From a virus (lineage: Duplodnaviria; Caudoviricetes), in the IMG/VR virus record IMGVR_UViG_3300025674_000049, positions 1-56,361 of that record: a stretch of 56,361 nt of DNA; one strand, 5' to 3'. Every line of letters begins with the position of its first letter. Position 1 is the first letter of the stretch. Under the pieces are notes generated by a model. It was not told where the DNA came from and searched no databases. It saw nothing but the letters and a program-made list of their open reading frames with translations. The position numbers were made by a program, and so were the translations under genes. Positions 1 through 56,361 of the stretch are shown here, piece by piece.

Positions 1-286
1 CATAATTGCCACGCTTGTAGCACTGCCAGACAGACAGCGGCGCTTGATGCCACTTGACATAGCAGGTCTTCTGCACGAAATGGGCACAGCCACCGCAGAC
101 AGAGACGTTTGAGCCGTCGCGGTAGCCAACGTTAGGGGCAACGTCCTGGCGCAGAATCCAGGTTTGGAGCATTGCGCCAGTCTTGTCGTTGGCTGATGAC
201 TGCGCTAAACCAGTCACGATGCAGACGATGGGAGCACCGTCGATGGGGGAGGAACCCTCCCAGAGGATGAGGCCGTTTTTGTTCAT
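1..286 (-). CDS. Conserved phage hypothetical protein, partial (runs off the left edge)
   Basis: Not in ORF track. ATG at 286 reads MNKNGLILWEGSSPIDGAPIVCIVTGLAQSSANDKTGAMLQTWILRQDVAP...VCGGCAHFVQKTCYVKW, open to the edge; NxKTG and Cys cluster resemble a widespread phage family. Confidence 0.7.
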   Translation of the reverse strand, partial: MNKNGLILWEGSSPIDGAPIVCIVTGLAQSSANDKTGAMLQTWILRQDVAPNVGYRDGSNVSVCGGCAHFVQKTCYVKWHQAPLSVWQCYKRGNY

Positions 287-340
287 GCCAGTAAGGATTA
301 GTAAAGGGTTCACAGTTCATTGACTGATAACAGTCATGAA

Positions 341-502
341 TCAAACGCGTTTGATCACGTCAATAACTGCGTCAGCAGGTGCGTCTACACCCCTGACATG
401 ATTAGCAAAGTGTTCAATTGCATCGTCCATATCGATGCACTCACTGATCTCGGTCCAGCCAAATAGGCCGGACTCGGTAGTCCATGTGATACTGAAAGTC
501 AT
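341..502 (-). CDS. Small hypothetical early protein (53 aa)
   Basis: MTFSITWTTESGLFGWTEISECIDMDDAIEHFANHVRGV...; ATGA overlap with upstream gene stop; below ORF-track cutoff. Confidence 0.65.
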   Translation of the reverse strand: MTFSITWTTESGLFGWTEISECIDMDDAIEHFANHVRGVDAPADAVIDVIKRV

Positions 503-663
503 TCGCCTGATACCTCAATGGTGTGTTCGAGTGTTTCTACAATGTCCATGCAGTTGTTAAGCATTTGCACAACATTTGGGTGATAATCCTTGTCATTTAT
601 GACAAGCTGCTCCGCTTTGTGGAGCAGGTCCCACACTTCGAGTGCTTTTGAATAGCGGTCCAT
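499..663 (-). CDS. Small hypothetical early protein (54 aa)
   Basis: 3' part of ORF 499..762; ATG at 663 (MDRYSKALEVW) overlaps upstream stop as TGATG. Confidence 0.65.
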   Translation of the reverse strand: MDRYSKALEVWDLLHKAEQLVINDKDYHPNVVQMLNNCMDIVETLEHTIEVSGE

Positions 664-836
664 CAGCAGTACCCCGTCTCGCGGATACGGACGTTGCGGA
701 CGTTGCGCATCGTGGAGTTGATACGGGACACCAGCATCTCGGCCTGAGCATGGGTGCCGCACACCCAGTGCGGCGGTGCCATATCCGCGCGGGGCGGAAA
801 GTAGTCGGCATCAACGTGGAATAGTTTTTCAGTCAT
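663..836 (-). CDS. Small hypothetical early protein (57 aa)
   Basis: MTEKLFHVDADYFPPRADMAPPHWVCGTHAQAEMLVSRINSTMRNVRNVRIRETGYC; TAATG and TGATG coupling at both ends; missing from ORF track. Confidence 0.65.
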   Translation of the reverse strand: MTEKLFHVDADYFPPRADMAPPHWVCGTHAQAEMLVSRINSTMRNVRNVRIRETGYC

Positions 837-1027
837 TAGTTCACACAGTGGTGGTTGTTGTACCTGCGGAGCATTCGCATGTAGCGGGTCTCCTCTATTT
901 CGGCAGCTGTTCGCTTGGCTTCGAGCTTCGCGAGATAGTCCCGATCAAAATTCGGGACTTGCTTGTAGGACTCGACGAGAGACCGCGCATGGCGAGCATT
1001 CTCAAGGATTTCTGCTCCGACGTTCAT
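836..1027 (-). CDS. Small hypothetical early protein
   Basis: 63-aa ORF translationally coupled to both neighbours. Confidence 0.65.
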   Translation of the reverse strand: MNVGAEILENARHARSLVESYKQVPNFDRDYLAKLEAKRTAAEIEETRYMRMLRRYNNHHCVN

Positions 1028-1248
1028 TTGAGGTTGGGACGATTGGGACGTTTTCTACGGGTTATTTCCATTCCGTATGTTGCGGCTTGATCGATGTAAT
1101 ACCCCTCACGAACGGGGTTCCAGCCCCGCATGGCGTCAGCTGCCTTATGGCAGTCGGACACGATGTAGCGGAGGGAATAGGAGTCCAGCGTCTTGGCATG
1201 GCACTCCCACCTATCGAAGTGCTCGGATGTGGCGTGCTGCTGGATCAT
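1024..1248 (-). CDS. Small hypothetical early protein
   Basis: 74-aa ORF, ATGA overlaps on both sides. Confidence 0.7.
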   Translation of the reverse strand: MIQQHATSEHFDRWECHAKTLDSYSLRYIVSDCHKAADAMRGWNPVREGYYIDQAATYGMEITRRKRPNRPNLK

Positions 1249-1463
1249 TGGCCTGCCTCAATCAAGGCAAACAGTTCCTGTTTGCAGTCGGCGACGGTGG
1301 AGCCGACCACGGTGTGGAGACCGTACATGCCGTAGTAGGCGCCTTCGGCCTCGGTGATCAGAGCGATGGCCTGGGGGCGGACGCCCTCCGGGCGGGGAAC
1401 ATCTGTGCGCCAGATGAACTCCAGGTATCCGTCCGCATCTGCGCGGCGGGAATCAAATTGCAT
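1245..1463 (-). CDS. Small hypothetical early protein
   Basis: 72-aa ORF, GAGG SD-like upstream; first gene downstream of the structured RNA. Confidence 0.65.
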   Translation of the reverse strand: MQFDSRRADADGYLEFIWRTDVPRPEGVRPQAIALITEAEGAYYGMYGLHTVVGSTVADCKQELFALIEAGQ

Positions 1464-1513
1464 GTGCTAAAACCTCAGCTAGGGGATGGGTGCCCGGTGA
1501 AATGCCGGGCAAT

Positions 1514-2073
1514 AGCAGCTAGGGGGACTTGAACCCCCATACAGAAAGCCCGCCTCCACCAGGAGACGGGCAGACTGCGCCTTGCCGCCGGAGCGGTAGC
1601 CGCTAAATTCTTGCCTGACTGCCAGTCAGGGCTTTTAAGTTGCAGAGCCGGACGACAATCCGGGTTGCGTTATTCACAGGAAACCAACGGTTTACACCAA
1701 GGGCAGCGTGTTCAAGAGCTAGGTCGTTTGAGGACCGCACACTCAGAGAACCGGGATCATTGGATGAATCACCCGTGCTGCCTTGTCAGGCCGCAATCTC
1801 CTTCCCACTCACTCCCAGGTCGGTCAGGGCCACCGTGCTGATCCCTCAGCACCTGCTACACGCAACGTGGCTTGTCCCTCTGGTGGACAGAACTTGGGCG
1901 CTTTCCCGTAACGGTCAAGTGACCGCGTCCCTTGATTACACGAGCTCCGCAGAGCCACGCTTGGGGACCATCGTCCGGCAGAACCGCAGGCATCGCCGCC
2001 CTTGGATCTTTATCCGCGCTTACGTTCCGTTGCTGGCATCGCCAGCCGCAAGCTTGTTTTATGGGGCAGCTAC
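1514..2073 (-). ncRNA. Putative ~560-nt structured ncRNA with a tRNA-like 3' module
   Basis: T-arm GGGGG-TTCAAGT-CCCCC (1538-1522) then TAGCTGC (1521-1515), which pairs with GTAGCTG (2073-2067); about 10 local hairpins and two long-range helices inside; directly downstream of promoters. Confidence 0.6.
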
Positions 2074-2125
2074 TATCGGCCGCGGTTGCTTAATTCATAG
2101 ATGAGTGCCTCCTTTAGGTGAGTTA

Positions 2126-2154
2126 AGTGTTGCATGGATTGACTGGATTGTCAA
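2126..2154 (-). promoter_or_regulatory. Early sigma70-type promoter P3
   Basis: TTGACA-17 nt-AACACT with TGC just before the -10. Confidence 0.6.
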
Positions 2155-2221
2155 CCAGTTGGCCGGGAGTGTTAGGTGGGACGTCTAAGCGTCGCATGAC
2201 CTGAACCCCTCGGTTGAATCA

Positions 2222-2250
2222 ATGATGGCACAGGGTAGGGGATCTGTCAA
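2222..2250 (-). promoter_or_regulatory. Early sigma70-type promoter P2
   Basis: TTGACA-17 nt-CATCAT with TGTGC before the -10. Confidence 0.6.
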
Positions 2251-2252
2251 GC

Positions 2253-2449
2253 ACTCAACTATGAATTAGTTGAGTCTCGTGAGACTCACTAGCACGCTGG
2301 GGGACCTTTCGGATTAGAAAGGAACCGCGCGCGCGCGGGTGTGCCTAACCCAGTATTGCACAGCACGGGCGAAAGCGCAAGCCCATTGGCTGAGTCTCAT
2401 GAGACTCATGTGAGGGTCACGAGTCTCAGGTGAGTCTCACACTGAGACA
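2253..2449. repeat. Cluster of TGAGTCTC/GAGACTCA palindromic repeats
   Basis: TGAGTCTC-GT-GAGACTCA (2271-2288), TGAGTCTC-AT-GAGACTCA (2391-2408), further half-sites 2421-2449, ACTCAACTA/TAGTTGAGT inverted repeat (2253-2275). Confidence 0.8.
2352..2380 (-). promoter_or_regulatory. Early sigma70-type promoter P1
   Basis: TTGCGC-17 nt-AATACT with TGTGC before the -10. Confidence 0.5.
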
Positions 2450-2517
2450 AACCCGAAGGGGGGTACACCTGTGCATATCACTACCAGGCCCTATAAAAAT
2501 GTATATATATGTCGTCC

Positions 2518-3390
2518 TTATTCTTGAACAAGATTGCTATCATCACATAGCCTTATCCGCAACTTGCGGATTGCCTTAGCATGTACAGCGGAGGCTTTGT
2601 GGCGAGTGAGCCCGAATTCAATAGCTAATTCTTTAAGGGATTTGCCATCAAAGAAATAACCGGTCACCAAAGCGCACTCGATGGGCTCCAAGGTGTCGAG
2701 TGCGACCTCGAGTTTCTCGTCGCGCTCGGTGATCAGAGCAGCTAGCTCCGGAGACTCGAAACCGCTCGGATCGGGCGACGTCAACACTTGGTCTATCGAG
2801 TTGTCACTAAAGCGAGACAACGCGTCAAGGGACAAACAATGGGCAGCGTCACAGTTACCCAGCACGTCTTGGATGCGAGCAACTGATAATTTTGTCGCTT
2901 TTGCTAAGTCTTGCACGGTCGGGTGTGTCTCCGTCTTAGCGTTGTGTGCTACTACTGCTCGTTGAATCGTGCGCATATCGTCCTGGACATTTATAGGTAT
3001 CCGAATTGTTTGAGCTGTGTTGTAGATAGCGCGGGATATTGATTGGCGGATCCACCAATAGCTATAAGTGCTAAAGCTGTAACCTCGTGCAGGGTCAAAT
3101 AACTCTAGACTACGCATTAAACCTAAGTTACCTTCTTGAATTAAATCACCTAAATCCAATCCACGTTGCGTGTACTTCTTTGCAATGCTTATGACTAAAC
3201 GAGCGTTGGTTTCTACCATAAGGCGCATAGAGCGCTGACCACGCAGCTTGACACTGTGTGGCGCATGCTCACGGCCCCCGGGGTAGTCGACATAATCGCG
3301 GATACGTCGACAGTGGTGGAGCTGTGCTTCTTTTGTTAGTACAGGGAACCGCGTAATACTGCGCATATACGCGTCTAGCTCAGATGCCAT
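2518..3390 (-). CDS. Phage-encoded RNA polymerase sigma-70 family factor
   Basis: Region 1.2 LDAYMRSI..FPVLT; region 2 NARLVISIAKKY..RGLDLGDLIQEGNLGL..FDPARGYSFSTYSYWWIRQSI; region 4 HTH SLKELA. Confidence 0.95.
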   Translation of the reverse strand: MASELDAYMRSITRFPVLTKEAQLHHCRRIRDYVDYPGGREHAPHSVKLRGQRSMRLMVETNARLVISIAKKYTQRGLDLGDLIQEGNLGLMRSLELFDPARGYSFSTYSYWWIRQSISRAIYNTAQTIRIPINVQDDMRTIQRAVVAHNAKTETHPTVQDLAKATKLSVARIQDVLGNCDAAHCLSLDALSRFSDNSIDQVLTSPDPSGFESPELAALITERDEKLEVALDTLEPIECALVTGYFFDGKSLKELAIEFGLTRHKASAVHAKAIRKLRIRLCDDSNLVQE

Positions 3391-3397
3391 GCGTAGT

Positions 3398-3937
3398 TCA
3401 GCGCAGCTGGGCGTGTAAATCTACTATAGAGCCATTATTGTGTATGGTTTTATTGAAGTTGAAACCTACTAAACGTTCGTCAGAACGGTGTGTGCTCTTA
3501 AACGTAGCCTCAACGTCAGCACGTCTAACTTCCCAAAGCTCACCTCCTTGTTCAGTTATTAGTTTAGCTTCATTAGGAAAACGCACATCGTCAACTACGA
3601 CAGGAAGAGCCGTGGCGCTTTTTATTTCGTGGTATCCGGCAAGCCAGCATTTAAGCCACACATCGGGGTGCACATGATCACGGCCCCATTCAGTACCGAG
3701 AGTGCGTAACAAATCTCTAACGCTTATGGGAGGATAAATACCTCTAACAGCGGCTGTTTTATGCATTAAAGCTTCTTTAGCTTCTTCAGGATCGTACCCA
3801 AGAGACATAAGAAATGTAGTCGTCATGTGCTTAATAGGAGTAGCGAAACTATGTATCTTGAAGCCACGCTGGGTTAAATACTGAGCTACAGTAGTCTTAC
3901 CACAACTAGGAGCAGGAGAATAAATACCAATGAGCAT
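3398..3937 (-). CDS. Deoxynucleoside monophosphate kinase
   Basis: N-terminal P-loop SPAPSCGKTT; SFATPIK, RDLLRTLGTEWGR and DDVRFPNE motifs. Confidence 0.85.
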   Translation of the reverse strand: MLIGIYSPAPSCGKTTVAQYLTQRGFKIHSFATPIKHMTTTFLMSLGYDPEEAKEALMHKTAAVRGIYPPISVRDLLRTLGTEWGRDHVHPDVWLKCWLAGYHEIKSATALPVVVDDVRFPNEAKLITEQGGELWEVRRADVEATFKSTHRSDERLVGFNFNKTIHNNGSIVDLHAQLR

Positions 3938-3939
3938 GA

Positions 3940-4344
3940 TTAAGGGGTAGACGTGGGAAAGCCTTTGGGATTAAGCATAAGTAGAAAGATTGCGTACACT
4001 GAAGAAGCCGCGTCTTTGTACGCTTGCGGAGGTGTAGGTCCGCCTCTTTCGGGATCACCTAAGCTAAGCCAAAGTGACATAGCTATATTGTCTAAATTGA
4101 CGTTTAGTACAGATTCATCAGACATTAATTGGCAAATACTCATTAAAGCATAATAAGCTAATTCGCCCCAGCTAATCCCTAGCGTGGCACGCAGCACATC
4201 GGTTACTTCCACCGCTAAGGCTTGTAGTTGGTCTGACTTTAATAAGTCTGCAGGATCTAAATCTATGTGGCGCATGTAAGCCTCTAGGAACGCTCCATGC
4301 AACGTGTTAGCCACGTAGCCGTGAATAGGACTGATGTGAGTCAT
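3940..4344 (-). CDS. Hypothetical protein
   Basis: 134-aa ORF tightly packed in the operon. Confidence 0.7.
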   Translation of the reverse strand: MTHISPIHGYVANTLHGAFLEAYMRHIDLDPADLLKSDQLQALAVEVTDVLRATLGISWGELAYYALMSICQLMSDESVLNVNLDNIAMSLWLSLGDPERGGPTPPQAYKDAASSVYAIFLLMLNPKGFPTSTP

Positions 4345-5012
4345 GCACGCGCTCGGGTGAATCGTTCTACTCGTGCCTTGAAGTGCAGCATGTACTGAGT
4401 GAGCTGCTTACGGTTGAGCTCTTCTATCTGGGGGGCTTCATCAGGGATCGCAACCACAATGAAAGCTCTGGTTATGTTCAACCCTTGAGGTTTGTAGACA
4501 TAGTTGGCCGCAGCAACATAGGCAGCTACTTGCAAGGAGTACTCGTACATTTTGGCGGGATTGCGCAGGCGGTCAGCCGTTTTCCAATCCAGTAACGAGG
4601 GCTGATCTTCATCGTCGTCCAAGTAAGCAATGCAATCAAACGCTCCGGCGTATCGCAGGGGGTGATACACCGCGCCTTCTGTTAAAAGCGTTTTGCGTAT
4701 TCGATCCAAAAACGCCCGGCTACTGTTCCAATAGGGCGTGTTTAGAAAGTCAAACTTAGGCTCTGTACCGTCTAAGAGATAGCGCTCGATCGCATCATGA
4801 TGCCGCTCACCACGGAAGCAGGCGAGATTACAAATATCATCAGCGCGTTCTTCACCTACGGCTTCACGCCATAGTTGAAGCTCAGTGTTATCTCGGGTAG
4901 CACCGAGGATTGTCGTAACAGAGCGGCACGCTCCCAGGGGAGTTGTATAAGTGCGTTCTCCGTCGACTTGGGCACGCACGGGCTCGTATTTAGGCAGTCC
5001 CTTAATTTTCAT
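4341..5012 (-). CDS. PD-(D/E)xK exonuclease (recombination/replication)
   Basis: SVTTIL, RG..HH, E..V, YAGAFDCI, LLDWKT, YSLQVAAY motifs. Confidence 0.85.
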   Translation of the reverse strand: MKIKGLPKYEPVRAQVDGERTYTTPLGACRSVTTILGATRDNTELQLWREAVGEERADDICNLACFRGERHHDAIERYLLDGTEPKFDFLNTPYWNSSRAFLDRIRKTLLTEGAVYHPLRYAGAFDCIAYLDDDEDQPSLLDWKTADRLRNPAKMYEYSLQVAAYVAAANYVYKPQGLNITRAFIVVAIPDEAPQIEELNRKQLTQYMLHFKARVERFTRARA

Positions 5013-5257
5013 GCGGCTTGACCTTCTTCCTCGTAAGGCACGCCTTCGATTGGCATTAGCAATGCGTTAGCGTCGCAGTTAAAGACGCGCATTAAATCAC
5101 TGATTAAGTTGGGGTCGATCAATCTAGTTTTACCGCTAGCAACTCGGCCAAGCGAATAAGCAGAAGCTCCTGTCTGCTTAGCCACAGATGTTAAAGACAG
5201 ATTCAAACGAAACAAATGAAAACGAATGTTGCGGCCTAGTAGTTTAGTAGTGTCCAT
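5009..5257 (-). CDS. XRE/Cro-type HTH DNA-binding protein
   Basis: Start at MDTTKLLGRNI (5257); SLTSVAKQTGASAYSLGRVASG helix-turn-helix. Confidence 0.75.
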   Translation of the reverse strand: MDTTKLLGRNIRFHLFRLNLSLTSVAKQTGASAYSLGRVASGKTRLIDPNLISDLMRVFNCDANALLMPIEGVPYEEEGQAA

Positions 5258-5266
5258 AGCATTAGT

Positions 5267-5302
5267 AAAAAAAAAAAAGAGGGAAGCGTATGCTTCCCTT
5301 TT
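5267..5302 (-). terminator. Intrinsic terminator after the SSB gene
   Basis: AGGGAAGC-ATAC-GCTTCCCT hairpin followed by a 12-T run on the minus strand. Confidence 0.8.
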
Positions 5303-5312
5303 AGTAACTAGA

Positions 5313-5840
5313 TCAGACAGTCGGCGGAGTGAAAGGGTCTGTCCCGTCAAACAAATTATCTAGGTTGCAATAAAACTTTCCATAGCGATCTACTATTGTT
5401 GCGGGCAGGGCTTTAGGCGGTGAAGCAATAAGTGTATATGTAGTGTCTTTTTTAACACCTGTTTTGCTAATTTTAATATCGTAATTGGCTGGATCTCCGT
5501 AATCGGTGTCTTTGTAGTACTTAAACAACTGATCCATAAGAGTTTTTTGAGTCATCTGAAGAATCTTAAAACTATCAGATTCGTAGCTATAGACAAGAGC
5601 AGCTAAAAAACGCTTGATAGGCTGAAAGCCCTCTTGCACTTTAATGTTTGCCGGCAGCTTTGCTGGCTTAGTTTGCCAACGAACGGGCAAATTTTCGTCA
5701 GTCCAACCCTCGAAGCCAGTAATACCGGCACCGAGAATACGAAGACGAACTTCTTCTGTAATTTTAGCCGGATTAATGTAGTTGCTTTGAGACTCTTTCT
5801 GGATTGCTTCTACGTCGTCTAGGAGAAGAAAAGGGCTCAT
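5313..5840 (-). CDS. Putative single-stranded DNA-binding protein (gp32-like)
   Basis: VRLRIL, KILQMTQKTL, YGDP.NYDIKISKTG..KDTTY pattern and acidic DPF C-terminus; adjacent to the exonuclease. Confidence 0.65.
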   Translation of the reverse strand: MSPFLLLDDVEAIQKESQSNYINPAKITEEVRLRILGAGITGFEGWTDENLPVRWQTKPAKLPANIKVQEGFQPIKRFLAALVYSYESDSFKILQMTQKTLMDQLFKYYKDTDYGDPANYDIKISKTGVKKDTTYTLIASPPKALPATIVDRYGKFYCNLDNLFDGTDPFTPPTV

Positions 5841-6041
5841 GGGGTGGTACTCAGGGGAAAAAAAGTGAAGGATGTGCCGAAGACCAGGAAGTTACCTGGC
5901 CTAAGGTCCAGTGTATGGGATAAAAGTGCATATGGCAAGCATGTCTGTGAATCTGTCCTAGATAGGACTAGGTTCGCGCAATCTTGATGCACCGCTTGTA
6001 CTTTCAGGCGGCTTTCGCTAGGCTTACAGAACGCTCCAGAC

Positions 6042-6067
6042 AAAAAAAAACCCTGCCATGGGCAGGG
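6042..6067 (-). terminator. Intrinsic terminator-like hairpin
   Basis: CCCTGCC-CAT-GGCAGGG followed by T9 on the minus strand, in the divergent intergenic region. Confidence 0.55.
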
Positions 6068-6094
6068 GGAGCGCATTCACACGAAACTAGCTTA

Positions 6095-8851
6095 ATGAAA
6101 GATCAAGAAAAAGGCAAGCCTATTGCCTTACTTGAAGGAAGCGCCATTGAACTCCTAAGACGGGATGTCTTTCCTGACACTTGGGCTTTCGTGCCCGTAG
6201 CAGGAAAAGCCACCTACATCAAAGAGTGGACAACTAAGCCTCTCACTCGTGTTGAGTGCATGACGGCTTATCAACTAAGAAAAGACTACGTCGGCTTGGG
6301 TGTTGTCACGGGGGCATTCTCGGGTGGTCTAATCGCGCTCGATATTGATGGCTTTCAGGCCGATTCTCGCTACATGGATGTAGCGGGCGAAGCATACGAA
6401 GCTCACGGCAATGAAACCACCATTGCCTGGACTTCCGGTAAGCCGGGACGCCGCCAGATCTTCTATCAAGTTCCCCCTCACTTAGTCCTCGAGCTCGAGC
6501 ATGTGAAGACCTTGATCCTTCGGACGGAGGACGGCAAGTGGCATTTGGGACATGGGGACAAGAATCGTGGAGCAGGTGGTGAAGTCGCTGCAGCCGGCAA
6601 TGGTGCTTATGAAGAAGTCGTGCTGCGGTTCAATGCGTGTCAAAGCGTTGTTCCAGGCTCACCACATCCAGATACAAAGCTCCCTTACCGTTTTTTAAAT
6701 TACAACGCAGGAAAGGTGGCACCAATACCTTCCTGGATATTGGACGTTCTTAGAGAACACCGTAAGCCTGTTCAGTGGTTATCAGAAGCGCAGCAACGTG
6801 AAATTATTGAAGAACTTGGAGGGCAAACTGTTGTACCTCCACGTCAGATTCGTGGCTGGTTTTTTAAAGATGAAGTTCAGCGGCTATTACAACCACGGTT
6901 AGCTGATCTCATCTTTAAACATGAAGTATTCGACGAATACGGCTGGAAGGAAAGAGGCGGGGAAAAGCCTCAAAGAATGAGTGGCTGTCCATGGCACGGA
7001 GGCCAAAGTGGAACTACGTTTCAATACGCAGCCGAAACAGGGTGTTGGGACTGCAAAGCGTGCGGGGTAGGTGGTGACGTCCTCGATTTCGTGCACAAAG
7101 TCCGCACGAACGATATGCACGCAGGGCGGCCGACCGGGTTGGATCTGGAAACCTACGTCGCTGAGATAGCGGGGCAGCTCGGCTATGACTACCCAGCGTG
7201 CGCTACAGCCACTGAGGTCACAAATAAAGATGCACCTTTAAAACGCCTGAGTGGCGGTGACTTCTTCAATTCAGTCGAGAAAATCGTCAATGGTTACGAC
7301 AACGCTGAGCTAGCGCACTACCACCTCATGGAGCTGGTCCGGGATGCCGGGCTGACACACGTCTACAAGTCGGGGCCTCAGGTCGAATCAGCGCTCGAGA
7401 GGTACTTGCTGCACCAAGAGCAGGTTGAAGAGGATCCGAAGTGGCAAGAGAAAGTTCGGAATCAACGAGATTTTCTGATCCCAGACTTCATGTCGGCGCC
7501 AAGCTCGATCCTTATGCATGCTCGGGGCGGCATGGGCAAAACACGTATTGCTGTGCTCCTCAGCAAGATCGTGGGGCAGAAACTCCCAATGAAAGTGAGG
7601 GGTTTGACTGTTGAGCCGACGATCTCGGGGAATGTCCTGTTCATTGGCAACGACATGTCAATGACCGATTACGCCGAGTATCTAGATCAGCAAGGCATCG
7701 ACACCACAGGAGTTGATAAGTGGTTCCGGTTCAAACCACAATGGCAGCAGAGTCAATATCGCGTGCTACTGCGGTGGCTTCAGGAGATTAAGCCGGTACT
7801 CGTTGTCGTGGACTCCTTGACATCGGTGAGCACCATGATCGCGGCGAAGGAGTACGAGAAGGAATACTCCAACACGCTCTACCGCCTGGCGAGGGAGAAC
7901 GGGACCGCGTTCCCACCGACAACCTTCTTGTGGATCCACCACAACACCAAAGACGGCAGCAAGTTCAGAGGCACAGACACCCTCAGAAATGCAGTGCATG
8001 AAACCTGGGAGCTTAAAGAGCTCAGTGATGAGGAACGGGCGCAGTACGGCGACACAGCCATGGTTCTCGAAATCGACAAAAGCCGCGGCATGAGAGGTGG
8101 TGACCGCTTCCTGGTGCAGGAGGACATCGAGGAAGCACTGAGCATCGAAGACCTCACACCAACAGTGACGCGGGAGAACCACGGCCAGGGCGATGAAACC
8201 CCCCGCACGCTCGTTCTCGGGATCCTCAAGGCTGCAGAGGCTCCGATGACAGCCCAGGATCTCCGCTATGCCCTTAACGCGAAGCTGGCGGGGCTTCGGG
8301 GGCCGGGAGTCCTGGTCAGTGAAAAGACCGTAAAGCGATGGGCCAACAGGTGGGTGGTGGCCGGCCTCGTGGAGGAAGCATCTGTGAGACAGCCGGGATC
8401 TAAAGGGGGGCGCCCTAAGAAGGTATTCACCATCAAAATCCCTATATACGAGCCTAAAAATGTCCAAAACCTCCCCTCTTTCTTTGAGAGTCCTTCTGCC
8501 GGAGGGACTTTGAGTTTTGGACAGGGTTTGGAAAAAAGTGTCCAAAACCTCGAAGTGTCCAAAACCCCCGAGGACGAATTGGTTCAAGAGGGCACCGTCG
8601 CAACTGAGACGCGTGAGAATGATCCAGTTGGGGAAAACTTGGGGAAAACCACCCCTCAAAGCGGCTCTGAGGTTTTGGACATTTCGGACAAATCAGAGGA
8701 GTTGTCCAAAACCTCTGAGCCTGAAACCCTCTCCAGCACAGCAGTTCCCAAGAACGAGCCGGAGGTTTTGGACAATTCCTCAGGCATTAAGGGAGACCCG
8801 CCTTCTACGGAGTATTACGGAGATTGGGACTCTGAGTGCTGGGGGGCCTAG
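6095..8851 (+). CDS. Primase-polymerase / Zn-finger / RepA-like AAA helicase replication protein
   Basis: Prim-Pol motifs GLGVVTG..LIALDIDG and SVVPGSPHP; CPWH..CWDCKAC zinc finger; Walker A ARGGMGKT; Walker B VVVDSL; IHHNTK..RG; ATG 6095 more likely than 5984. Confidence 0.85.
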   Translation: MKDQEKGKPIALLEGSAIELLRRDVFPDTWAFVPVAGKATYIKEWTTKPLTRVECMTAYQLRKDYVGLGVVTGAFSGGLIALDIDGFQADSRYMDVAGEAYEAHGNETTIAWTSGKPGRRQIFYQVPPHLVLELEHVKTLILRTEDGKWHLGHGDKNRGAGGEVAAAGNGAYEEVVLRFNACQSVVPGSPHPDTKLPYRFLNYNAGKVAPIPSWILDVLREHRKPVQWLSEAQQREIIEELGGQTVVPPRQIRGWFFKDEVQRLLQPRLADLIFKHEVFDEYGWKERGGEKPQRMSGCPWHGGQSGTTFQYAAETGCWDCKACGVGGDVLDFVHKVRTNDMHAGRPTGLDLETYVAEIAGQLGYDYPACATATEVTNKDAPLKRLSGGDFFNSVEKIVNGYDNAELAHYHLMELVRDAGLTHVYKSGPQVESALERYLLHQEQVEEDPKWQEKVRNQRDFLIPDFMSAPSSILMHARGGMGKTRIAVLLSKIVGQKLPMKVRGLTVEPTISGNVLFIGNDMSMTDYAEYLDQQGIDTTGVDKWFRFKPQWQQSQYRVLLRWLQEIKPVLVVVDSLTSVSTMIAAKEYEKEYSNTLYRLARENGTAFPPTTFLWIHHNTKDGSKFRGTDTLRNAVHETWELKELSDEERAQYGDTAMVLEIDKSRGMRGGDRFLVQEDIEEALSIEDLTPTVTRENHGQGDETPRTLVLGILKAAEAPMTAQDLRYALNAKLAGLRGPGVLVSEKTVKRWANRWVVAGLVEEASVRQPGSKGGRPKKVFTIKIPIYEPKNVQNLPSFFESPSAGGTLSFGQGLEKSVQNLEVSKTPEDELVQEGTVATETRENDPVGENLGKTTPQSGSEVLDISDKSEELSKTSEPETLSSTAVPKNEPEVLDNSSGIKGDPPSTEYYGDWDSECWGA
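8461..8774. repeat. TGTCCAAAAC iterons (putative replication origin) inside the replication gene
   Basis: Forward copies at 8461, 8539, 8556, 8703; reverse copies (GTTTTGGACA) at 8514, 8672, 8765. Confidence 0.8.
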
Positions 8852-9055
8852 CTCCCTTGCATCTGACTCTCTAACCCCTCGCTTACCAGTCCAAAAACAC
8901 CAACTTCCGACTTTCCGGTCAAGCCCCAGTCGCCAAGGGCAAAGAGGCCACCCTCTGCGCCCTTGGTTTGCTACCCCCCGAGGTCGGGAGCAATCCGCCT
9001 AGCTTTTCACTGGATGGATTGAGGAGCCTTCTAGCCTGGTCGGCGCTCTTGCCGA

Positions 9056-9256
9056 TCAGCTCGACGAAGACCAGCTATCGCGGAGCGTGCCGTCTTTATG
9101 CAGTGACGGCAGAATTAACTTCCCTATGAAGTCACGGGCTTGAAAGTGAGAAGCTGCAAGCATTTTTGCTAAATTTTTTAGCTCGTCTATATTGGTGCAG
9201 TTATCGATTTGCCTAAAAGCAGCTTCTTTAGCAAAGCTACGTGTAAAATCGTTCAT
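9056..9256 (-). CDS. Hypothetical protein
   Basis: 66-aa ORF with helical, protein-like composition (RQIDNCTNIDELKNLAKML). Confidence 0.6.
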   Translation of the reverse strand: MNDFTRSFAKEAAFRQIDNCTNIDELKNLAKMLAASHFQARDFIGKLILPSLHKDGTLRDSWSSSS

Positions 9257-9279
9257 CTCAAAACTGCGTTTATCTTAGT

Positions 9280-11229
9280 ATGCCGTCGCTAGCTACCCTC
9301 GACCACATCAAAGCACTACAGAATGTTGATTTCGACTTTATACGTAGTGGACAATCGGTAGCTCTGCTAAAGCTGCGTCTCACCGAGCTCGGGGAAGCTG
9401 AGGGTCCGCTAGGTATTGATACAGAGACCACGGGCCTTGATCCATTAGTCAATCAAGTGCGCCTGGTGCAAGTGGCGAGTAAGGATTACGCTTTGATTGT
9501 GGATCTGGATGGCTGGCGAGAGGAGGGTAAGCGTGACATTCCTTGGGCCTCACCCGGTCTCGTGCAGCTTAAAGCGCTGCTGGAAAGTTCTAAGCCGAAA
9601 GTACTACAGAACGCCGCTTTTGACTTGAACTTCTTAGCTGCAGAAGGTGTTGAACTGGGTGGTTCTCTTTTTGACACCATGATTGCTGCCAAGATCGTGA
9701 ATAACGGTACAGGCGCCAAAAACGATCTGGGTAGCCTTGTAAACCGTGTGCTCAAAACACCGCTTTCCAAGGAGCTACAGAAAGCTGATTGGGCAGGAGA
9801 CATTTCTGACGAAATGGCCCGCTACGCGGCGCGCGACGCGCTCTGCCTCCCGAGGCTGACCCCGCCTTTGGTTACCGCGCTCAAAGAAGCTGACACTCCG
9901 AGCCCAGGGAAGTTGTGGGCCGTCTTTGAGCTTGAGATGAAAGCACTCAGACCCATTGCCAGCATGTGGCGGAACGGGTTCGGGTTTGACGCCACGGCGG
10001 CTAGTACGTTGTACACTTCGCTGTCTGAGGAGGCTGAAACACTTAAACTGTCATTCTTGCAATCGTTAGATACAGCGATTAAAAAAGAGAACCCAGATGA
10101 CCCCACTGTTTGGTTACCCCGTGACAAAGACAATTCTTTTAACACCCGTGAAAAAGATTCAGGAGCTGTTCGATTAGGGACAAAGCGTTACAAAGGGTTC
10201 AATCCGCGCTCGCCTAAACAAATGGCGCTTAGGTTTGAGCAAGCTGGTATTTTATTGCCACCGGATAAAAAAGGCTTACCAAGTCTGGATCAGAACTTGC
10301 TCGCATTTTTAAAAGCGGAGTACGAGTTAATTGCTATGTACCTCGAGTGGAAAAATGCTGTGACTCGTGTGTCGCATGTAGAAAAGCTCCTTGATTCAGT
10401 AGGGCCTGATGGACGTATTCATGCGAGCTACCGGCAGATGGGTACGGAGACTGGTCGTCTCAGCTGTGCGGGTCCAAACCTACAGCAAGTGCCTCGGGGA
10501 AAGGAGTTTCGACAGCTATTTCGAGCTCGGGAGGGGTACAAACTGGTTGTGGCCGATTTCAGCCAAGTGGAGTTGCGGGTAGCTGCTGAATTGTCTGGAG
10601 AAGAAAAGATGTTGGATGCTTACCGGGCAGGTAGGGATTTACACACGGAGACTGCTGCTTTGATAACTGGTAAAGATGCTGACAGTGTTACTAAGGAAGA
10701 ACGTACCTCATCGAAAATCTGTAATTTTGGGCTTTTGTATGGGGCAGGTGCTGCTACTTTGCGTAAGCAAGCTGTTGCACAGTACGGTATTGACATGGCA
10801 TTAGAAGAAGCTCAGCAGCTTGTCACTGGGTTCCGTTCGGCATATCCACGGTTGCATGAGTGGCAACAAGAAGAAGGTACAAAAACAACGACATCTGTAT
10901 TTACTAAATATGGTAGACGTAGAGTTTTGGTAGGGTTTAACGACAAATACACTACTAGAATTAACACACAAGTTCAAGGTACAGCTGGTGACATCGCCAA
11001 AATTGCTATTGCCATGATCTGGGATTGCCTACGGGCGGCCAAAGCCACCGAAGCCTTTCTCATCGCCATGGTGCATGACGAGATCGTCCTCGAGGTCAGA
11101 GAAGGTACAGAAGGCCGTTGGATGGCTTCATTAGCCGGCGTTATGCAACGTGCTGGTTTACAAGTCTGCCATAAGGCTCCTATTGAGGCCGACGCGTCTT
11201 TTGGTTACACATGGGCGGATGCCAAATAG
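9280..11229 (+). CDS. polA: DNA polymerase family A with 3'-5' exonuclease
   Basis: Exo I DTETTGL, Exo II NAAFDL, Exo III YAARD; motif A DFSQVELRV, motif B RTSSKICNFGLLYG (Phe at the 762-equivalent position), motif C VHDEI. Confidence 0.95.
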   Translation: MPSLATLDHIKALQNVDFDFIRSGQSVALLKLRLTELGEAEGPLGIDTETTGLDPLVNQVRLVQVASKDYALIVDLDGWREEGKRDIPWASPGLVQLKALLESSKPKVLQNAAFDLNFLAAEGVELGGSLFDTMIAAKIVNNGTGAKNDLGSLVNRVLKTPLSKELQKADWAGDISDEMARYAARDALCLPRLTPPLVTALKEADTPSPGKLWAVFELEMKALRPIASMWRNGFGFDATAASTLYTSLSEEAETLKLSFLQSLDTAIKKENPDDPTVWLPRDKDNSFNTREKDSGAVRLGTKRYKGFNPRSPKQMALRFEQAGILLPPDKKGLPSLDQNLLAFLKAEYELIAMYLEWKNAVTRVSHVEKLLDSVGPDGRIHASYRQMGTETGRLSCAGPNLQQVPRGKEFRQLFRAREGYKLVVADFSQVELRVAAELSGEEKMLDAYRAGRDLHTETAALITGKDADSVTKEERTSSKICNFGLLYGAGAATLRKQAVAQYGIDMALEEAQQLVTGFRSAYPRLHEWQQEEGTKTTTSVFTKYGRRRVLVGFNDKYTTRINTQVQGTAGDIAKIAIAMIWDCLRAAKATEAFLIAMVHDEIVLEVREGTEGRWMASLAGVMQRAGLQVCHKAPIEADASFGYTWADAK

Positions 11230-11272
11230 CTTAATGCGTGGTATGTTGTATGAGTGCACTGCTTTTTAGCTA

Positions 11273-11653
11273 ATGTTGACAGGTCAAGAGTTGCTTTCTT
11301 TCGTGGAAGCTAACAAAGATATGAATCACTACGACATGGCGCGTGCTACTGGCTACTCGCGCTCAACCGTAGGAAAAGCGGAACGTGTGCTTATTACCAA
11401 GTTCATGAGAGCTTTGTTAGAAGCTCAAGGCTTGACGCTCAAAAGTGGCGCAAAGCCCGGTAAAACTGCGAAGTATCTGACTACGGTGCATAGCACTGGA
11501 GGTGTTCTACTAGGCAAAACCTACGTGGAGCAGTTCGGGATGGAGCCCGGTGATAAGCTGCGCATTGCGGTCGACGAAGATTGCATTCGTCTGATTCCGG
11601 CACCCGTTGAGCCAGCAACAGCTTCCGATGAAGCCTGCACAGTCCCTGCATGA
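11273..11653 (+). CDS. AbrB-like transcriptional regulator (picocyanobacterial type)
   Basis: MLTG.ELL..ARATGY..F..ALLEAQG..TTVHSTGGVLLGKTY..FGMEPGD.L.I pattern. Confidence 0.8.
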   Translation: MLTGQELLSFVEANKDMNHYDMARATGYSRSTVGKAERVLITKFMRALLEAQGLTLKSGAKPGKTAKYLTTVHSTGGVLLGKTYVEQFGMEPGDKLRIAVDEDCIRLIPAPVEPATASDEACTVPA

Positions 11654-11823
11654 ATAGTGCAAGTGAACTCCGAGCTCGGTTGTTGAAACGGCTAAACCAG
11701 CTTGCAGAACGCTTGCCTAATGGGCTCCTCCACCGTTTGGTAGAGGATGCCCAGTTTTTTTATGACTGGAATCTTAAAAAGAAAAAAGCTAGGTCGTCTT
11801 CGCGGCTGTCTCGGTATGAGTAA
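11650..11823 (+). CDS. Small hypothetical protein (57 aa)
   Basis: MNSASELRARLLKRLNQLAERLPNGLLHRLVEDAQFFYDW...; ATGA overlap with the AbrB stop. Confidence 0.6.
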   Translation: MNSASELRARLLKRLNQLAERLPNGLLHRLVEDAQFFYDWNLKKKKARSSSRLSRYE

Positions 11824-11834
11824 AAACAAACCAC

Positions 11835-12353
11835 CTAGCCTTTGCTGCTTTGGACCCTTGTGTCACCGTTATAGCGCCCCGTCTTTGAGTAACTATTTAG
11901 AGGAATTTCGCTCATCCTCATGAACACAATCTGTCCTATACGAAGTCCAGGGTATAGCGGAAGATCGTAATGTCGCCTTACGTTTACTAGCTCAAGTGTA
12001 AGCTTACTGTTGCAAAAGCCTGGATCAATCCATCCGGCAAGAAGAGCCTCGTACCCCTCCCTGGCCCTGCTCGATTTCAGTGCAAACTGAGCGCAAATGT
12101 AATCAGGTATTTTTTTAAATGTTTCATGCGTTTCGGCCAGGACAAATTCTCCTGGGGTCAAGCGATAAGGGTTTTTCTCCGTCCTATTCGCGATGTCTAC
12201 ATGCAGCAGGTCTTTCTGCCCTGCGACTTCAATCATCAGTCTACTGCCCAGCCTCACATCAAGCGAGGCCGGGTTGATTAGATCTTCAGACCAATCTTCC
12301 ATCGCTCCGCCGTAGCAAAGCGATTTAATTTCCCAGTCACAAAGAACAGTCAT
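11835..12353 (-). CDS. dcd: dCTP deaminase
   Basis: INPASLDVRLG, PGEFVLAET, KSSRAREG, AGWIDPGF, LTLEL, IGQIVF motifs. Confidence 0.9.
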   Translation of the reverse strand: MTVLCDWEIKSLCYGGAMEDWSEDLINPASLDVRLGSRLMIEVAGQKDLLHVDIANRTEKNPYRLTPGEFVLAETHETFKKIPDYICAQFALKSSRAREGYEALLAGWIDPGFCNSKLTLELVNVRRHYDLPLYPGLRIGQIVFMRMSEIPLNSYSKTGRYNGDTRVQSSKG

Positions 12354-13424
12354 TTAATAATCCCAGCGGACCCACAAACCGCCCTCTCTTCGTCCTAGAT
12401 GGACGAAGCCACGCGATGCAGCGCAGCCAACGCTATGTGGCCAATTCTCCCTGCAGTACGACTGGACTTCCCAGATGTCAGCCCCTTTCACGTAGAAGTC
12501 CACGGCTCCAACGCCTTTCTTGTCGTATAAGTGCTCGCTGCGGAATGCACCGCCAACCTCGCGATTGATTGCCGGCGGCCTATAGCCAGACGTGATGACG
12601 ATCGGCTTGTCGCCAAATTTGACGCGAACACGCTCAAGGAATGCCGCCAGTTCAGCGGCCATATCCACTTGGTATTGATGCTCAAACCTGCGTGCCTCTT
12701 GGCCAAGCGCAAATTCACCTAGCGTTATGTGTGGGGTTAGCCGGGTGCTAAATGGCGACTCTGGCCGGATCGTTGCAGGTTCTGGCGCTGCAGCCTGTTC
12801 CCCAGTCCACAGCATGCCCTCAGCTTTGCGCCTGCGAGTAAGGCCCCCCTCGAATGAACTGCCCGGGTTGCAGTAGAGCAGCAATGCCGCCGGCACGCTC
12901 TTGTAGGTCCGTTCTCGCAAGCAACGGCTAATTGTCTCGAAGCCGCCTTGGCCGAAGAAATAGCTCCCCAGGTTGAATGCAAACGAGATCAGCGCCGATT
13001 GCTGATGCTCCTTCATGGCTGACCAGTAGGGGATTGAACCAGCCAATGCCGTAACAATCCCGTCGATGGTTTGCTGCAAAAGGGCGTCGCCGTCCTCTTG
13101 GCTGATCCGGTCGCCAGGGATCACCGGTGAACCGTCAGCCTTTGTCGTGTTCCCCCACCCAATCGACCACACCCCAGCAGGGCAGAGGTATGCGTCAGGG
13201 TGAAATGATTCAAAATGCTTTATAAGCTCAATTCCAGCTTGATAGTTGCGCTGTTTGCCTGATTGGCTCCATGTTGCGAACCAGCCTCGATCGCGACGCA
13301 TCGCAATTTCATAGCCGTTTTTGCCGAGATCTGTTTCTAGCTCCTGAATCGCTGCGGCTTGATGCGGCAACGCCTTGTAATACCTGAACAGCTGTTCAAG
13401 GCTGATCGGTTTGCTGTTCGTCAT
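12354..13424 (-). CDS. Endolysin: GH24 lysozyme fused to a peptidase M15 domain
   Basis: IKHFES..AYLCPAGVWSIGWGNT, SFAFNLG, GLTRRRKAE; C-terminal TSGYRP..N..VGG..SEH..AVDF..FVHLG; ATG 13424 (MTNSKP) preferred. Confidence 0.9.
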   Translation of the reverse strand: MTNSKPISLEQLFRYYKALPHQAAAIQELETDLGKNGYEIAMRRDRGWFATWSQSGKQRNYQAGIELIKHFESFHPDAYLCPAGVWSIGWGNTTKADGSPVIPGDRISQEDGDALLQQTIDGIVTALAGSIPYWSAMKEHQQSALISFAFNLGSYFFGQGGFETISRCLRERTYKSVPAALLLYCNPGSSFEGGLTRRRKAEGMLWTGEQAAAPEPATIRPESPFSTRLTPHITLGEFALGQEARRFEHQYQVDMAAELAAFLERVRVKFGDKPIVITSGYRPPAINREVGGAFRSEHLYDKKGVGAVDFYVKGADIWEVQSYCRENWPHSVGCAASRGFVHLGRREGGLWVRWDY

Positions 13425-13638
13425 GCCAGGGCGATTTAATGTGCAGGTCGTCGATTTGGATTGGCGGCGGCATTGCTGGCGGCTGTGATTCATGCCATCG
13501 CTCAACCTCAGCATCAACCCGAGGTTTTAACGTGGCCTCGAATTTACGGCGTTGAATCTCGCGCTTCACGCCCTCGAGCGGTGACCGCGTCGAGAATCTC
13601 AGCAGCCACCGCCCGTCGGCGGGGATCAGCCCTTTTTT
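13396..13638 (-). CDS. Start-less reading frame, probable -1 frameshift extension of the holin-like gene
   Basis: GLIPADGRWLLRFSTRSPLEGVKREIQRRKFEATLKPRVDAEVERWHESQPP...IKSPWHDEQQTDQP; entered via A-AAA-AAG at 13638-13632. Confidence 0.6.
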   Translation of the reverse strand, partial: KKGLIPADGRWLLRFSTRSPLEGVKREIQRRKFEATLKPRVDAEVERWHESQPPAMPPPIQIDDLHIKSPWHDEQQTDQP

Positions 13639-13772
13639 TCCTTTAGCGCCGCCAATACTTGAAAAATCAGCTGGATCACAGAGTTTGATTTCAGCGCTGG
13701 TGATAACGCAATGATCTCAGATGCCGCGGCAACAAGGATCCATGTGATCGGGGATGTCAGAAGCTCTTCCAT
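13626..13772 (-). CDS. Small membrane protein, putative holin (48 aa)
   Basis: MEELLTSPITWILVAAASEIIALSPALKSNSVIQLIFQVLAALKEKKG: hydrophobic segments and basic tail, upstream of the endolysin; missing from ORF track. Confidence 0.7.
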   Translation of the reverse strand: MEELLTSPITWILVAAASEIIALSPALKSNSVIQLIFQVLAALKEKKG

Positions 13773-13789
13773 GCCCATTGGTCACTCCA

Positions 13790-14071
13790 TTAATCTGGAT
13801 TGATTCTAGCTCTATAGCTCTCCAGCACAATTATTCGGTTGCCGTGATCGTTCAAGCGTTCGTAAATTTCGCGGCGATCAGCAGTGGCTTGAACCTTTTC
13901 CGCCTTCATGTCTTGGTGCAACTCTTCCAACTTACTTGCGATAGATTCCAACCCGGCACTAAGGCGAATAACCGCCTCACGGCTTTCACTGGTGCGTCTG
14001 GTAAAGCCGGATACGGACATGCCAGCGATACCAATCGAAGCGCCTAGGATTGCGGCGTAGATTTCAATCAC
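13790..14071 (-). CDS. Membrane-anchored coiled-coil protein of the lysis cassette
   Basis: N-terminal hydrophobic helix then heptad pattern; AGGAG SD upstream of the GTG. Confidence 0.7.
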   Translation of the reverse strand: MIEIYAAILGASIGIAGMSVSGFTRRTSESREAVIRLSAGLESIASKLEELHQDMKAEKVQATADRREIYERLNDHGNRIIVLESYRARINPD

Positions 14072-14092
14072 GTCTTAGGCGCTCCTTCCTCG

Positions 14093-14221
14093 TCACTGTA
14101 GTGGATCTGGCTTGCCACTTAATATTGCCACTGCACGTTGATAAAACATGCATTCGGTTTTGCCTGCTTCGCGCAAGGCTTTTTCAATTTTCGCCCAGTT
14201 TTCTAGTTCCCTTGGCGTCAT
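14093..14221 (-). CDS. Small conserved cyanophage-type hypothetical protein (42 aa)
   Basis: MTPRELENWAKIEKALREAGKTECMFYQRAVAILSGKPDPLQ; GGAG SD upstream. Confidence 0.65.
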   Translation of the reverse strand: MTPRELENWAKIEKALREAGKTECMFYQRAVAILSGKPDPLQ

Positions 14222-14223
14222 CG

Positions 14224-14793
14224 TTACTGTTGGTCTCCCGCAAAAATACGGACTGGTGGGTTTGGGCTTACTAGACAAGAGTCCCAGCCATCAGGCAAGC
14301 CTGTTGTGAATTTAGCGTTGACGTGCCAAGCGTCAAATGTTGGGCCAAGATTATCGCTTGTATTAGTTGCAGGTTCACGGCCAATTACATTTTCTGGATC
14401 GTCTTCATCAAAAATTAAACGATCAACAGATAGGGTTCCGTTTCCCATGGTGGCTTCAAGCACCGCATAATCGTAATCACCCGTCAATTGATTTGAGAAA
14501 TTAACGTTGTAACTCGCGAGCAAAAGCTCTGAATGTTCAGTAGCAGTTGCGTTATAAACCCAACCGGTTTTGTCATCGTTTAAAGCAACATTAAAAATGA
14601 TGCCTTCATCTTCACCACTCCAGTTGATGCTGTTGCCTGTGAATGAAACTTGCACTAATGGGCCAAGCACATCCATGGTATGCGTGTGGGAGATTAATGC
14701 AGGCCGTGGATTGTTGTCGTCAATCCAAAGCCCAGCATCATGGCAAGCGTCGCGAAAGGTGGACTCATCAGTGAAGCGCAGAAAGTGGGTCAT
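14224..14793 (-). CDS. Tail-fibre-associated hypothetical protein
   Basis: 189 aa, coupled to the fibre gene; LRF..WHVN..P.NP.R.FAG pattern. Confidence 0.7.
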   Translation of the reverse strand: MTHFLRFTDESTFRDACHDAGLWIDDNNPRPALISHTHTMDVLGPLVQVSFTGNSINWSGEDEGIIFNVALNDDKTGWVYNATATEHSELLLASYNVNFSNQLTGDYDYAVLEATMGNGTLSVDRLIFDEDDPENVIGREPATNTSDNLGPTFDAWHVNAKFTTGLPDGWDSCLVSPNPPVRIFAGDQQ

Positions 14794-17561
14794 TGCAGTA
14801 CGTCGTTGAGGTAAATGTCCCAGTTACGGGACTTAAGGGTGGTGATTGCAGTGGCTGTAGTGCCTGGGAGGGTTGTGCCGTCGTAGTCGACTGTGATCTT
14901 TCCATCATTAGTGCCTGTACCGCTAGGTGCGGAAACGCCGGAGGCAGCAATCGAAACAAAAATGTTATCGACTGAAGTTGCTGTGAGGCTTGTACAGTTC
15001 TTCCAAGTTTCATAAAAGCACTCATCAACAGGTGTCCCGGCCCATAAATCAAAGAAGCCAGCGGGAAAATCAGTAAGGCTGTTGCAGCCGTTCCAGGCGG
15101 TGTTGAAGTTAGTACCAGAAGACGTGTTGATTAGAGGGAAACTAGTAAGACTGCTGCAGTTAGTCCAAGCGGCGGCGAAGTTAGTACCTGATGAGGTATC
15201 AATCAACGGGAAGCTAGTAAGACTGCTGCATAAGCCCCAGGCGAAGTTGAAGTTAGTACCTGATGAGGTATCAATCAACGGGAAGCTAGTAAGACTGCTG
15301 CATAAGCTCCAGGCGCCGCTAAAGTTAGTACCTGATGAAGTATTAATCAATGGGAAGCTAGTAAGACTGCTGCATAAGCTCCAGGCGCCGTTAAAGTTAG
15401 TACCTGATGAGGTATCAATCAACGGGAAGCTAGTAAGACTTCTGCATAAGCTCCAGGCGCCGCTAAAGTTAGTACCTGATGAGGTATCAATCAACGGGAA
15501 GCTAGTAAGACTGCTGCATAAGCTCCAGGCGCCGCTAAAGTTAGTACCTGATGAAGTATTAATCAATGGGAAGCTAGTAAGACTGCTGCAGTTGTTCCAA
15601 GCGGCGGCGAAGTTAGTACCTGATGAAGTATTAATCGACGGGAAAGTGCCGTTTATACTGGAGCATCCCTGCCAAGCGGCGGTGAAGTTAGTACCTGATG
15701 AAGTATTAATCAATGGGAAACTAGTAAGACTGCTGCAGCTGTTCCAAGCGGCGGTGAAGTTAGTCACGTTTTGCGTTTGACCACCATCAGCAACAAAAAT
15801 TGCTGGCATAGAAGCCAAACTGCTGCATCCATTCCATGTGCTTGAGAAGGTCGTAGCTGCGGTAAAATCAAACGACGGGAAAGTTCCAGTAATACTGCTG
15901 CAATCGCGGAATGCATTTGCCCAGTCGGTAACAGCACTTGTATCAGGTCTGTTTGTAGTGCGGGCAGAGTTGCTGAAATCCATTTGGCTGCAGCCGTAAA
16001 AAGCACCGTTCATCGTGCTCGGTGCTGTGAGCATGTCGCCCGTGCCCCATTCGGTGATCAACAGCAAATCGTCTGGGTTAATGATGTTGTTATATTGAAT
16101 ATTTTGCATTTTCCCTTCGACCCAAACAGGGTAGATACCGGCAGAAGGGTAATCGTGCGTCAAGCCGATAGCGCCTAGTTCTGCAGCAGCGCCCTCAAGG
16201 CCGGATTCAGTGCCATCGCCCCATGTGATCACGATGTCGTTGTCGGTGGCGACGCTCTCGGCAGGCAGCGTGAAGGTCTTCTCACCGTCAGCAGCTGTGC
16301 CCTGGGTGTTAATTACCAGTGCTAATGACCCGGCTGGTCCAGTTGGGTCATATGTGTCGGTGTTAATGGCGTCGATTTCACCTCGCACCAATGCTTCAGC
16401 GACTTCAGGTGTTAGTTCACCGGACCATGCATAAACAGTGTTGATGTAGCCGTTAAATGCCTTAGTTGCATCTACTGCATCGTGGCCAATCGCCAGCTTG
16501 TTGAGGTTAGTAGGGACTGAGCTGCTTAATGAAGGGGCAAACCGTGATGCATCACGTCCATATTGATAGTTATTAGCGCCGTAGGTAATGATATTGCGTT
16601 CGCGGTCGGTGGTTGGCACCGGCAATGGCAGTGATGCTTTGCTAACACCGTCATAATTGGTAATTAGCGCCAGCGAATTGTAAGTAGCAGTGCTGGAAAG
16701 ATATGCAAGATCAACCTTGTCGTTGCTATCGTTTTTCAAGGAAAGCAAAGTGTCGTTTTCTTTTACATCAATGGCGCGAGCATCGATGTAAACCGAACCA
16801 GTAGCAGGTAGCGGGGCTTCAATTGATATAAGGTCTTGGGCACGGGTTACGGCGCTGGTGGTTGTGGGGATGTAGGAGGTGGTGGAGGAGCCGAGTTCCA
16901 CCTGGGAACCCCAGATATAAACACCAGCGCCAATACCACCAGTTACACTTAATCGTATGGCATCAACCCAATGTTCAATAGTAAAAATACTGCTTTCAGC
17001 CGCTTTTACGTAAATACTTTGCGCGTAAATTATGCTCAAGCCTGGTACAAAAGCACAACGAAACCAGCCATTCCCAACGGGAATTAACGAAGCCGAGAGC
17101 ACGGGTTTTTCTGTGGAAATATCCCCTGTCGAAAGATTAAACGTTGCACTGTAACCAGATCCAATATTGACACCGGCAATAAAATTTGGTCCCAGAATAT
17201 ATGCTCCAGCCGTATTGCTTAACTTTGTAGCGTCAAGCTGACCGCTTGGACCAATCGCCGCGTTTGGCGTAACAGTAGTTGTTCCATTTTGATTAAGGGT
17301 CCAATTTGTTGAGAAACTATTGCTGTACGTTTGTGAGTTCGTCCTACTCTCCTCAATCAACAACCCCAGACTCTCACCAGTCACGGGGTCATGATCAAAT
17401 CGTGGCTCGTTACCACTGGCTGTTTGAATGCTGCCATTAGCGTCTACAAAAGTGCCAATGGAATCCCGCGTAAACTTAAACCGTGGATCGATGCGCTGCG
17501 ATGCACGCGGATCTAACAGAACCCTTGGGCGGTTGTCGTAAAACAGTTCCTTGATGGCCAT
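14790..17561 (-). CDS. Tail fibre / receptor-binding protein with BspA/DUF285-like repeats
   Basis: N-terminal FTR.S..PRFDHDP.TGESLGLLIEESRTN..TSYIPT fibre domain; PKD-like ITWGDG..HDY; ten 24-aa repeats. Confidence 0.8.
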   Translation of the reverse strand: MAIKELFYDNRPRVLLDPRASQRIDPRFKFTRDSIGTFVDANGSIQTASGNEPRFDHDPVTGESLGLLIEESRTNSQTYSNSFSTNWTLNQNGTTTVTPNAAIGPSGQLDATKLSNTAGAYILGPNFIAGVNIGSGYSATFNLSTGDISTEKPVLSASLIPVGNGWFRCAFVPGLSIIYAQSIYVKAAESSIFTIEHWVDAIRLSVTGGIGAGVYIWGSQVELGSSTTSYIPTTTSAVTRAQDLISIEAPLPATGSVYIDARAIDVKENDTLLSLKNDSNDKVDLAYLSSTATYNSLALITNYDGVSKASLPLPVPTTDRERNIITYGANNYQYGRDASRFAPSLSSSVPTNLNKLAIGHDAVDATKAFNGYINTVYAWSGELTPEVAEALVRGEIDAINTDTYDPTGPAGSLALVINTQGTAADGEKTFTLPAESVATDNDIVITWGDGTESGLEGAAAELGAIGLTHDYPSAGIYPVWVEGKMQNIQYNNIINPDDLLLITEWGTGDMLTAPSTMNGAFYGCSQMDFSNSARTTNRPDTSAVTDWANAFRDCSSITGTFPSFDFTAATTFSSTWNGCSSLASMPAIFVADGGQTQNVTNFTAAWNSCSSLTSFPLINTSSGTNFTAAWQGCSSINGTFPSINTSSGTNFAAAWNNCSSLTSFPLINTSSGTNFSGAWSLCSSLTSFPLIDTSSGTNFSGAWSLCRSLTSFPLIDTSSGTNFNGAWSLCSSLTSFPLINTSSGTNFSGAWSLCSSLTSFPLIDTSSGTNFNFAWGLCSSLTSFPLIDTSSGTNFAAAWTNCSSLTSFPLINTSSGTNFNTAWNGCNSLTDFPAGFFDLWAGTPVDECFYETWKNCTSLTATSVDNIFVSIAASGVSAPSGTGTNDGKITVDYDGTTLPGTTATAITTLKSRNWDIYLNDVLQ
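15070..15770 (-). repeat. 72-bp tandem repeat (24-aa GTNFxxAWxxCSSLTSFPLI[N/D]TSS), about 10 units
   Basis: TTAGTACCTGATGA recurs every 72 bp (e.g. 15181, 15253); one unit has one extra residue. Confidence 0.95.
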
Positions 17562-17570
17562 AGCAGAAAA

Positions 17571-20500
17571 TCAGGCGTTTGTGGTGGACTTGATGATTAC
17601 GAAATTAAGAACCACCGCTTCAGACAGTGACCCAGCGGTAAGGTTTCGCAGCGCAATCTTTACCGAACCGCCTGCGATGTCCAGCGTACTGACCGAATAA
17701 GCGCCAGCTGTAGCGCCGGATTTAATGCTGACAGCAATGACATCCTGCGGACCGACCTGGCTATTGGTCATTGTAAAGGGAACAGCACTACCTGCAGCAA
17801 GTGCAGCTCCGTTCATTGTGATCTGGCCGCATGGAGTGTTTAACGTTACGCCTGTAGATTTGCTAGTTGCTTGTGTAACAGCACCACCGCCTTGAGCGTA
17901 GCCGCACCACTCATCAACAAATGCCATACGCCCCAGCATCCCAGACACGGGCACCTCATCAGCACCAGTGCCAGCTTCAAAACTGAAGACCTTGCCGCTC
18001 AGTAATGCGTTGTACTCACGCCAATAGTTCAGGCTGAGGTTTGTGATCACTTTCGGCTGGTTGTTGTCCAGAATGCTTGGATTATCTAAAGCCTTTGCAG
18101 TGCCTTGAACATCTTCAATCGTTGCTAGCGATACAGGGCCAAGGGGATCTTCAGCTGTAGCCAGGTCGGCACTAAGAGTAAATTTTGCTTTGCCTTGGAT
18201 CGTAATATCGTTAAAGAAACTTTCGCCCTGAGCACTGATGCCAGATGGAAATTCTGTAACCGGATCTTCTTCAACGCTGGCCAGTGCTGTCAAACTTTGC
18301 TCTTGACCGGTATTCAGATCTTCGATGCCGGTGCTCTTAACGATGTAGCCCTCTTCATTAAAGCCAGATGGATAAACACGCCCCCCAAGCTTGTTGGTGA
18401 AGTAGTAACTAAATTTATTTAGCGGTGTTAGTTGTTGCTGCACAGCTGGGAACGCCTTGCTGTAATTCAGCGTTCCTGCCCATTCAAAAGCATGAGCGAA
18501 TAATCTTAAAACTGATGGCCTACGAAACTCGGCTGCCCAAGCGTTTTGTGATGTGGCTAAACCACCTGACGGAGCGGTAGGGAAGTCTGATGTACTGTTG
18601 ACTTTACGAATACGTTCATCAGTTGCTCTTGGCTGTAATGCTGCATGACTTGCGGCAATGCTGAAACCTAGCGCCCTCAAAAGCGCATAAGCGCCCTGGT
18701 AATCGTTGCTTGTCTGGTACTGATTTTGAATCGACTCAGTAACAGTGCCAGCACCTGCACTCGCAGTCCAAAGCGTTGAGAAATCAAAACCTAATGTTGT
18801 ACTAGACTGACTATTTGCAGTATCATTATCGAGGGTGATTGTATAGCTTTGATTGTCTAGTTTTTCGTCCGGGCTAAAACTACTAGACATATGAACAAAT
18901 GATTCCTGCCAGTCCGTTGAACTAGGACCACCAGAGCTGGGCGTAGTCACATCACGCAAAGCTGTAAAATGCTTTTCTGCGTAGATAGCAGTTGTGCCCT
19001 TGCGGTAAAAGGTGCTAGCCGCGTAGCTTACGGCTGGATTGGTACGGCGTATCTGGATCTCCATCCCTTTATAGATAGAGCTGAACTGCGGGAAGTCCGT
19101 TCCAGAAATGTCCTTTTGCGCGACAGTGGTAACTGCTAACGGATCGCTTGTAGATAACGTGCCATTCACATAAGGGTCAACATCACCAGCCAGAACTGGT
19201 GCTGTTGGATCAAGCTGCAAGATGTAGTCGCGCTGTACCACACGAGTAGATTCCTGCACAGCAAACATGCCGATACTTAACCGCCGTTCAGATGCTGTGC
19301 GAGTGTCTACTAATCGACGAACATAGACTCGACGACCAATTGCTCGATTAATTGTTGAGTTTGGTGGTATGCCTGGGCTTACATTGCTTTCATCCTGAAG
19401 CGGTGAGTTGGCCTTCAAAAGAATGCGATTAGGGTCGCTAGTACTCCATGCACTGGCGTTCAATTGTGCTCGCCAGTCGGTGCCATTGGGGTTTTCAACC
19501 CAGACGTAGCTGTCTTCGCGCAATGTGTACCCTAGGTCACCAAGAATCTTTGGCACTGTTGTAGAGCCATCAGCCGCAACTAGGTCTTGCGCCATGTCGA
19601 AGCGGAATTGACCATCTGCATAGTCACTAATTGTGCCGAGGAAATACTTCTGGACGTTGCCAGTTTTTTCGCTGATATTCAGCGGTACATTAAAATAAGC
19701 GAAACGCCATTCAGAATCGATACCGAATGCTTCTGTTTTGTAACCGCTAGACAATGCAACACAACCACCAAAGGAAGAGTTGCTGTTAGTAATACTTACT
19801 TCAGCGCCACTTTCAGTTGCATGGTGAATCCCTTGCCCAATTGCAAAAATTGAGACTTCTTGGATAAAAGCGTTATTAATGGCACGGATATGAAAGCTGC
19901 GCCGCGCTGGCTTCATCCGAACATTATTCGGATCGCTACTGATATAAGTCGCGTAATTAGGCATTGTGCCCCAGGCGCTGCCGCTATAAAGCTCCCAGCA
20001 GTCCATGTCTTTTTGAAGCGACACGCCCGTAAAATTCGCGGTCACCATTGATTTCAAACCTTCGACCTTCGCTCCATCAGCGTGGATGCCGCCTAGGCCA
20101 TACTCAGAACGGATTGAGCAGTTGAAAACGTATGGTGATGCTGATTGGGTCGTGTCCCATGCTGAAGTCGGTGTCCCCTCAATTGGGCCAACGATTTTAA
20201 ATTCAGTGTCACGGGTGACGGTTATCGCATCGCTTAAATTTGCAGGACTACCAACGTAGGTGCGGATCTTTGTGTAAAACTCATCGAGTTCCGCCTCACT
20301 AGCGAAACCAAAAGCAGACAACAAATGGTGGCTAGTTGTCGTATTTATTTTGTCAAAAACTGAGAAACCGAAGAAATAGCCCGTTCCAGTGATTTTAAAA
20401 ATTTCGCTACGATTGCTGCGGTCTGCAAGTTCGTCAGCAGGAGTTGGGACATAAGTCGGGCGGAATGTGCATTTACGCAAATCAGGACCGCACAGGCTGC

Positions 20501-21080
20501 ACCCACGCGGCAGTAATAGCCCCCCATTCGTCGGGTTAAACTCAATCAGGTCTGCTGGTGTCGGTTCATACCCATCGGTCCAAGTTACAGGCGTGCCAGT
20601 GCCTGGATCGTTGTAAATGGTGTGTACGCCTGGAGCAATAACGATTGAGACGCAATCAAGATGCGCTTTTGGATCTGTAATTGTGTACCAGTCTTTGCTG
20701 GTGATAATCGCAGCTTCAATCACTGCGCGGTTAATAGTCTTAAATGGACGCTGAGGACTGAAGCCACAGGTAAGGCGTTGTTTGTCTAGTCGCTTTAGTT
20801 TGGCTTCGATTATTTCTTCGTCTGTACTGCCACTGGGGGCTTCATAGGTGTTGTACGAACCACCGGCAAACGTATCCTCTCCGATGTATGGGTTGACATA
20901 TAACGTGAACGGAGCTGTTAGCGGGTCCACCATTTCAGTGCTACCGGCTGCCACGTTGGCAGTGCCAGCAACCTGACGCATCAAGTCATTGAGGGCTGCG
21001 ATCTGAACTCGGAACTCAGCCTGTGTTGCGTTGATATTGTCTAAAGCGCCGGTAGCGCCTGCAAGTTCTAGCGACGACAC
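17571..21080 (-). CDS. Tail fibre/tailspike (beta-helix type)
   Basis: LYVNPY.G.D, PFKTINRA, G.DLRK..RP, SPYVFNCSIRS.YG..G..ADG motifs; C-terminal GGAVTQATSKSTGVTLN domain. Confidence 0.75.
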   Translation of the reverse strand: MSSLELAGATGALDNINATQAEFRVQIAALNDLMRQVAGTANVAAGSTEMVDPLTAPFTLYVNPYIGEDTFAGGSYNTYEAPSGSTDEEIIEAKLKRLDKQRLTCGFSPQRPFKTINRAVIEAAIITSKDWYTITDPKAHLDCVSIVIAPGVHTIYNDPGTGTPVTWTDGYEPTPADLIEFNPTNGGLLLPRGCSLCGPDLRKCTFRPTYVPTPADELADRSNRSEIFKITGTGYFFGFSVFDKINTTTSHHLLSAFGFASEAELDEFYTKIRTYVGSPANLSDAITVTRDTEFKIVGPIEGTPTSAWDTTQSASPYVFNCSIRSEYGLGGIHADGAKVEGLKSMVTANFTGVSLQKDMDCWELYSGSAWGTMPNYATYISSDPNNVRMKPARRSFHIRAINNAFIQEVSIFAIGQGIHHATESGAEVSITNSNSSFGGCVALSSGYKTEAFGIDSEWRFAYFNVPLNISEKTGNVQKYFLGTISDYADGQFRFDMAQDLVAADGSTTVPKILGDLGYTLREDSYVWVENPNGTDWRAQLNASAWSTSDPNRILLKANSPLQDESNVSPGIPPNSTINRAIGRRVYVRRLVDTRTASERRLSIGMFAVQESTRVVQRDYILQLDPTAPVLAGDVDPYVNGTLSTSDPLAVTTVAQKDISGTDFPQFSSIYKGMEIQIRRTNPAVSYAASTFYRKGTTAIYAEKHFTALRDVTTPSSGGPSSTDWQESFVHMSSSFSPDEKLDNQSYTITLDNDTANSQSSTTLGFDFSTLWTASAGAGTVTESIQNQYQTSNDYQGAYALLRALGFSIAASHAALQPRATDERIRKVNSTSDFPTAPSGGLATSQNAWAAEFRRPSVLRLFAHAFEWAGTLNYSKAFPAVQQQLTPLNKFSYYFTNKLGGRVYPSGFNEEGYIVKSTGIEDLNTGQEQSLTALASVEEDPVTEFPSGISAQGESFFNDITIQGKAKFTLSADLATAEDPLGPVSLATIEDVQGTAKALDNPSILDNNQPKVITNLSLNYWREYNALLSGKVFSFEAGTGADEVPVSGMLGRMAFVDEWCGYAQGGGAVTQATSKSTGVTLNTPCGQITMNGAALAAGSAVPFTMTNSQVGPQDVIAVSIKSGATAGAYSVSTLDIAGGSVKIALRNLTAGSLSEAVVLNFVIIKSTTNA

Positions 21081-21119
21081 AGGCTTAAAATCCTTCTTAT
21101 AACCAGTACAGCCAGTCTA

Positions 21120-22157
21120 TCAAGGTTCAAATTTTATCGCAATCTCCCCTGTTGCCACAAAGTCACTGGTGCCGGAGATGATGTCGGTGGCTTTTACGTC
21201 AATGCGCGTGTTCGTTAGCAAAATATCGCAGTCGTAGTAAGCAGTGGAACCTACCTGAGGCAGCACTGGATTGCGGTCTTTAAACAGATAAAACTTGGCA
21301 CTTGACTTGGCTTGCTTTTCCGTCAACATAACCAGCCTCAATAATGTCGTGCTGCTTTGATCTCCATCTACGTGGCGCTGATCAACCAGGAACGTAAGCG
21401 AACCAGCGCCACGCACCAGTGATTTTGTGTTCTCGCCAAACGTTTCGCCAATCGCGGTCATGTCTAGATTGCTTGCATCAACACTGAGTGCCCATTCCTG
21501 CAGGTCGCATTGAACAAGCCAGCCTCTGGAATCAGGGTTACTTGCCACGGCAGTCATTCCAGACGGCACCGTGATCACGTCTTCTAATTTTTGACTACTT
21601 GATGGTAGTGTTAGCGGCTTAATACTGGATGCTGCTAAGTCAATGGCACTGGAATATTCGGGTGTGTCGTTATAACGTGTGATGACAAGGTTTTCAGTAT
21701 TAACACTTTTTAGCGCAAGAATTTGGCTAGAATCTGCGTTATAAGCTGCAATCGCACTTTTATAGAGCTTGGCACGGTCTAGGTCGTCCATATTGATATA
21801 AGCATCGACCTGTGTTGTTAATCCAGTAGTGGCTGCAGTGTTATAAAACGGGACCGTATTAGTTGATTGGTAATAGTTAGCACTTGGAGCAGTTACATGA
21901 ACGCGAGCAGGCCCAAGGTCATAAATGCTGCCGTAATAAATGCCTTGTCCGCCTGGATTGCTAGCAAAACCATTGTCATTTCCGTCAATCGGCAGACCAC
22001 CCTCAGCCGCAAGAATTATGCGATCCCCAGTCCAATATTTGGGATCGTCGATGGATAGCGTTGCAGTAGAAATATTCAGCGCATTAGGAGCTAAAGCCCT
22101 AGGCTCCGGCCATTCACGGCTTAATTCAAGAATGCCACCGTTGCCAATAATTGCCAT
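21120..22157 (-). CDS. Minor tail protein with a tail-tube-like C-terminal domain
   Basis: EWALSVD..LDMTAIGE.F..GAGSL tube-like motif; position in the tail module. Confidence 0.65.
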   Translation of the reverse strand: MAIIGNGGILELSREWPEPRALAPNALNISTATLSIDDPKYWTGDRIILAAEGGLPIDGNDNGFASNPGGQGIYYGSIYDLGPARVHVTAPSANYYQSTNTVPFYNTAATTGLTTQVDAYINMDDLDRAKLYKSAIAAYNADSSQILALKSVNTENLVITRYNDTPEYSSAIDLAASSIKPLTLPSSSQKLEDVITVPSGMTAVASNPDSRGWLVQCDLQEWALSVDASNLDMTAIGETFGENTKSLVRGAGSLTFLVDQRHVDGDQSSTTLLRLVMLTEKQAKSSAKFYLFKDRNPVLPQVGSTAYYDCDILLTNTRIDVKATDIISGTSDFVATGEIAIKFEP

Positions 22158-22573
22158 CAGAAGCTGCCAGTAGGCTTGCCAGACATTGTGAAACTGATCG
22201 GAACGGTGATCAGATCACCCACGCTTACGGATGCGCCGGTTGCGGTGATCAGGACAGAGCCCGAGATCGTGCCAGCGGTGCTGCCGGTGTCGAGCTTTAA
22301 CTGTATCGTCGAAAGAGCTTCAGTCTCGTCTAGGACTTGGTTGATGATGGCGGCAGTGCCACTATCAACGGGATCGTACAAGAGCGTGCCGCTGCCGCTT
22401 GTTCCACGGATGCCGTAGGCGTAGGTGCGGTCATTCTCGCCGATGCCAGTTGTTTCCAACGCATCGCGGTTGATGTTTAACGTGATGTCACGTACTTTTG
22501 CGATGGTTGTGTATGTGCCGGTGCCACTGGCACTGAAGCCTAATTGCGCAGTTGCGCCTGTCCGTACTGCCAT
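22157..22573 (-). CDS. Tail-tube-like protein
   Basis: RDITLNINRDALETTGIGE..GSGTLLYD..ISFTMSG. Confidence 0.65.
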   Translation of the reverse strand: MAVRTGATAQLGFSASGTGTYTTIAKVRDITLNINRDALETTGIGENDRTYAYGIRGTSGSGTLLYDPVDSGTAAIINQVLDETEALSTIQLKLDTGSTAGTISGSVLITATGASVSVGDLITVPISFTMSGKPTGSF

Positions 22574-22587
22574 AATCGTGCTGAGAG

Positions 22588-22995
22588 TTAGCTCATTCTA
22601 AGCTCTGCTGTCAGTTCAACAGTGACATTGGAACGGCCTGGAGCGACGCTTTCAACTCGTGGCGACGTGCCTTCGCTAAAAGACCACAGCAGGCCCGCCC
22701 CTGTAGCCGATGCATTCAGCCAGCTCTGTAACGTAGCGTCTGCACCAGCAAATATCTGCGACGGCAGCGTCAGGCTGTCAACTGAACCTTTCGCGCTGTT
22801 GTACGCGCTGAGGATTGCTGCTGTGTTGGTGTCGTTGACGTTGCCAAATGTCAGGCTGAGTTTTGCTTGGCTTGGCCTGCTGCCCCACAACCTGCGGGTG
22901 ATCACACCTGACTGCGATACCTGTGTTTTGGTCGGCCATGTCGGAGCAACAAAGCGCCGACTTGTTGGTTGAACTGCCGGGAACGTCGTTGCCAT
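22588..22995 (-). CDS. Minor tail protein (distal tail, lambda gpM-like)
   Basis: FP...P.SR..LSLTF..W.F..P.V..V.VEL pattern; tail-tip cluster. Confidence 0.6.
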   Translation of the reverse strand: MATTFPAVQPTSRRFVAPTWPTKTQVSQSGVITRRLWGSRPSQAKLSLTFGNVNDTNTAAILSAYNSAKGSVDSLTLPSQIFAGADATLQSWLNASATGAGLLWSFSEGTSPRVESVAPGRSNVTVELTAELRMS

Positions 22996-22997
22996 TG

Positions 22998-25900
22998 TTA
23001 GGTGATGCTCCAGTTGCCAGCGTTATCGAAGCCATCGGCAAGCTCAAGAATGTCTGAGCTGTTGGTTGGCATATGTACGGCTTCAATTGTAAACGTGCCC
23101 TCTTCAGTTGGCGTTATGCGCTCAATCTGATAAGTGCGAACCTGCGTGCTCGGCAACTTAACCGTGAATACAACTCCTGTAGGTGTTGCTGTCTTGCCAC
23201 TGTTGCTAACAACCAGCGTGGTGTCTGCTGGTGTTGTATCGGCGTCACCGTTCCAAGCAATTACGGTATAGGAACCATCAGCTAATGATTTTGTACTGAC
23301 TAGCGCGCCTTCAGGAGTTACGACGCCGTTATTGAACTCGTCGTACTCAGTTGCGTCCATCCCTACTTTTATGTAATCGCCCGGTGCCATTGCCATCAAA
23401 ACGCCTTCATGCGTTGTGGTGAAACTGATGGTGTGCGTTGGGATGCGACGCATCCTGATCACGAACTTGGCAGCATCGATCGCATGGTCGCGATTGGTGC
23501 AGTAGTCAGACACATCGATGGTTTCGAGCGCGACACTGGAGCTGGCGGATGATTCACGCACCAACACTTCGCGAACAGTCGGGAACATCCCTGGGTTATC
23601 CAGATTTGTGCTGGCACGCTCCTCGCGATAGCGCACAGACACTTGAATAGGGTCACGCTCTTCAGGGTCGAAATATTGAAGCTTGAAGCTATTCTCGACG
23701 ATATTACCTGCAGTAAAAAGACCTGTGATTGCAACAGCATCGAACTGCAGGGCTGGACGCAGGAAGAACTTGCCGTCAGACTCGCCAAATATCAACAGGT
23801 GCGTTGCTGCAACATCAGCGCACCATTGACGAATGTTGATTTTATCAGCAATCACGCCATCAAAGAAGTATTTGCGTGAATAGCACCAGTCGGCTGCAGC
23901 TGTGAACTCAGTAAAGTTCACCATGTCGTCAGTAATTAAATCGCCTCTCCCGTAGGTGCTGTTGGTCATTAAGTCCAACACAATGTCTGGGAGTAAATGC
24001 GTGGCTCCAACGGCCAAGCTGCTACGAAGTTGACGGCAGGTTTTACCGCCTGTCACATAGCAACTAAATTGGCTGAATTGTTGCCACTCAACTGAAGAGC
24101 TAATATTGACTCCGATTAAGGCAAGGTTGTCGTAGTTAGGTGCGTAAGTGTTTCCGTCGTTGTCAACATTTGAAACTATTTCGTTTACATAAGTCACCTC
24201 ATGTTCTGGTGCTGACGCTGATGAAACTACTTCGTCAAAGATAAATGACTCTGCAAGCTTGCCCCAAGTGTCAATTAATGATAAATCGTTATTTGAATAG
24301 CTTGCATCGCTTTGTGGATACTGGAACGGTACTGAAGCAGTGTCTAGCCCTGAGCCTCTTCTGCCCACGGAAATTGCGAACGTATCAGCAGTGCCCGCCA
24401 CAGCAGTCCCATTGAATCGAACTGTGAGCCCAGAATCACCAATCACTTGCTCAGGCAATCCAGCCTCTAAAACATAGAGCTGGTTATCTGATCGCTCCTC
24501 ACGGACCTCCCATCCTGAAAGCGGCTCAAGTTGAAACTCCCATATCTTTATGTCGCCATTGAATGAGATCTGAAAATAATTAAAGATATTCTCTGAGGTA
24601 GAGCCACGAACCCCATAACTGTATTGCAACTCTGTAAAGGTGCTGGCTCCGGCTTGACGGTAGTAGATTTTGAAGAATGAATACCTTTCGACTTGAGTAG
24701 AAATAGTGTTAGACCTATACTCAGTTGTATAAAGAGATGCGCCTTCGTCTAGAATGTTGCCTTTGTAGTCTAAACAAGCTTTATTGTCGCAAAATTTGTT
24801 GTTTTTTAGTGTATTAAATGCCGCAATATTGTTCACCCTAATTCCAAGTCTTGAGCGGATTCCGATCTCAACTGCGCCGCATGGCCTAGATGTAGAGAAT
24901 GAAGCAATTGCACATCGCATAATGTGGCCGTCAGTTGTTCCAGTATTGCGGCTCGGCCTAGAACTTGAGTCGTACCAATCATCACCATCAAGTTCAATAT
25001 CTGCTTGATTATTGGTCTGTACAGCCCCTGTCCTTACAGTTTTAAAGGTTGCGTTGACACTCTGGGGCAACTCTGTATCAGCATTAGAGGCGAAGGGGTT
25101 GCCTGTCCTGGCAGTGCAAACCGCCAGCCCGCTACCGATTTTGTATAGCTCACCTATGACAATTGAATTGTCCCAACTCTTCTGCCTTCCAGCGATTGAT
25201 GCTGCAATGTCTTCACATGTTTCAGCAAAAATATCTTTCAAGTTAATGTAAGAGACTAAAGTGTAGTAATTTGCAGTATCGTTAGCAGGCACCCTGCTCC
25301 ACTGGTAAACTGCATTCAGCGGACTTGCGCTTGTAACTTTTTCTTCATTAAGAAGCCCTCCTTGAAGGCTTACGCCGTTTAGCGCGGTATAAGTAGCTCC
25401 GTCAGCAGTAAAAGTAAAAGTGCTCTCGCTTATGGAAAAATTCTCGTCAACGTTATCAGTAGAAAGCTCTATGAAGCTGTCTGAAGTAACTGTCATTTGG
25501 TGCGTCTGAATGACCGTGATGTCATCTTCAGGGTCATCGGCAATTAAATCATTGGTCAGCGTAACTTTAAATTTTGATGCTTTCAACAGCTGCAACTCTT
25601 GCAAACTCATGCTGCTGGTATTTAATTCCACTTTCACTGCAATTGCTGCAATGTCTTCCTCTCTTGCCGCTGAATTATCTAGATTATCACTATAAGCAAC
25701 ATAACCCCAATCGTTTACAGATCCTGGCGTTACGCCTGGCCCTTCGCTGATCTCTTTAATAGTTGCCGTGAATCTGTTTAGCAGTTGCTGTGCGAGGGCA
25801 GCAGTGCCGCTGGAAGAATTGGTGTTGTTTGTGTCATCGTATTTAAACTTTATTTTTCCATTTCCACCTGAACTAGTGTTCTCCACCTCTAAAGTTGTCC

Positions 25901-27029
25901 CTGTTGTGTCAACACTTAGCTCAACATCAATGTCCCAATCGCTGATCGTAAAAATATCCCGAATCGCCCTACTAAAAGATGTGTTTTTATCGCTGCTTGA
26001 GTAAAGGTTGTATACTGTTTGCCCGCCAATTGTGTCAATACCCTGTGAGGTGATCCCACTTCTTGAGCTGTAAACTACTTGTTGTTTACGCCTAACTGCC
26101 CACTTCGATTCGTCTGTTATGCACTTGACTTTCGTCTCACCGTCTTTCTTATAGGGAACTAGCTGCGGCCTGACAATAGGCTCAAAGGTTGGATTGGGTC
26201 GGTATGCAAAATCATTTCCACAGAATCCATAAAGTCCAAACGTTGTCTGGTTAGCTGGCTTTTCAGCTGCTGAAAAATCTGATGTGACACTGCTACCAAC
26301 CTTGATTGCATAAACATTGCTTGAGCTTTCATTCCCAGGATCTTCACTAGCTTGCCTACCGTAAATGCGATCAGATGACTGAATGCGAGTAGTCAAGCCG
26401 CTGGCATAACGCCCATAAATGGTCATTCGGCTGCCTATGGAGTTTGCTGTTGTGCCGAAGTCGTAGCTAGTTAAAGTGTTACCACCAGAAGCAAAATTGC
26501 TAGGCTCAATAGCCGCTATTGGTCCCTCACCGACCAGAAAGATCGCCCGAAGCATTTGCGATCCACCAAGGCTATAAATTTGCGACCAGAGCAGCTGCGT
26601 ATTGACTCGAACGCCACCATAGGCAATAGATGCAATCGTTTCTTTGTTTGTATAAACAAGCGGTATAACTGATCCTAAAGTTGAAATCTCTTGCGTTGAA
26701 TTGAAACCGTATCTTGGTGCAAAGCGTTGGTTTTGTGTTGTTGTTTGGCCGCCGCTACTTGTTGCCCTTAGTTCAGGTGGTCTGCCCGGTTCATTCTGGT
26801 CAAATGAAGGCTTCGGTCTTAGCAGCGTCGAAACAACAACAGTGCCGACGCCAATCACTAAATTAACGATTGCAATCGCTAAAGCAACATCAAAAGTCCC
26901 CGCCACTACGGCAGGTTCAGGAGCTTCTGCGCTGCGCTTTCGTACCTCAGACTTAAACCAGGAATACTCCTCATCCGTTAGCCCCAGCATTGAGGCAAGA
27001 TATTTATCAGACGGGAGTAAATTGCTCAT
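22998..27029 (-). CDS. Tail tip / central baseplate hub protein (lambda gpJ-like)
   Basis: Large ORF with LGSVIPLVY, FFDGVI, LFTAGNI..SF, SVRYREE, PGDYIKV; ATG 27029 overlaps upstream stop. Confidence 0.75.
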   Translation of the reverse strand: MSNLLPSDKYLASMLGLTDEEYSWFKSEVRKRSAEAPEPAVVAGTFDVALAIAIVNLVIGVGTVVVSTLLRPKPSFDQNEPGRPPELRATSSGGQTTTQNQRFAPRYGFNSTQEISTLGSVIPLVYTNKETIASIAYGGVRVNTQLLWSQIYSLGGSQMLRAIFLVGEGPIAAIEPSNFASGGNTLTSYDFGTTANSIGSRMTIYGRYASGLTTRIQSSDRIYGRQASEDPGNESSSNVYAIKVGSSVTSDFSAAEKPANQTTFGLYGFCGNDFAYRPNPTFEPIVRPQLVPYKKDGETKVKCITDESKWAVRRKQQVVYSSRSGITSQGIDTIGGQTVYNLYSSSDKNTSFSRAIRDIFTISDWDIDVELSVDTTGTTLEVENTSSGGNGKIKFKYDDTNNTNSSSGTAALAQQLLNRFTATIKEISEGPGVTPGSVNDWGYVAYSDNLDNSAAREEDIAAIAVKVELNTSSMSLQELQLLKASKFKVTLTNDLIADDPEDDITVIQTHQMTVTSDSFIELSTDNVDENFSISESTFTFTADGATYTALNGVSLQGGLLNEEKVTSASPLNAVYQWSRVPANDTANYYTLVSYINLKDIFAETCEDIAASIAGRQKSWDNSIVIGELYKIGSGLAVCTARTGNPFASNADTELPQSVNATFKTVRTGAVQTNNQADIELDGDDWYDSSSRPSRNTGTTDGHIMRCAIASFSTSRPCGAVEIGIRSRLGIRVNNIAAFNTLKNNKFCDNKACLDYKGNILDEGASLYTTEYRSNTISTQVERYSFFKIYYRQAGASTFTELQYSYGVRGSTSENIFNYFQISFNGDIKIWEFQLEPLSGWEVREERSDNQLYVLEAGLPEQVIGDSGLTVRFNGTAVAGTADTFAISVGRRGSGLDTASVPFQYPQSDASYSNNDLSLIDTWGKLAESFIFDEVVSSASAPEHEVTYVNEIVSNVDNDGNTYAPNYDNLALIGVNISSSVEWQQFSQFSCYVTGGKTCRQLRSSLAVGATHLLPDIVLDLMTNSTYGRGDLITDDMVNFTEFTAAADWCYSRKYFFDGVIADKINIRQWCADVAATHLLIFGESDGKFFLRPALQFDAVAITGLFTAGNIVENSFKLQYFDPEERDPIQVSVRYREERASTNLDNPGMFPTVREVLVRESSASSSVALETIDVSDYCTNRDHAIDAAKFVIRMRRIPTHTISFTTTHEGVLMAMAPGDYIKVGMDATEYDEFNNGVVTPEGALVSTKSLADGSYTVIAWNGDADTTPADTTLVVSNSGKTATPTGVVFTVKLPSTQVRTYQIERITPTEEGTFTIEAVHMPTNSSDILELADGFDNAGNWSIT

Positions 27030-27406
27030 TTCACAAATCGACGATACTGGGATTCTCGCATGGCTCGTGGTGGTAACCAACACACGCCACGCTTGTGATG
27101 GACAACTAGAACCCCGTTCTCTACTACGATACCGACGCCAAGACCGTTTGCGCCATTTTTAAACATGCAAACTGCATACTCTTCCATTTCTGGCAATACC
27201 TCTGTTGCTGCGTTCCATAGCGCCTGCAATTCTTCCCATTTACCAGCAGTTGCTAATTCCATCCACCGGTAATCAAATGGCGGGTGATAAACACCAACTG
27301 AATCCAATATCGCCCAGACCATGACCACACAATCAGCGCCCCGACCATGCTTCGGATGCTCCCCGAATACGTGAGGCAGGCCCACCCAGGGCTTCCAATC
27401 GATCAT
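27026..27406 (-). CDS. NlpC/P60-like tail assembly protein (lambda gpK-like)
   Basis: WVGLPH.FG..GADC motif; gpL-K-J synteny. Confidence 0.7.
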   Translation of the reverse strand: MIDWKPWVGLPHVFGEHPKHGRGADCVVMVWAILDSVGVYHPPFDYRWMELATAGKWEELQALWNAATEVLPEMEEYAVCMFKNGANGLGVGIVVENGVLVVHHKRGVCWLPPRAMRESQYRRFVK

Positions 27407-27879
27407 CAGCTAACTACCAGCGAACCAGATGTTGGTAACGCCCCAACAATTTCGGTATTCAAAACACGCCTTGGAACGTCTGACGCAACAGCATCCAGCG
27501 GTGACGTTAGTTTCAACAGCACCTTCTCTGTATCCATGTCGTAACTAGCGACACGCCATAGCTCAGATCGAATCAGTGCAACATCACTAAAGTTCGTCAC
27601 ATCGAGGCTGACAGTTTTCAAGTCCAATAACCAGCGGCTTTGAACGGCCTCGGCAAAAATGTTCACGCTGATTTCGTTAGTCGCAGCGCCTAGTACTGCT
27701 TCGGATCGGTCGCCGCCTTTACTGCCTGCACCAGTTGAAACAGCAAAGGGAAGAAAGCTGTACGTAACTCCGCCGTACGTCCTCGTTAAATTGACTGAAA
27801 AATTTTGATAGGCGTAAACGGTTGGTGTGGACGAGTCCTGCATAAACCGTGCATAGTTGACGAAGGCAAATGCGCTCAT
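27406..27879 (-). CDS. Minor tail protein (lambda gpL-like)
   Basis: YQNF..Y.FLPF..L.SPLDAV..VPRR.L; directly after the tape measure gene. Confidence 0.65.
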   Translation of the reverse strand: MSAFAFVNYARFMQDSSTPTVYAYQNFSVNLTRTYGGVTYSFLPFAVSTGAGSKGGDRSEAVLGAATNEISVNIFAEAVQSRWLLDLKTVSLDVTNFSDVALIRSELWRVASYDMDTEKVLLKLTSPLDAVASDVPRRVLNTEIVGALPTSGSLVVS

Positions 27880-30800
27880 TAGCTAAGTCCTACCTTTTTT
27901 CTTGTTTTAACACTACCCTGCAGCGCCGAGAGTGTCAGTGATCTGCCGCGTTCAGCAGCTTGCGCCATGCCCTGACGATGCTGTTCCGCCGTAACGTATT
28001 CAACTCCATTGATGACCTGTGACTCAAAGCGTACATTGAGTGGTGCGGGATTACTGATCGCTTGCGCTGTTTCGCGTTCAGCTGCAACTATCGATGATTG
28101 TTCAGCATTACGAGTGAATGGCAAGCTCACTGTTTGCAATTGTTGGAAACTATTGCTGACACTTGAGTTACCACCACGTTGGAAACTGTTGCTGACACTT
28201 GAGTTACCACCACGCTGGAAACTATTACCGCTAGAAAATGCCATATCCGCAGAGCGGGTGTCACGCATCTGTGCTTCTAGGTCTTCGTTTGACGTGATAT
28301 TGCCTTGCTGGAACGGAACAAAAAGCTCCGGCCCACGTTCGCCCACGATGTAAGGCATGTTTGCGCTGACTGGGCCGCCGTTGGCTCTAAACCCACCAAA
28401 ATAACCGCCGCCAAAATCTCCGAGGGAGTTACCTGTAATGCTTGGTGCGCTGGGATTAAACCCAAGGCTACCACCGCCGCCACTTAAACCTGCAAAAACT
28501 CTGGCCAGCCCAATAGCGATATAAGTTGCAATCATCTTTGCAGCTTCCCTAAGCAGGATCTGCCCTATGTCTTTTAAAAAACTAGAAAAGACTTCTTGAG
28601 CTGTCTTTGTGCCTTCAACCAGACCCACAACGCCATCTGTGAGAGCGCTACCCACAGCATCTCCAATACTCTGTGAGACCCGAATTGCCAGCCCCTCGAG
28701 ATCTTCAAGCTCCCGTTTGGCGTCCCCTATGAAATTGGCAATCTTGACGCCAGGCTCAAGCGCTGCTTGAGCACTAGCATCCACAGCAGCAGCTTGCTTT
28801 TCAGCAGCAGCGCGGATACCTGCCCGCTGTTCGGGAGTTGCTTGCTTCAACAAGCGGTTCATTTCCCGCCGAATTTCGAGCTTTTTAAGCTCGGCTTGAA
28901 TCAGCTCGGGAGCGACTCCTTCAGCTCGTAAACTGTTACGCAATCTAAGGTTTTCGATTTCGCGCTCGATGTCCCTTACTTGTAACGCGCTCTGCTGAAT
29001 GAAATTCGTGGCTTCTTCCAGGGCAAGCGCCTTGCGCTTCAGCTCGTTAATTTTCTCGAGATCGGCCTTATACACCTCACTCTGCTTCAGCACGGCATCC
29101 ATCGCACGCTTGCGCTCGCTTTCACTTAACTGTTCGCGCTTAGCGATCCCTGCTTTGATCTCATCCAGCTCGCGGTTAGCAATTGCAATCTGAGCTATGT
29201 TCTCCGCTTCAAGAGCGGTGCGCGCTGGGGCGAAAGCAGCATCAGCGTTGGTTGAAACTGCGTCGTAAGTGAATTTGAGCTCTGCAAGCCGATCCTCGTA
29301 CTGCTCAACTGCAACTTGTGGGAACGCTGCTTTGGCGATGCGCTCAAAGGCTTCCGCAGTCTGTGCTTCGGTGATTGCAACCTGCAACAAACGTACGCGG
29401 TCCATGGCGCTAGCCACGTTACGCACAGCTTCGGCGTAGCGTTGCGTAGTAGCAGCTGCATCAGGAAGCTCAGTTTTTGCAGTGGAAGCTGTCTGGTTTC
29501 CGCTAGCAGGAGCAGCTTGTCCCTCAAGTGGGCTAGCTGTCGATTCTATGCTCCCGTGAAGGAAAACATTGCCTGTTTTAAGCGAAGTAGCTTGGACGCC
29601 GCCCGCACCACCTGAAAAGGGCGTACCTACAGGTGTAGGGACGAGCGTGCCAGCAGGTACAGCAATGTCAATAGCACCACCACCAGAGCGCCTGCCGTGC
29701 ACTTCCTGCTCTCGGGCCAGTGCTTTACGCAGCTCGGCCTCGTCAAACATGTTCTTAACATCGATCTTGGCATTGCTCAGCTGGATGTATTCAAGTCCCT
29801 GACCTTGCCAAGCCTTGATGATGGCGGTTGCCTCATCAATGACAGCCTGCTTATTGCCGGTTGGGCTTCGTATGTCAAGGTGGGGTCCGGTGCTACGCCC
29901 TGTGTTTCCAACCAGGAAACCAGCAGATACACCAGGGGCAGCGGGTGTAGTACCCCCGGCCGCCCGTTGCCGCGCATCGGCAGATTTTTGCTCATGATCC
30001 GCGGACTTTTTGCGAAGTTCTGCGATCTTCTTCTCAGTCTCGTAACGATAGTCGCTGATGCTTTTTTCTAAATTTGCGAGCTCAATCACAAGTGTCTTCT
30101 TGGCCGCCTCGATTTGAAGCTCTCCACGCTCTCGGGTGGCGATGTAGTTGTCGAGGGCTTCCAGAGCAGCACGAGAAGCACCTTCTTCTCCTTCGAGAAG
30201 CTTGGCGTTGGCCTTTTCGATCTGCTTGATGCGGATCGCGCCGGCGAGGCGGAAAATTTCGACTTCTTTTTGGGCTAAAGACTGGCGCTGTCCGAATAGG
30301 TCGTTGTCGTACTTGCGACGGAGCTCAAAAATCTCTTTCTCGAGATTGACGCGCTGGTTGGCCAGGAGCTTGACGTCCTTTTCACCCTGTTCGCGATCAC
30401 GTTCAGCATCTACCCCTTTGAGCAGCTCTTCAATTGCGGCTTCTTCAGCTCCTAGTCGTTTCAGTTTTGCACGGGCGAGTTCCTCAAAACGCCCTAATTC
30501 GGAGCCAGATATGGCGGACAAGAACTCACCGAAACTCTGAATACCGGGCTTAAGCTCTTCCTTTACTTTTTTTATTTTATTGCGTACCTCTTCTAACTTA
30601 TCTATATTGCGACTATAATTAGCATTGACAATAGCTAGCTCAAAATCACGAGCTGCTTTAGTGGCACTACTAGCTTCATCCCCCACATCTTTGTACGTGG
30701 TTTGCAAACGACGTAGCGCTTCAGCTGCTCGCTCGTTCGAGCGTTGATTTTCTTGTCCGCGTCGATAACGTCCAAAGAGGTCTATAAGGGCGGATAAGCC

Positions 30801-32723
30801 CACCTGAATGAGAGCTATCCAGCCCAGCGACTTAATAATAGATAGACCGGCGGCTTTAGCACTGGCTCCAAGGCCACGGAAGCTAGCAGCGGTTAGATTT
30901 AATTTAGTGCCTGCACCTACTGCTTGTTTACCAACAGTAACTAGTTCGACGCTTAATGCCTTAAGTGCAGCACCCACAGCTGGAATAATCGTAGCCGGGC
31001 CTACAAGTGCTGTAGCCAGTCCGGCAAGTAGAAGTATTAACTTACCTAGTGATACAATTACTGCTGCAATGGCAGCTACAAGTACACCTAACGTAGTACC
31101 TAAACCACCTACCGCAGGGATGACACTGCCAAAAATAAAACGAACGAATAGCGCTAACTGAGTTAGCGCGTCGAGCCCTACGCGCTTGAGGAGACCAAGA
31201 ACAGCAGCAACCTCGGAGAAATACTGGACGATGGGGGTGTTGAGGAAGCGCGCATAGAGGTTGAATACGGTCGCAAGGCTCGGGGCCAACGCACCTACGA
31301 CGCTGGCGATATTAGCGAGGGCGGACGCAAGCGCCTCAAAGGTGCCGACTTTGATCCTGACGAAAGCTTCAGCAATGTTTTTGAACGCATCAACAAGGAT
31401 CAGCGCAGTAGGTTTTAAAGCCTCAATCGCCTGGGCCAGCGCACCAACAGTGCGTTGAGCGACTTCTTCAAGCTTGGTAAACCCACGTTGCGCTACATCG
31501 GCGGCTGCAGCAGCCGCTTTGCTCGGATCGCCGGAGCCTATACCTGTGCGGCCGGCAGTGAGTCCGACAACGAGGCGACCGGCAGTCCCAATAGTCTTTC
31601 CAGCCGCAGAAGCAATATCAAAAAGCTGCTTGCGAATGCCAAATAGCGATTCAAAAACAGCAGATAGGCCAGCAAGCAGAGGATCGAGTAACCCACGCCC
31701 GAAGTTCTGACCGATCAGCTCCCCGAGATCGGCGATGTTAGAGACAACACCTGAGAAGCCCTCGGCAGCGATCTTTTGCCCTGCTACGGCAGCGGCGAGA
31801 CGCTCTTCAAGGAACTTTACTACTCCGCCAGAAGCTGTTTTTGCTTTTCTAATATCTTCGCTTCCAATACCTAGGGCTTTAGCTAGGTACGAATCCGGGC
31901 CGATGTCAGCACGAAGAATAGAACCAACTTCTTGACGAGCCTGATAAAGAGGAAGACCAAAAGTACCAAGTGCCGCAGCAAAACTAATCGCGAGATCTTC
32001 AGCTTCTTTTAGCCCGCCGCCAATCATGCCTATTTGCGAAGAGACAATACCGAAGACTTCAATAACCTCGTTGGAGGTCACGCCAGCCAGCGCGATAGAT
32101 CGTTCTCGGATCGAATCAACATTTTTCTTTACTGCACCAGTCAGTGTGACAATTTTTTGGTACGGATCTGTGATTTCTTTACCGTTAGCAAATACTTTAT
32201 TGGTAGATGCGAGTGTTGTTTGCGTTTTGAGAATAGTCTCGCGCAGCTTTATTTCACGACCGATTGTGTTGTTAAAAAAGCCGTTCCATGCAGACTGGAG
32301 AATGCCTACAGCTTCTTTTACTGCAAATGTAGCAAGACCTAATTTTGCGAGTACAGTAAGCAACGCGTTGCCTTTAGACGCGGCTAGCTGGAAGCTATTG
32401 GCAAGAATGTTGCCTGCTTTTGCAGATTCTTTTAAGTTAATACCTGTTTTAGCTGCTGCTGCGGAGCTCTTAGCTAGCTTTTCAAATTGTTCAACTTTGT
32501 CACTTAGACCTGGAACGTTTTTACTAATCCGGTAAAATGTTTTAATGTTGTTTGTTGCTGATTTTATATCACTGGTGACACTGCTTAGCCCTTTATTAAG
32601 CGAGCGTAAGTCGATATTAAGCTTGCGCTCTCTTGTGGCTTTATCCGCTACCTGCGCTACTTGATTTAGCTCACGTTGAGCAGCCTTAGTGTCAGCTATT
32701 ACGTTGAGCCGGAAATCAGACAC
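27879..32723 (-). CDS. Tail tape measure protein with an embedded M23-like peptidase segment
   Basis: 1614 aa, Ala/Gly-rich coiled coil with hydrophobic stretches; RANGGPV..YIVGERGPELFVP near the C-terminus; GNTGRSTGPHL motif. Confidence 0.9.
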   Translation of the reverse strand: MSDFRLNVIADTKAAQRELNQVAQVADKATRERKLNIDLRSLNKGLSSVTSDIKSATNNIKTFYRISKNVPGLSDKVEQFEKLAKSSAAAAKTGINLKESAKAGNILANSFQLAASKGNALLTVLAKLGLATFAVKEAVGILQSAWNGFFNNTIGREIKLRETILKTQTTLASTNKVFANGKEITDPYQKIVTLTGAVKKNVDSIRERSIALAGVTSNEVIEVFGIVSSQIGMIGGGLKEAEDLAISFAAALGTFGLPLYQARQEVGSILRADIGPDSYLAKALGIGSEDIRKAKTASGGVVKFLEERLAAAVAGQKIAAEGFSGVVSNIADLGELIGQNFGRGLLDPLLAGLSAVFESLFGIRKQLFDIASAAGKTIGTAGRLVVGLTAGRTGIGSGDPSKAAAAAADVAQRGFTKLEEVAQRTVGALAQAIEALKPTALILVDAFKNIAEAFVRIKVGTFEALASALANIASVVGALAPSLATVFNLYARFLNTPIVQYFSEVAAVLGLLKRVGLDALTQLALFVRFIFGSVIPAVGGLGTTLGVLVAAIAAVIVSLGKLILLLAGLATALVGPATIIPAVGAALKALSVELVTVGKQAVGAGTKLNLTAASFRGLGASAKAAGLSIIKSLGWIALIQVGLSALIDLFGRYRRGQENQRSNERAAEALRRLQTTYKDVGDEASSATKAARDFELAIVNANYSRNIDKLEEVRNKIKKVKEELKPGIQSFGEFLSAISGSELGRFEELARAKLKRLGAEEAAIEELLKGVDAERDREQGEKDVKLLANQRVNLEKEIFELRRKYDNDLFGQRQSLAQKEVEIFRLAGAIRIKQIEKANAKLLEGEEGASRAALEALDNYIATRERGELQIEAAKKTLVIELANLEKSISDYRYETEKKIAELRKKSADHEQKSADARQRAAGGTTPAAPGVSAGFLVGNTGRSTGPHLDIRSPTGNKQAVIDEATAIIKAWQGQGLEYIQLSNAKIDVKNMFDEAELRKALAREQEVHGRRSGGGAIDIAVPAGTLVPTPVGTPFSGGAGGVQATSLKTGNVFLHGSIESTASPLEGQAAPASGNQTASTAKTELPDAAATTQRYAEAVRNVASAMDRVRLLQVAITEAQTAEAFERIAKAAFPQVAVEQYEDRLAELKFTYDAVSTNADAAFAPARTALEAENIAQIAIANRELDEIKAGIAKREQLSESERKRAMDAVLKQSEVYKADLEKINELKRKALALEEATNFIQQSALQVRDIEREIENLRLRNSLRAEGVAPELIQAELKKLEIRREMNRLLKQATPEQRAGIRAAAEKQAAAVDASAQAALEPGVKIANFIGDAKRELEDLEGLAIRVSQSIGDAVGSALTDGVVGLVEGTKTAQEVFSSFLKDIGQILLREAAKMIATYIAIGLARVFAGLSGGGGSLGFNPSAPSITGNSLGDFGGGYFGGFRANGGPVSANMPYIVGERGPELFVPFQQGNITSNEDLEAQMRDTRSADMAFSSGNSFQRGGNSSVSNSFQRGGNSSVSNSFQQLQTVSLPFTRNAEQSSIVAAERETAQAISNPAPLNVRFESQVINGVEYVTAEQHRQGMAQAAERGRSLTLSALQGSVKTRKKVGLS
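28143..28226. repeat. 36-bp tandem duplication in the tape measure gene
   Basis: NSFQRGGNSSVS twice plus a partial third copy. Confidence 0.85.
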
Positions 32724-32747
32724 GAGACACTATGCGCTACTCGTATG

Positions 32748-33230
32748 TTACGCAGAATCGGAAGCGCTAGCTGCTAACGCGGCGTAGACATGCAAAGGAA
32801 CCTGGCGTGTACGAACGAGCTCGGACAGAATGAACTTGGTGGGCGCATCGGGGCCATCGGCAGTAGCAGCCTCAGGCTTCCAATCAGGGAAGGGGAGAAA
32901 CTCGCGGGGCTGGATCTTGGGTGCAGGTCGTTTAGACCCGGAAAACCCATGAGCAACCTGTATAAGCACACCGGTGAGGCGCGCTGCGGTCACGCTATGT
33001 GTATTGGCACGTGCACAGTCATGGTCGTCGATCTGCCGCAGCAGCCAGCGAATTGTGCTGATTGGAGTACGAAGAAAGCGCTCGGGGGTGAAATCACCTC
33101 CGATAGCAGAGGACCGAACTCGGAAATAGACCGCGTCCCAGTCCGCCAGTGGAGCCCGAAGCGTGTCCTCGGCATCCTTCAGTATTTGCTCGGGGCTTAA
33201 CTCGGCTCTTCGGGCTCCGGGGCGTTTCCC
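32748..33230 (-). CDS. Tail assembly chaperone, frameshifted extension (gpT-like)
   Basis: Lies in the -1 frame relative to 33197..33733, entered via G-GGA-AAC at 33230-33224; immediately upstream of the tape measure gene. Confidence 0.75.
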   Translation of the reverse strand, partial: GKRPGARRAELSPEQILKDAEDTLRAPLADWDAVYFRVRSSAIGGDFTPERFLRTPISTIRWLLRQIDDHDCARANTHSVTAARLTGVLIQVAHGFSGSKRPAPKIQPREFLPFPDWKPEAATADGPDAPTKFILSELVRTRQVPLHVYAALAASASDSA

Positions 33231-33733
33231 TCCGACTTTGGCCAACCATCGCGCTCCCAGGTAACCAGCTCGAAGATCTTCTCCATTAAGCGTCCAGGAA
33301 TCGCCTCGGTGTCGGCCTCAGTCCAGTCGGAGAGCTTTTGCCAATCCTTCGTACGAGTGCCTGGACTTCCGAGTAATTTTGCTTCGCCGCGATACTGCAT
33401 GAAAAGCGTAACAAAAGCGATTTGCTGCTCTACTGCACCGACCGAATCACGCTGTAGCTCTTCAAGTTCGCTGGCATAATCGTACAGGAGCTCCTGATTC
33501 TCTTCATCAGAACTACCAAGAAGCTCAATTGCTTCTTTTGTTGTAATTTTCTTATCTTGTGCTATACGCTTAGCAAGTTTAAGCGAACGGAATGTCGATT
33601 TGGATTGTTTACGACCTATCGCTTCAATACCCTTAGCTTCACCCGGGACGAGGTCGTGATACACCGGAAACCGGAAAGGACCAATCTCGTGGTACTCCTC
33701 AGGTGAAAAGAGCAGAGACGCGTACTTAGACAT
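33197..33733 (-). CDS. Tail assembly chaperone (gpG-like)
   Basis: Between the tail tube and tape measure genes; slippery GGGAAAC near the 3' end. Confidence 0.75.
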   Translation of the reverse strand: MSKYASLLFSPEEYHEIGPFRFPVYHDLVPGEAKGIEAIGRKQSKSTFRSLKLAKRIAQDKKITTKEAIELLGSSDEENQELLYDYASELEELQRDSVGAVEQQIAFVTLFMQYRGEAKLLGSPGTRTKDWQKLSDWTEADTEAIPGRLMEKIFELVTWERDGWPKSEGNAPEPEEPS

Positions 33734-33959
33734 GGACTAAAGGGAGATCGATGGACCACGACCTGAAAGGCTCGGGTTGATTAACGAGCTCGTCAGGCAA
33801 TTCAACCATAACGCTAGCAGTTTCATACGCTAGGCGTATAGACTTGAATGGGATCAGGGGTTCCAGGAACAGGGCGCCGCAGTGCAATGCGTCGTCTTGT
33901 TCTTGGCAATTCACCGCATACACCATGTGGGCGGCGTCCATCAGAAGGTCGTGTTGCAT
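33726..33959 (-). CDS. Hypothetical protein
   Basis: 77-aa ORF overlapping the chaperone start. Confidence 0.6.
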   Translation of the reverse strand: MQHDLLMDAAHMVYAVNCQEQDDALHCGALFLEPLIPFKSIRLAYETASVMVELPDELVNQPEPFRSWSIDLPLVHV

Positions 33960-33969
33960 CGGATTGCGT

Positions 33970-33998
33970 AAAAAAAAAAGCCCTGCAAAAGCAGGGCT
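33970..33998 (-). terminator. Intrinsic terminator after the major tail protein gene
   Basis: AGCCCTGC-TTTT-GCAGGGCT followed by a T-run. Confidence 0.85.
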
Positions 33999-34027
33999 AA
34001 AGGATTGGCTCCTCCTCAGTCTGACGG

Positions 34028-35047
34028 TTAAGCGGTCTTGAAGAGGCTTGTGAAACCTTCAAGTGAGAAAAGCACACCAGATGCAGAAGGGTTACCGCTG
34101 CCATCGAGGGCCTGCTTGATGGCTCCGTCTGCCACACGGAGGCGGTAGATGGTGTCAGCAGCCAGGTCGGCAGTGGGGTTGATAGTGACCACGTTGCCCC
34201 CGACACCGCCCAAGGTGACAGTGGCAGGTGCAAGGACGCCGGTGTCTGCAACCTCGAGGCGGAAGCCACCTCCATCGGTTTGGCCCAGGTTGAGCTGCGC
34301 GAGAGCAGTCGCACCGTCGCTGGTGTAAGTGACAGTGAGGTTGTCGCCCACAGCGATCGAGTCCGCGTTAGCTGCGGGAACCACGGCGTAGCGGCGATCA
34401 CCGGAGCCGGCTGCAGTGAACAGCAAGCTGGACTGCACCCCACCAAAGGCGAGCTGCGTGGAGCCGGCGTCATAACGGCCAAATACTGGACGTCCTCGGG
34501 ACATTAGGTCAAAGGACACCTCAGTGAGACCTTCGGCTGTGAGGTTTTCGTTGTAATTCATCACCACGGCGTTGAAGCCGGTGAAGTCATACATGTAGTT
34601 GCCGGACTCACCGTAAGCCTGACCGAGCTCCTTCAGAAACTCGACGTAGATCTCGAAATCCTTGTTGTAGCGGGCTTTTTCGATGAGGCTGAAACCTTCT
34701 TCGTAAGCACCGCGGAACTGGGGACAGTTCTGGCCGGCAGGGGTTTCTGTGTTCTTCAGGAAGTAGGCAGTCACAGATGCCTGCACCGTGGAACTGGTGA
34801 TCAGCGAATCACCCCAGCCATCGTCACCCAGGAGACGGAACTCCTGGTTGTTGTCGTTGATGGCGAAGCTGGTGTTGCTCACACCTTGCATCTCGACGTA
34901 TCTCGAGCCTGCGTCAAGGGAGGGCAGGGTAATCAGGCCGGCGGTGTCGCGCGTAGCGAAATAACGGCAGGGTGGGGTCAGGTCCACGGCGCGGACAAGG
35001 GTCCGGTGAGCCTTGTGGAAAGACAGCCCGATGGCATAATCAGCCAT
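34028..35047 (-). CDS. Major tail (tube) protein with a C-terminal Ig-like domain
   Basis: Tube-like N-terminal part; C-terminal VVTINPTADLAADTIYRLRV..GAIK Big_5-like pattern; followed by a terminator. Confidence 0.8.
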   Translation of the reverse strand: MADYAIGLSFHKAHRTLVRAVDLTPPCRYFATRDTAGLITLPSLDAGSRYVEMQGVSNTSFAINDNNQEFRLLGDDGWGDSLITSSTVQASVTAYFLKNTETPAGQNCPQFRGAYEEGFSLIEKARYNKDFEIYVEFLKELGQAYGESGNYMYDFTGFNAVVMNYNENLTAEGLTEVSFDLMSRGRPVFGRYDAGSTQLAFGGVQSSLLFTAAGSGDRRYAVVPAANADSIAVGDNLTVTYTSDGATALAQLNLGQTDGGGFRLEVADTGVLAPATVTLGGVGGNVVTINPTADLAADTIYRLRVADGAIKQALDGSGNPSASGVLFSLEGFTSLFKTA

Positions 35048-35059
35048 GGTTTGTACTCC

Positions 35060-35533
35060 TTAGGGGATCGGGGGGTTGAGAACGGGCCCAAGAATGGACA
35101 CCGTCAAGGCCTCATAGGTGGCCTCAGTCCGGGGCGTGGGGGTAGCACGGTCCCGGGGGAAAACGCGAGCCAAACGTCTGCTGATGTCCAGCAGGGTGGT
35201 TGCCATACGTGTTCCCTTTTGCGTGCCATAGTTGGTAAAACGAATCGGCCAGCGCTCGAAGGACACAACGGCTCCGACAGAGCCGGGTGAAGTGATCTCA
35301 GGCATGTCCGAAATCGTGCACTCGATACCGGTGACTACCCAGTCAGAAGGCACCATGTAGGCCCCAACGACGTAAACCGCTGGGATACGGGTGCCGTTAG
35401 GCAGTGAGTAGTACCCCGGCCAGTCAGCCTCAGGACGCAAAGTGGTTCCGTCGCTCTCGTAAAGGTTCAGGATGTAGCGCTCGATTGTCGTGCGTACATC
35501 TCGGACCTGAGGGCATGCGGTGCTGACAGTCAT
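35060..35533 (-). CDS. Putative tail terminator/completion protein
   Basis: ATG 35533 (MTVSTAC) overlaps upstream stop; synteny. Confidence 0.55.
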   Translation of the reverse strand: MTVSTACPQVRDVRTTIERYILNLYESDGTTLRPEADWPGYYSLPNGTRIPAVYVVGAYMVPSDWVVTGIECTISDMPEITSPGSVGAVVSFERWPIRFTNYGTQKGTRMATTLLDISRRLARVFPRDRATPTPRTEATYEALTVSILGPVLNPPIP

Positions 35534-35901
35534 TGCTGCTGCCTCCTTAATGCCTCTTGTACGAAACGCTGAAACTGTGCGGGGGCTTCCTCCAGAGGAA
35601 CTTTCGTCCAAGGGCGCCCGGGGAACCGGAGCCCAGAAGTAGAGACTCCGCCCTCGTGGACTTGCGCGGCATACTCCACAGGCCAGGTGAACGTAATCGA
35701 GCCATCTGGATTGATGACGCGCGTCTGGCTGGCGCGGAGGCGGCCGGTGTCAACGATGTCCCGCACTTGTGGCGGGGTGGGGTAGTCCCACTTGGCGGCG
35801 GAAATCTCATCCGTGAAGCGGGTATCGAGCCAGCTAGCGAGCTGCTGCGTTGCCTGGGCAGCGGCAGCGCGAAGCTGGTTGTTGAGCGGACGCTTAGCCA
35901 T
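35530..35901 (-). CDS. Neck/tail completion protein (HK97 gp10-like)
   Basis: IVDTGRLRAS..VEYAAQVHEG..PGRPW motif. Confidence 0.75.
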   Translation of the reverse strand: MAKRPLNNQLRAAAAQATQQLASWLDTRFTDEISAAKWDYPTPPQVRDIVDTGRLRASQTRVINPDGSITFTWPVEYAAQVHEGGVSTSGLRFPGRPWTKVPLEEAPAQFQRFVQEALRRQQQ

Positions 35902-36298
35902 TGTTCGGACCTCCGATTACACGAAATGTGCCTTGAATGGATTGCCGAATGTCCTGATAAGCAGCGTTATCCATATTGAGCTCAAAAACGAGCTCAAAAC
36001 GGCCGTGATAGCCGTTAATGACGGCTTCAGCTTGACTGCCATTGGTAATCCGCGTGTCTAAACGCGCAGGACTTAATAACCGACCACTGCAGTTGTAACT
36101 AGAGTTGTCAGCACCTGACTGCCCATTCCAAGAAGGAGCTTGAAGGTTTAGAGATGCCAGGTATTCGACAGTCTCAGACGTTTGAATCGTGTTTCCGGTA
36201 GCTGGATCCACGCTGATCTGAGTCCCACCGACCTCGAAAGCCAGCTGAGCATTCCCCCAAGGGGCGTAGTTGGCGATAGTGGTGGCGGAAATAGCCAT
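35894..36298 (-). CDS. Putative head closure protein
   Basis: Synteny between adaptor and neck genes; beta-rich. Confidence 0.55.
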   Translation of the reverse strand: MAISATTIANYAPWGNAQLAFEVGGTQISVDPATGNTIQTSETVEYLASLNLQAPSWNGQSGADNSSYNCSGRLLSPARLDTRITNGSQAEAVINGYHGRFELVFELNMDNAAYQDIRQSIQGTFRVIGGPNNG

Positions 36299-36300
36299 GG

Positions 36301-36609
36301 CTACAGCGCGAAGCCAGCTAAAGGCAATGTGTCTTTCAGCCGTTCATACTCCTGTCCATAAAGACTGGCGTTGAAACCGGTGCCTAAAGGTTGCCCTGAT
36401 TGACTGCCGACCTGAAGGCCGACTTGCATCACTCGGGTGGAGAGACTATGGGCCGCCAGATAGCTGACAGCCTCGGTGTGGACTTCACCCCATTGCGTTT
36501 CTGGGGTGGCACGCCCCGCCTCTGCGATCGCTCCCTCGACAATGGCGAGAGTGAGCTCCCCGAACTCGGGGAACCGAGTCAGAAAATCGCTTGAGGTGGG
36601 GACAGCCAT
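36301..36609 (-). CDS. Head-tail adaptor (DUF4054-like)
   Basis: F..RFPEF..A..YLAAH.L..S.YGQEY..L motif. Confidence 0.8.
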   Translation of the reverse strand: MAVPTSSDFLTRFPEFGELTLAIVEGAIAEAGRATPETQWGEVHTEAVSYLAAHSLSTRVMQVGLQVGSQSGQPLGTGFNASLYGQEYERLKDTLPLAGFAL

Positions 36610-37022
36610 CAGCCCTTACCTTCCGAAATGGCCGCAACGCGCTTGTTAATCGCGTTGAGGACGCGGATGCGTTGCTCACCTCCCTCCCAGCGGCGGAGCT
36701 GGGTAACGTCGAAGCTGTCCTCCACAAGACTCATGGCCTGAGTTACAGGCATGTCGGCAAGGGAGTCAGTTTCAGCTGTGGAAGCTGCAGCTACCACAGC
36801 TGTTTCCTCGTCCTCGATGCGGAGTGCACCGAGTTTGAGCAGGGACTTGACGTAATCGTAGTTCTTGATTTTCTCCCAAATGGCTTCGGGGAAATCACGA
36901 TTGACTCCAGACGTGACCTTGATGTTTGATGGCTGCCCCCTTTCTTCAATGAAAGAGAAGCCAATCGTGCACTCTTTGTCCATCGGAGGACTTTCGAGTT
37001 CAGGTCGATAAACGAGAATCAT
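36609..37022 (-). CDS. Hypothetical head-associated protein
   Basis: ATG 37022 (MILVYRPE); C-terminal E.R..VL.AI..R motif; follows the major capsid gene. Confidence 0.65.
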   Translation of the reverse strand: MILVYRPELESPPMDKECTIGFSFIEERGQPSNIKVTSGVNRDFPEAIWEKIKNYDYVKSLLKLGALRIEDEETAVVAAASTAETDSLADMPVTQAMSLVEDSFDVTQLRRWEGGEQRIRVLNAINKRVAAISEGKG

Positions 37023-37073
37023 TACTACAGAGGTGAAAGAGCCAAAAAGCAAGCATCAGCTTACTGACCTTTA

Positions 37074-37991
37074 TCAGGCCTTTTCGAGCACAAGCGTGCT
37101 CTTAGGGTAGTAGAGGGACATGCCACCGATGCGGGCGTGGGCTGCCACGGTGAACTCAAGCTCCTGCCGCGCAGGGGGGAAGAACTCGAGAGGCTGCGGA
37201 ATGTGCAGCTGCAGCTTGTCAGGGCTGCGGTCGTAACAGATAATCCTGTCTTTCGACAGGAAACCACCGGACTTGGAAGCCTCGAGCTCGTTGATGGGCT
37301 CAATAGCGGTGATCATCGGGTTTGTACGCAGGAAGAACTCCATCACCGTGGTGTCGGAGGTGGTGCTGCGTGGGGTTGTAGAGATGACGCGATACACGTC
37401 GTAGGGCACCAACATCGTGTTGGGCATCTCCTTCATGTTGCTGTTCTGCACAAGACGAGTAGGAGTCTCGTTGAGCAGCTGCAGCATCTCATCGGTGGTG
37501 ATGTCAGCAGTGTCGAACCAATGGTCCGGCACAAGCTTGTCCACCTGATCGTTGTTGAAGAAGCCCTTCATGCCTGAAGGAGCCTCGCCGAAATAGGCGA
37601 TCTCTTGAACTTTCTCCTCGTAAGCACGCCGCACAGCGTTGGCGCGGCGTTGCTCGAGGTTCATGCCCGGCACCATGGCGGCGGCGCGGGTTTCCTGCAC
37701 GGTGTAGGCGAAAGAGCCACCGAGGGAGCGGATCGGGTGCGTGACCTCCTTACGGAGCACGTCTGCCCGAGGCAGATCCTTGGCTTTGTCGCCAATCACC
37801 TTCATCGAGCCTTGCTTGTCGAAGACGCGATAGGTGTAGGAATCAGCGCCATTGCCCACCTCGGATGAGACGGGGATGATCGCGCTGTATTTGATGTCGG
37901 CGTACTCAACCTCGAAGGTGCGAGCCAGGATGGTTTCCAGTTCGCGGGCGAGAAAGAGACCGACCTCGTCATTACGTATTTCTGAGGTCAT
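37074..37991 (-). CDS. Major capsid protein (DUF2184 / encapsulin-like HK97 fold)
   Basis: FLARELE.I, DLPR.D, YTVQE.RAA, A.RRAYEE..IAYFG, P..MLVP, GG...YYP pattern. Confidence 0.9.
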   Translation of the reverse strand: MTSEIRNDEVGLFLARELETILARTFEVEYADIKYSAIIPVSSEVGNGADSYTYRVFDKQGSMKVIGDKAKDLPRADVLRKEVTHPIRSLGGSFAYTVQETRAAAMVPGMNLEQRRANAVRRAYEEKVQEIAYFGEAPSGMKGFFNNDQVDKLVPDHWFDTADITTDEMLQLLNETPTRLVQNSNMKEMPNTMLVPYDVYRVISTTPRSTTSDTTVMEFFLRTNPMITAIEPINELEASKSGGFLSKDRIICYDRSPDKLQLHIPQPLEFFPPARQELEFTVAAHARIGGMSLYYPKSTLVLEKA

Positions 37992-38007
37992 TGGAGGGGC
38001 TCCGTGA

Positions 38008-38628
38008 TCAAGTGTCGGCGGTGAAAGTTACCCCGGGGATGTCAATCTCCAGGAGTACCAGACCTGCGCCACTGGTTTCAGATAGCCAACGAGCTCCGCC
38101 AGTGAGAGCGAAGGTCTTGGCGGCTACAGCAGTGGTTGCAAAGCGGCCCACATAAGCACCCGATACAGTGCTGTTGTGGTCTACGCCGTAGAAGCGCACT
38201 GCATCACCGAGGGCGATAGCTTCGGTGGCGTACACCCAGACAACACCTTTGGAAAGGACGTTGACGGTCTGGGTGTCGGGGTAGCCGATACGGGAGGAAC
38301 CATCAGCGATGATGTTGGTGGGGTTCGGGGTGTAAGAGGAAGAACCGCTCACGCCCTCGAAGGTCATGCCGTCAATGGCAAGGCCCACAACGCCGGTGCC
38401 GCTGGTGGCCAGGGCGACCGCGAACGGATCGTTCGAGGTGGGGGTGTTGTCGGTGGCAACCAGGGAGCCGAAAGGAATAGCGGCACCAGACTGGTTGTAG
38501 TAGCTGCGGGACACATAAGCCTGCAGATCAGCAATCATGCCTTCGTGACCAGCGGTCAACTCGAGCGGATAGCTGCCTTGAGCACCAGAAGGACTGGTGA
38601 CAGTGGTAGGGGTGAAAGTTACGGCCAT
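38008..38628 (-). CDS. Head decoration/cement protein
   Basis: G.IAD..S..N..AIPFG..V..VNVL..G.VWV pattern; between protease and capsid genes. Confidence 0.75.
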   Translation of the reverse strand: MAVTFTPTTVTSPSGAQGSYPLELTAGHEGMIADLQAYVSRSYYNQSGAAIPFGSLVATDNTPTSNDPFAVALATSGTGVVGLAIDGMTFEGVSGSSSYTPNPTNIIADGSSRIGYPDTQTVNVLSKGVVWVYATEAIALGDAVRFYGVDHNSTVSGAYVGRFATTAVAAKTFALTGGARWLSETSGAGLVLLEIDIPGVTFTADT

Positions 38629-38640
38629 TGAAGGGACTCC

Positions 38641-39906
38641 TTACTTGGTGGCGGTGAGGGGACGTTTCCAAGCCTCAGCCTGCTTGGCCTGGTAGGCAGA
38701 AACAGGGCTGGTGGCACCGCGACCGGCACCTTTCAGTGCGTCACGAAGAGCGTTGGTGCTGTCTTCGCGGTCAGCGGAGTCCTGATTGATGGTTTCGCTC
38801 TCGGAGTCCTCTTCCTCCTCGTCGACTTCCTCTTCAGAATCAACGCGAGCAGCGAGGATGCCTTCGACCACACCTTGGATGTAGGCGGGCTCGGCGTCTT
38901 CGCGAGGTGCGGAACCGGTCAGGTTCTCGTAAGCCTGGGTGTAGAGCGTGGCGTCGTCGATGCCGTCGAACTTGAAGTCCTCGGCAAAAGCAGGTGCCAA
39001 ATGCTGCAGGGTATCCAGGCGCTGCGCGACGAGCTGGTCGAGCTCGGCGGTATCGATGCGCGGGGTGTCGGAAGACTCGAGCTCTTCTTCAAGAGCGTCG
39101 GCACGACCTTCGGCGGCTTCTTTTTCGAGGGCCAGGGAATCGAAGTCGGCCTGCAGAGAATCAAGCTTGTTGGAAAGCTCATCTCGCTCGGTGGCGAGAG
39201 CCTCCAGCTGGCGCCCCATGTCCCGGGAGTAGGACTGGACCGCACTAGCTGTTTCTGCGGGCAAATCGATCTCCAGGCCGTCGAGTTTGACGGTTGCCAT
39301 AACGGGAGATGCAGTTGAACTGGACTGGGGCGCCATTTCTTGCTCGGCCGGGCTGGCTACAGCATCGGCTGCATCCATACGATCAAGCAAGAGTCGAACC
39401 TCCGGGCCAGCCCGGCCGCGGGGGACGATGGCGATGTGGTTCACACGGATGTTGCGCTGAACGCCGGCGTACTCTTCGCCCTCGGGAGTAACTCCGGGGG
39501 TTGGGTCGAAATCGACCTTGTAACCGGCGGATACCTCGCTGGCATCATTTCTCTTGATCTTTTCGATTGCATCGTCGTCTGTGACAACGAGCGCAACTTC
39601 TACAAAACCATCGTTGTACCTAACTTGACTACCGGAATAGCCAGTTTGGAACTTCTTAGTGTTTAGAGAATCGAGAAGAACAGGAGGGTGACCCCACGTT
39701 ACGGGTTTCATCCCGAACGTAGATAAAGAATCCGGGTTACTGACCTCTTCAGGAGGTCGGTACTCGCGGACCTGGGAACCATCAGCACGACGATATAGCT
39801 GCGTGCCTGCACGGGCGGCGCGGCACCACACTCGGAGATAACCCTCCGATGTGGTCTCGCTTCCCGTTATGGGCGCAAAATCATATCGGGTTACTGATGT
39901 TTCCAT
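38641..39906 (-). CDS. Prohead protease/scaffold (DUF2213)
   Basis: EGYL..ARAG.Q.Y, RPPEEV..SL.TF..PVT.GHP, EVSAGY, QRNIRVNHIAIVPRGRAG; acidic coiled-coil scaffold C-terminus. Confidence 0.9.
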   Translation of the reverse strand: METSVTRYDFAPITGSETTSEGYLRVWCRAARAGTQLYRRADGSQVREYRPPEEVSNPDSLSTFGMKPVTWGHPPVLLDSLNTKKFQTGYSGSQVRYNDGFVEVALVVTDDDAIEKIKRNDASEVSAGYKVDFDPTPGVTPEGEEYAGVQRNIRVNHIAIVPRGRAGPEVRLLLDRMDAADAVASPAEQEMAPQSSSTASPVMATVKLDGLEIDLPAETASAVQSYSRDMGRQLEALATERDELSNKLDSLQADFDSLALEKEAAEGRADALEEELESSDTPRIDTAELDQLVAQRLDTLQHLAPAFAEDFKFDGIDDATLYTQAYENLTGSAPREDAEPAYIQGVVEGILAARVDSEEEVDEEEEDSESETINQDSADREDSTNALRDALKGAGRGATSPVSAYQAKQAEAWKRPLTATK

Positions 39907-39968
39907 GCGTTAAATCTTACCTGTTACTGTCAAATTTGGTAGCTTTATACGAAGAACGGCTATCGCAG

Positions 39969-40184
39969 TTGGCAATTCACAGGCAGTTGACGCTGTGCCG
40001 GCGCATCCGAGCGCTGCGGGAATATAATAAGTTCACGCAGGCGGAAATTGCAGAAAGACTGGGTGTTAGTCAGGCTGCGTATTCGCGGTTGGAAAAGGGG
40101 GAGATAGAGATTTCGATTATGAAGCTAATAGCATTGAGTGAAATTTACGATATTAGGTTGCAGGAGTTGGTTAAAGGTATCTAG
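39969..40184 (+). CDS. XRE-family HTH regulator
   Basis: RIRALRE..FTQAEIAERLGVSQAAYSRLEKGE; TTG start at 39969 likely. Confidence 0.85.
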   Translation: MAIHRQLTLCRRIRALREYNKFTQAEIAERLGVSQAAYSRLEKGEIEISIMKLIALSEIYDIRLQELVKGI

Positions 40185-40383
40185 CTAGAGCTTGGATGGC
40201 GGTGTGTCGGAGCCGGTGAAAGCACCAAGCGGTCGGTCAATGGGGATTCCAGCTTGTGCCCCCGTGCCTAGCCACTGCAACTTCCGTGCTTAAGGCTGCA
40301 CCGACCAGGGACTGCATATGTCATGTAGTCACCGCTTCTTACGATTAGGTAGGATCAGGTCCATGATTCCCAAACAAGAGTCG

Positions 40384-40791
40384 TCACTCACCTCCGGGGA
40401 AAGGACGGTCGTATGCCGTAATTTCAGCAGGCCGTGAAGCAGCAAGTAGTTCCATGCTCACTAACAACGCAAGACCATCAGCAACACGTTGATCGTCAAG
40501 TGCAACTTTCTCAGCTGCTGTTAGTTCATCAAGTAATGCTTTGACTGCATTAGCTGCTGCGTTCTGCGCTTCAGAAGCTGCAAGAACATCTGCATATTCA
40601 GCTGGTGTGAATCGAGCAAAGAATCCTGCACTGGTAACAACACCGTAGCTGTTGGCATCGGCAAAGCGATGACCTTCTGTGGTTAGGAGTCGTTCAGCGT
40701 AGGCTTCTGGTGACATGCCAGCAGAATTGGCGGCAAAAATCAACCCGTCAATAGCGCGGGTGTTGGTCAGTGTGACAGAAAGCGTATTCAT
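40384..40791 (-). CDS. Hypothetical virion-associated protein
   Basis: ATG 40791; F.ARFT.AEY..V.LDD.RV..GL..LV..LL pattern typical of fibre-adjacent genes. Confidence 0.65.
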   Translation of the reverse strand: MNTLSVTLTNTRAIDGLIFAANSAGMSPEAYAERLLTTEGHRFADANSYGVVTSAGFFARFTPAEYADVLAASEAQNAAANAVKALLDELTAAEKVALDDQRVADGLALLVSMELLAASRPAEITAYDRPFPGGE

Positions 40792-40826
40792 GGCTAAATC
40801 GGAAGAGGAATTTGAAGAGGATGTCA

Positions 40827-42056
40827 TCAGCCGATCCTCCAGTCAGTGCCGTCCGAATAGACAGGCGTAAAATTGCTGCCTCCACCTGCTACAACATCAC
40901 CGTGATGACTGGCCAGTGTATTCGTGGCGTCAGTCACAAAGGCTTTAGTGCCTGCACCAACAGTTGCGGCTGCAGTTAATGCACCAACAGTTGTAGGGAT
41001 AAGTTTTAGATAGCCAGTGCCAGCGGAACCGTCGGTTACTTTGACGACACCTGCGGAGTCACGGGCTAAACCAGTGTCGGGAGTACCGTTTGCTCCGGTA
41101 GTTGACGAAAACGAGTACGCGTAAGCAGACCCGACCGCAAAACCATCGCCCGCCAGCGCACGGGATCCAGCAGCTGTTGTTGATGCAAAATAGGTAGTGC
41201 AGTCTGCAAAAATTTGAGAAACACTGCCATCTATAGTTAGACCGTTGGTGCCACCTAGTGTTACTCGATCTGTTCCACCTGTTTGAATTGTCAGACCACG
41301 CGCAGTACCGGTACCATCATTTTCAGTGCCGATTTTGAAAACATTAGTATCCCACTTCAGGAATCCACGCTCGTAATTACTGGCGTCGGTGTAGGTGTTT
41401 ACAACGTAAAACTTGCCTGGCCCACCAGCCCTATCATCTAGCTGAAGGGTTCCAGCATCAATTGCCTTTAATTGAACATCAGCAGCAAAGCCCACTGACT
41501 GAAATGTAATTTTATTTGTCGTATACTCAATGGCTTTACCCCCGTCTAAAATGCATGATCCTAAAACGCCAACGCCTTGTGGCCAAGATAGCTCACCGTT
41601 CTCATTACATGAAAGTACAGTTCGATTGTAAAGCGTGGCGACAAGACTGAAGCTCCTAAAACTTATGCTGCTGGCTGCTGCCGTAGGCAATGCTATTTCA
41701 TTGTTAGAGGAAATGAATTTAAATTTACTCGTCCCACCAACCTGCAAATCCAGCAGGTTGCTATCGGCAGCACTTGCAGTATCAGTTACATTTAGCTTTA
41801 GCCCAGTGAATGTTGTGGCTGCATTATTCCATGTCTGACTAAGATTGATGATTGGCGCATCTGTCGTAACGGTTTTGCCGCCAACGGTTAAGGCGCCTGC
41901 AGTGTCGTTATAAGCTAGACCGCTGTCGCCAGCGAAGCTGCCGCCGTCATTAAATTGAACCTGGGTGTCCGCACCACCAGGAGTGGCAGCGCCGCCGCCT
42001 GCTCCTACCTCAACAAGATCGAGGTTTCCAGTGAACGGGTTGAACTTGAAGGCCAT
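40827..42056 (-). CDS. Virion fibre/structural protein
   Basis: MAFKFNPFTG.LD, PGG.DTQVQFND.G.FAG, NTYTDASNYERG, DTGLARDSAGVV, PVYSDGT.W modules. Confidence 0.75.
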   Translation of the reverse strand: MAFKFNPFTGNLDLVEVGAGGGAATPGGADTQVQFNDGGSFAGDSGLAYNDTAGALTVGGKTVTTDAPIINLSQTWNNAATTFTGLKLNVTDTASAADSNLLDLQVGGTSKFKFISSNNEIALPTAAASSISFRSFSLVATLYNRTVLSCNENGELSWPQGVGVLGSCILDGGKAIEYTTNKITFQSVGFAADVQLKAIDAGTLQLDDRAGGPGKFYVVNTYTDASNYERGFLKWDTNVFKIGTENDGTGTARGLTIQTGGTDRVTLGGTNGLTIDGSVSQIFADCTTYFASTTAAGSRALAGDGFAVGSAYAYSFSSTTGANGTPDTGLARDSAGVVKVTDGSAGTGYLKLIPTTVGALTAAATVGAGTKAFVTDATNTLASHHGDVVAGGGSNFTPVYSDGTDWRIG

Positions 42057-42059
42057 GAC

Positions 42060-42281
42060 TCAGCTCTTGGTGACGGAAGTCAGGTTGTTACCGCCGTCGT
42101 AGCCGAGGGTCAGTGTTGCGACGGTGGTGCCGCCGCTGCCACCGGACTTGTACACCACACCGGTGAGGTTGCTGCCGGTGTAGCTCATATCGATATAGTC
42201 GTGCACCGGTATATCGAGACCGGCCAGGGAAGCTGGGTAAATGACCTCGTAGCGGTCACCGTCTACAACACGCTGGCCCAT
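42060..42281 (-). CDS. Small structural protein
   Basis: GL.IP.HDYI..SY..NLT.V.YK.GG.GT.VATLTL.YD..NL..V.K pattern. Confidence 0.7.
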   Translation of the reverse strand: MGQRVVDGDRYEVIYPASLAGLDIPVHDYIDMSYTGSNLTGVVYKSGGSGGTTVATLTLGYDGGNNLTSVTKS

Positions 42282-42302
42282 GGGTACGAGGGGTTGTTTT
42301 CC

Positions 42303-43043
42303 TCAGACTACCCAAATCAGAGGGGTGTGCCGAAAGGCCGAGAACTTTCCCGGCGTCAGGCCGTCGCGGCGGGAGACTTTGCCGCTACAGCGCCACTTCG
42401 CTCTCGAGAGGCAGAGCGGGGTGTTGCGGTCCTTTCCTGAGCAGTCCTTACCGTGGGACTTCATGTCGCCAAAGCTGCGGGCGCAGTAGCGGTCGCCTTT
42501 GTCAGTGCCTGGGGCGATCTTGTACCCCTTGGCGCCGTAACGGACAATGCGAGTGCGGCCGGTCTTGGGGTTGCGGACCTTTTTGCTGTACTTTTTGCCG
42601 TCCTCGGTATCGAAACCAGCTGCCCAGGTGTCGGTTTTGGAGCTCACCATCACCGGAGCGCCGCTGCGCTCCTTGCGGGGATCCTCGCGCCGCTTGCGGG
42701 ACACCAGGCGGCGGCGTTCGGCGGGGGAAAGCGACATGGCCTTGGCGGCCGGTAGGCATTTAGGCTTACCTTCACCCTTGGAGCGGTCACCGCAAGGGCC
42801 CAGGATCCGGCCGCTGCTGCTCATGCGGACCCATTTCTCTTTGAACCACTTGTCCAAGCCGTCATTGCGGAACTTGCCACCGCGCTTTTTGTACTCGCGC
42901 ACCATCCAGGCGTTGGCGTACGCACTCGGGTAAATCTTGAATTTGCGCTTGGCGGCGGCTTTGACTTCTGCGTGCAGTTCTTTGTTGACGAAGCCAGTCT
43001 TACCCGGCGCGTCTTGACGCAAAGAAGCAGGAGTCAAAGTCAT
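42303..43043 (-). CDS. Basic multi-module head-associated protein
   Basis: Three small basic modules (K..AK.KF..YPSAYAN; L.KWFKE.WV..CG..PKC.P; V.YG..G..YCAR..W) separated by RxD/KxD sites. Confidence 0.7.
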   Translation of the reverse strand: MTLTPASLRQDAPGKTGFVNKELHAEVKAAAKRKFKIYPSAYANAWMVREYKKRGGKFRNDGLDKWFKEKWVRMSSSGRILGPCGDRSKGEGKPKCLPAAKAMSLSPAERRRLVSRKRREDPRKERSGAPVMVSSKTDTWAAGFDTEDGKKYSKKVRNPKTGRTRIVRYGAKGYKIAPGTDKGDRYCARSFGDMKSHGKDCSGKDRNTPLCLSRAKWRCSGKVSRRDGLTPGKFSAFRHTPLIWVV

Positions 43044-43045
43044 GG

Positions 43046-43927
43046 TCAGATGGCGAGAGCGTCGGGTTCGGGGGCAAAACCGGCGGCGTACATGGAGTCA
43101 CGCTTACGGGTTTCTAGCGAGCTTGCTACAACTGCTCCAGCAGCTAAAGCACCACCAAGAACACGAGCTCCTGTTTGCAGTCGGCGATTAAACAGTTCGC
43201 GGCGAGCTAATGAACTTAAAGCTTGGTTTTGTGGGTCTTTACTGTTTTTATTTCCTTTAATAGCAGTTTTTAGAGCGCTGCTTTTTACTCTTGTTAAAAT
43301 TTGTTTTGTGGTTCTTCTCGTCTGTGTGCCACGTGTTTGCAACAGCAAAGCTGTTTGCTTTTTAGAAGTTTTAAGCGGTTGACCTGTTCTTGCAGCTTTA
43401 GCAATTAAATTACGCTCCATCTGACGGATTTCTTTGTTTGTAGGCTTCTTCGGCTTTACTTTGATAGCGGGCCCTTTAGTGCACTTCTCACCCTCAGAAA
43501 TAGCGCCTTTACCGCACTTCAAGTCGTTGCGGGCTTCAGCAGCGTCCAACCGAGCTCGGGTGTAGGTCGCGCTGCGGTCTTGGATACCCAGCTCACAAGC
43601 GGTCAGGTACTCCTGCGGAGTGAGCGAATCGCTGCGCTTACGCATAGATCCGCAGCTGCCATCGCACTTGCGGCCTTTCTTCTTACCGCAGCCGCACTCG
43701 GCATCCATGGGCTTCTTGCCGTACATGCCGCCATCCATGGGCTTCTTCATGCCGTAACCGTCGGCCGCCGGCTTGCGTCGTTTACGGGAGTGGCCAGGCA
43801 TCATGCCCATGTCCATCTCCTCTTCCTCAGCAGGTTTACTACCGCGGGAGCGCTTGGCCATCGCCGTGCCCTCGCGGATGCCCTTCTCGTAGGCTTCTGA
43901 CTTAGCGCGGCGGGCGGTGGCAGGCAT
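43046..43927 (-). CDS. Basic head-associated protein with a CG-x3-I-x5-C module
   Basis: ATG 43927 (MPATARR); RSD, RLD, RND and KRD sites; hydrophobic GGALAAGAVV segment. Confidence 0.7.
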   Translation of the reverse strand: MPATARRAKSEAYEKGIREGTAMAKRSRGSKPAEEEEMDMGMMPGHSRKRRKPAADGYGMKKPMDGGMYGKKPMDAECGCGKKKGRKCDGSCGSMRKRSDSLTPQEYLTACELGIQDRSATYTRARLDAAEARNDLKCGKGAISEGEKCTKGPAIKVKPKKPTNKEIRQMERNLIAKAARTGQPLKTSKKQTALLLQTRGTQTRRTTKQILTRVKSSALKTAIKGNKNSKDPQNQALSSLARRELFNRRLQTGARVLGGALAAGAVVASSLETRKRDSMYAAGFAPEPDALAI

Positions 43928-43972
43928 GATAATGGGCCTGGAGTGTGCTTCTCCCAGAATAGCCAATTTGTG

Positions 43973-44842
43973 CTACTGCGTATCAAAGGGTTGCGGGGCT
44001 ACCTGTTCAAATACTGCTGCTCTGTTGAGATCAGCGGGGCCTACAGTTGCCACTTTCGACACTTCTTCACGGTGGCGTCGAGGTAATGCGGCGTAGGTGT
44101 CATCAATTGCTGCGATCTCGGGATCCCAGGGAGCTAGGTAACACCGACACCTCGGATGGCAAGGAGCTTGTGCATTAACACGCTTATAAATGCGCCCAGC
44201 GCGGGCGTTACAGATAGGACAGGTCCGATCATCGCTAGTGGCATACCACATCACTAGATCAATGCCGTTAGCTGCGTAGTACTGATTGCTGGCGTTGTTG
44301 TAAGCACGAAGTGACTCTGTGCGTGCAATAACATCCGCTCGGGATTTGACCACACCAAGGCGGAGGCGCAAATCATTCGTAATGACATCAGTGGGGCGAC
44401 CTTCCGCTACACCCTGAGCAACAAGCTCAGTAGCAGTCTCAGCAAAGGTTTCGCCGTGCCGGCGTAGGTAGCCCTTTGACTGTGCGGCAGCGGCAACCGT
44501 CGCCTCGATAGGAATAGAAACGCCAATGCGCCGGCGTGAAGGTGTGAGCTCTCGCATCGAGTCGCGCGCCACCCCAATTCCCTTTTGTTGAGAACTGCGA
44601 AGCAGCCCACGTAGGACTCGGTCGTAGGCATCTGTGCGCTGTGGGTTGAACGCAGGTACAAGTTGGCGGAACTCTTGCAGGAGAGCCATGTTTCGGTCAG
44701 CAGCTGGCTTACCACTGCGAATCTGGATACGGGTACGACGGATTAAACGATTGAAGCTGTTGTCGAGAATTCGATTGAGCTGCAAAATTGTTACGTCCTC
44801 AGAGAGGCGGAGGGCTTTGTTGTAGCGCTCAAAGAGTTGCAT
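43973..44842 (-). CDS. Head morphogenesis protein (MuF / SPP1 gp7)
   Basis: RA..IARTE..RAYN, W.AT.DDRTC..C, P.HPRCRC motif. Confidence 0.9.
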   Translation of the reverse strand: MQLFERYNKALRLSEDVTILQLNRILDNSFNRLIRRTRIQIRSGKPAADRNMALLQEFRQLVPAFNPQRTDAYDRVLRGLLRSSQQKGIGVARDSMRELTPSRRRIGVSIPIEATVAAAAQSKGYLRRHGETFAETATELVAQGVAEGRPTDVITNDLRLRLGVVKSRADVIARTESLRAYNNASNQYYAANGIDLVMWYATSDDRTCPICNARAGRIYKRVNAQAPCHPRCRCYLAPWDPEIAAIDDTYAALPRRHREEVSKVATVGPADLNRAAVFEQVAPQPFDTQ

Positions 44843-47537
44843 TAGGTTTCAACTTTGTATGCTGCGGATCTGCAGTGTCAGCGCGAACACCTCGAATGAG
44901 TTTAGCGACATAGTCAGCTTGCTCATCTGGGATTTCAGTAAGTTTTCCTAGGTTTTTAAGAGCCCACATATTGCCACCGCGAACGCCCCTTAATTCTTTA
45001 AACCCAAACTTTCTGTAAATAGCATTACGCTTGTTACCTAAACCATCGTATTTATATGGGTTGTTGAATAAAACTGCATTTTCAGGCATTTCGTTGAGTT
45101 GCGCTTTAAACATAGATTTAACTTGTTTTGCGACACCTAATCCCTGCGCTCTGCTCAGCCCTACTTTTTGATCAAAACTTAGATCTGTCTGAAACGCGAT
45201 ACCGAATTTGTCAAAAGAGCCTGCTTTACCACTGGGCGTAGAGACAAATGTAACAAGTGTGTCATCAATCGCACCCACACTCATGACATGTCCTGTTCGA
45301 GGATTTTTAAACGTACTAAAATTATTAACCGTATCTACTTTTGTCAGATTGAACCCTTGAGCATCAGCAGCTACAACAGCCAAACCTACTTTGGCTTTGC
45401 CTAGCAGTTTATTAGCCGGTCCTTGATATTTTTCAGGGAGCTTACTAATCGTATCTCTAACTTTTTTAGAAGACATCTTCTGAATACCGTTGTTAATATG
45501 CTTTGCTGTACTTTTGTACAAAGGTATATTCTGCCTATTTTTAAAAGTTGCTTTGCCACCTACAACAGCAGCCCCTGCAATAGCCGCAGCTCCTGCCGCA
45601 AGCGCTAACTTCTTACCACGGCTGCTGGACTTAGAAGATTTGCTTTCAGAAGCAGACGTTCCGCTTGCAGTTTTTTTACACTCATGGGCCTTCGGAATAT
45701 GCGAAGCTCCACAGGGCTTTCCCCGCAAGTCCTCTCTTACAGCTAGATACGCGTCAATCCTCGCTTGTTGAAGCTCATCCTTCCGCATACGCTTAAGCGC
45801 AGCCTCGGCAGCTTCACGCGTGGCATACCTAGGTGTCCCATCCTTGTTCTTCTGCCGCATTAAGTCAGCGATGCGCTGAGCATTCGAGCGTCGCCGCGCG
45901 GGTCTGTCTGGGCGCTCAGGTGAAGGTGTGCTTGCACGGACTCGGGATGCAGAGCCCCGCAAAGTGGTTAAACGCTCAAAGCCGTTGCTCCTCAAATAGT
46001 CAGCCGCGGGAGCTGTATTGCTGAAGCTGCGCCCTGAGAGCTCGGATGCTGCGAGCCGGATCTCTCGATCTGTGGCTGTGAACGTAGGGTTACTGACGAC
46101 CTTAGTGGAGTAATACTCCTTGGCTATCAGATCACTAAGGCCTTGACCCATCTTGTTTCCAACTGCTTCAGGCTTGTTCAAGCTCTTGGCTAAATAGCGC
46201 GACTGTCCAATACGTGCACTATTCAACAAATCGCTGTAGCCAGCTTTGCGTGCCTCAGCTGAAAGAGCAGCACCTACAGGTTGACGAACTTCATCAGCGA
46301 TTCGCCAAAAATACTGATCGAAACCAGCGCGAGTATCTCTGTAAATCGTGTCTGCGAGCTGCTTACGGCTGACTGCAGTCGAGCCTCCTCGGGGAGCATC
46401 TCCGATAATTTGGTCGAGGTTACTGACTGCACGTTCTCGTACGTCATCAGGGAAGTTAGCTGTGCTAGGCCCTACAACCCTGTTTAAAAAAGCATTGCGA
46501 GAATTCGCATCTTTAAGATTTACACCTTCTTGTCGTGCTAACGCTTGTAAGTTGCGCGCTTCACGGTTTAGCGCAGTAGCGACAGAACGTCGTACAATTG
46601 TAGCATCATCACCTTTTTTAAGTTTAAAGCCAAACTGGCGAGATAAATACTCATTTGTAGCGGGCCCGGAAAAGGTACTCCTGTCACCTGCACCCCCCGC
46701 ATTAGTACGAGTAGCTCCCCAAAAAGTTTCTAGGTTTTTCTGCCTCCATGTAGAGGCATTCATATCTAACGCTTTAGCTTCAATATCTAAGGCTTTAATC
46801 TTATTCTCTAGTACTTTTGCGTTTCCGTACTCTGTAGCACGACGTTCTAGTTGAGTAGGCGTACGAAGTACGGCACCTCGCATAGCCTCAGGGCCTCTAG
46901 CTGCTTCTCCTGTTGCTCTAGCCACTGCCTCACCAGCAGCAGCTCGGCCAGCAGCACGCCTCTCAGCCCGCCGACCTTCGATCCCAGGAGTGGTATCAAG
47001 CACACGGTTAATCCCAGCCGCTACCGCGTCATCAATCTGGCGGCCCACTCCATCTCGATAAAAGGGTGCCCTCTTCAGCTGGTTGTGGCTGAATAAACCA
47101 AAGCCAACAACTGCGAGGCCAACTGTGATGCCCCCAGCGCGGCGTTCAAGATTCGCCTGCAGTTTCTTCTTGCGCTGGATGTCACCAGGAGTGGCCTTCA
47201 CAACCCCGCGAACGATGGCACGCTTACCACCTTCGATCTCAGAAAAGCTCCCTTTACGCACACCTTTAAAGATACGCTTAACACCACGCTCAATGTTGGC
47301 CAAGCCACTAACAGGATCTGTACGAACTGCCCTCAGATGTGAATCCGGGCCTTTACCCTTCAGTCGGCAATCCCAATTAGGAGGAATGCACCGGCCACCG
47401 CACTTCACATTAGGTGGGGTGCACGTCACCCGGCGTCTAGTCTTCCCCGTGCGGCTCCGAGCAGAGTCCATCCGGGACTTGCTTTCCAGGTACGCCGCGG
47501 TGCGAAAGCCCTGGGGTGTGATGTTTGGTTGTGTCAT
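44829..47537 (-). CDS. Large basic multi-module protein (putative head cargo / ejection protein)
   Basis: 902 aa between portal and MuF; two CG-x3-I-x5-C modules, two hydrophobic helices, multiple RxD sites, C-terminal R..IY.KFGF. Confidence 0.7.
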   Translation of the reverse strand: MTQPNITPQGFRTAAYLESKSRMDSARSRTGKTRRRVTCTPPNVKCGGRCIPPNWDCRLKGKGPDSHLRAVRTDPVSGLANIERGVKRIFKGVRKGSFSEIEGGKRAIVRGVVKATPGDIQRKKKLQANLERRAGGITVGLAVVGFGLFSHNQLKRAPFYRDGVGRQIDDAVAAGINRVLDTTPGIEGRRAERRAAGRAAAGEAVARATGEAARGPEAMRGAVLRTPTQLERRATEYGNAKVLENKIKALDIEAKALDMNASTWRQKNLETFWGATRTNAGGAGDRSTFSGPATNEYLSRQFGFKLKKGDDATIVRRSVATALNREARNLQALARQEGVNLKDANSRNAFLNRVVGPSTANFPDDVRERAVSNLDQIIGDAPRGGSTAVSRKQLADTIYRDTRAGFDQYFWRIADEVRQPVGAALSAEARKAGYSDLLNSARIGQSRYLAKSLNKPEAVGNKMGQGLSDLIAKEYYSTKVVSNPTFTATDREIRLAASELSGRSFSNTAPAADYLRSNGFERLTTLRGSASRVRASTPSPERPDRPARRRSNAQRIADLMRQKNKDGTPRYATREAAEAALKRMRKDELQQARIDAYLAVREDLRGKPCGASHIPKAHECKKTASGTSASESKSSKSSSRGKKLALAAGAAAIAGAAVVGGKATFKNRQNIPLYKSTAKHINNGIQKMSSKKVRDTISKLPEKYQGPANKLLGKAKVGLAVVAADAQGFNLTKVDTVNNFSTFKNPRTGHVMSVGAIDDTLVTFVSTPSGKAGSFDKFGIAFQTDLSFDQKVGLSRAQGLGVAKQVKSMFKAQLNEMPENAVLFNNPYKYDGLGNKRNAIYRKFGFKELRGVRGGNMWALKNLGKLTEIPDEQADYVAKLIRGVRADTADPQHTKLKPNATL

Positions 47538-47540
47538 TGA

Positions 47541-49370
47541 TCAGTACCCCTCGTTGTAAGCCCGGAAAGCGTCAGCCTCGGTATCGGGCACCTGTGAAAG
47601 CCCTACTACATTCTGCCCGGGAAACAGTTTCTGCACCGCAGCCCTTGCAGCGCGGAGTGCGTTGAACCCTGTGGTGTAGGGGCCGTCCGTAATAGCACTA
47701 TCAAGGCTGAAGCGCGCTCGGTAGAGCTTCCGCGCTCGGGTGCGGTGAGGTCCAATAATCAGAATGGGAGCTGCGGAGCTGCTATCGATGCGTTGCCCAT
47801 CAGGGCCGACCATAGGGCCCGCGACGACGTCATCAACACGATGGGTGATACGGATGCGGAGTCCTTCAGCAGAATCGAAGTGCGCGTCCCCGCGGTTGGG
47901 CGGCAAGATGCCTTGCTCCCCAGCCTCGGGGGCTGTCGGCTGCTCATCCGGCTGCTCAGCCACAGCTTCAGGTGGCTGTGCTGCTTGCTGCTGGGCTTGA
48001 TAGCCGGCCATCTGCGATTGGAATTGAGCGTCCGCAGACACGGCGAGCTGCTCGGTGATCACTTCATTGAGTTTTGTATCGATGCTGAACCCCGTGCCGC
48101 CGAAGCGGGACTCACGGACCTCCAGAGCGTTGAGCACACCGTATTGCAGGTACTGAATGTCGGAAGCTGCCGTGAGCTGTTTCAGCTCGGCCTTCTCCTT
48201 ATCGGTCTGCGTAAAGACCGAGGGAAACTGGACCGACCAGGACTCGGGGACACGGCCTCGGGTTGGTCCTTCGCGCGAAGCCAGGATGTAATTGAAGACC
48301 TCTGTGATAGGCGTGCGGCAGTAAACCTCTTGCCACTGCTCCACTAGTGAAGCCCACATGCGCTCCTCAAAGCGGCCTTCCTTACCCAGACCGCCAGGGC
48401 TGTCGCCCATCAGGATGGAGGCCGGCCAACCCGTAGAAGCTTGCAGATCCTTCACGAAGGGGTCCGTAGCCGTAGCGATATTGCTCAGTGCTCGGTTGAG
48501 GAAGTTCAACTCCTCTTCGGTGTCCACCACCATGCCGCCATAGACGCTACGGCTGAGGCTGTTGGCCTCCAGACGCTTACGCAGATCGCTCTCGTTGCCG
48601 GAGGCGATACGGTTGAAAAGCCCGGGGATCTTGTGCACGAACAGATCGGCATCCGACGTCATGGCCTCGAGGCCCGACATCGCGGTCTCATAGCGTTTGA
48701 ATGACTCCCAGATCAGCTGCAGCACAGACTGACCCCATCCTGTGTTACGGGAGCGCAGGTTCCATGGCAGATACAGACCGTCGAAGCGGGCTACGCGAGA
48801 GCTGTGCACGCGAAGATTGACGTAGCCGCTGGTCTGCTCTGGCGTGATGCGCTGACTGGTGGTGATCCGGTAGTGCGAAGGACGGGAGTAGTCCGTAATG
48901 GAGAAGTCCTCGGGGATCAGTTCGTGCCGCGAAAGGGGGATGTACCCACGCACTCCGCGGATGCGCTTGACCTTGACCGGGTCTGCAGGCTGCTCTCCGT
49001 CATCAATGAGCAGGACCAGGCCGGCGCCCCCATAAAGGCGCTGCAGCTTAATGACCTCAGAAAGCGCAAAGTGAAACTGTGTTGTCTGGAGATATTGATT
49101 AAACGAGGTGAGCATGGCAGCACTGTCGCTCGCTGCGTCTCCACCTAAAGCAATTGTGGGTACATGACGCAGGATCTCATCGCCGATGGCATCGACGTAG
49201 CGACGTGGGATGCCACTGGTGTATAAAGATTCGAGTTCAGCTTCAGTAAGAAGCGCGTTAAAACGTACTTTTGTAGCAACTGTTTTGTCTTTCTTAGCTA
49301 CGCCTAAACCTGTAAGTGTGTTAATTAACGCACCATCATTCCGGTAGTCTTCTGATGTTTGCGTGGCCAT
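47541..49370 (-). CDS. Portal protein (DUF1073 type) with a C-terminal extension
   Basis: L..LY..R..VD, RLYGGA, VHSSRV..FDG, GWG.S.L, P.S.LMG.SPGGL, V.FPS; directly downstream of the terminase genes. Confidence 0.85.
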   Translation of the reverse strand: MATQTSEDYRNDGALINTLTGLGVAKKDKTVATKVRFNALLTEAELESLYTSGIPRRYVDAIGDEILRHVPTIALGGDAASDSAAMLTSFNQYLQTTQFHFALSEVIKLQRLYGGAGLVLLIDDGEQPADPVKVKRIRGVRGYIPLSRHELIPEDFSITDYSRPSHYRITTSQRITPEQTSGYVNLRVHSSRVARFDGLYLPWNLRSRNTGWGQSVLQLIWESFKRYETAMSGLEAMTSDADLFVHKIPGLFNRIASGNESDLRKRLEANSLSRSVYGGMVVDTEEELNFLNRALSNIATATDPFVKDLQASTGWPASILMGDSPGGLGKEGRFEERMWASLVEQWQEVYCRTPITEVFNYILASREGPTRGRVPESWSVQFPSVFTQTDKEKAELKQLTAASDIQYLQYGVLNALEVRESRFGGTGFSIDTKLNEVITEQLAVSADAQFQSQMAGYQAQQQAAQPPEAVAEQPDEQPTAPEAGEQGILPPNRGDAHFDSAEGLRIRITHRVDDVVAGPMVGPDGQRIDSSSAAPILIIGPHRTRARKLYRARFSLDSAITDGPYTTGFNALRAARAAVQKLFPGQNVVGLSQVPDTEADAFRAYNEGY

Positions 49371-49414
49371 GGAATGAAGGGCTCAAGGGAGCTGTGCTAA
49401 TCCTAGCGCTACTG

Positions 49415-49506
49415 TTACCAGATACAGATTGCTCTGGTAACTGACTCGATTATCTGGTAACACGCAGCTGTATCTGGTAATGTAGATTGGTATCTGGTAA
49501 CTGACT
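49415..49506. repeat. 20-bp-phased TATCTGGTAA repeat array
   Basis: (TA)TCTGGTAA ending at 49440, 49460, 49480, 49500; inverted copy TTACCAGATA at 49415-49424. Confidence 0.9.
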
Positions 49507-49561
49507 GCTGGGTTTGTACTACGGTTCAGACAGTTAAACTGAGTAAGCCACCCAAAAAGGA

Positions 49562-49891
49562 ATGGTTGACCATCAAATCGATGGGTCGAGTCTCCTAACC
49601 AAGCGGCAAGCCAAACAGCAATTTCGCGAAGGGATCCTCAGTAGCTGGGGATCCCTTTGTGCTTATTGCGGCCGCCCAGGAGACACGCTAGATCATGTGC
49701 GCCCTCGGAGTCGAGGTGGGTCTACTGACAGATGCAACCTTGTGTGCTGTTGCGCCTGCTGCAACCAAGCAAAAGGGAGCGAAAACGACTGGCGCCATTG
49801 GTTCAGGCAACAGAAATGGTGGTCCCCTTATAGAGAACACGCAATTCAGGTTTGGTTAAATACAGAGACTCAAGACTGGGCTACGGTCTGA
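49562..49891 (+). CDS. HNH endonuclease
   Basis: CAYCG..TLDHVRPRSRGG..NLV.CC..CN..KG. Confidence 0.9.
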   Translation: MVDHQIDGSSLLTKRQAKQQFREGILSSWGSLCAYCGRPGDTLDHVRPRSRGGSTDRCNLVCCCACCNQAKGSENDWRHWFRQQKWWSPYREHAIQVWLNTETQDWATV

Positions 49892-49979
49892 GCCTCCACC
49901 GATACGTACCGCTGCCGACGCTCTCGGTTATACGAATATACGCGACCATGGGACTTAAAGACGGATCCCCCGCAACATT

Positions 49980-51383
49980 CTAAATGTTGTCGAAGAAACT
50001 TGCTGTAACTGGAGTGTCTGGAATTAAAGAGCAAGCAAACGCCAGCGCCATCACAGTGTCGTCGTGCGCTCCGTTAGCAGCTTGCCGGGCACCGTTCTCC
50101 TGCTGTTGAAATGCTCGTAGCTCGTCTGCGATAATGCCCGAAGGAAAGATCAACTCATCCCGCTCGAGAATATAAAGAATTCGATCTGTGGCTACGGTTT
50201 TGGACGACCTGCTCGTGTTGAAAGTCTCAATGGCGTAATTAGGTAATATGTTCTGCAATGCCTCAGCTATAACAGCACCCATCGCTTGTTTTTCAACAAT
50301 TACACGCTGAGGCATGTAGTCCTTTATTAGCTCACTTACATGCTTCAAGCTGTAATCAGTACTCTTGCCGTTCTCTCGATACATACCAACGATCTCGTAG
50401 GGCGTGGAAGTTATGTCCATCACCATTGCTACGAAATAGTCGTTCCCGCCGGCATTGGGATCAATTCCTATGACATAACTACGGTTAATCGATCCACACT
50501 CACGCCAGTGACCCCTCGCGGCTTTATTGATCAGCTCATTGGGGTAGATCTGGGTATCAGTGGCCCCAAACTGAAGCTCGTACTCGGAGTTCCATGCCGC
50601 CATGGTCATGCGGCGAGACTCACGAGTCTTACGCGCCCAGTCGGGGTCGGCACCGTAGATCGGGTGCTGCGAGTAGTGGATGGCGACTTTGTTCCAGTTG
50701 CCTTCGTCGGTGTGCCAGAGCTGGCCAAACCAGTCTTGTTCGGTGTCGGGCGTGGAGACCACGATCACCTTGGCGGCGTCACCCACCATGGAGAGTGTGG
50801 GCATGGCGCCGCGGTAGATCTCTGCAGCGCCCTCAAGATAGGCAGCCTCGTCCATGAACAGAACGGAGCAGCTCGGGATGCCCCGGGCAGCTCGGGGTGA
50901 GGCCGGCAGGAAGTACAGCGTACCCCGGCCTTCAAACGCCAGCTGCGTAGTGCTATCAGTGAGGTAGCGAATGGTCTCGCCCCGCAGGCTGTTCGCCATC
51001 GCACGCACACGCCGGCCGAGCTCGGAGGCGTCCTGCTGCGTCTTGCTGAAGATTACCGCAGCGAAGCCTCGTTCTGTCAACGCGCGGTCAAGCAGGTAAT
51101 TGCAGACGGTCTCGGAAACACCGGTCTGGCGTGATTTGTTGACCAGCGTGTTGGGGTTGGCGTTGATCGACCGGACCAGCTCTTCCTGGTACGGGTACGG
51201 GTCAAAAGGTGCCACCGTCCCACTTGTGCGGATCCAGGTGCGACGTGCGAAGTCAGTCCAGTGTTCGACTGTGGGCAACGTGGAGGCTATACCGGACTCG
51301 TAATTGGCAGCTCGCGCTTTGCGTCGCTCCAATTCTGTCTGCAACCGTTCGACGCGCTTGCGGAGGGCAGAAACGGAAACCAT
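49980..51383 (-). CDS. terL: Terminase large subunit
   Basis: PYPYQ, KSRQTGVSE (Walker A), LFMDEAA (Walker B), VSTP, IGIDP, HDDTVMALA nuclease motifs. Confidence 0.95.
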   Translation of the reverse strand: MVSVSALRKRVERLQTELERRKARAANYESGIASTLPTVEHWTDFARRTWIRTSGTVAPFDPYPYQEELVRSINANPNTLVNKSRQTGVSETVCNYLLDRALTERGFAAVIFSKTQQDASELGRRVRAMANSLRGETIRYLTDSTTQLAFEGRGTLYFLPASPRAARGIPSCSVLFMDEAAYLEGAAEIYRGAMPTLSMVGDAAKVIVVSTPDTEQDWFGQLWHTDEGNWNKVAIHYSQHPIYGADPDWARKTRESRRMTMAAWNSEYELQFGATDTQIYPNELINKAARGHWRECGSINRSYVIGIDPNAGGNDYFVAMVMDITSTPYEIVGMYRENGKSTDYSLKHVSELIKDYMPQRVIVEKQAMGAVIAEALQNILPNYAIETFNTSRSSKTVATDRILYILERDELIFPSGIIADELRAFQQQENGARQAANGAHDDTVMALAFACSLIPDTPVTASFFDNI

Positions 51384-51835
51384 CAGATGTCAATGACGTC
51401 GTCGGTCTCGGGAGCAGGCTCGATCTCGTCGGGGTCGTTGTACGCCGTGAGGCGAAGCAGCTGGCGCTCCAGATCTTGGATCTGACGCTCGAGGATCCGA
51501 CGTTCCTGATAAGCCTGTGCTCCACTCATCAGGGTCCGGGCCGCTGCGATGCGATCGGCTGCCCGGGCGTTTTCGTCGTTAATGATGGCGTCCAGCACGT
51601 TGATGGCATCAGGAATCGTGCTGATGTTCATGCCGCCGGTCTCAGAAAGCATGTCTTGCTGAATGCGTGAGATGGCCTGCTGCACTGGGGTGCGCTGACG
51701 CCAGGTGTAGATCGATTTCTCACTGACACCGATCTTGCGAGCTGTCTCGCGGATGGTGGTGCCCCGAGCAAGGTAGTTGGCGGCGATGCGTTGCCGTTCA
51801 TTCAGACCGTCGGGGCCATAGACACGGTCTACCAC
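51383..51835 (-). CDS. terS: Terminase small subunit (HTH)
   Basis: LNERQ.IAA..LARG.TIRETA..IGVSEKSIY.W; upstream of terL; AGGAG SD. Confidence 0.75.
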   Translation of the reverse strand: MVDRVYGPDGLNERQRIAANYLARGTTIRETARKIGVSEKSIYTWRQRTPVQQAISRIQQDMLSETGGMNISTIPDAINVLDAIINDENARAADRIAAARTLMSGAQAYQERRILERQIQDLERQLLRLTAYNDPDEIEPAPETDDVIDI

Positions 51836-51907
51836 GAAGCTCCTATTGTGTTCAGACAGGTTCAGACTAACAGGTAAGAGTACGGATTATTATGAAGTAG
51901 GCAACAT

Positions 51908-52003
51908 CTAATCCAGGTAGATCTCTGCTTGATGCAGGTTGGTGGAATAGCGGCACATACCGACAGCGCAGCTTCATGCTCTGTCTGTGTCAGAAGTGTT
52001 CAT
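51908..52003 (-). pseudogene. Remnant of a small phage gene
   Basis: MNTSDTDRA*SCAVGMCRYSTNLHQAEIYLD*: in-frame TGA before a C..G.CRY..L.QAE.YL motif that resembles a cyanophage protein. Confidence 0.35.
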
Positions 52004-52138
52004 AGATTGTGCTAAGTTCTGTTTTCAACCCAATCAACAGGAGGAGTCTTGTCCTGATGCGATGGGGGAACGCATGAACTAAGCCACGCAGGCGCGAGAG
52101 CCGGTGGCATCCCCTCTTGAGGCGGCGTGATTCTTTTG

Positions 52139-52864
52139 TCATGGTGCTAGACGGGCCTTACCCCAGCGATTTTTTGTGTACCAGTCGTGCACTGGTGGGA
52201 TCCACTCTGCGAAATGAGGCATCATCAACTGACACAGCTGATGAATCTCTATCTGTGCATCAGCCTTGCCCCGCAGGTCAAGAAAGTGCATGAGGCTGCG
52301 AAGGTTAAATGTCACGACAAAGTGTTGACGGTAATCGAAAGGCAGCACTCCTCTAGCGTGTTCCTCCGAAATACCCGCATCCAAAGCTTGCTTATAGCGC
52401 CGAGCAGAATCCTCGCAGTGCTGCAGATCCTTAGCTCGTAGTCGCTCGTCGTATGTGTATCGCTTGCCTTGGCGGTTGGTGTAATTACCAACAGGTCGCA
52501 GGTAAAAGGCTTCCTCGACATCGACAATGCCCTCAGCCACAGCAGCAATGCGCTGGCCGGTGTAGCGCATTGATTGCACGTCCCAGCTTGTGCCGACCCT
52601 GTGAGTTCGAGCCTGTTGAATCACCGAGTGAGGGAAATAGCCCACGGCAAACGTGATGCTGGCGTGTTCGAGTGGGCCATAATGGCCGCGACCTCCCAGC
52701 AGTAGGTGCTTGACAATTCGATCACCAGCGTCTGGCTCGCTCAGCAGTTGGTCGTAAAACACCCAGCCCTCAGAGTAATCCTGGTGCATTGCCTGCCAGC
52801 AAAGCGTGGCTGGCTCCCTGGTTTGGCTCAAGATGCCAACCTGAAAACGTGGGTCAATTTTCAT
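52139..52864 (-). CDS. thyX: FAD-dependent thymidylate synthase
   Basis: GHYGPLEH, QARTHRVGTSWDVQSMRY (ThyX motif variant), EHARGVLP, NLRSLMHFLDLR..AQ.EI. Confidence 0.92.
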   Translation of the reverse strand: MKIDPRFQVGILSQTREPATLCWQAMHQDYSEGWVFYDQLLSEPDAGDRIVKHLLLGGRGHYGPLEHASITFAVGYFPHSVIQQARTHRVGTSWDVQSMRYTGQRIAAVAEGIVDVEEAFYLRPVGNYTNRQGKRYTYDERLRAKDLQHCEDSARRYKQALDAGISEEHARGVLPFDYRQHFVVTFNLRSLMHFLDLRGKADAQIEIHQLCQLMMPHFAEWIPPVHDWYTKNRWGKARLAP

Positions 52865-52970
52865 TGATGATCTCCTTTACGAGCATTCTCAGTTCATCCT
52901 CTTCTAACGAATCAACGGCTGACAAGAATCCAGCTGTGATTGCAGTGACGAGACGTTGAGGGCTAATCAT
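52854..52970 (-). CDS. Small hypothetical protein (38 aa)
   Basis: MISPQRLVTAITAGFLSAVDSLEEDELRMLVKEIINEN, overlapping the thyX start. Confidence 0.35.
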   Translation of the reverse strand: MISPQRLVTAITAGFLSAVDSLEEDELRMLVKEIINEN

Positions 52971-52985
52971 TGCTAAAAACGCAAA

Positions 52986-53471
52986 TTGAGCGATATAAAG
53001 ACACCGATTCCCTCTGCAGACACTACTCCTGACCCACCGTTTGAAACCTCCGAAAATCGGATGTTTGAACCTAGGCCGTTGACACCCACTGGTGAGTTGT
53101 CGGATGAAGTCAAGGCCTTAATTAAACGCGAACAGCAATCCATGGCGGAACGTGTTTCTAGTGTTCGCCATCTTCGAGACTTCAATCAAGCTGCAATAAA
53201 GCACTGGGAGTATTTGCAGCGAAAGTACAAAAGCCAAGGCCGATCTGTCATCGCACATAACATGAAACTTGCTTCCGTTTCGTTGCGGCAGGATAAAGCA
53301 TTACAGCCTTGGGCTGAATCTTTGGGTATTCCAGTGAATTCTTCTTATGAAGATTGCATTTGGGTAACAATTAAATTAGCAAGAGATTTAGACAAGTCAA
53401 TGCGGCTGTCTTTGTATTTGGCTGGCTTTATCGATGCGCCTGGTCAGATGGATCGTCTCCATGACTCTTAG
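52986..53471 (+). CDS. Hypothetical protein (inverted island)
   Basis: 161-aa ORF opposite to flanking genes; start uncertain. Confidence 0.55.
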   Translation: MSDIKTPIPSADTTPDPPFETSENRMFEPRPLTPTGELSDEVKALIKREQQSMAERVSSVRHLRDFNQAAIKHWEYLQRKYKSQGRSVIAHNMKLASVSLRQDKALQPWAESLGIPVNSSYEDCIWVTIKLARDLDKSMRLSLYLAGFIDAPGQMDRLHDS

Positions 53472-53628
53472 ACCCCGCCAGCGCCAAGCGATTGAGGACA
53501 TCCGAGCTGCGTATCGATCAGGCCGTAAGGCTCCGATTCTTTGCGCAGCCACTGGGTTTGGTAAGACCCACACCTCAGCGCAGATTATCCGTAGTGCGCT
53601 TGACCGTGCAAGCGGGTTAAAAGGCTGA
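53461..53628 (+). pseudogene. Truncated SF2 (DEAD/DEAH) helicase N-terminus
   Basis: MTLRPRQRQAI (Q motif)..AATGFGKT (Walker A), then stop after 55 aa. Confidence 0.7.
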
Positions 53629-53643
53629 ATTTGACCTCAGGCA

Positions 53644-54240
53644 TTAGTTTTCCTCTTGGGTGTTAATTGGAGCTTCTTTGATAAGCCTCAGCAGAGTGTC
53701 GCGCTGACGGAGGCGGGTGGAAGCACAGGCGTCGGCGTCGGCGGCGGCGTAGGTGGCGTAGGTGGCGGCGTAGGCGGCGTAGGTGGCGTAGGTGGCGGTG
53801 GCGGTGCCGTAGGTGGCGGCGGACCAAGCAGCGCGGGTGGCGTCAGGCCACTCCTTGCCTTCTGCCAACAAATCTATCCCCTTAATGACTAAGTAAATAA
53901 CGGCTTGAATATCATCAGGAACGGGCGGCAACGCTCGCAGCTCTGCTGCGAGGAACTGCCAGCCGACGATGGTCAGATCTTTGTTGTCAGAGCCAATAGC
54001 CTGAGGAATCGCAGCAAAGAAATCCACCGCTTTATCCGCAGGTAACCCCTCAAAGATCGATTCAGCGATCCGGGTGACCATAAACGGGATGCCATATTCG
54101 TTCTCAATGAATTCAGGGTCGTCGTGGCCGTTGGCGAGACAACCAATAAAACATGTTTCGTAGCTACCTTGCGCAACGCGATCAGCTTTAACGTGATCTG
54201 AAACTTCTGATTGAAGCCATTCAAAGTTTTTAGTAAGCAT
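53644..54240 (-). CDS. Hypothetical protein with Ala/Tyr low-complexity repeats
   Basis: ATG 54240 after GGAGG; H..AD...QG.Y..CFIGC..YGIP..IFEGLP; ATY repeats. Confidence 0.7.
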   Translation of the reverse strand: MLTKNFEWLQSEVSDHVKADRVAQGSYETCFIGCLANGHDDPEFIENEYGIPFMVTRIAESIFEGLPADKAVDFFAAIPQAIGSDNKDLTIVGWQFLAAELRALPPVPDDIQAVIYLVIKGIDLLAEGKEWPDATRAAWSAATYGTATATYATYAAYAATYATYAAADADACASTRLRQRDTLLRLIKEAPINTQEEN

Positions 54241-54253
54241 CAGTTGTCCTCCA

Positions 54254-54736
54254 TCAGTTATTCTCCAGTTGATTGATTGCTTGTCCTGAGCGGGCAAAGT
54301 CGGTGTCGCCGGAAGCTAGCCTGGCGCTGATCTCCCAAACGACCGCTTCGTGCTGATCGTTTGCGCGATCATTCGCGACGCGGATATCCGCGTCAACCTC
54401 TGAAATACACCACGGAGACTCGAAAGAAATCTCAAGGGAGAAATCGGCATCCCAATAGCGACCATCAAAAACAGCATGGAATGCCTTCGTTTCAAAATAC
54501 CGATCATCTTCAGGATCAGCGTGATACTCTTTATTAATAGGCAAGAAGTCGTAGCTTTTGCTGGTCCTAAAAAGGCCAACAGTGCTGACAACAATCCGTG
54601 TGTCCCCGCATTCCAGCAGGGTGTTGCGCCTGAAGCGGCAAGAATTGGCAAAACAGAAATGGCCAGCCCAGCCACGCTCAGTCCGTTGAATTGTTGATGC
54701 GAGCCTTGGTGAAGTGATGGAGTGTTGGTTAGTCAT
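54254..54736 (-). CDS. Hypothetical protein
   Basis: RTERGWAGHF..CRFRRNTLL..VSTVG..YFET.AF core flanked by array-type termini MTNQH and NQLENN. Confidence 0.7.
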   Translation of the reverse strand: MTNQHSITSPRLASTIQRTERGWAGHFCFANSCRFRRNTLLECGDTRIVVSTVGLFRTSKSYDFLPINKEYHADPEDDRYFETKAFHAVFDGRYWDADFSLEISFESPWCISEVDADIRVANDRANDQHEAVVWEISARLASGDTDFARSGQAINQLENN

Positions 54737-54998
54737 TTAGTTTCCCTTTGCGTAAATCAATCAAAGCAAACTTATCATTTATTTGATGAATAATAAACCA
54801 CGAAGAATTTTTATCATCAATTATAGTTTCTATTTCATCACGAGTATCATACAATTTCAAAAACTCCCAATCACTCCACTCACCAGTAAGTTCATGTTGA
54901 GTTCCATTATCAATCCAAAACTGAAAAGAGTACGCAAAGTCCGTCTCATTTAAATTACGGATTTTATGTGTATCATTTAGGTATAGTAGTCCAGTCAT
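54729..54998 (-). CDS. AT-rich hypothetical protein
   Basis: ATG 54998 (MTGLLYLN) via TAATG overlap with GGAGG SD. Confidence 0.65.
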   Translation of the reverse strand: MTGLLYLNDTHKIRNLNETDFAYSFQFWIDNGTQHELTGEWSDWEFLKLYDTRDEIETIIDDKNSSWFIIHQINDKFALIDLRKGKLND

Positions 54999-55252
54999 TA
55001 GTTGTCCTCCTGTGTTGGGCGCATTGCTTGTCTCAAAGAACATTCAATAGATTCAAAATCTATGGCAATCACGCCAGTGGTCTTGTTGTAGTAAAGACTG
55101 CCTAGAAACGCCTCTTGTGACTTAAGACATTCAATCACCTGCTCCAACTGCCGATCAGCAACATCACGCATTTGATCCTCATCGTAAGGACCATCGCCGT
55201 ATTTGTAGTAACTTTGAAGGAAAGAGTCAGTCAGTGGGTGTTGGTTAGTCAT
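54998..55252 (-). CDS. Array family A small protein
   Basis: MTNQHPLTD..MRDVADRQLEQVI..AMRPTQEDN. Confidence 0.75.
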   Translation of the reverse strand: MTNQHPLTDSFLQSYYKYGDGPYDEDQMRDVADRQLEQVIECLKSQEAFLGSLYYNKTTGVIAIDFESIECSLRQAMRPTQEDN

Positions 55253-55394
55253 CAGGAAGTGCCTCCAGTGCGCGACGGATGTTCCCCGCCTTGAACCCCA
55301 TGCCGTGATTGGCGAGATCAGTAATTAAGACTTCAAGGTCTTCCAGAGCCAACTCCTTCAGGCTCGGTGGCTTCGGGGGGTGTTGGTCAGTCAT
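55245..55394 (-). pseudogene. Internally deleted, frameshifted array gene
   Basis: MTDQHP joined out of frame to PKPPSLKELALEDL..IRRALEALPDD*. Confidence 0.55.
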
Positions 55395-55653
55395 CGTTGT
55401 TTTCCTGTGTTGTTGTTGTTGGGCGCATTGCTTTCAACTTTTGACCAAAATCAAGAAGATCCTGAATGTCAGTCCTTGGTGATTCCAAGCACTGCTCCCA
55501 GGCTGTAATCACCTTCTCAAGCTGCCAGTCAGCAGCAGCTCGCATGGTTCGTCGAGTCGCTGGACAAGGTTCCTGAAACTTTAGCCAGTTGTCTTTGTTG
55601 TCTTGCCAGAGTTGACAGCAGATTTCGTCAGTTAGTGGGTGTTCAGTCATCAT
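55387..55653 (-). CDS. Array family A small protein
   Basis: MTEHPLTDEIC..MRAAADWQLEKVI..AMRPTTTQENN. Confidence 0.75.
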   Translation of the reverse strand: MMTEHPLTDEICCQLWQDNKDNWLKFQEPCPATRRTMRAAADWQLEKVITAWEQCLESPRTDIQDLLDFGQKLKAMRPTTTTQENNDD

Positions 55654-55982
55654 GAGTCCTCCAATTGGTTGAACGTGTCAATCAGTTCTTGGTTGCCTGA
55701 TTCTTCAATGAGACGTTGAAGTTTCTCTTTAGGTGTTTCAACAAACTTCCACTTGCGACCGTTGATTGTGCCAAGGACAGTGCCTGCGACATTGTGTGCG
55801 ACATCGCCATAGACGGTGCCATGGACGGTGCCAAAGATAGTGCCTCCGATGTTGCCATCGACGTTGCCACTGATGTTGCCATTGACATCGCCATTGACAG
55901 AGAGGACTACCCATTCCCTGTCACCCGTGTCATGAAAAGTAACAAGCTTCAGGGCTTCTTCAAGTGTGATTTGTTTGGTCAT
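55650..55982 (-). CDS. Array family B small protein with G-x-V/I tetrapeptide repeats
   Basis: VNGDVNGNISGNVDGNIGGTIFGTVHGTVYGDV..ETPKEKL.RL..NQELI..FNQLE. Confidence 0.75.
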   Translation of the reverse strand: MTKQITLEEALKLVTFHDTGDREWVVLSVNGDVNGNISGNVDGNIGGTIFGTVHGTVYGDVAHNVAGTVLGTINGRKWKFVETPKEKLQRLIEESGNQELIDTFNQLEDS

Positions 55983-56230
55983 CAGTTGTTCTCCTGTGTT
56001 TTTGTTGTTGGGCGCATTGCTTCCAACTTTTCATGAAAAAGATAAATGACTTCAATGCAAGACCTTTTTTCTTCTTTGCATTGATTCAATGCTTTAACCA
56101 CCTGTTCCAACTGCCAATCAGCGCCAGCTCGCATACACATAAATTCGTCATCCTGCATGGCCCAATCAAGATCTAAATCTTCCTCAATTGCACAGCAAAT
56201 CTCATCAGTCAGTGGGTGTTGTTCCGTCAT
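55982..56230 (-). CDS. Array family A small protein
   Basis: MTEQHPLTDEIC..MRAGADWQLEQV..AMRPTTKTQENN. Confidence 0.75.
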   Translation of the reverse strand: MTEQHPLTDEICCAIEEDLDLDWAMQDDEFMCMRAGADWQLEQVVKALNQCKEEKRSCIEVIYLFHEKLEAMRPTTKTQENN

Positions 56231-56361
56231 CAGTTGTTCTCCAGTTGGTTGAATGCGTCAATTAACTCTTGATTTTCAGTCTCATCAAGCAGTCGGCGGA
56301 ACTTCTGTTCAGGTGTCTCGATGAGTTTCCAAGCGCGACCAGCGATGGTGCCTCCGACACT
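56230..56361 (-). CDS. Array family B small protein, partial (starts beyond the right edge)
   Basis: ..VGGTIAGRAWKLIETPEQKFRRLLDETENQELIDAFNQLENN*, paralogue of 55650..55982. Confidence 0.7.
   Translation of the reverse strand, partial: SVGGTIAGRAWKLIETPEQKFRRLLDETENQELIDAFNQLENN

Follow-up and report, generated by a model that had tools for sequence, protein, structure and literature searches.

A large structured RNA and a separate tRNA-like element in the early region of an uncultured tailed phage

Our analysis of 56,361 nt of DNA from an uncultured tailed phage (hereafter the window, positions 1 to 56,361 of IMG/VR record IMGVR_UViG_3300025674_000049) found, on the minus strand of the early region, a large, conserved non-coding RNA that is folded and, after it, a small and separate element shaped like a tRNA. 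Read from its sequence, the locus is composed of two modules, a large RNA of about 450 nt (about 2062-1606) and a 93-nt tRNA-like structure, or TLS (1605-1513), and it appears to represent an undescribed RNA family. The reading that we prefer, with a probability of about 0.55, is that of an early phage ncRNA in which RNase P and RNase Z, acting at the TLS, would make the 3' end of this RNA as well as the 5' end of the mRNA that follows.

The position of the RNA cassette is fixed, after the gene of a phage sigma factor. In the window this gene (2518..3390, minus strand, 290 aa) belongs to the sigma-70 family (Pfam Sigma70_r2, 2.9e-21; Sigma70_r4, 1.8e-7), and a sigma gene lies upstream of the RNA in seven of the nine related loci searched, the other two contigs being too short on that side. 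Downstream of the sigma gene stands a putative sigma-70-like promoter (2250-2222; TTGACA, 17 nt, CATCAT, with TG before the -10), which matched 10 of 12 consensus positions in a consensus scan and whose -35 is kept in relatives. A short way downstream of it lie the ends of metatranscriptome contigs, at 2206, 2200 and 2196. A motif search gave a second promoter-like site (2154-2126; TTGACA-N14-TGC-AACACT), presumably of the extended -10 type, with TTGACA and ATGCAA kept across all aligned relatives. It is followed by a Shine-Dalgarno sequence, AAAGGAGG (2115-2108), and a two-codon mini-ORF, ATG AAT TAA (2098-2090), a pattern (ATG-NNT-TAA-G) also present in L002, L005, L003 and L023. On the other side of the RNA, the first small downstream ORF (1245..1463, minus strand, 72 aa, with GAGG in front) has homologues at six related loci and no Pfam family match. 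In every contig the RNA region sits between the promoters and the first small ORFs, in agreement with the initial annotation, which had placed a structured non-coding RNA region on the minus strand downstream of sigma-70-like promoters. The label of cyanophage attached to it is not supported: the phage has no close cultured relative, and its DNA polymerase shares at most 33% identity with the best match. It is barely credible that the region codes for protein, either through a plus-strand ORF (1640-2104) or through an ORF on the sense strand: although the plus strand does have this open frame of 154 aa, it is antisense to every neighbouring gene, the longest open stretch falls to 91 aa (L005) and 101 aa (L015), with frame and position shifting among relatives, and no open frame of the large-RNA region is conserved across them. 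Furthermore, homologues differ by indels whose lengths are no multiples of three and which are located in hairpins that stay paired.

The TLS, a four-way junction delimited by covariance model R1, begins at 1605, directly after the last conserved hairpin of the large RNA and an A/U-rich linker. Its 9-bp acceptor stem pairs the 5' strand UAGCGGCUA (1605-1597) with the 3' strand UAGCUGCUA (1521-1513), which encodes no CCA, and both-sided changes are found at five of the nine pairs. The D-arm position is taken by a short hairpin, CCGC UCCG GCGG (1596-1585), in which all aligned cells are paired and two of the four pairs show compensatory changes. The anticodon-arm position is taken by a long 10-bp hairpin (1571-1548; three of ten pairs compensatory) with a 4-nt loop that varies in sequence and length among relatives (UGGU, UUGUUG, UCCCC, CCCC; 4-6 nt). 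This long arm is flanked by invariant GCAG (1578-1575) and CUGU (1544-1541) and was scored as terminator-like by a consensus scan, an appearance to which UUUCUGUAU after the hairpin adds. The T-arm GGGGG-UUCAAGU-CCCCC (1538-1522), already recognised in the initial annotation, is present in the window, and in L016 and L022 its stem has become GGCGG/CCGCC, with both sides changed and pairing kept. The linkers CAAGGCGCAG and CUUUCUGUAU are, together with the T-loop, invariant among all aligned TLS variants. One or two nucleotides past the TLS there is another hairpin (1511-1491), seen in the local fold, as is the long arm; both had been listed from the window alone, and the post-TLS hairpin has a counterpart in all seven TLS-bearing variants, with differing stems and energies of -10.7 to -14.0 kcal/mol.

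In the alignment of six TLS sequences and 32 pairs, 99.5% of the cells are paired and 11 pairs carry compensatory changes, whereas slid alignments gave 44-51% paired cells and none of 500 shuffles matched the observed pairing. These counts were taken from the covariance-model alignment A5, used because MAFFT misplaced the 5' strand of L014 and L016; alignment A6, in which the L023/L024 row is misaligned owing to a T-stem insertion, was not relied on. Model R1 scored 75-78 bits on L014, L016 and L022, which lie outside its training set, and the cloverleaf-like fold is the minimum free energy (MFE) structure of three divergent TLS variants (z -6.0, -7.2 and -7.05; the local fold of the window TLS has a z of -6.0). 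The proposal of a genuine tRNA-like acceptor/T-arm unit, of the shape recognised by RNase P and RNase Z, is supported by these results. Like a canonical tRNA, the TLS stacks its acceptor on a T-stem of 5 bp whose loop conforms to UUCRANY; it has neither a 7-nt anticodon loop nor a D-loop, and drew no tRNA-finder call in the window. Lacking an anticodon loop, the element cannot decode.

A different architecture had been proposed at the outset, that of a single RNA of about 560 nt with the layout of a tmRNA, its two ends forming the acceptor stem and the whole being excised by RNase P and RNase Z. The pairing on which it was built, GTAGCTG (2073-2067) with TAGCTGC (1521-1515), does exist in the window; it was thought to extend to about 14 bp with one bulge, and the MFE fold gives 11 bp (2077-2067/1521-1511). 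The fold of 1491-2081 to which this closure belongs is more stable than all of 100 shuffles (-257.4 kcal/mol, z -3.49), the minus strand is favoured, as had been suggested (the plus strand has a z of only -1.62, with 7 of 100 shuffles as good), and the thermodynamics of the window prefer the long-range closure by about 6 kcal/mol (-257.4 versus -182.3 plus -69.4 for the two modules). However, the distal strand that would serve as 5' acceptor strand, GAUAGUAGCUG (2077-2067, minus strand), is not a conserved partner: among the 11 TLS loci it is present only in the window and in the 99%-identical L013. A 9-nt deletion takes its T-arm-proximal part in L002, L009, L010 and L011, L014, L016 and L023 lack the strand, in L005 it is replaced, and L003 has two uncompensated A-C mismatches in the distal pairing while its local stem is perfect. 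Because the distal strand is found in so few loci, and because the local partner (1605-1597 with 1521-1513) covaries and is fully complementary (7 of 7) in 10 of the 11, we read the locus as two modules and consider the 560-nt RNA very improbable, the more so as ARAGORN found no tmRNA and the Rfam tmRNA model no match at E<=10. A hairpin listed at 1604-1592 is likewise not conserved and occupies what is really the 5' strand of the acceptor. A convincing acceptor closure in a single sequence can prove to be a chance alternative pairing.

The body of the large structured RNA (2062-1606, minus strand) is homologous among related loci (window, L002-type, L005, L014, L015, L016, L017, L021 and L023) and folds with a z of -2.37, a stability that none of 100 shuffles reaches; transcription may begin further upstream, with a 5' end near 2215 or 2119. 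Within it, a core junction (1888-1801) is formed by the helices UCCA/UGGG, CCAG/CUGG and GCCAC/GUGGC, which enclose the invariant strands AGGGACAA and CCUGACCGAC. Here 94.6% of the cells are paired, against 33-50% in slid controls, and 8 of 18 pairs are compensatory, as in the swaps of CCAG/CUGG to CCGG/CCGG in L021 and of GCCAC/GUGGC to GCCGC/GCGGC in L023. A hairpin with a GGGA tetraloop within the core (1852-1835) is found in eight of eight homologues, with stems of 5-7 bp that differ in sequence, and the junction and this hairpin are preserved together in eight divergent viral contigs. The core model R2, built from four other loci, matches the window at 51.7 bits and recovers 8 of the 10 sources searched. 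RNA blocks of 17-20 nt are invariant between subtypes whose sigma proteins are just 41-49% identical.

Of the hairpins that the initial annotation had listed, nine of nine tested by script pair in the window, and five (1955-1944, 1926-1911, 1852-1835, 1795-1776 and 1775-1752) are 100% paired in an alignment of four sequences, with compensatory changes in three of the five. One at 1889-1873 is not conserved and clashes with the covarying core helices. The long-range helices fared unevenly: that of 12 bp (2005-1994/1708-1697) is complementary in the window and 87.5% paired, with two compensatory pairs coming from one sequence only, while that of 9 bp (1979-1971/1655-1647), also complementary in the window, shows no compensatory change and keeps its central pair in one of four aligned sequences, which leaves the pseudoknot or switch postulated on it unsupported. 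In the 3' domain, a candidate closing helix before GAAUAA keeps its position in eight of eight homologues, with an alternative window better by 0.4-3.1 kcal/mol in six of them, and the RNAalifold structure of four sequences departs in places from our manual helices. The segment GAAUAAC...AACCCGGAUU presumably bears a loose likeness to the CR-V region of RNase P RNA; no RNase P RNA model of Rfam matched at E<=10.

All homologues of the core and of the TLS belong to one syntenic phage group with about nine distinct sequences, so that the covariation described above rests on few independent events. Within this group, comparison of the loci shows the modules to be separable. The core occurs without the TLS in L015, L017 and L021, where the RNA ends in CCCCC...GGGGG followed by UUGUUU or UUGCUU, a terminator hairpin. 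Conversely, the TLS occurs without the core in L003 and L022, behind unrelated sequence, and the same TLS is found behind three unrelated upstream sequences; the upstream segments of L003 and L022 have no clear excess of folding energy (z -0.46 and -1.63) and are not counted here as structured RNAs. Three further loci, L018, L019 and L020, were dropped as homologues, their motif matches being chance occurrences within coding DNA.

Comparison with known families was consistently negative. At the gathering threshold Rfam gave no match for the window and seven loci; scans by E-value of region 1200-2500 of the window (E<=10) and of L022, L023, L014, L016 and L024 returned weak matches only. These were, in the window, tRNA-Sec as the best of the tRNA clan, with 18.8 bits where the gathering score is 47, and otherwise chance miRNA, snoRNA and mascRNA matches outside the TLS. 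ARAGORN called no tRNA or tmRNA in the window and no tmRNA in 10 related loci, where it made one marginal call, for L022, of a tRNA-Ser(act) whose acceptor is mismatched and lies in a different register. The outcome that the initial annotation had left to these two checks is therefore an RNA with no Rfam family match and no ARAGORN call in the window. By blastn, positions 1400-2400 had no match among 50,697 phage records, and exact-motif scans for core and TLS, which detect close relatives only, gave none among 185,579 bacterial and archaeal species, each represented by one genome. The supplements of PMC10690425 are described as listing 8,495 candidate RNAs of 29-151 nt from IMG/VR, and the TLS or a hairpin of this locus could be among them.

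The processing that we propose would begin with host RNA polymerase starting at one or both TTGACA promoters (2250-2222 and 2154-2126) and would yield a transcript carrying, in this order, an independently folded ncRNA of about 450 nt, the 93-nt TLS, the hairpin 1511-1491 and the small early ORFs. With its coaxial acceptor/T-arm unit, the TLS would act as a processing signal. RNase P would cut on its 5' side (at about 1606/1605, or, with a stem measured as 7 bp, at 1604/1603), giving the 3' end of the large ncRNA, and a second cut, by RNase Z or some other 3' nuclease, would fall past the acceptor stem, at about 1512, leaving at the new 5' end of the downstream mRNA a hairpin that could be protective. 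The end of the large RNA is probably cut by tRNA-processing enzymes of the host, for which the TLS would be an atypical substrate because of its 9-bp acceptor, the absence of unpaired nucleotides before the next hairpin and the lack of an encoded CCA. In relatives without the TLS the large RNA is closed off by an intrinsic-terminator hairpin, so that the need common to both arrangements would be a defined 3' end. Contigs from the metatranscriptome assemblies of four studies lie on 1351-2378, from libraries that may include DNA, and such assembled contigs show neither RNA ends nor strand. In runs X15 and X16 there is no contig on 1458-1762, and the contigs of two studies stop at 1763 and 1766, which is a weak hint of either an RNA end or a strain break; contig depth in X16 was 30.6 versus 2-3.5, figures that cannot rank expression.

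It is also conceivable, if rather unlikely, that the TLS itself is the active product, a stable tRNA mimic freed from the transcript and acting in trans as a decoy for tRNA-directed enzymes of the host or defence nucleases, or together with a tRNA-binding protein on the model of YrlA or mascRNA, the upstream RNA being then a separate entity or a carrier. The invariance of its linkers and T-loop exceeds what a bare cleavage signal would require, the same element recurs behind three unrelated sequences, and bacterial and phage Y RNAs have modified tRNA-like domains, with cleavage by RNase P and the addition of CCA reported for one case (PMC4201824). A mimic of this kind would nevertheless be one with no anticodon loop and with a loop variable in both sequence and length, without a Ro60/TROVE gene found in the record and without Rfam YrlA or tRNA matches, and three relatives manage without it. 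Somewhat less probable still is that the region in its entirety serves the early operon as a cis-acting leader, governing the stability or read-through of the downstream mRNA by antitermination or in a riboswitch-like way, and is not a stand-alone ncRNA. Its location between promoters and ORFs in every contig would suit such a leader, as would the terminator-like hairpins within the TLS and, in TLS-less relatives, directly before the ORFs, and one metatranscriptome contig spans from 2200 into the ORF at 1351. However, with 450-650 nt and more than 10 helices the region is far above the size of known cis leaders, none of the riboswitch or leader families of Rfam matches it, and TLS-less relatives have a strong terminator between RNA and ORFs.

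Phage attP sites commonly overlap the 3' ends of tRNAs, and the T-arm with the acceptor 3' strand might on this ground be regarded as an attP core copied from the end of a host tRNA or tmRNA. This origin can practically be set aside: the TLS is a complete tRNA-shaped unit with a covarying 5' strand of its own, no tyrosine or serine recombinase (PF00589, PF00239; 0 matches) was found in the 56-kb record, and, as noted, the TLS and core motifs had no match in the bacterial and archaeal species scanned. Of these possibilities we retain as the preferred reading an early ncRNA whose end would be defined by processing at the TLS.

Several known systems share parts of this organisation. GOLLD and ROOL are likewise large (>450 nt), multi-helix, phage-encoded ncRNAs, and the locus, in which a tRNA-like unit is joined to the 3' end of the RNA, fits the description of a large structured phage RNA adjoining tRNA or tRNA-like genes. 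This is a likeness in kind and not in membership: their Rfam models are unmatched here even at E<=10, and the linked element is non-decoding. The order of a long ncRNA followed by a tRNA-shaped element without a proper anticodon loop is that of MALAT1-mascRNA and MEN-beta, in which RNase P makes the 3' end of the long ncRNA and RNase Z frees the small RNA (PMC4919922); our proposal resembles this mechanism, which is known for eukaryotic long ncRNAs. Those systems are eukaryotic and nuclear and have no homology with the phage locus, where the cleavages are predicted, and the Rfam mascRNA-menRNA model had no match in the TLS, its sole match being a chance one of 20.7 bits elsewhere in L016. A tRNA-like domain is also a feature of YrlA and the Y RNAs, ncRNAs of which some are encoded by phages. 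One of them is processed by RNase P and receives CCA, and for the tRNA-like ncRNA YrlA of M. smegmatis RNase P cleavage is established (PMC4201824). YrlA, however, is about 100 nt long, stands beside Ro60 and has a Ro-binding stem, whereas the phage locus has no Rfam YrlA match and the record, which is 81% complete, has no match to TROVE (PF05731).

With tmRNA the TLS shares a T-arm and an acceptor without anticodon, and a third pair that is G-U in the window if a 7-bp stem is counted; this G-U occurs in three of six aligned sequences, namely those of the window, L002 and L005 types, whereas types L003, L014 and L016 have GC or AU instead. The ends of tmRNA pair around its own tag ORF and pseudoknots, whereas the phage acceptor stem is local, and the combination of the alanine identity pair G3-U70 and a tag frame, the latter sought via ARAGORN, was not found. 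As for tRNAs proper, the TLS has in common with them the four-way junction, the 5-bp T-stem, the 7-nt T-loop UUCAAGU and a long acceptor stem, and the 8/4 and 9/3 forms figure among the non-canonical tRNAs treated in PMC5389517. Its stack is 9/5 (14 bp) instead of 12 bp, nucleotides 8-9 are missing, and a tetraloop hairpin replaces the D-loop, with no 7-nt anticodon loop.

As to function, our best guess is that the large RNA stands alone as a structural or scaffold RNA, comparable to GOLLD and ROOL. More tentatively, it could represent a new class among the large ornate RNAs of phages, one maturing by way of a portable, built-in tRNA-like cassette, a phage counterpart of MALAT1-mascRNA. As the TLS cassette is common to at least three unrelated upstream RNAs at one early site, this site, adjoining the phage sigma factor, may be a hotspot of exchangeable RNA effectors. 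We know of very few classes of large (>400 nt) structured RNA in bacteria and phages, namely GOLLD, ROOL, OLE and raiA, and for GOLLD and ROOL the function is, to our knowledge, still open. To these the locus adds a further candidate, clearly supported by comparison of relatives and distinguished by having as a fixed part a fused tRNA-shaped element, interchangeable with a terminator, that the other large RNAs lack. In the literature searched we found no description of a phage ncRNA whose end is defined by RNase P and RNase Z at a tRNA-like element. If such processing is true, phages would use the tRNA maturation of their hosts to define the ends of both an ncRNA and an mRNA.

Judged by comparison among related loci, the acceptor stem of the tRNA-like element at 1605-1513 (minus strand) is local, and the ~560-nt closure proposed in the initial annotation, in which 2073-2067 would pair with 1521-1515 as a distal acceptor stem, is without conservation. 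The checks made on the window agree with its sequence, and the annotation was therefore accurate for that single sequence. The T-arm GGGGG-TTCAAGT-CCCCC lies at 1538-1522 with TAGCTGC coming next, GTAGCTG (2073-2067) is complementary to that heptamer, and the claimed complementarity is present in the 12-bp helix (2005-1994/1708-1697), the 9-bp helix (1979-1971/1655-1647) and all nine of the listed hairpins that were tested. The minus-strand fold of 1491-2081 (-257.4 kcal/mol, z -3.49; plus strand, z -1.62) is more stable than its shuffled controls, 0/100 of which were as good, and the MFE structure closes the molecule by 11 bp (2077-2067 with 1521-1511). ARAGORN reported no tRNA and no tmRNA in the window and Rfam gave no match there at gathering; at E<=10, the sole nearby match was tRNA-Sec (18.8 bits, 1515-1578).

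Relatives were gathered by a protein-anchored search and exact-motif scans of viral and metagenome contigs. Identity to the window is 99% for L013, 92-94% for L002/L004, L009, L010 and L011, and 88% for L005/L007; L014, L015, L016, L017, L021 and L023/L024 are more divergent and have only blocks in common with it. L018, L019 and L020 were dropped as chance matches in coding DNA. There was no match among 50,697 phage records, exact motif scans found none in 185,579 bacterial/archaeal species (one genome each), and about nine distinct sequences, all of one phage group, make up this small family. In 11 loci bearing the tRNA-like element, we listed all upstream 7-mers able to pair at every position with the 7 nt following the T-arm. 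A local partner lies 82-87 nt upstream (145 nt in L023, which carries an insertion) in 10 of these; the partner 552 nt upstream occurs in two only (the window and L013). A 9-nt deletion takes out the T-arm-proximal part of the distal strand in L002, L009, L010 and L011, and in L005 that strand is replaced. The local strands change in concert, from UAGCGGCUA/UAGCUGCUA in the window to UUGCGACCA/UGGUCGCCA in L003 and UACGACAUA/UAUGUCGUA in L014 and L016.

The element begins with the 5' strand of a 9-bp acceptor stem, directly followed by a hairpin of 4-6 bp with a tetraloop and by an invariant CAAGGC. Next comes a long arm (GCAG/CUGU plus a 10-bp stem) whose loop has 4-6 nt of variable sequence and is therefore no anticodon loop, then AU, a canonical T-arm and the acceptor 3' strand; CCA is not encoded. 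Two nucleotides past the element stands another hairpin (1511-1491, minus strand), present in seven of seven variants with differing stems. A covariance model built from four sequences (window, L002, L005 and L003) found L014, L016 and L022 at 75-78 bits. In a 6-sequence alignment, standard pairs fill 99.5% of 192 cells (slid controls, 44-51%) and 11 of the 32 pairs change on both sides: 5/9 in the acceptor stem, 2/4 in the short hairpin, 3/10 in the long hairpin and 1/5 in the T-stem. An 8-row version, which includes a mis-aligned L023/L024 row, gives 98.4% pairing and 15/32 compensatory pairs. Folded alone, three divergent variants form a four-way junction (z -6.0, -7.2 and -7.05). In L023 (~2170-2225, plus strand), and likewise in L024, an insertion of ~52 nt splits the 5' strand of the T-stem, giving GGG / insertion / GG-UUCAAAU-CCCCC, and the local acceptor strands are still complementary. 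ARAGORN called a tRNA in one of ten related loci (L022, Ser(act)), with a different and mismatched acceptor. The element is tRNA-shaped, and is neither a tRNA nor a tmRNA.

The large RNA (about 2062-1606, minus strand; z -2.37 when its body is folded alone) is a mosaic between subtypes, yet it keeps long invariant blocks such as CCAGAGGGACAAGCCAC and GUGGCCCUGACCGACCUGGGAG. A second covariance model, of its core junction, was built from L014, L016, L017 and L021; since it also matched the window, L005, L015 and L023 (46-55 bits), 8 of the 10 searched sources contain the core, and L003 and L022 gave no match. In the core alignment, 94.6% of cells are paired (slid controls, 33-50%) and 8 of 18 pairs are compensatory, as in L021, with CCGG/CCGG for CCAG/CUGG, and in L023, with GCCGC/GCGGC for GCCAC/GUGGC. 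The GGGA-loop hairpin occurs in 8/8 with differing stems. Among the hairpins first listed for the window, five (1955-1944, 1926-1911, 1852-1835, 1795-1776 and 1775-1752) keep every pair in an alignment of four sequences, and compensatory changes occur in three of these; the hairpin at 1889-1873, by contrast, is disrupted in L015 and is in competition with the covarying core. The long-range helices also fared less well: the central pair of the 9-bp helix is retained in only one of four sequences, and the 12-bp helix is 87.5% paired, but both of its compensatory pairs come from one sequence. The 3' domain may be closed by pairing of the strand right after the core with the strand right before GAAUAA, which can form in 8/8 with differing sequences (-18.6 to -23.0 kcal/mol); because another window pairs slightly better in 6/8, this helix is a proposal only. 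The 5' domain has at least two forms (L016 and L021 versus L014 and L017), and L021 joins an L016-type 5' form to an L017-type 3' form, so the large RNA is itself mosaic.

By their distribution, the large RNA and the tRNA-like element are separable modules. L015, L017 and L021 have the large RNA without the element and finish with a CCCCC...GGGGG hairpin and, after it, UUGUUU or UUGCUU. Conversely, L003-type contigs and L022 carry the element at the same genomic site behind segments related neither to the RNA of the window nor to one another (L022 13184-13719, minus strand; L003 4460-4848, plus strand). These alternative segments show no clear excess of folding stability (z -0.46 for L003, -1.63 for L022) and have no Rfam match; that of L022 contains many GNRA-loop hairpins. 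A hairpin and A/U-rich linker, CAAG-N-AUUU (window 1606-1640, minus strand), precedes the element, or the terminator in relatives lacking it, and is present in every type, L022 and L015 included; it may be a leader seen by RNase P or RNase E.

The record (56,361 bp, estimated completeness 81%) encodes tail, tape-measure, head-protease and endolysin proteins and, in its replication/early region, a primase-polymerase, a family A DNA polymerase, a PD-(D/E)XK nuclease, a dNMP kinase and a sigma-70-family protein. The RNA region, on the minus strand, is flanked by the sigma gene (3390-2518) and by a series of small ORFs starting at 1463; about 1 kb there is without a convincing ORF. A candidate plus-strand coding frame (1640-2104) is not retained in relatives: the longest open stretch, 152 aa in the window, falls to 91 aa in L005 and 101 aa in L015, with changes of both frame and position. 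Gene order is the same in all long-enough contigs (PD-(D/E)XK, orf134, dNMP kinase, sigma, RNA, small ORFs). Of 9 loci searched for sigma, 7 have it and the other two are cut on that side; from one subtype to another, the sigma proteins share only 41-49% identity. The sigma gene and the RNA promoters have a terminator-like hairpin between them, CCGCGCGCGCGCGG then UUCCUUUCUA (2325-2338, minus strand), which suggests that the RNA is its own transcription unit. Also upstream of these promoters are perfect GTCTC-NN-GAGAC palindromes (2274-2285 and 2394-2405), the sole two in the window and a count not above chance (at least two in 40/100 shuffles); the palindrome is kept in relatives, where it could serve, as in the window, as an operator. 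At 2090-2115 (minus strand), a strong Shine-Dalgarno sequence, AAAGGAGG, stands 9 nt ahead of a two-codon mini-ORF, ATG AAT TAA, whose form ATG-NNT-TAA-G is retained with a variable middle codon in L002, L005, L003 and L023, and which we take to resemble the lambda bar minigenes.

Six metatranscriptomic runs contained 35-59% of sampled words of 1200-2600. Contigs mapped from four runs of four studies cover 1763-2378 (X15), 1766-2206 (X16), 1374-1528, 1642-1792, 1880-2059 and 2062-2196 (X17), and 1351-2200 (X18, an L002-like variant with the deletion described above); such assemblies report presence in RNA libraries, which may include DNA, and not strand, ends or level. A promoter-like site (2250-2222) lies a short way upstream of the contig ends at 2206, 2200 and 2196. 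Three contigs from two studies stop at 1763-1766 (minus strand), a position in the loop of hairpin 1775-1752 (CAUCCAAU, conserved); an RNA end and a strain break are both possible causes.

RNase P and RNase Z recognise a T-arm with an acceptor stem stacked on it. We consider it slightly better than even (a probability of about 0.55) that the tRNA-like element is a processing cassette, which would set the large RNA's 3' end and would also give the downstream mRNA its protected 5' end. This is the best fit because the element is interchangeable with a terminator and always trailed by a hairpin. As far as the available parts of the sources go, a tRNA-like structure is where RNase P and RNase Z form the 3' ends of MALAT1 and MEN-beta (PMC4919922), and M. 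smegmatis YrlA is cut by RNase P (PMC4201824); no Ro60 gene was found in the record. The invariance of the element's linkers leaves room for a tRNA mimic acting in trans, which we regard as improbable, or for a cis-regulatory leader, which seems less probable still. An attP reading is unlikely, as the element is complete and no integrase was found in the record.

Searches of the literature turned up no description of this RNA, and a fragment of it may be among the 8,495 short IMG/VR candidate RNAs catalogued in PMC10690425 (available in part). GOLLD and ROOL (bioRxiv 10.1101/2024.12.08.627333, available in part) come nearest to the large RNA by size, phage origin and tRNA-like link, but neither model matches it. 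Phage RNAs that are large, structured and linked to tRNA-like elements are a kind already known, and this locus is a variant of them.
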